A DNA stretch of 14,292 bases from Candidatus Methanophagales archaeon. GTDB lineage: Archaea; Halobacteriota; Syntropharchaeia; Alkanophagales; Methanospirareceae. How positions within the stretch are numbered: position 1 is the first letter of the stretch; each line of letters begins with the position of its first letter. The stretch spans positions 1-14,292 of the forward strand of contig JAPVWK010000048.1 of NCBI GenBank assembly GCA_028572065.1. The letters run 5' to 3'. This document shows, in pieces, positions 1 to 14,292 of this stretch. The notes under the pieces were generated by a model. It did no database searches. It saw only the letters and a list, made by a program, of their open reading frames with translations, and was not told the DNA's origin. The translations under genes were made by a program, and so were the position numbers.

Positions 1-117
1 ATTTCCCACGTTGTCCTGCGAGCTTACCACGCAAGCGTTACCACCGGCATGTTCCGCAGTAGGATTACCCCGAATGGAAGGGGTCGCCGAAAAGACAATC
101 CGCGATGTAGCTTCCAT
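1..117 (-). CDS. possible 5' end of a leftward hypothetical gene running off the window (partial)
   Basis: A minus-strand ATG at 117-115 opens a frame (MEATSRIVFSATPSIRGNPTAEHAGGNACVVSSQDNVGN) that stays open to base 1. Bases 1-130 look GC-richer than the AT-rich spacer 130-277. No family recognised and no clear RBS. Too short for the ORF track. Confidence 0.2.
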   Translation of the reverse strand, partial: MEATSRIVFSATPSIRGNPTAEHAGGNACVVSSQDNVGN

Positions 118-277
118 GTCAACAGACCACAAGATTACACAACACTTTTTCTTTTTTGCAAAAAGAAAACCTGTGCTAAAAGAAAAACAAATAATTTCTT
201 TTGGTAAAGCTTTTCTTCTTAAGAAAAGGTTTTTATGAGAATCTGCGTAATCACGGGTTAGTAAAAAGAGGAAGAAA

Positions 278-640
278 ATGAAATACATGAAAGATGTAGG
301 AGGCGGAAGCCGCAAACGTGGAAGATGCGACGAAGACCCGATGTCCTCCGTTGCCAATCTATTCGACGTGGCGATGGTATTCGCACTCGGGTTAATGGTG
401 ATGCTGCTGATGTATCTCAGCATACCGGAAGTGCTAACGCAGACAGATATGACAATAGTCAAGAATCCGGGGCAGCCGAACATGGAAGTGATAGTAAAAA
501 GCGGAGAACAAATAGAGAAGCTGGATATGATGAACGAGACGGTCCAAACGGAAATAACAGGTGAAATGGGTAGGATATATAAGACAAAAGGCGGGGGGAT
601 GGTGTATGTGCCGGCAGAAGATAAGGTGGGTGTAATATGA
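278..640 (+). CDS. small single-pass membrane protein, ExbD/TolR-like (DUF2149-like)
   Basis: 120-aa ORF with a purine-rich AGAGGAAG just upstream. It has one TM helix (ANLFDVAMVFALGLMVMLLMYL). The NLxDVxxVF start of that helix resembles the ExbD/TolR membrane segment and, from memory, the DUF2149 family found beside MotA/ExbB-like and periplasmic-binding-protein genes in methanogens. The internal Met22 is an alternative start. Confidence 0.55.
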   Translation: MKYMKDVGGGSRKRGRCDEDPMSSVANLFDVAMVFALGLMVMLLMYLSIPEVLTQTDMTIVKNPGQPNMEVIVKSGEQIEKLDMMNETVQTEITGEMGRIYKTKGGGMVYVPAEDKVGVI

Positions 641-780
641 GCGCCGCGACACCAATTAAAACGAAGCAAATATTTACCCATACAGGTTATAGTTGCCACC
701 TAAAGGGGAACCTATTTATAGTGCCAACTCCAACTACTTCTATATCGTAAACCTGCAATTAGACTGTGTGCGTGATAAAA

Positions 781-954
781 ATGAACGAAGAAGAGAAAAC
801 AAGATGGATGAAGGATTTGCTGAGGCTACTTCAGAATATGTCTGAATTTGAGCTTGAAGAAAGGGAAGAACAGTTAGAGGAACGGTTGGAGGAAATAAAA
901 AAAGAGTTAGGTCCGTGGTTTATTGACGGTTCTCAGCTATATATGGCGGCATAA
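781..954 (+). CDS. small acidic coiled-coil hypothetical protein
   Basis: The ORF track gives 766-954 from a GTG; the first ATG is at 781 (MNEEEKTRWMKDLLRLLQNMSEFELEEREEQLEERLEEIKKELGPWF...). TATA-like TCTATATC and CTATTTATAG lie 30-70 nt upstream. No family recognised. Confidence 0.35.
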   Translation: MNEEEKTRWMKDLLRLLQNMSEFELEEREEQLEERLEEIKKELGPWFIDGSQLYMAA

Positions 955-1054
955 CTAACTCGCTATTTCGAGCAGAGAACTAAACGAAGATATTTAAATG
1001 AAAAGGAAAGATTAAAGAACTGTTATTTATACTATCAAGCGGTCAAGAAGAAAG

Positions 1055-2080
1055 ATGAACACTAATAGAATGGATATATGGATATTCACAGTGCTAACAC
1101 TCGCTTTCACGGCAGCACTCGCTTTTTCTGCTTTTGCGGTAAGCGCCGAAATGCTCGAAGTAACTGACGACTTCGGTAGGAACGTAACCCTCCCCGGGTA
1201 TTCGGAAAGAATCATCTCGTTATCGCCAACCAATACGGAAATACTATTCGCTATTGGCGCCGGTGACAGAGTCATAGGTGCAACAGATTACTGTAATTAC
1301 CCTGAAGAAGCGAAAGAAATTACGCGGGTTGGTGGCGTTTCCACGGTGAGCATAGAGAAAGTAGTAGCATCAGAGGCCGATCTCGTGCTCGGCTGCGCGT
1401 TGAACAGCAAAGAAACAGTTGAGCGGTTGACAGAGCTGAATGTAGCGGTCGTATCACTGAATCCTGTGACCATTCAGGAGATACAGGACGATATAATGCT
1501 GGTAGGACGTTTAACAGGTAAAGAAGAGAATGCTACTGCTTTAGTCGCCGATATGGCACAAAGATTAGAAGCGATAAAAGCGCGAACTGTGGACGTGAAA
1601 CGCCCGAAAGTCGCTCATATTACATGGCATGACCCGCTCTGGGTTGCAGGTGGCGGCACCGTACAGGACGAGTTGATAGAACTAGCAGGTGGCGATAATG
1701 TCTTTTCAGACAAAAAAGAGTGGGATACGGCGAGTCTGGAAGAGTTCATAGATCGCAACCCTGACGTCATTATCGTATCGGTTGGGCATGGCGTTGCGGG
1801 CATGCAGCCGTATGATTATATACTACAAGAGGAGCGGCTGAAAGTAGTGAATGCCGTTAAAAACGGTAGAGTTTACACTATAGATGCGGACATCGCGTCT
1901 CGAGCAGGACCCCGGATAGTAAACGCAACAGAGATTGTTTATGAGTGTCTGTCCGAATCGTCCGGCGATACGGAGACGCCCACACCAGAGCCTGCCGGAT
2001 TTGAAGCGGTATTAGCAGTTGCGAGTTTACTTGTGGTATTGTGCTTCTTAAGAATAAAGACAAGAAGGAATAAAAATTGA
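1055..2080 (+). CDS. ABC-transporter periplasmic (surface) substrate-binding protein, Fe-siderophore/cobalamin class (Peripla_BP_2), with C-terminal PGF-CTERM-like anchor
   Basis: Signal-peptide-like N-terminus (IWIFTVLTLAFTAALAFSAFAVSA). The core motifs RIISLSPTNTEILFAIGAGDRVIGATDYCNYP and ADLVLG are typical of BtuF/FhuD-type binding proteins. The tail is a Thr/Pro linker (GDTETPTPEP) followed by PAGFEAVLAVASLLVVLCFLRIKTRR. Confidence 0.85.
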   Translation: MNTNRMDIWIFTVLTLAFTAALAFSAFAVSAEMLEVTDDFGRNVTLPGYSERIISLSPTNTEILFAIGAGDRVIGATDYCNYPEEAKEITRVGGVSTVSIEKVVASEADLVLGCALNSKETVERLTELNVAVVSLNPVTIQEIQDDIMLVGRLTGKEENATALVADMAQRLEAIKARTVDVKRPKVAHITWHDPLWVAGGGTVQDELIELAGGDNVFSDKKEWDTASLEEFIDRNPDVIIVSVGHGVAGMQPYDYILQEERLKVVNAVKNGRVYTIDADIASRAGPRIVNATEIVYECLSESSGDTETPTPEPAGFEAVLAVASLLVVLCFLRIKTRRNKN

Positions 2081-2085
2081 TAATC

Positions 2086-2105
2086 GGACGCAGATGAACG
2101 CAGAT
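2086..2105. repeat. left inverted-repeat arm flanking the GxxExxY fragment (GGACGCAGATGAACGCAGAT)
   Basis: Its reverse complement, ATCTGCGTTCATCTGCGTCC, matches the right arm ending ATCTGCGTCC at 2301-2310. The GCAGAT/ATCTGC unit is reiterated on both sides. Confidence 0.6.
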
Positions 2106-2291
2106 AATCAGGATTTTAAATATACGGTATTGACGGAGGAGTTTATTAGAATTTTCTATCGAGTTTATAATAAACTGGGTTATGGTTTTCTGGAAAAGGT
2201 TTATGAGAATGCAATGATGATGGAACTGAATTTTGGCACGAAACCGGAAGTCAAACGTAAGGCATTTGATTTTCTGCGTAAATCTGCGTAA
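2094..2291 (+). pseudogene. truncated GxxExxY-family (PD-(D/E)XK-like) gene remnant
   Basis: The 65-aa ORF carries the family N-terminal signature (IRIFYRVYNKLGYGFLEKVYENAMMMEL, that is G..E..Y). It loses similarity after about 45 aa and stops at roughly half the family length of about 125-130 aa (length from memory). Confidence 0.6.
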
Positions 2292-2310
2292 ATCCATGTG
2301 ATCTGCGTCC
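2281..2310. repeat. right inverted-repeat arm flanking the GxxExxY fragment (AATCTGCGTAAATCCATGTGATCTGCGTCC)
   Basis: Pairs with 2086-2105. A solo ATCTGCGTAA half-site also occurs at 241-250, upstream of the 278 gene. Confidence 0.55.
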
Positions 2311-2330
2311 TAAATAGGTAGAAGTTATAC

Positions 2331-2338
2331 TTTATATA
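2331..2338 (+). promoter_or_regulatory. candidate archaeal TATA box (TTTATATA) for the radical SAM gene
   Basis: A consensus-like TTTATATA lies 69 nt upstream of the ATG at 2407. GGAAGGAG (2391-2398) follows as a Shine-Dalgarno site 8 nt before the ATG. Confidence 0.4.
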
Positions 2339-2406
2339 CAGCAAAAAAGGTATGAACGTTTAAGGATCACTGTACTACAACATTAGTACCGGAAGGAGAC
2401 ACAGTC

Positions 2407-3177
2407 ATGAATATTTACCACATGAGCTACACACAAAAATTCGTGGGTGAGAGGATGGCCATGCTGTCTTTTAAAGGCTGCAACTTCGAGTGTACAGGCT
2501 GTCTCAGGAAAAGAAACGAATGCGACCTCTATGCGGAAGAGCGGAAATACATTGATTGGAATTTAGAGAACATACTAACGGAATTGGAAGAGTTGAAGCC
2601 GCATAGGATATATCTTGGTGGCTATGAACCTACACTCGACCCGGATTTAATAATGATAATCGAACGAATCACAAAGCTCGGCGCACATATCGTATTGATG
2701 ACAAATGGGAGCAGAATAGACACGGAATATGCGAAAGACTTGAAAAAAGCGGGTGTGAACGAGATTATAATCGGTATAAAAGCATTCGATGCCGAAAAGC
2801 ATCTTTACTACACGAAAAGGAGTAACAAGCCAGTATTGGCTGCGATAAAGGACTTAGTAACGCTAGAAGACGCTTATTTCAGGTTACAGATAGAGACGGT
2901 TTTAATCCCTGGGATAAATGAGCCTGCGGATATAGAAAGTCTGGCAATCTTCATTGCACGGATAGATCCCGCGATTGCACTTTTCATTGAGCCATGGATA
3001 CCATTAGAGGGCGTGGAGTTTAAAGAACCAGAGAAACGAGATTTGATAGATGCGGTTTCTGGTGCGATGAGGCATCTATATGTTGTGTCCTATCACCCTT
3101 TGTATTCCGAGATAAAAGAGATCAGGAAAACGCCACGGAAAGCGAAATTTATTGAAATCCTGCCAAAATCATATTAA
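2407..3177 (+). CDS. radical SAM protein (activase-like, function unknown)
   Basis: CNFECTGC is the CxxxCxxC radical-SAM cluster motif near the N-terminus. A GGYEPTL glycine-rich SAM-binding segment follows. The size (256 aa) fits a small PflA-like enzyme. A good SD precedes the ATG. Confidence 0.8.
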   Translation: MNIYHMSYTQKFVGERMAMLSFKGCNFECTGCLRKRNECDLYAEERKYIDWNLENILTELEELKPHRIYLGGYEPTLDPDLIMIIERITKLGAHIVLMTNGSRIDTEYAKDLKKAGVNEIIIGIKAFDAEKHLYYTKRSNKPVLAAIKDLVTLEDAYFRLQIETVLIPGINEPADIESLAIFIARIDPAIALFIEPWIPLEGVEFKEPEKRDLIDAVSGAMRHLYVVSYHPLYSEIKEIRKTPRKAKFIEILPKSY

Positions 3178-3387
3178 CGCCTTTTCTACCGCTTCCCGGA
3201 TCAAATAACCCGCCCTATGCAGAATCGTATCGCCAATCTCACGGTCTTTCTCCATGCTCGCGGTACAGGGATAGGAATGATGAGATTCACTGGTTCGATC
3301 GTAAAGTTCTAGTTTGTTCTCAACTTCTACGCCTTCTAACTGCTTTGCCACGAACCAGGTACTCCCGCAAGGAGCACTTCTCAACAC
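3169..3387 (-). CDS. hypothetical protein, possibly the C-terminal remnant of a DUF166 (COG1810)-like gene
   Basis: 72-aa ORF starting at a GTG. It contains APCGST and HSYPCTASM ... HRAGYLIREAV, which I recall as conserved C-terminal blocks of archaeal DUF166 proteins. An adjacent 32-aa ORF in another frame (3390-3488) looks like an upstream piece of the same family. See findings. Confidence 0.35.
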   Translation of the reverse strand: MLRSAPCGSTWFVAKQLEGVEVENKLELYDRTSESHHSYPCTASMEKDREIGDTILHRAGYLIREAVEKALI

Positions 3388-3584
3388 CTCTACATGAACA
3401 ATATCTCAGATGCAATCGCTATGTCTGCATCTGGAACCTCCCGTGGTAAATACACACCCGCAGAATCTTCTATGAATACCGGAAGCATAGAAAGCTCGAG
3501 GAGCTCAAACAATCCCTTTATAATATTATCAGGTCCATTTCTTTTCAGCTGTCATAGACTCGGATTTTTGGTGTGCTTTCCTGT

Positions 3585-4529
3585 TTATTTTGAGTACATA
3601 CTCTGTTGAATGTCCTTTCCCAGCTTGCCAATAGCATCAGCACGGCAATGCCGGCAGTGAGTCATCTCTTTCACGTACTCGCGGCATTTCTCCTGAATCG
3701 CCTCTTTCTCTTGCTGTGTCGGTGGTTTAATATTCGCGAACTTGTACTGCGGGATGAGCGGGATAATATTGTGCATATAAACGCCCAGCTTACTTATCTC
3801 CTTCGCTACCTCCACTATATGCTCATCATTCACCGTAGGTATAAGAACAGTATTAACTTTTATCAGTATCTTACGTTTCACCGCCTCGCGAATGCCTTCC
3901 AATTGGTTCTTCAGCAGTATCTCCGCACCTTCTTCGCCTTTATAGCGTTTACCGTTGTAATTGACGACTGAATAGATGTCCTTACCTATCGCAGGGTCTA
4001 TAGCGTTCAGTGTAACGGTTACAGTTCCGATGTCCAACTCTTCTATCTCGTCAATCCGTTCTGGCAAAAGCAGCCCGTTCGTGCTCAGACAGCGCATCAG
4101 GTGTGGGAACTCATCCTTCACGAGCCGGAACGTCTCGAATGTCTCTTCGTTAAACAGTGGCTCGCCGGGTCCCGCAACGGCAACTACCTTAATGTAATGC
4201 ACCTTTTCCATTACATCACGTACCCGTTCTAACGCTTCCTGTGGCGTTAGCACCTTGCTCGTCACTCCGGGTCGCGACTCATTCACGCAATCGAATTTCC
4301 GTACACAGTAATTACACTGGATGTTACACTTCGGTGCCACCGCGAGATGTATTCTGCCGAAGAAATGACAGGCGTTTTCACTGAAACAAGGATGTTCACT
4401 AATCTTTCTGAGCTGCGCAGGGTCCCAGGGTACTTCTTTGCCTTCTACATTGGCAGTGGGTAAATCACCCCCCTCGACACTACCCCCCTGCATCTCAACC
4501 ATTCCCTTTTTTGATGCTACTTCACTCAT
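3585..4529 (-). CDS. nifB: NifB, radical SAM FeMo-cofactor (NifB-co) biosynthesis protein, minimal archaeal form without a NifX-like domain
   Basis: HPCFSENACHFFGRIHLAVAPKCNIQCNYCVRKFDCVNESRPGVTSKVLTPQEA closely follows the NifB signature around the CNIQCNYC cluster motif. The C-terminal HCRHCRADAIGKLG matches the conserved CxxCRADAxG block. Confidence 0.85.
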   Translation of the reverse strand: MSEVASKKGMVEMQGGSVEGGDLPTANVEGKEVPWDPAQLRKISEHPCFSENACHFFGRIHLAVAPKCNIQCNYCVRKFDCVNESRPGVTSKVLTPQEALERVRDVMEKVHYIKVVAVAGPGEPLFNEETFETFRLVKDEFPHLMRCLSTNGLLLPERIDEIEELDIGTVTVTLNAIDPAIGKDIYSVVNYNGKRYKGEEGAEILLKNQLEGIREAVKRKILIKVNTVLIPTVNDEHIVEVAKEISKLGVYMHNIIPLIPQYKFANIKPPTQQEKEAIQEKCREYVKEMTHCRHCRADAIGKLGKDIQQSMYSK

Positions 4530-4555
4530 ACGTATACTTCTCCCGATATATGAGT

Positions 4556-5227
4556 TTATAAAACATCTTTCTTGAATTCCTCAAGTCCAACTTCTTTTAT
4601 ATACCTGCCCAATCGCTTTTTTGTGTCGCAGTTCTTGTAGTAATTGATAACTCGATCAGCAAGAGCCATAGCTTCATCATCACTCAAATTCTCCGTCAGA
4701 ATTTCTGCAATCGCAGGTGCGGCACCTGCGGAACCTCCGACCACCACTTTCCAGCCCTTTGGCATACCGATGAAGCCTAAGTCTTTTATCCAGGACTCCG
4801 CACAGCTATTACTACAACCGGAAACGCCGATCTTGAACTTTGAGGGCAACTCCAACCCATGATACTTGCTATCAAATTCCAAGCCTAATTTCACCGCATC
4901 TTGCTTGCCTCTTTTACAGAACGTAGTACCCGGACAGATTTTTACGCTTCTGATACATAACCCGATAGCCGCAGCCGGTGGCATATCGAGGTCACGCCAG
5001 GCAGCGTCTATATCGCTCTCTGCTAAACCCACAATTGCTATTCGTTGTGCCGAGGTCAATTTTAACGCTGCAGCATTGTATTTCTCCGCGACATCTGCTA
5101 TTTTCCGTAGCGTACAAGGTTCGCAAATCCCGCCCGGCATCTGCGGCGCAATCGCATACGTTTCATAATCCCGCTGGACAATTGCACCTTTATCCAACAG
5201 GTCTTTCTTCTTCTCTTTTTCTTCCAT
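4556..5227 (-). CDS. small sirohaem-[4Fe-4S] sulfite/nitrite reductase-like protein (low-molecular-weight assimilatory-type, alSir-like)
   Basis: 223 aa. The cysteine pattern is C-x5-C (CPGTTFC) followed by C-x3-C (CSNSC), as in the NIR_SIR sirohaem/Fe-S site. An N-terminal NIR_SIR_ferr-like half-domain is present (YAIAPQMPGGICEPCTLRKIADVAEKY...LKLTSAQRIAIVG). The size matches the ~23 kDa Desulfovibrio-type small sulfite reductase. Confidence 0.7.
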   Translation of the reverse strand: MEEKEKKKDLLDKGAIVQRDYETYAIAPQMPGGICEPCTLRKIADVAEKYNAAALKLTSAQRIAIVGLAESDIDAAWRDLDMPPAAAIGLCIRSVKICPGTTFCKRGKQDAVKLGLEFDSKYHGLELPSKFKIGVSGCSNSCAESWIKDLGFIGMPKGWKVVVGGSAGAAPAIAEILTENLSDDEAMALADRVINYYKNCDTKKRLGRYIKEVGLEEFKKDVL

Positions 5228-5230
5228 TTT

Positions 5231-5629
5231 TTAGTTACTCCTTTCTTTATAATTCTTAATCGCTTTTTGCAACGTCCTTTTAGATAAACACGTGCAATGT
5301 ACCTTCTGTGCAGGAATACCACCCAGATAATCTATTATCTTATCTTCCTCTATCTTCTCTGCCTCTTCTAATGTCATTCCTATTATCCTTTCTGTAAGGG
5401 CAGAGCCAGACGAAAAGGCTCCTGCACAGCCTATCGCCTGGAACTTAGCCTCTTTTATCACGCCATCTTCTACATTCAAAAAAATCTCCATTGTATCGCC
5501 ACAAGGTCCCGTATATATCGCATGAGCATCTGGCTCGCTTAGCTCTCCGACATTCACTTTGTTCATATAGTACTCAATGGCTTTCTCTGAATATCCTGAC
5601 TCTTTCAACAGATCTTGCATTTCACTCAT
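5231..5629 (-). CDS. NifU N-terminal/IscU-like Fe-S cluster scaffold protein
   Basis: 132 aa with the three scaffold cysteines in the expected contexts (GPCGD, IGCAGA, KVHC) and the typical length. Confidence 0.8.
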   Translation of the reverse strand: MSEMQDLLKESGYSEKAIEYYMNKVNVGELSEPDAHAIYTGPCGDTMEIFLNVEDGVIKEAKFQAIGCAGAFSSGSALTERIIGMTLEEAEKIEEDKIIDYLGGIPAQKVHCTCLSKRTLQKAIKNYKERSN

Positions 5630-5645
5630 TTTTTAATCACACTGT

Positions 5646-5656
5646 TATTTTATTAT
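5646..5656 (-). promoter_or_regulatory. possible internal TATA-like box (ATAATAAAATA on the minus strand) for the NifU-like/Sir/NifB genes
   Basis: An AT-rich box lies about 27 nt upstream of the ATG at 5629. That ATG has no SD, unlike its neighbours, which fits a leaderless or short-leader transcript. Confidence 0.25.
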
Positions 5657-5688
5657 CGCCGTGTCTTTTTATGATTTGCTATTTTTTG

Positions 5689-6882
5689 CTAGCCGTTGAT
5701 TATACCCTGCTCCTTATGCTTATTCGCGATTCCATCTGCTAACCGATCCAATGCTTTGAACGCCTCTTCTCCTGGTACTCCTTTAACAACAACGGGCTCC
5801 AGCAGTTCTACCTTTAAATTTGGTATCATACCTGTAAGTTGTTCCACCATTCTGCTACCCCAACCGTAAGACCCGATGATAGATGCAAATTTCAGCTTTG
5901 GCCTCAACGCATTTGCGAGACAAGCCGCATAAACCACTTTCGGATGCGGTCCTACCAGAACAGTTGGAGATCCGATTACAACAGTAGCTGCATCTACTAA
6001 CGCCATCGCTAATTTACCAATATCCGGTTCTGACAGATTAAACAGCTTTACTGTTATGCCACGTTCGATCAAAGCCTCTGCGAAGTGATCTACCATCTTC
6101 TTCGTGCTGCCGTGCATTGAGATATAAGGTATAACTACCTCATTCTTCACATCGTCAGAAGCCCAATCCCTGTAAGCATTGAGAATAAAATTTGGCTCTT
6201 TATACGCGGGACCGTGACTCGGTGCTATTATATCTATTGTCAAATCGTTTAGCCGTGCTAAGTTCTTCTTTATTGTTGGCCGGAAAGGCATCATGATCTC
6301 TGCATAGTATCGCTTGGCTGCCTCATAGACTGTCGCCTCATCGGTTACAAACAAGTCGCTGGTTGCGAGATGCGAGCCAAGGAAATCGCAGGTAAAAAGC
6401 ATCCGGTCTTCTCTTAGATATGTCAGCATAGTCTCTGGCCAGTGTACCCAAGGTGCATGGACGAACTCCAGTGTTTTGTTGCCCAATGACAGCGTCATGC
6501 CATCTTCAACGGTTATGAATTTATCCTGGTGTATCAAAAGCGAATCCATAAGCAAATCCTTACATTTCGGTGTGCAGACCACCTTAGCGCCTGGATATAA
6601 CTCAAGTATCAGGGGTAAAGTACCTGAATGGTCTTGTTCGGCGTGATTGGCAATGACGTAATCTATATCTCCTGTCTCAAGTTCTTCAAGATTTCTTATT
6701 AGCACGTCCGCCATGGTCGGGTCTACAGTGTCTATCAGTGCCGTTTTTTCGCTGCCTCGTACTAAATAAGAGTTATAGCTTGTTCCGTCTGGCAGTGGGA
6801 TTAATTCATCAAATAGCCTCCGGTCCCAGTCAATTGCGCCCACTGCGTAAATTCTCGGTTTCAGTTCTCTTTTGTGACTCAT
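5689..6882 (-). CDS. flavodiiron protein 1 (metallo-beta-lactamase-like diiron domain plus flavodoxin-like domain)
   Basis: Diiron motif HAEQDH (H-x-E-x-D-H) and a C-terminal flavodoxin-like domain (VVIPYISMHGSTKKM ... IGSYGWG). Its ATG follows the rubredoxin stop directly (TAAATG). Confidence 0.9.
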   Translation of the reverse strand: MSHKRELKPRIYAVGAIDWDRRLFDELIPLPDGTSYNSYLVRGSEKTALIDTVDPTMADVLIRNLEELETGDIDYVIANHAEQDHSGTLPLILELYPGAKVVCTPKCKDLLMDSLLIHQDKFITVEDGMTLSLGNKTLEFVHAPWVHWPETMLTYLREDRMLFTCDFLGSHLATSDLFVTDEATVYEAAKRYYAEIMMPFRPTIKKNLARLNDLTIDIIAPSHGPAYKEPNFILNAYRDWASDDVKNEVVIPYISMHGSTKKMVDHFAEALIERGITVKLFNLSEPDIGKLAMALVDAATVVIGSPTVLVGPHPKVVYAACLANALRPKLKFASIIGSYGWGSRMVEQLTGMIPNLKVELLEPVVVKGVPGEEAFKALDRLADGIANKHKEQGIING

Positions 6883-7020
6883 TTAAGCCACTTCCTCAAA
6901 CGCTTCTTTACCTACACCACAGTCGGGACATACCCAGTCATCAGGTAAATCCGCAAATGCCGTTCCACTCTCTTCTTCGTCATATATATAGTCACATACA
7001 GTACATTTCCATTTTGCCAT
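6883..7020 (-). CDS. rub: rubredoxin 1 (45 aa, missed by the ORF track)
   Basis: Hand translation gives [45 protein letters not shown]. It has the two CxxC pairs and the classic rubredoxin core. AGGAGG lies 10 nt upstream of the ATG. Confidence 0.92.
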
Positions 7021-7055
7021 TTTTCTTATTCCTCCTTTTATTTTAGTACTTGCTC

Positions 7056-7125
7056 ACCGCTGAGCACGCGGAGAACGCGGAGTATCTCCCTTTGTCATCT
7101 CAGCGTTCTCCATGTTCTCGGCGGT
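7056..7125. repeat. imperfect palindromic intercistronic element, copy 1 (flavodoxin 1 / rubredoxin 1 spacer)
   Basis: The arms are ACCGCTGAGCACGCGGAGAACG (7056-7077) and CGTTCTCCATGTTCTCGGCGGT (7104-7125). By hand pairing they form about a 22-bp stem with a few mismatches or wobbles and a 26-nt loop. Confidence 0.75.
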
Positions 7126-7131
7126 AAATAT

Positions 7132-7563
7132 CTATTTTATCTTCTCCGCAATCTTCTTCCCGAACTCGCGGCATTCTTCCAGCCCCTTCTCGGTTGGTCT
7201 TCGTTTTATTCTCAGTCCAGGTTCTATCACGTCCATCCCTGCGAGATTGTTCATCGTTTCTGTCAATATCTCTATGGATTCGCCACTCCAGCCGTAAGAC
7301 CCGAATGCCGCACCAACCTTGCCTTTCAAGTCCGTATTATCCATCACGAAAAGAAAAGTCTTCATCGCTGCTATCAGACTACGAACATAAGTCGGAGACC
7401 CGAGCACGACCGCATCCACGTTCTTGAGGTCATCCACATTTGCATGTGCCGCTTTTTTCAGTTCGACTTCAACTCCCGCCTTTTTCAAGCCCGTTTCGAT
7501 TGCTTTTGCCATCATTTCGGTATTACCCGAACGAGTTTCATATATTAATATTGCTTTTGCCAT
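7132..7563 (-). CDS. short-chain flavodoxin 1
   Basis: 143 aa with the FMN phosphate loop (YETRSGNTE), VVLGSPTY and AAFGSYGWSGE. GGAGGA lies 8 nt upstream of the ATG. Confidence 0.85.
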   Translation of the reverse strand: MAKAILIYETRSGNTEMMAKAIETGLKKAGVEVELKKAAHANVDDLKNVDAVVLGSPTYVRSLIAAMKTFLFVMDNTDLKGKVGAAFGSYGWSGESIEILTETMNNLAGMDVIEPGLRIKRRPTEKGLEECREFGKKIAEKIK

Positions 7564-7614
7564 TTTTTATTCCTCCAGTTTTGTTTCATCTTGTCATTGC
7601 CATATTTCGAATTT

Positions 7615-7675
7615 ACCGCGGAAAACGCTGAGTTCACAGAGAAAAAATCTCTGCGTCCTCCGCGAACTCTGCGGT
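7615..7675. repeat. imperfect palindromic intercistronic element, copy 2 (inverted orientation; FDP 2 / flavodoxin 1 spacer)
   Basis: The arms are ACCGCGGAAAACGCTGAGTTCACAGAG and CTCTGCGTCCTCCGCGAACTCTGCGGT. The right arm matches the reverse complement of the copy 1 left arm at 22 of 27 positions by hand alignment. Confidence 0.65.
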
Positions 7676-7700
7676 TAATCTGTTTTTACCTCTCTTCTAC

Positions 7701-8882
7701 CTACTCCTTTTTGATGACCGCTCCTAACTCCTTACCTGCTTCTTTTACTTTATCCAACTCCCCTTCATCCGGGATATACTGAATTTTAACGCCTTCAACA
7801 GGCATGTCCCATCCAAGGTCATTCATGATTGTTTCCATCTCTTTTACTGCCTGCCCTCCCCAGCCATAAGACCCGAATGCAAAACCAATTCTGTTTTTTG
7901 GGCGCAATCCCTTCAGATACGTGAGGAACGCTCCTACCGATGGAAAAATACCGTTGTTCAAAGTGGGGGAGCCAACCAGTATAGCTTTTGAACGGAGGAC
8001 ATCAGCCATTATATCCGAGATATGAAGCGTTTTTAAGTTACGCATGGTAACAGGAATACCTGCCTTTTCCAGACCAGCCCGTAAGCTATGTGCCATCTTC
8101 TCTGTTGAGCCCCACATGGTATCATAAATGATGACCGCCCGGTTCTCTGCCGTGTTGGTTGCCCACTTCTGATAGGCTTCTAAAATCTTTGGTAAATACG
8201 TTCGCCAGATTATTCCGTGTCCCGGTGCAACTATCTCTAGGTCCAGTCCTGAAAGTGCATCCAGCGCTTTTTTTACCTGGTCGCCATAGGGAAAGACAAT
8301 GTTGGCATAATATTTCGCAGCTTCTTCGTGAAGAACGTCCCACCCGATCTCATCATCAAAGCGTTCAGGCGTAGCAATATGCTGCCCAAATGCGTCATTA
8401 GAGAGTAGTATCTTCTCTTCCGGTAGATAGGTAACCATGTTATCCGGCCAGTGTACCATAGGCGTGAGGAAGAACTGCATGGTTCGTTTACCGATGTTTA
8501 TAGTATCTCCGGATTTCACTACTACAAAGTCCCAATCCTCTTTATAATGCCTACGCAAACCTTTTTCACCATTAGGACTAGTTACTACTTTCGCATCAGG
8601 CGCAAGCGCTAGGATTTTTGCTAAATTGCCTGAATGGTCCATCTCCACATGGTTAGATACCACATAATCAATTTTAGAGGGGTCAACCACTTCGCTGATG
8701 CGGGCTAACATCTCATCAAACAGATAGTGCTTTACCGTATCTACTAATACAATCTTTTCGTCCATGATGAGGTATGCGTTGTACGTGGCACCTCTTTGCG
8801 TCAGGTAACCATGGAAATTACGCACATCCCAGTCTATACCTCCGACCCAGTAGATTCCTGGTTTTATCTCTATGGGCTCCAT
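7701..8882 (-). CDS. fprA: flavodiiron protein 2, FprA-like (methanogen F420H2-oxidase-type subfamily)
   Basis: The start is set at the internal Met (MEPIEIKPGIYWVGGIDWDVRNFHGY...), because the upstream part of the 431-aa track ORF overlaps rubredoxin 2. Diiron motif HVEMDH and flavodoxin domain (VIIYDTMWGSTEKMA ... FGSYGWGG) are present. The overall pattern resembles methanogen FprA, from memory. Confidence 0.9.
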   Translation of the reverse strand: MEPIEIKPGIYWVGGIDWDVRNFHGYLTQRGATYNAYLIMDEKIVLVDTVKHYLFDEMLARISEVVDPSKIDYVVSNHVEMDHSGNLAKILALAPDAKVVTSPNGEKGLRRHYKEDWDFVVVKSGDTINIGKRTMQFFLTPMVHWPDNMVTYLPEEKILLSNDAFGQHIATPERFDDEIGWDVLHEEAAKYYANIVFPYGDQVKKALDALSGLDLEIVAPGHGIIWRTYLPKILEAYQKWATNTAENRAVIIYDTMWGSTEKMAHSLRAGLEKAGIPVTMRNLKTLHISDIMADVLRSKAILVGSPTLNNGIFPSVGAFLTYLKGLRPKNRIGFAFGSYGWGGQAVKEMETIMNDLGWDMPVEGVKIQYIPDEGELDKVKEAGKELGAVIKKE

Positions 8883-8883
8883 A

Positions 8884-9021
8884 CTAACCTTCCTTCTCGA
8901 ATGCTGCTTTGTCTGCACCACAGACGGGACATTCCCAATCGTCAGGTAAATCGTCAAATGCCGTTCCCGCTTCTTCTTCGTCATAGATATAGCCACAGAC
9001 GGTACATATCCATTTTGCCAT
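8884..9021 (-). CDS. rub: rubredoxin 2 (45 aa, missed by the ORF track)
   Basis: Hand translation gives [51 protein letters not shown] lies upstream. Its TAG stop is 1 nt from the FDP 2 ATG. Confidence 0.92.
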
Positions 9022-9050
9022 TTCTCATCTACCTCCTATTAAGTTGGCTT

Positions 9051-9119
9051 ACCGCTGAGCACGCAGAGAACGTAAAGAGCTTTCATTGTCAACTCTGCGG
9101 TCTCCATGTTCTCAGCGGC
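9051..9119. repeat. imperfect palindromic intercistronic element, copy 3 (flavodoxin 2 / rubredoxin 2 spacer)
   Basis: The arms are ACCGCTGAGCACGCAGAGAACG (9051-9072) and CGGTCTCCATGTTCTCAGCGGC (9098-9119). Against copy 1, the left arm matches at 21 of 22 positions and the right arm at 19 of 22. Confidence 0.75.
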
Positions 9120-9129
9120 AAATAAAAAT

Positions 9130-9561
9130 TTATTTTATCCTCCCCGCAATCTTCTTCCCGAATTCTTTGCACTCCTTTTCTCTTGTAACTACTTCCATGC
9201 CTTTCATCTTCAAATCCGGCTCAATCATGTCCATCTCAAAGATATGCTTCATCGTATCGCTCATCATCTCGACAGCTTCACCACTAAAGCCATAAGTACC
9301 AAATGCCGCCCCGACTTTTCCTTTCAAGTCCACTTTCTTCATCTTGAATAAGAACATCTTCATCGAGGAGATCATGTCATGGTGGTAGGTGGGACTTCCG
9401 AGAACAACAGCATCCACGCCTTCGAGGTCTTCCTCCTTTGCTGCCAGGACCTTTTTCAATTCCACGTCCACTCCTGCCCCTTCCATGCCTACAACGATTG
9501 CTTTTGCCATCGTTTCCGTATAGCCATAATTGGTATCATAAATTACTATTGCTTTTGCCAT
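9130..9561 (-). CDS. short-chain flavodoxin 2
   Basis: 143 aa, the same length as flavodoxin 1. A gapless hand count gives 83 of 143 identical residues. Motifs: YDTNYGYTE, VVLGSPTY, AAFGTYGFSGE. AGGAGG lies upstream. Confidence 0.85.
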   Translation of the reverse strand: MAKAIVIYDTNYGYTETMAKAIVVGMEGAGVDVELKKVLAAKEEDLEGVDAVVLGSPTYHHDMISSMKMFLFKMKKVDLKGKVGAAFGTYGFSGEAVEMMSDTMKHIFEMDMIEPDLKMKGMEVVTREKECKEFGKKIAGRIK

Positions 9562-9643
9562 TTTTTCATATCACCTCCTATTTTTTTAGATTGGTTCTCC
9601 GTTGAATGCAAAGATAGCTACCTTCTTGTTCATCCCCTTACGC

Positions 9644-10162
9644 TCAACCCTCCACAGATGCCGCAGGTGGCGTAAATACCCGTGCTGCCAGTTCTTTGTC
9701 TACCATGAGCAAACCATTACCGTCTTCTCCCACGAGTTTCAACCTGGCAATGATTTCATTATCGTTACCTTCCTCTTCTATCTGTTCAGTAACGTACCAT
9801 TGCAAGAAGATATTCGTAGCGTGGTCCTTCTCCACGATTGCAAGGTCCACGAGCTCATTGATGCTCTTCGTAATGAACTTCTCGTGCACCAGAGTCTTCT
9901 CAAACATATCTAATGGCGACTCAAACTCTGTCGCGGGCTCTTCAATCGCTGCTAGCTTTACCTGCCCACCCTGATCGTTGATATAGCCGTAGATTTTCAT
10001 CGCGTGCGTCATCTCTTCCTGGTACTGCACCATGAACCAGTTGGCAAATCCCTTCAGTCCTGTGTACGAGCTGTAGGCGGACATCGCCATATACAGATAC
10101 GCTGAATACATCTCCTTGTTAAGTTGTGTATTCAGCGCTTCCTGCATCTTTTCGCTTAGCAT
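9644..10162 (-). CDS. ftn: ferritin (non-haem, Ftn type)
   Basis: The start is set at MLSEKMQEALNTQLNKEMYSAYLYMAMS, which avoids overlap with the peroxiredoxin gene; the track start at 10204 lies inside that gene. Ferroxidase-centre residue context (E..Y, QEEMTH, WYV.EQ.EE) and ~170 aa are typical. Confidence 0.88.
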   Translation of the reverse strand: MLSEKMQEALNTQLNKEMYSAYLYMAMSAYSSYTGLKGFANWFMVQYQEEMTHAMKIYGYINDQGGQVKLAAIEEPATEFESPLDMFEKTLVHEKFITKSINELVDLAIVEKDHATNIFLQWYVTEQIEEEGNDNEIIARLKLVGEDGNGLLMVDKELAARVFTPPAASVEG

Positions 10163-10173
10163 ATTTATTTTCC

Positions 10174-10824
10174 TTACCCCTGCTTTTTGTGACAGAACCA
10201 CCAATCATAGCAGTCGTATTGCTTGACTCGTTCTTTTGCGGTTTGCTCATCCGATGCCGGTGGTATTATAACCTCATCTCCGATCAACTCGTTGTTTGGC
10301 CAATTTGCAGGTATCGCCACGCCGTATTCATCATTGGTTTTAAGCCCACGTACCATTCGCAAGATTTCATCCATGTTCCTGCCGAGTTCCTGCGGATAAT
10401 AAATCATAGCTCTCATTATTCCCTGCGGGTCAACAGCAAATACCGCCCTAACCGTATTCGTGCCCTTGTTGGGATGTATAAGCCCCAGCATCTTGGCTAC
10501 TCGACCTGTGTCGTCCGCGATAACAGGAAACTTTATCTCCACGTCCAGATTATCCTTTATCCATTCCACCCATTTTATGTGGCTGAATACCTGGTCTATG
10601 CTCAATCCGATCAGCTCGCAGTCGAGTTCCTTAAAAGCCTCAAATCGTCTTTGAAAAGCCACGAACTCGGTCGTGCACACCGGAGTAAAATCCGCTGGAT
10701 GACTGAACAGGACAAACCATTTGCCCTTGTACTCTTCTGGCAGTTTCTTCTTTCCATGTGTCGTTTGTACTTCCATTTCCGGGAATTCTTCCCCAATCAG
10801 GGGCATACCTACTTCTTCTTCCAT
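10174..10824 (-). CDS. peroxiredoxin (archaeal Prx6-like / Aeropyrum-type thiol peroxidase)
   Basis: [20 protein letters not shown] contains the peroxidatic Cys. The C-terminal DCYDWWFC gives the Cys-x5-Cys pair seen in archaeal Prx. AGGAGG lies 10 nt upstream of the ATG at 10824. The Met at 10806 ([10 protein letters not shown]) is the alternative start and matches homologue N-termini. Confidence 0.9.
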
Positions 10825-10841
10825 TTTTCATATTCCTCCTA

Positions 10842-11192
10842 TTACATTTCTATACAGTTTTGCCACACACCGTGGACGTTGCAATACGCGAGTGCACAGA
10901 ACGCTTTGAATTCCGGTACGGGCACCTGGAACCTGACGTTTGGATTGGTATAACCCGCTGCGAACGCAGCCCGTCCGAGAAAAACCACCTGTCCGCCGTC
11001 TTTCTTTACGCCATACAGTTCTATCCACGCGATATGGTGCTCCGCGGTGTTAGGATGCGGCACGTCCTTACCCACTACTACTCGTACGACATCCACGTTC
11101 TCTTCTCCTCGTCCCTTGCCTGTCTCAATATAAGGGACGTGTTTCTCTTTTCCTTCGGCTTCTGCGCCTTTTAACAAATCTCCAAAATCCAT
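10842..11192 (-). CDS. sor: superoxide reductase, 1Fe-SOR (neelaredoxin type)
   Basis: Iron-site motifs GKEKHVP, HPNTAEHHI and CNVHGVW are present. The 116-aa length and order closely parallel the Pyrococcus SOR sequence as I recall it. Confidence 0.9.
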   Translation of the reverse strand: MDFGDLLKGAEAEGKEKHVPYIETGKGRGEENVDVVRVVVGKDVPHPNTAEHHIAWIELYGVKKDGGQVVFLGRAAFAAGYTNPNVRFQVPVPEFKAFCALAYCNVHGVWQNCIEM

Positions 11193-11211
11193 TTTTATTT
11201 ACATTACCTCC

Positions 11212-12567
11212 TTATTTTCCGTTCCTTCTAACCAAATAAGCCACAACTAACAGGCTTAATAACGCAAAGATACTTTCAAAACCTGGAACTCCTTCGTCTG
11301 GTGCTTTCTTACCTAGTTCTATCGTGTCTTCTGCACCTGCCATCTCTATCACCGGTGCCACGACATTACCCTTCCCGAAGAGCTCATCCAGGAACTTTTG
11401 CGATGCAGACCGGTAGTTCAACTTTGCTTCCACTGTAATTGGACCATTTACACCTACGGGTATCGCAAAATTATACTTCTCCACTCTGGTATCCTTGGGG
11501 AGTATCCGGTTATCAGAGAGCACGGATTCCGACTCCCATACTTTTACCGTTGGGTTTCCAGACGCATCTCCAAGCACTACATGGTACATCACGGCATCGG
11601 GGTCCACTTCGCCATCAGAATCAAGTCCACCTACGTGATAAAATTCTTTGCCCGAGGCATCCTTCGCCATAATCTCTATCCAGGCCTCTCTCGCCTCTGT
11701 AAGTCCGGTTGGCAACTTATGCCCCGCACCCACGTTCGTGACTTTTACCGTAATTTCAGCTTCCGAAACCTTCTTCTCGGCTTCCAGCACGAGCGTTGCC
11801 GCGGATTTCAACCGTTCCTCTGCCATTTGCTGATGCACTTCTGAACCAATAACACCGGTTACCGCTGCGTTTCCGCCTACAAAGTAATGTGTGTAAATGT
11901 GGTCCCTATCTGGTCCGATCCCTGAAGCCTTACCTGGATTTGCCTCGAAATGCGTAATACCAGGCGTCATGTGGCAGTCCTGACATTGTGTAGTCGAGTT
12001 GTACGGTCCTTCTTTCCACTCGGTATATGTCGTCTCGATTGGAATTCCGGTCACGGGATGGTTGACATCGTGACACATCCCGCAGAACTCTGATTTCGTG
12101 TGAAGGTCTGATAACATACTACCGTGAGATGGCGATTTCGAATCGTCATACGGTCCTCGTTTAAATCCGTCCAAAGCGACCATAAAAGCACCGTTTCCTA
12201 TACCCGTGGATTTATTGACGTTATGACAGAAATCGCACTGTAGCCCCTTCTTCGATACCTCACTTATGTTTTCATGTCCAATTGGAGGGACTTCACCCGA
12301 GAGGACACCGATTGGCGTGTGACACCGCGCACAGTAGGTGTCGGTTAGACCCTCCGTCTCGTTTGAAGCCATCTCTTCTTCCGCCAAATAAACCGGGTCG
12401 GTGTATGCTATTGAGTGCATCGAGCCATCCCATTGATTGTATATTTCGGCATGACAGCCCTTGCATACTGCTGGATCATCGAAATCAGAAGATTCAATAG
12501 CTCCTGCAACCATCGAACCTGCTAATAGAGTACAGACAATCGCAACTATTGGTATTATACCTCTCAT
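11212..12567 (-). CDS. secreted pentahaem c-type cytochrome with C-terminal PGF-CTERM archaeosortase signal
   Basis: There is an N-terminal signal peptide. The five CxxCH motifs are CKGCH (aa 35), CARCH (79), CDFCH (111), CGMCH (162) and CQDCH (195). A large non-haem C-terminal domain carries AGHKLPTG. The tail is VPGFESIFALLSLLVVAYLVRRNGK. The start overlaps the upstream stop (ATGA). Confidence 0.85.
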   Translation of the reverse strand: MRGIIPIVAIVCTLLAGSMVAGAIESSDFDDPAVCKGCHAEIYNQWDGSMHSIAYTDPVYLAEEEMASNETEGLTDTYCARCHTPIGVLSGEVPPIGHENISEVSKKGLQCDFCHNVNKSTGIGNGAFMVALDGFKRGPYDDSKSPSHGSMLSDLHTKSEFCGMCHDVNHPVTGIPIETTYTEWKEGPYNSTTQCQDCHMTPGITHFEANPGKASGIGPDRDHIYTHYFVGGNAAVTGVIGSEVHQQMAEERLKSAATLVLEAEKKVSEAEITVKVTNVGAGHKLPTGLTEAREAWIEIMAKDASGKEFYHVGGLDSDGEVDPDAVMYHVVLGDASGNPTVKVWESESVLSDNRILPKDTRVEKYNFAIPVGVNGPITVEAKLNYRSASQKFLDELFGKGNVVAPVIEMAGAEDTIELGKKAPDEGVPGFESIFALLSLLVVAYLVRRNGK

Positions 12568-12845
12568 TCCACCATTTCCTCCACCTCTTTCTTACCCTTT
12601 TCCAGTTCCTCGACCTGCTCCTTATCTTGCATTAGAAGCAGCGCCTGAAATTCGCCCATGTGTGTCTTCTCTTCTTTCGCTATATCCAGCAGAGCCGCTT
12701 TGACTTCTTTTCGCTCTGCCATCGCCGCGAGCTGCTCGTACAAATTCACAGCGTCCAATTCCGCGATCATACCGACACGCAATATCTCTCTATCCCTATT
12801 CTCTTTACTCACCTTTTCCAAATCTATTGGTAATTCGCTTAACAT
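12564..12845 (-). CDS. EncFtn-type ferritin-like mini-protein (encapsulin-associated ferritin family), no recognisable encapsulin-targeting tail
   Basis: ILRVGMIAELDAVNLYEQLAAMAERKEVKAALLDIAKEEKTHMGEFQALLLMQDKEQVEELEKG closely parallels the N-terminal ferritin-like domain of the Pyrococcus furiosus encapsulin as I recall it (ILRLAIIAELDAINLYEQMA...DVAREEKAHVGEFMALLL.LDPEQ). The E...EExxH metal ligands are present. AGGGGG SD lies upstream. Confidence 0.7.
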   Translation of the reverse strand: MLSELPIDLEKVSKENRDREILRVGMIAELDAVNLYEQLAAMAERKEVKAALLDIAKEEKTHMGEFQALLLMQDKEQVEELEKGKKEVEEMVE

Positions 12846-12973
12846 GTTTCACACCCCCTAAAATTATCCATCAACAATGCCGTATTTCCGGCCAATACAA
12901 ATGCAGGGTCTGTTATCACAAAATATGTGGTTCCCTCAAAATCCGCTGCTACCCTATTTTCTACCATCAGCAT
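12839..12973 (-). CDS. unannotated 44-aa ORF (hypothetical small protein)
   Basis: Hand translation gives MLMVENRVAADFEGTTYFVITDPAFVLAGNTALLMDNFRGCETC. AAGGGGGA lies 5 nt upstream of the ATG. The stop overlaps the EncFtn-like start (ACATGTTAA). It is below the ORF-track size cutoff and no family is recognised. Confidence 0.3.
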   Translation of the reverse strand: MLMVENRVAADFEGTTYFVITDPAFVLAGNTALLMDNFRGCETC

Positions 12974-13027
12974 TCAATCCCCCTTTTAGATATAACTTCT
13001 TTCGCCATATTAGTTTTTCGGTTTTTA

Positions 13028-13630
13028 TTATGGATGTTTATCAGGCGGATGACAGGTCCAACAGGAATCTTCTTTTACATCCATATCGTGGTCGTTGTGA
13101 CATGTCGCGCACTCGAAACCTGTATAATCCGGACTCTCGTAGCTTTTATATTCACCGATCTTGTGTGCCGTGTGTTCGATCGTGGCGTGGCATTTAAAGC
13201 ATGAAATTGTAGTATCCGTGATTTTTTCCGACGGTCTCTTGTGTTCGCTGTGGCATTCCATACAGTATTCGTTCTTTGGCGATGCCGGCGGCTTATTCTC
13301 CACTTGTTCAGCCATATCGTCATAAGTTCCGCCTAAACTCTTACCTTCTGTCATACCTTCGGCCATGCCTTCAACGTGGTGAAGCGCTTCCCCGATATAC
13401 AGGAACATCTCGGGCTTATGCGGCTTATGGCAGTCGTGACAGTCCACTTCCGCATGCGATGTGACCATCAAAGAGTCATAAAAAGGCTGCATCTCATGAC
13501 AGTTGGCCCCGCAACTTTCTGGTTTGTGCATCTCATGCTCCATGACTGGTACCATAAATGCCGCACCACCGATGACTCCAACGGTCACCACTACGACCAG
13601 AGCAATAATTATCTTCTCACCGGTTTCCAT
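13028..13630 (-). CDS. membrane-anchored hexahaem c-type cytochrome, NapC/NirT/NrfH-like N-terminal module
   Basis: It has one N-terminal TM helix (IIIALVVVVTVGVIGGAAFMV). SCGANCHEMQPFYDSLMVTSHAEVDCHDCHKPH parallels the NapC block (FCISCHEM..Y.......H......C.DCH.PH). Four further CxxCH motifs follow (CMECH, CFKCH, CATCH, CWTCH). A strong SD is present (AAGGAGGG). Confidence 0.8.
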   Translation of the reverse strand: METGEKIIIALVVVVTVGVIGGAAFMVPVMEHEMHKPESCGANCHEMQPFYDSLMVTSHAEVDCHDCHKPHKPEMFLYIGEALHHVEGMAEGMTEGKSLGGTYDDMAEQVENKPPASPKNEYCMECHSEHKRPSEKITDTTISCFKCHATIEHTAHKIGEYKSYESPDYTGFECATCHNDHDMDVKEDSCWTCHPPDKHP

Positions 13631-13751
13631 ACTCGGCCCTCCTTATTCTTGTCACCTTCGCTTCTTCCACCAATATTACCCTCTCTGTTTTCCCCATCTC
13701 CCTCACCTTTTTGGTTTTGTTCCAACTATGTAATTAGTTTAAAGTTGTGAC

Positions 13752-13759
13752 TATAAAAA
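13752..13759 (-). promoter_or_regulatory. candidate TATA box (TTTTTATA on the minus strand) for the cytochrome/ROS operon
   Basis: This is the only good TATA-like box in the 266-nt spacer upstream of the 13630 start. It implies a 5' UTR of roughly 95 nt. Confidence 0.3.
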
Positions 13760-13896
13760 TGTTGTCAGTATTTTAGTTTATATCCCAAAAGTAATGAGCC
13801 AAAGGAAGCCGACCAACGAGACTGCATGAGCAAAGTAGTAGACTTTATCGCCCTTTTTTGGTTCATAGCTCTAAAGTGGGTTGACGTTAACATCCA

Positions 13897-14292
13897 TCAT
13901 CGGCGGTAGTAACATGGTCCCGGTCTCATTATAGAAATCCCGGTTACTTCGACTTCGATAACCCCTTCCGGGGCACTATCATGTTTTTTGGTGAGCATAA
14001 AGTTTCTGCCCAGTTCATAAATTGGGCCATCGGTATGGTATCTTCCTATTCCTTTTATTTGGTATCCTTTTTCTTCTTCTGGATCCCAGTAGGAGATGCG
14101 AACGTAATTATCCTCTATTAGATCCTTCTCGTTCAGTTTCGTAAAATCACCAATGAGCAGAACCGTTTGGTCATTGCGAACCTTCTTCCAAAATACTTGA
14201 ACGGCAGTTTGATTTCTTTCTTTACCCGCGGTTTCAAATACAACTGAATCCACCTTTTCAAATATCTTTTTCAATTCATCTGGAATTATCAT
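13897..14292 (-). CDS. pyridoxamine 5'-phosphate oxidase-like FMN-binding split-barrel protein
   Basis: The 131-aa ORF has its ATG as the last three bases of the window, so the true start could lie beyond it. The pattern VVFETAGKERNQTAVQVFWKKVRNDQTVLLIGDF...NYVRISYWDPEEEKGYQIKGIGRY fits small PNPOx-family proteins. Confidence 0.6.
   Translation of the reverse strand: MIIPDELKKIFEKVDSVVFETAGKERNQTAVQVFWKKVRNDQTVLLIGDFTKLNEKDLIEDNYVRISYWDPEEEKGYQIKGIGRYHTDGPIYELGRNFMLTKKHDSAPEGVIEVEVTGISIMRPGPCYYRR

Follow-up and report, generated by a model that had tools for sequence, protein, structure and literature searches.

By full-length similarity and shared synteny with superoxide reductase (SOR) and flavodiiron protein (FDP) genes, the pentahaem cytochrome encoded in the window, a 14,292-nt stretch of a Candidatus Methanophagales contig, is assigned as the ANME-1 ortholog of Methanosarcina acetivorans MA3739. 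Its gene is a member of a conserved oxidant-defence cluster (SOR, FDP/F420H2-oxidase type, rubrerythrin/peroxiredoxin (Prx) and ferritin) in cytochrome-bearing Halobacteriota. The best joint explanation of the data, to which we give about an even chance, is that the MA3739 ortholog operates within this defence cluster, that its haem 2 is reactive, and that the NrfH-like cytochrome encoded nearby is optional.

The genes are carried on the minus strand in the order NapC-like, EncFtn-like, pentahaem, and the two cytochrome genes are thus not adjacent. The NrfH/NapC-like membrane cytochrome (200 aa, 13028..13630) is followed by a cytoplasmic EncFtn/EncB-like small ferritin-like protein (93 aa, 12564..12845; Pfam and NCBIfam) and the pentahaem c-type cytochrome (451 aa, 11212..12567). 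Next come an SOR of the neelaredoxin type (116 aa, 10842..11192; PF01880, E 5e-25; TIGR00332), a 1-Cys Prx (216 aa, 10174..10824; PF00578 and PF10417; NF009668, 368 bits) and a ferritin (9644..10162, taking the ATG at 10162 as the start; the TTG at 10204 is also possible). A flavodoxin (143 aa, 9130..9561; Pfam), a rubredoxin (45 aa, 8884..9021) recognised by its CxxC...CxxC sequence and an abutting FDP gene (7701..8882; Pfam; likely start at Met39 of the listed ORF) form a module that is repeated as a second flavodoxin (143 aa, 7132..7563; Pfam), rubredoxin (45 aa, 6883..7020) and FDP (397 aa, 5689..6882; Pfam). The ferritin and these modules are spaced by further gaps of 82-137 nt. The first-pass annotation had identified this series of defence genes correctly. 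It had also described a packed block starting at 13630, and this holds in part. The gaps of 19, 17 and 11 nt are real, and the end of the EncFtn-like gene and the beginning of the pentahaem gene share 4 nt, but the 54-nt gap does not exist; a 182-nt spacer (13027-12846) sets the NapC-like gene apart. In ANME-1, the pentahaem gene is coupled translationally to the EncFtn-like gene, and the SOR, Prx and ferritin genes then follow at tight spacing.

The spacer between the NapC-like and EncFtn-like genes ranges from 69 to 182 nt across the one shallow clade in which the NapC-like gene adjoins the cluster. Spacer alignment revealed a BRE/TATA-like element, CGAAAAACTAATATGG (13005..13020, minus strand), directly after the NapC-like stop codon; a strict TATA regular expression had missed it. 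The spacers of L002, L004, L005, L089, L091, L092 and L008 all keep the element; in L008 the NapC-like gene itself has decayed. As a candidate promoter, the element would drive the EncFtn-pentahaem-SOR-Prx-ferritin unit. This call is based on a short motif rich in A and T, and transcription might also read through from the NapC-like gene. With this spacer and its conserved element, it is doubtful that the NapC-like gene is co-transcribed with the others, as had been proposed; at the stress cluster this gene is probably transcribed separately. A riboswitch or leader structure in the 182-nt spacer was considered and rejected, as there was no Rfam match and the RNA fold was ordinary (z = 0.15).

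The 451-aa protein was characterised by its sequence, family profiles, alignments, an AF2 model, Foldseek and a profile search against the PDB. It begins with a signal-like segment and contains exactly five CxxCH motifs (at 35, 79, 111, 162 and 195), and alignments revealed four more invariant histidines (H51, H148, H227 and H283). The C-terminal part is an Ig-like domain, whose loop at residues 280-288 reads GAGHKLPTG. It is followed by a PGF-CTERM segment at residues 427-448 (VPGFESIFALLSLLVVAYLVRRNGK) with the PGF motif, a TM helix and a basic tail; this segment scored 32.7 with PF18204 (cut-off 18.8) and 19.5 with TIGR04126, under the cut-off of 24.5. The signal peptide, the five motifs and the PGF-CTERM had all been noted in the first pass, and together they support its placement of the protein as extracytoplasmic and anchored; the protein is predicted to be secreted and held by a lipid or membrane anchor. 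Homologues account for at least 2,470 matches among 8,000 scored candidates. Both cytochrome families are conserved, and their ORFs are therefore not chance.

The AF2 model (pLDDT 86) matched the low-potential pentahaem cytochrome c552 of Thermochromatium tepidum (5ZE8) first in Foldseek (E 1e-21, TM 0.65/0.75). The same structure was found over the whole length, in three collinear stretches, when the family profile was run against the PDB with hmmsearch (E 3e-21). This search also matched MccSep/ExtKL of Geobacter sulfurreducens (9WT8) and, weakly, NrfA, MccA and c554; the match to NrfA (1QDB) had an E of 0.27 and covered about 50 residues. The 451-aa protein thus adopts the pentahaem c552/MccSep superfamily fold, with an alpha-helical five-haem cap and an Ig-like stem that points the GHxxPTG loop at haem 2. 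MccSep, the sole characterised member of this superfamily, is a polysulfide reductase with its active site at haem 2 (bioRxiv 10.1101/2025.11.18.688581). The ExtKL model NF040886 aligned with residues 32-390 of the 451-aa protein at 56.4 bits, well short of its cut-off of 250. The protein also lacks the Sec or Cys that follows the loop in MccSep/ExtKL and the Cys ligand to haem 2. NrfA was ruled out by the absence of CxxCK in a motif search, as the first-pass annotation had already argued for the active site. Judged by defining residues, the profile and structure searches thus support a position outside every functionally characterised enzyme family.

Alignment and residue conservation gave no invariant sixth ligand for haem 2 (C79xxC82H83), and this haem is thus the one where a reaction or ligand binding would likely take place. 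The other four haems would serve as bis-His wires through H51, H148, H227 and H283. Leu289 occupies the position of MccSep Sec325 and is L, V or I in 70 of 70 family members. The haem-2-ligating Cys239-Cys240 insertion of MccSep is absent, and the loop there reads GIPIETTYTEW; the loop supplying the Cys in MccSep carries H170 (93% conserved) and E/D178 in the pentahaem family. E178 was considered as a catalytic acid and dismissed, since it is acidic in 63 of 70 sequences and hence not invariant. Haem 2 might nevertheless be His/His-ligated through H170, or ligated by another residue, and a six-ligated haem 2 would make the protein a plain electron carrier.

The chemistry could instead concern sulfur or nitrogen, with the pentahaem protein reducing polysulfide/S0, sulfite, NO or hydroxylamine and guarding against sulfide, sulfite or nitrosative stress. 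The precedents of MccSep, MccA, NrfA and cytochrome c554, the weak profile matches to the latter three, a PF13435 match at the N-terminus and a small NIR_SIR protein encoded further downstream in the same gene string are consistent with such a role. FDPs of some organisms reduce NO, which also fits. However, the residues that would mark such enzymes, namely a Sec or Cys after the GHxxPTG loop, a Cys distal ligand or a CxxCK motif, are missing, and the SOR, Prx, rubrerythrin and ferritin neighbours are specific for O2-derived species. We regard this reading as quite improbable.

The similarity to MA3739 spans the full length: the 451-aa protein is 46% identical, with 100% coverage, to the cluster (formed at 90% identity) that includes M. 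acetivorans AAM07092 (MA3739). MA3739 is the sole five-haem cytochrome of the M. acetivorans genome (PMC6703419), and two papers place it within MA4664/MA3734-3743, a putative oxidative-stress operon (PMC3729527, PMC6703419). The gene order in the archaeal locus L081 agrees with this numbering. Under AQDS, MA3739 was up 4.1-fold, and MA3736, 3737, 3740, 3742 and 3743 rose together with it (logFC 0.75-1.9); the authors of that work interpreted the induction as related to extracellular electron transfer. MA3739 was also higher in cells grown by interspecies electron transfer and rose by 80% in an mmcA deletion strain. These responses fit a non-catalytic carrier for extracellular electron transfer, which could relay electrons from membrane carriers to S-layer or partner cytochromes or serve as a redox capacitor or sensor; on this view, the gene would lie among the stress genes through co-regulation with redox imbalance and not for detoxification. 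A haem 2 completed by H170 and the missing stress neighbours of bacterial orthologs would agree with such a carrier. Nevertheless, deletion of MA3739 left AQDS reduction, direct interspecies electron transfer and Fe(0) uptake unaffected, synteny with SOR and FDP genes is held across distant archaea, and the one characterised member of the superfamily is an enzyme. We therefore consider a pure carrier role unlikely. The existing deletion strain has been assayed solely for extracellular electron transfer, and our literature search found no paper tying an MA3739-type pentahaem cytochrome to oxidative stress.

In the neighbourhood survey, 40 of 49 archaeal loci had the ortholog at most 10 kb from an SOR, FDP, Prx or ferritin gene, versus 1 of 31 bacterial loci (Fisher p = 7e-13). 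The linkage spans ANME-1/Methanophagales, Syntrophoarchaeum, Methanoperedens and Methanosarcinaceae, and in almost every cytochrome-bearing methane archaeon an MA3739-type gene lies inside the oxygen-stress cluster. The stress-defence company of the pentahaem gene noted in the first pass is thus borne out, both in these loci and in the operon of M. acetivorans. Bacterial orthologs are 43-52% identical and keep the same invariant residues. When the neighbours of 30 of them were clustered, neither a recurrent partner nor an adjoining NrfH-like gene emerged, and the gene neighbourhoods in bacteria are uninformative. As they lack stress-gene neighbours, the chemistry of the family need not concern oxygen. 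Small ORFs adjoining the orthologs in Methanosarcina and Syntrophoarchaeum did not include a membrane subunit.

The 200-aa protein (13028..13630) was assessed by its motifs, hydropathy and profiles. It has one N-terminal hydrophobic helix at residues ~3-30 (hydropathy windows above 1.6 for residues 1-31) and scored 32.7 with PF03264 NapC/NirT (cut-off 24.1), in agreement with the single TM helix and NapC/NirT signature previously assigned. The score with the NrfH equivalog TIGR03153 was 52.1 against a cut-off of 134.2, and the profile of the 200-aa protein matched NrfH (2J7A_C) over residues 17-147 (E 3e-6). An AF2 model was poor (pLDDT 63; helix at 3-34) and gave no Foldseek matches; the NrfH similarity is hence one of sequence profiles. 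The motifs are CX3CH-E-M (C40-M47; C40GANCH) and CxxCH at 64, 123, 144, 174 and 190, giving six predicted haem sites, provided that CX3CH also binds haem. CX3CH-E-M is invariant across the family and one residue longer than the CXXCHXM motif of the quinol site, a change that function may survive. By these profiles and motifs, the protein appears to be an NrfH-like tetrahaem module with two C-terminal haems, and would be a quinol dehydrogenase lengthened accordingly.

Whether the two cytochromes form a dedicated NrfH/NrfA-style quinol:oxidant reductase, with their genes transcribed together as the first part of the stress operon, was weighed against the distribution of the 200-aa family. In the window, their genes share a strand and are separated by 182 nt and one small gene, and they are same-strand neighbours also in L002, L004, L005, L089, L091 and L092. 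The membrane protein is NrfH-like, and the five-haem arrangement of MccSep superimposes on the core five of other multihaem cytochromes such as nitrite reductase (bioRxiv 10.1101/2025.11.18.688581). However, the family comprised 41 matches from ANME-1-type sequences only, and its gene lies beside the stress cluster in one shallow clade only. Contexts and the tree gave an ancestral arrangement of Yip1, NapC-like, CcmF-like and other multihaem cytochrome genes. The NapC-like gene is reduced to decayed fragments in the sisters L006/L115 and L008 with the rest of the cluster intact, a 90%-identical copy is located between Pyr_redox_2 and SufCB genes, and other lineages all keep the pentahaem gene without a NapC-like neighbour. 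The conserved BRE/TATA-like element in the spacer also speaks against such a unit. An obligate pairing is unlikely, and we give the dedicated reductase little credence. The survey supports half of the earlier proposal: the pentahaem gene stays with SOR, Prx and FDP. The NapC-like gene is normally found beside CcmF-like and other multihaem cytochrome genes, a context that the first pass had itself named as refuting its proposal. The NapC-like cytochrome is a recent, dispensable neighbour and not a fixed partner.

Upon oxygen intrusion, strict anaerobes rich in low-potential surface cytochromes should form extracellular reactive oxygen species, and we know of no established extracytoplasmic defence component in methanogens or ANME. 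A pentahaem protein kept in the SOR/FDP cluster across four archaeal groups is an obvious candidate. At the cell surface it would complement the cytoplasmic SOR/Prx/FDP set, and it could plausibly act as an outward-facing oxidant reductase. In one shallow ANME-1 clade, the NapC-like gene would have been relocated or copied beside the stress cluster; its product could plausibly feed the pentahaem protein without being required for it, and would act generally in ANME-1 as a link from the membrane quinone pool to extracytoplasmic cytochromes. More tentatively, and with less confidence than in the joint explanation, MA3739-type cytochromes may be extracytoplasmic haem enzymes of a new class, reducing H2O2 or O2 on the cell surface with electrons from the membrane quinone/methanophenazine pool, delivered in the ANME-1 clade by the NrfH-like hexahaem protein. 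If true, methanogens, methanotrophs and alkane-oxidising archaea would have an oxidant defence with an outward-facing arm, and the large part of the c552/MccSep superfamily that has no Cys/Sec would receive its first function. The published induction of MA3739 by AQDS and interspecies electron transfer may reflect stress and not a part in electron transfer. With its CX3CH haem site and position beside a CcmF-like lyase, the NrfH-like protein is a candidate general quinol:cytochrome c oxidoreductase of ANME-1, a step left open by ANME comparative genomics (PMC9012536).

Among known systems, T. tepidum c552 shares with the 451-aa protein the whole-length fold, the five-haem cap with an Ig-like domain and the H-x-x-P-T-G loop, at ~20% identity. 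This c552 comes from a purple sulfur bacterium, where it is soluble in the periplasm; it lacks the PGF-CTERM and has a Cys aligned with E178. In MccSep the order of the five haems is the same, counterparts of the four distal histidines align and a loop of the Ig-like stem likewise reaches the distal side of haem 2, but MccSep is a soluble periplasmic tetramer. With NrfH-NrfA and CymA-type systems, the 200-aa protein shares the TM helix, the NrfH tetrahaem layout and C..CH-x-M at haem 1, and its gene also lies near that of a pentahaem protein. It differs from NrfH in its CX3CH first motif and two extra C-terminal haems; its neighbour in the window is not NrfA, and the two genes are not co-conserved. 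In Methanosarcina the MA3739 gene sits between SOR and FDP (FprA) with flavoproteins and rubrerythrin close by; desulforedoxin, two DUF2180 proteins, a CMD-type disulfide reductase, Isf and rubrerythrin replace EncFtn, Prx and ferritin, and the NapC-like gene is not nearby, unlike in the window. The cytochromes themselves have in common the five CxxCH motifs, the C-terminal anchor and similarity over the full length.

The string of minus-strand genes that contains both cytochromes starts at 13630 with the 200-aa NapC/NrfH-like multihaem protein (13028-13630), followed by a 93-aa EncFtn/EncB-like protein (12564-12845) and the 451-aa pentahaem protein (11212-12567). Downstream lie, on the same strand, the genes for superoxide reductase (SOR), a 1-Cys peroxiredoxin (Prx) and ferritin, and two flavodoxin-rubredoxin-flavodiiron modules carry the string to 5689. 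Both 45-aa rubredoxins (8884-9021 and 6883-7020, minus strand) abut a flavodiiron protein (FDP) gene; they fall under the 60-aa ORF threshold and were located in a separate search. The 431-aa FDP ORF has a long GTG-started N-terminus that runs into the first rubredoxin, and this stretch is probably not translated. The first-pass annotation had described a packed, apparently co-transcribed block. Measured spacings support its core: the EncFtn-like and pentahaem genes overlap by 4 nt, and 19, 17 and 11 nt separate the pentahaem-SOR, SOR-Prx and Prx-ferritin pairs, the last counted from an ATG at 10162. The ANME-1 pentahaem gene is translationally coupled to oxidant-defence genes. However, the observation is only partly confirmed, because the NapC-like gene lies 182 nt from the EncFtn-like gene, the later modules have 82-137 nt between them, and no measured spacing equals the 54-nt gap that had been claimed. 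Elsewhere in the window, positions 1-85 (minus strand) match the Rfam model RF02012 for domains D1-D4 of group II introns at 36.4 bits (gathering score 34), the match being truncated by the window end. A Peripla_BP_2 (iron/cobalamin-type) substrate-binding protein at 1055-2080 (plus strand) bears a C-terminal PGF-like anchor, PEPAGFEAVLAVASLLVVLCFLRIKTRRNKN, and is a probable second archaeosortase substrate in the window.

We scanned GTDB species genomes, which yielded 80 loci with a homolog of the 451-aa protein, and searched each by tblastn with the window proteins. A homolog of SOR, FDP, Prx, ferritin or EncFtn was present in the flanks of 40 of the 49 archaeal loci, the nine exceptions being mostly short contigs, compared with 1 of the 31 bacterial loci (Fisher p = 7e-13). 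Neither a recurrent neighbour nor an NrfH-like gene was found in the flanks of the bacterial orthologs (43-52% identity, invariant residues kept). In Methanosarcina sp. T3 the order is desulforedoxin, two DUF2180 genes, CMD, SOR, a 55-aa ORF, pentahaem, FMN_red, flavoprotein, rubrerythrin and FDP; Methanococcoides has a similar order, with rubrerythrin and FDP downstream. Ca. Syntrophoarchaeum carries rubrerythrin, FMN_red, a 75-aa ORF, rubredoxin, flavodoxin, pentahaem, a 52-aa ORF, SOR, ferritin, a 73-aa ORF, EncFtn, Prx and FDP, and in Ca. Methanoperedens the FDP gene is divergent from the pentahaem gene, with rubrerythrin near. The pentahaem gene is thus embedded among oxidant-defence genes across cytochrome-bearing methane- and alkane-metabolising Halobacteriota. 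The string in the window ends with NifU-like, 223-aa NIR_SIR small sulfite-reductase-like and NifB-like radical SAM genes (3585-5629, minus strand). In Methanoperedens loci (L013, L014, L084, L010) the next gene after the pentahaem ortholog is a homolog of this radical SAM gene, which makes it a possible second conserved neighbour.

The 200-aa protein has CxxCH motifs at 64, 123, 144, 174 and 190 and a CX3CH site, C40GANCH. It scores above the Pfam NapC/NirT threshold, and its residues 17-147, which span the transmembrane helix and four haems, align with D. vulgaris NrfH (E 3e-6); its NrfH equivalog score is 52 bits, far under the cut-off of 134, and its AF2 model is of low confidence. The first motif is an invariant C-x3-C-H-E-M in this family, whereas NrfH has CXXCHXM, and two C-terminal haems resembling c7/c3 units are added. 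The protein is a candidate for a role that is still unfilled in ANME-1, that of quinol:cytochrome c oxidoreductase. In most ANME-1 loci (L086, L087, L093-L097, L101-L107) its gene is convergent with that of a CcmF-like haem lyase (PF01578). NrfE is a dedicated lyase for CXXCK, and by analogy the CcmF-like lyase could be dedicated to the non-standard CX3CH site.

Only 41 homologs of the 200-aa protein were found among 5.8 billion proteins, and the few that are named or context-checked belong to ANME-1/Methanophagales. The proposal that it forms a dedicated NrfH/NrfA-like pair with the pentahaem protein draws on the arrangement of the window, which recurs for copies at least 78% identical: these sit upstream of the EncFtn-pentahaem genes there and in seven comparison loci (L002, L004, L005, L089, L091, L092, L100). 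All copies of 55-73% identity, in about 16 loci, instead share the order (AsnC), Yip1, NapC-like, CcmF-like haem lyase, hypothetical protein and 214-aa multihaem cytochrome. The neighbourhood survey thus divides the pair, since the pentahaem gene stays with stress genes but the NapC-like gene is mostly CcmF-linked. In three loci (L006 1550-1728; L008 9411-9637; L115) only NapC-like fragments, lying between a 131-aa gene and the EncFtn-like gene, remain beside intact EncFtn-pentahaem-SOR-Prx-ferritin genes; they mark a pseudogene in decay where the window has an intact gene. In a neighbour-joining tree, the stress-linked copies form one shallow clade nested in the CcmF-linked diversity. From these contexts and the tree, the position of the gene in the window is derived, recent and dispensable, and we consider a dedicated pair improbable. 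A 90%-identical copy at L090 1338-1937 has a third context, with a Pyr_redox_2 fragment on one side and SufC/SufB genes on the other; either the gene has moved within the clade or the metagenome contig is a chimera.

Aligning the spacers revealed a conserved CGAAAAA(T/C)TAATATGG directly 3' of the NapC-like stop codon (window 13005-13020), kept even beside decayed NapC-like genes. Its sequence resembles an archaeal BRE/TATA box, and the EncFtn-pentahaem-SOR-Prx-ferritin unit therefore probably has its own promoter. The 182-nt spacer showed no special RNA fold and no Rfam match. An insert of about 100 nt within it (window 12846-12950, minus strand), found also in L002 and L006 and absent from L004, L005, L089, L091, L092 and L008, gave no RNA structure signal.

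The earlier description of the two cytochromes holds for their haem motifs, their transmembrane and signal segments and the PGF-CTERM. The 451-aa protein has CxxCH at 35, 79, 111, 162 and 195, and a motif scan found no CxxCK, as had been stated. Its closest relatives are from Methanophagales/ANME-1 (93-95% identity), which assigns the DNA of the window to ANME-1. Pfam recognizes only a c554-type N-terminus and the PGF-CTERM, and the NCBIfam ExtKL model aligns to residues 32-390 with a score of 56 bits, where the cut-off is 250. A 13-homolog profile matches T. tepidum pentahaem cytochrome c552 (5ZE8) in three collinear stretches (E 3e-21) and the MccSep structure 9WT8 more weakly. The AF2 model (pLDDT 86, pTM 0.82) combines an alpha-helical cap with a beta-sandwich stem; in Foldseek against the PDB, 5ZE8 was the sole whole-length match (E 1e-21, TM 0.65/0.75), the others being restricted to the Ig-like domain. 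The pentahaem protein is outward-facing and anchored, with the c552/MccSep fold.

MccSep is a periplasmic polysulfide reductase in which haems 1, 3, 4 and 5 are bis-His, haem 2 has His/Cys239 ligation, and Sec325, after the GHSIPDG loop of the Ig domain, attacks the substrate (bioRxiv 10.1101/2025.11.18.688581). Invariant across 70 homologs of the 451-aa protein are its five CxxCH motifs and, outside them, exactly four histidines (51, 148, 227, 283). Both MccSep catalytic residues are missing, because the corresponding Ig-domain loop, GAGH283KLPTG, has Leu after it (in 70/70 this position is L, V or I) and the Cys-Cys insertion is absent, its site reading G-I-P-I-E178-T-T-Y181-T-E-W184. Haem 2 has no invariant sixth ligand among these homologs; H170 (93% conserved) and E/D178 (90%) in the loop are the nearest candidates. 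A profile search of 1.84 billion representatives gave 8,268 clusters at E <= 1e-3 and 1,474 at E <= 1e-30. Among the best 150 matches almost none has Cys in the haem-4 to haem-5 loop. In the motifs recovered from them, the PTG loop leads mostly into an aliphatic or small residue and in no case into Cys. The Cys/Sec-less type predominates in these closest relatives, and we found no characterised protein of that type. A sulfur- or N-oxide reductase, for which the MccSep architecture would speak and these missing residues would not, appears distinctly unlikely.

M. acetivorans AAM07092/Q8TJP0 belongs to a cluster 46% identical to the 451-aa protein over its full length. MA4664/MA3734-3743 has been termed a "putative oxidative stress operon" (PMC3729527), and the Methanosarcina order agrees with it at three anchors annotated in Table S1 of PMC6703419: MA3736 (CMD), MA3739 (five-haem cytochrome) and MA3743 (FprA). 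The identity and conserved context of the 451-aa protein are nearly certain. During AQDS respiration MA3739 rises 4.1-fold (PMC6703419); in the same data MA3736, 3737, 3740, 3742 and 3743 also rise (logFC 0.75-1.9), so the whole cluster moves together. In the published mutant, MA3739 deletion left AQDS reduction, direct interspecies electron transfer and Fe(0) uptake unaffected. A carrier that relays electrons without catalysis and is regulated along with redox stress would share this joint induction, and a haem 2 lacking an invariant sixth ligand would fit a catalytic site better; we judge such a carrier unlikely. Our literature search found no paper tying the MA3739 cytochrome to oxidant defence.

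By analogy with MccSep, electrons would enter at the exposed haem 1 and pass through the bis-His haems to haem 2, where H2O2 or O2, the substrates that accord best with SOR, Prx, FDP, rubrerythrin and ferritin as neighbours, would be reduced. Electrons could come from the quinol pool by way of the NrfH-like hexahaem in this ANME-1 clade; lineages with no NapC-like neighbour would need another donor. We give this composite mechanism an even chance of being right, and rate its specific chemistry as less likely than not. What gives the finding its weight is that an existing mutant allows a direct test of the hypothesis; if true, the published "extracellular electron transfer" inductions of MA3739 would be reread as stress responses.

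Judged by the residues that define MccSep/ExtKL and NrfA, the 451-aa protein belongs to neither. It is related in fold to T. tepidum c552 and has its architecture in common with MccSep but neither defining catalytic residue. MA3739 is its ortholog and the system nearest in working. The 451-aa protein thereby joins a known group without a characterised function, and its NapC-like neighbour is lineage-specific.

Follow-up and report, generated by a model that had tools for sequence, protein, structure and literature searches.

The 93-aa product of an ATG-initiated open reading frame at positions 12564..12845 (minus strand) of the window, by which we mean the whole analysed stretch of 14,292 nt, is an EncFtn-type half-ferritin that has neither a targeting peptide nor a fused shell domain. 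It is a member of a very large free-standing group in anaerobic archaea and some bacteria, and the conserved partners of this group are antioxidant genes, above all superoxide reductase (SOR), not cytochromes. The "encapsulated ferritin" takes its definition from the shell, and without one the protein is generally considered unable to store iron. Strict anaerobes, with ANME and alkane-oxidising archaea, DPANN and CPR among them, commonly possess the highly conserved free form, which appears to be wired into their defence against superoxide and peroxide.

Sequence, fold and family of the 93-aa protein

A phmmer search against the PDB matched the 93-aa protein to the P. furiosus EncFtn domain (5n5e) with an E-value of 1.1e-21, residues 14-91 of the query aligning with residues 17-94 of the chain, and to the fused encapsulin 2e0z with an E-value of 9e-21. 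Weaker matches were M. xanthus EncB/EncC, NE0167 (3k6c) and Rru_A0973. The AlphaFold2 model (pLDDT 89.2) has helices at residues 14-42, 46-72 and 75-92 and displays the half-ferritin fold, i.e. two long antiparallel helices and a short C-terminal helix. Only EncFtn-family chains appear among its best 50 PDB fold matches, with 5n5e ranked first. The EncFtn-type identity proposed in the first-pass annotation of this DNA is borne out by both lines of evidence.

Eight residues (E29, D31, Y36, E37, E58, E59, H62 and E65) are conserved at 97% or more among 81 species-level homologues, and invariant in all 44 close homologues. By the 5n5e alignment and the matching residue numbers, E29, E59, H62 and Y36 correspond to Glu32, Glu62, His65 and Tyr39 of the R. 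rubrum EncFtn (PMC5012862). The residues of the ferroxidase centre, a Glu, a Glu-x-x-His and a nearby Tyr, are all present, and no signal peptide was found in the protein.

The first-pass annotation had also proposed a search against EncFtn and rubrerythrin profiles, and its outcome was divided. Pfam Rubrerythrin (PF02915) was passed with 28.4 bits against a gathering threshold of 22.8, the match spanning only profile positions 1-73 of 137. PF22277 (EncFtn-like; 24.7 against 27), NCBIfam EncB_fam (NF058679; 59.5 against 90) and TIGR04535 (46.8 against 125) all stayed below their cut-offs, and most close homologues have a precomputed match to PF22277. The chain holds half a bundle and no complete four-helix-bundle di-iron domain; it also contains no rubredoxin-like domain and no Cys-x-x-Cys pair. 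The current annotations of such genes as "rubrerythrin" or "demethoxyubiquinone hydroxylase family protein" deserve correction.

Among known systems, the Flp-fusion encapsulin of P. furiosus (PFC_05175; 5n5e, 2e0z) is about 50–60% identical over residues 14-91 and shares the three-helix layout and the di-iron residues; up to the point where the last helix ends, the two are equally long. In P. furiosus a short linker and an HK97-fold shell protein follow, whereas the 93-aa protein has nothing beyond the domain. The short ferritin-like protein (s-FLP) NE0167 of Nitrosomonas europaea (3k6c), reported to be decameric (PMC11202242), is likewise about 95 aa long with an EncFtn fold and no recognised targeting peptide, and both proteins lack a long disordered C-terminus (s-FLP definition: Eren et al. 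2024, PMC11202242). It is, however, distant in sequence (E-value 1e-3, against 1e-21 for 5n5e), the conserved s-FLP tail LFTD(E/N)KPIAHE is missing from the 93-aa protein, and s-FLPs are described as mainly bacterial whereas this protein is archaeal. The targeted EncFtn proteins (R. rubrum Rru_A0973, 5da5; M. xanthus EncB/EncC; H. ochraceum) share with it the fold and the Glu/Glu-x-x-His ferroxidase residues at the dimer interface. They differ in having C-terminal targeting peptides and an adjoining shell gene, and are only about 28–30% identical to the 93-aa protein, which fails the NCBIfam cut-offs of their families.

The acidic C-terminal tail (...GKKEVEEMVE) aligns with the last helix of 5n5e and is therefore not a targeting peptide, in agreement with the first-pass annotation. 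The C-terminal ends of all 81 species-level homologues fall 0-4 residues from the same point and none of them has a C-terminal extension. With the target ORF seeded in gene calling, the EncFtn-like ORF is 91-105 aa long in most loci. Among 43 C-extended relatives, targeting-peptide-like motifs gave one weak regex match, i.e. no family feature.

No encapsulin shell gene was detected within ±10 kb at 95 loci (94 plus the window; 1.15 Mb) by tblastn and an HMM built from four archaeal shell domains, a profile that could miss very divergent shells since it derives from archaeal fusion shells alone. Together with the absence of Linocin/HK97 Pfam matches among the window ORFs, this agrees with the earlier statement that the window holds no shell gene. 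Furthermore, no homologues were found in the isolated phage genomes of INPHARED. The free-standing family comprises 7,674 clusters and was found in no fewer than 395 species genomes, among which are MAGs of DPANN and CPR. The premise that EncFtn proteins are always either fused or targeted is outdated: short FLPs that lack a targeting peptide (s-FLP, 3k6c; PMC11202242) and non-targeted archaeal Flps (bioRxiv 10.1101/085266) had already been described.

The antioxidant island and its conserved neighbours

The gene lies in an oxygen/ROS-defence island of about 10 kb, all on the minus strand, which extends from an NrfH-like cytochrome to two flavodiiron proteins. The features of the window are as follows.

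13897..14292, minus strand: conserved protein of unknown family, 131 aa, accompanying the island in ANME-1 relatives
13028..13630, minus strand: NapC/NirT/NrfH-like membrane-anchored multihaem cytochrome, 200 aa, with five CXXCH and one CX3CH
12839..12973, minus strand: small ORF, 44 aa, its stop overlapping the start of the EncFtn-like gene (ATGTTAA)
12564..12845, minus strand: free-standing EncFtn-type half-ferritin, 93 aa, with di-iron residues E29, E59, H62 and Y36
12564..12567, minus strand: ATGA stop/start overlap of the EncFtn-like gene and the cytochrome gene (...GTGGAATGAGAGG...)
11212..12567, minus strand: pentahaem c-type cytochrome, 451 aa, with five CXXCH, a signal-peptide-like N-terminus and a PGF-CTERM anchor
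10842..11192, minus strand: SOR, neelaredoxin-type, with a Desulfoferrodox domain
10174..10824, minus strand: peroxiredoxin, with AhpC-TSA and 1-cysPrx_C domains
9644..10204, minus strand: canonical non-haem ferritin, the true start probably being an internal ATG (MLSEKMQ...)
9130..9561, minus strand: flavodoxin
7701..8996, minus strand: flavodiiron protein, FprA-type, with an ODP metallo-beta-lactamase domain and a flavodoxin domain
7132..7563, minus strand: flavodoxin
6883..7020, minus strand: rubredoxin, 45 aa (CxxC...CxxC)
5689..6882, minus strand: second flavodiiron/ODP protein

The small 44-aa ORF has its own Shine-Dalgarno-like motif (GGGGGA) and is conserved in close ANME-1 relatives only. 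A HupZ-like haem protein was considered for the 131-aa upstream protein, and the match was not significant (E-value 0.13). The closest solved relative of the 451-aa cytochrome is the pentahaem cytochrome c552 5ze8.

The ATGA overlap and the downstream ferritin had both been pointed out in the first-pass annotation. Both are present: the stop of the EncFtn-like gene overlaps the start of the cytochrome gene, and the canonical ferritin is the fourth gene downstream, with the cytochrome, SOR and peroxiredoxin genes in between. The special link to the cytochrome that had been read from this overlap did not hold up across species. The cytochrome lies directly downstream of the EncFtn-like gene in only seven of 80 species loci, all of them ANME-1-like or Methanolliviera, and six of these seven retain the overlap; elsewhere the same position is taken by SOR (14 loci) or superoxide dismutase (SOD; two loci). 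Members of the cytochrome family also occur in antioxidant clusters of Methanosarcina and Methanococcoides, in which gene calling gave no EncFtn-like gene; in Syntrophoarchaeum both genes are found in one cluster, near each other but not adjacent. The overlap reflects two antioxidant-island genes that adjoin in the ANME-1 lineage, and no dedicated partnership; the theme common to the cytochrome and EncFtn-like genes is oxygen/ROS defence. We conclude that the locus, though large, is an antioxidant island of the ordinary kind and not a new iron-to-cytochrome system.

The first-pass annotation had further asked how often shell-less homologues neighbour cytochromes or ferritin. Within ±5 kb of the EncFtn-like gene at the 80 species loci, ferritin was counted 10 times, SOR 17, peroxiredoxin 9, SufC 9, flavodoxin/FprA 7, catalase 5, rubrerythrin 5, Ogg 4, Fur-family genes 3 and SOD 3. 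Neither of the two proposed neighbours is thus general, and the conserved company consists of antioxidant genes. SOR or SOD lies in this neighbourhood in a quarter of the loci (20 of 80), and at least one core antioxidant gene is present in 36. SOR is the family-wide conserved downstream partner, being the immediate downstream gene on the same strand in 14 of the 80 loci; 11 of these have a spacing between -8 and +32 nt. Two independent loci (L013 and L014) share the order DUF166, EncFtn-like, Pyr_redox_2, hemerythrin-like, SOR, ferritin, flavodoxin and FprA, and at many DPANN/CPR loci EncFtn-like and SOR are the sole recognised antioxidant pair nearby. Among the papers listed in literature searches, none mentioned encapsulin together with ANME, and none mentioned EncFtn together with superoxide reductase.

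Possible roles of the free-standing protein

The role that we favour, with about as much confidence as doubt, is that of a cytoplasmic, shell-independent di-iron ferroxidase which would limit Fenton chemistry alongside SOR, peroxiredoxin and ferritin. Two chains would pair to form a symmetric ferroxidase centre with Glu29, Glu59 and His62 from each chain and Tyr36 nearby, and the identity to the P. furiosus domain makes assembly into a decameric ring probable. Upon exposure to oxygen, Fe-S clusters would lose Fe(II) to superoxide while SOR or SOD makes H2O2; the EncFtn-like protein could then oxidise the labile Fe(II) with O2 or H2O2, by which both Fenton reagents would be removed, and may hand the Fe(III) to the canonical ferritin where one is present. 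Shell-free R. rubrum EncFtn has ferroxidase activity but stores no iron (PMC5012862). Precipitation of the Fe(III) product in vitro when the shell is lacking (PMC5012862) counts against a ferroxidase, as do the ferritin and peroxiredoxin of the island, which already supply ferroxidase and peroxidase activities, and the higher score of Pfam Rubrerythrin compared with EncFtn-like. A free-standing ferroxidase next to ferritin, as first suggested, is a reasonable reading of the window, but the small share of loci with a neighbouring ferritin speaks against it as a general arrangement.

The main rival is a half-rubrerythrin, a reading prompted by those relatives in which a rubredoxin domain of the rubrerythrin type is present. 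The dimer interface would here hold a stable di-iron cofactor, reduced by the free rubredoxin or flavodoxin of the island, that reduces the H2O2 released by SOR or SOD, or else O2; the superoxide detoxification pathway would be completed and iron would not be processed as a substrate. We regard this as possible, if doubtful. Three cluster representatives that are 47–49% identical to the 93-aa protein (P0176, P0201 and P0241), and group together as a single clade in a crude NJ tree, have such a rubredoxin domain C-terminally after a linker, RUBY_RBDX being above the gathering threshold in P0176 and P0201; these two suggest that the di-iron site may act as a reducible cofactor and not as a flow-through iron site. 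Rubrerythrin, sulerythrin and ferriperoxin share the Glu/Glu-x-x-His di-iron carboxylate site with the 93-aa protein, and peroxidases of this 'erythrin' type keep similar genomic company, i.e. SOR, rubredoxin and flavodiiron proteins. The half-rubrerythrin reading is consistent with Rubrerythrin being the best above-threshold Pfam match, with the tight gene linkage to the H2O2 producers SOR and SOD, also where SOR is the only antioxidant partner recognised (many DPANN/CPR loci), and with the rubredoxin and flavodoxins encoded in the window. The 93-aa protein itself, however, lacks the rubredoxin domain and has only half of the rubrerythrin four-helix bundle per chain, and its closest characterised relatives are ferroxidases in which the iron is labile and substrate-like (PMC5012862). 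A canonical rubrerythrin shares the operon at some loci (L051, L055 and L013), which argues against simple redundancy, and the ligand set fails to discriminate between ferroxidase and peroxidase chemistry.

It is improbable, in our view, that the protein is cargo of a shell whose gene lies elsewhere in the genome, taken up by means of a short signal that escaped recognition or by co-assembly, as speculated for s-FLPs. A 2024 review leaves encapsulation of s-FLPs possible (PMC11202242), and the shell-fused domains are about 50% identical to the 93-aa protein. Against this stand the shell-free surroundings of all 95 loci, the uniform C-termini of the 81 homologues, the wide occurrence of the family in small-genome DPANN and CPR lineages, and the signal-peptide-like N-termini of some relatives, which point to a function outside the cytoplasm. 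In addition, the ANME, Methanosarcinales, Bathyarchaeota, DPANN and CPR names searched for were absent among the listed entries of the supplementary tables of the Andreas & Giessen encapsulin census, which is weak evidence. Least probable of all, and to our minds very improbable, is recruitment of the protein to provide or safeguard iron or haem for the co-translated multihaem cytochrome, a maturation role for which we found no support. The retained overlaps and the joint Syntrophoarchaeum cluster would fit such a role; the restriction of adjacency to seven ANME-1-like loci, the equally tight spacing of SOR or SOD at the same position in other lineages, the non-adjacent placement of the two genes in Syntrophoarchaeum, and the Methanosarcina and Methanococcoides antioxidant clusters that have the cytochrome but no called EncFtn-like gene, would not. 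The EncFtn-like protein is moreover predicted to be cytoplasmic, whereas the cytochrome is exported and surface-anchored and haem attachment takes place outside the membrane.

The window offers a concrete, testable case for a shell-less EncFtn ring acting in either Fe(II) scavenging, as in the ferroxidase reading that we prefer, or peroxide reduction. More broadly, we tentatively propose that the EncFtn fold might serve anaerobes chiefly as a free antioxidant enzyme of the cytosol and not as encapsulin cargo, partnered with SOR or SOD across archaeal phyla and CPR and possibly electron-fed as a half-rubrerythrin, of which the encapsulated and shell-fused forms would be small derived offshoots. 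In the crude NJ tree, the shell-fused forms make up a small clade nested within the mostly free-standing family.

The EncFtn-like protein and its active site

The first-pass annotation had assigned one short ORF to the encapsulated ferritin (EncFtn) type, and this assignment is supported both by sequence matches in the PDB and by the predicted fold.

12564..12845, minus strand: EncFtn-like gene, ATG start, 93 aa, TGA stop

The best PDB sequence match is the excised EncFtn domain of Pyrococcus furiosus (5n5e, E 1.1e-21; residues 14-91 aligned to 17-94). The full fused encapsulin, 2e0z, is likewise matched, and weaker matches were found to M. xanthus EncB/EncC, N. europaea NE0167 (3k6c) and R. 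rubrum Rru_A0973. An AlphaFold2 model (pLDDT 89.2) has helices at residues 14-42, 46-72 and 75-92, and a PDB fold search with it gave only EncFtn-family chains among the first 50 matches. The ferroxidase centre of R. rubrum EncFtn is built by Glu32, Glu62 and His65, with Tyr39 close by (PMC5012862). These correspond to E29, E59, H62 and Y36, which are invariant among 44 close homologues and at least 97% conserved across 81 species-level homologues. From fold and ligands we predict a symmetric di-iron site at the dimer interface.

As originally proposed, the acidic C-terminal tail is not a targeting motif; it forms the third helix of the domain. The C terminus coincides with the end of the EncFtn domain when aligned to 5n5e, and none of the 81 species-level homologues extends more than 4 residues beyond it. 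The protein encodes no signal peptide, and judged by its sequence it is therefore cytoplasmic.

Family distribution and the question of a shell

Ferritin-like proteins of the EncFtn type that are short and lack a targeting peptide already have a class name (s-FLP, type 3k6c), and non-targeted Flps have been reported near archaeal Flp-fusion systems (Giessen and Silver, bioRxiv 10.1101/085266). The premise that EncFtn is always fused or targeted is thus outdated. By architecture the protein fits the s-FLP definition, but by sequence it groups with the archaeal fusion-type domain rather than with the s-FLP NE0167. The encapsulin census places all Flp-fusion systems in Archaea, chiefly in Crenarchaeota (PMC8346489).

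Related clusters number 7,674 in the 90%-identity database, and a full HMMER scan of the 50%-identity representatives gave 1,060. The best 120 of the 7,674 are nearly all 91–95 aa long, 73–98% identical, and originate from ANME-1/Methanophagales, Syntrophoarchaeum, Argoarchaeum, Methanolliviera, Bathyarchaeia and Desulfobacteria. With one genome per species, relatives turned up in at least 395 genomes. The 80 best of these (67–96% identical) include archaea (Methanophagales, Methanosarcinales, Bathyarchaeia, Hadarchaeota, Helarchaeota, Methanofastidiosum, Thermoplasmatota), many DPANN lineages (Woese-, Nano-, Aenigmat- and Micrarchaeota) and bacteria (CPR lineages, Dehalococcoidia, Nitrospirota, Actinomycetota). 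The window is nearest to ANME-1 GoMg2, and assembly GCA_013374425.1 as well as contigs of ANME-type samples contain the identical protein. At most related loci the ORF is 91–105 aa long.

Only 7 of the top 150 representatives have a shell domain, and most of the others stand alone, many of them with a start called too far upstream; a few carry signal-peptide-like extensions. The database relatives P0141, P0153, P0161, P0177 and P0189 have such extensions at the N terminus; these are probably exported forms, which therefore could not be encapsulin cargo. A crude neighbour-joining tree (no support values) places the shell-fused forms as a small clade inside the free-standing sequences. The reported absence of a shell gene was confirmed, as the window ORFs have no match to the shell or HK97 family. 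Profile and tblastn searches with four archaeal shell domains found none in 1.15 Mb (94 loci, up to 10 kb on each side, and the window), and no shell fusion was seen among ORFs at related loci. Encapsulation by a shell encoded far off is unlikely, and we give it very little weight.

EncFtn-like sequences (41–64% identical) are also encoded on 19 viral contigs from IMG/VR, some as proteins of about 97–130 aa and others as one domain within 488–689-aa proteins; no homologue was found among GenBank phage isolates. One of the large forms (L105) resembles the database relative P0232, which has a NUDIX domain; the relatives P0167, P0238 and P0229 were noted alongside.

In the literature searched we found no description of the size of the free-standing clade, of its SOR/SOD linkage, of the rubredoxin-fused variants or of its occurrence in lineages that do not turn up in the parts of the encapsulin census tables covered here.

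Antioxidant neighbours and possible function

Everything within 5 kb of the EncFtn-like gene was clustered at 80 species loci. ORFs were called by a simple longest-ORF procedure, and the loci include many short contigs or possibly contaminated MAG bins.

Neighbours of the EncFtn-like gene (number of loci out of 80)
Superoxide reductase (SOR): 17
Ferritin: 10
Peroxiredoxin (Prx): 9
SufC: 9
451-aa cytochrome: 7
Flavodoxin / flavodiiron protein (FprA): 7
NifB-like radical-SAM protein: 6
Catalase: 5
SufBD: 5
Rubrerythrin: 5
8-oxoguanine glycosylase: 4
Fe/Mn SOD: 3
Fur-family regulator: 3

At least one core antioxidant gene was present at 36 loci, and SOR or SOD at 20. Seventeen SOR genes in about 0.6 Mb of flanking DNA is, as a rough estimate, tens of times the expected density, assuming that the gene is present once or twice per genome. 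In 14 loci SOR is the same-strand gene directly downstream (Argoarchaeum, Bathyarchaeia, Methanosarcinales, ANME-1, Hadarchaeota, Thermoplasmatota, several DPANN phyla and one CPR bacterium), with a gap of -8 to +32 nt in 11 of them; SOD takes this position at two Dehalococcoidia loci. The Argoarchaeum cluster (EncFtn-like, SOR, catalase, Prx, ferritin, DsrE-like, flavodoxin, FprA) has the order of the window minus the cytochrome, plus catalase.

The tight link with enzymes producing H2O2 from superoxide, with Suf Fe-S repair genes and sometimes with ferritin leads us to favour, at about even odds, a role as a soluble ferroxidase that removes labile Fe(II). The protein would oxidise labile Fe(II) with O2 or H2O2, and removal of this iron would suppress Fenton chemistry. 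Without its shell, R. rubrum EncFtn is able to oxidise Fe(II) but not to store the product (PMC5012862). The main competing explanation, a peroxidase or oxidase acting as a "half-rubrerythrin", is possible but less probable. Pfam Rubrerythrin is the sole curated model whose threshold the protein passes (the cut-offs of PF22277, NF058679 and TIGR04535 are missed), and the island encodes rubredoxin and flavodoxins. Moreover, in three relatives (P0176, P0201, P0241; 47–49% identical) the EncFtn-like domain leads through a long linker into a rubredoxin domain of the rubrerythrin type (RUBY_RBDX), which scores above the Pfam threshold in two of the three. The ligands do not tell the two chemistries apart, and because canonical rubrerythrin, ferritin and Prx accompany the gene at some loci, arguments from redundancy cut both ways.

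An 8-oxoguanine DNA glycosylase neighbours the EncFtn-like gene in several DPANN and Bathyarchaeota loci (L038, L051, L055, L059), and an O6-methylguanine methyltransferase-domain protein does so in Methanofastidiosum-type loci (L057, L072, L081, L093). These neighbours point to a wider link to repair of oxidative and DNA damage.

The pentahaem cytochrome and other genes of the island

11212..12567, minus strand: pentahaem cytochrome gene, 451 aa, five CXXCH motifs
3585..13630, minus strand: antioxidant island

The N terminus of the cytochrome resembles a signal peptide, and the protein carries an archaeal surface anchor of the PGF-CTERM type. Among relatives of solved structure the pentahaem cytochrome c552 5ze8 is the closest; at E <= 1e-10 the database contains 2,306 relatives. 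The overlap noted earlier is real, ATGA being common to the EncFtn-like TGA stop and the cytochrome start. The cytochrome directly follows the EncFtn-like gene in only seven of the 80 loci, all ANME-1-like or Methanolliviera; six retain ATGA, and in two (L015, L022) SOR was called directly after the cytochrome. The suggested role in cytochrome or haem maturation, supported by adjacency in this one lineage only, is most improbable.

Homologues 46–48% identical occur in antioxidant clusters of Methanosarcina sp. T3 (L095) and Methanococcoides methylutens (L096) with an AhpD/CMD-like protein, DUF2180, FMN reductases, rubrerythrin and FprA, and SOR in Methanosarcina only; no EncFtn-like gene was called at either locus. 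In Syntrophoarchaeum (L097) a 65%-identical cytochrome occurs with rubrerythrin, rubredoxin, flavodoxin, SOR, ferritin, Prx, FprA and a non-adjacent EncFtn-like gene. The cytochrome thus recurs on its own account in the oxygen-defence clusters of archaea. Acting with the NrfH-like membrane cytochrome encoded upstream, it might drain membrane electrons to extracellular oxidants. That a surface multihaem cytochrome should regularly take part in the oxygen defence of archaea seems not to have been characterised. The five-haem cytochrome MA3739 of M. acetivorans, which has no assigned role (PMC6703419), may be the orthologue.

The island is unusually alike between distantly related seep archaea (L018, L019, L021, L024). 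Compared with Ca. Argoarchaeum, Methanolliviera and Bathyarchaeia, identities are 81–89% for SOR, 90–92% for Prx, 89–90% for ferritin, 81–83% for rubredoxin and 83–85% for FprA, which suggests that it has moved horizontally as one unit.

Four further ORFs were noted.

12839..12973, minus strand: 44-aa ORF (MLMVENRV...FRGCETC), strong Shine-Dalgarno-like motif
13897..14292, minus strand: 131-aa protein without Pfam or NCBIfam family
1055..2080, plus strand: ABC-type periplasmic binding protein (Peripla_BP_2), hydrophobic C-terminal stretch and basic tail
2094..2291, plus strand: 65-aa ORF adjoining the Peripla_BP_2 gene

The stop of the 44-aa ORF overlaps the EncFtn-like start (ATGTTAA); it is 61–98% identical among ANME-1 relatives and has grown to 76–132 aa by internal insertion in three loci (L003, L006, L008). 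The 131-aa protein accompanies the island in ANME-1 relatives (81–96% identity), and its sole similarity in the PDB, to haem-binding HupZ, is insignificant (E 0.13). The C-terminal end of the Peripla_BP_2 protein looks like a membrane or PGF-CTERM-type anchor, and the 65-aa ORF may be a truncated copy of a PDDEXK_3 gene that is full-length elsewhere in the related loci L002 and L003.
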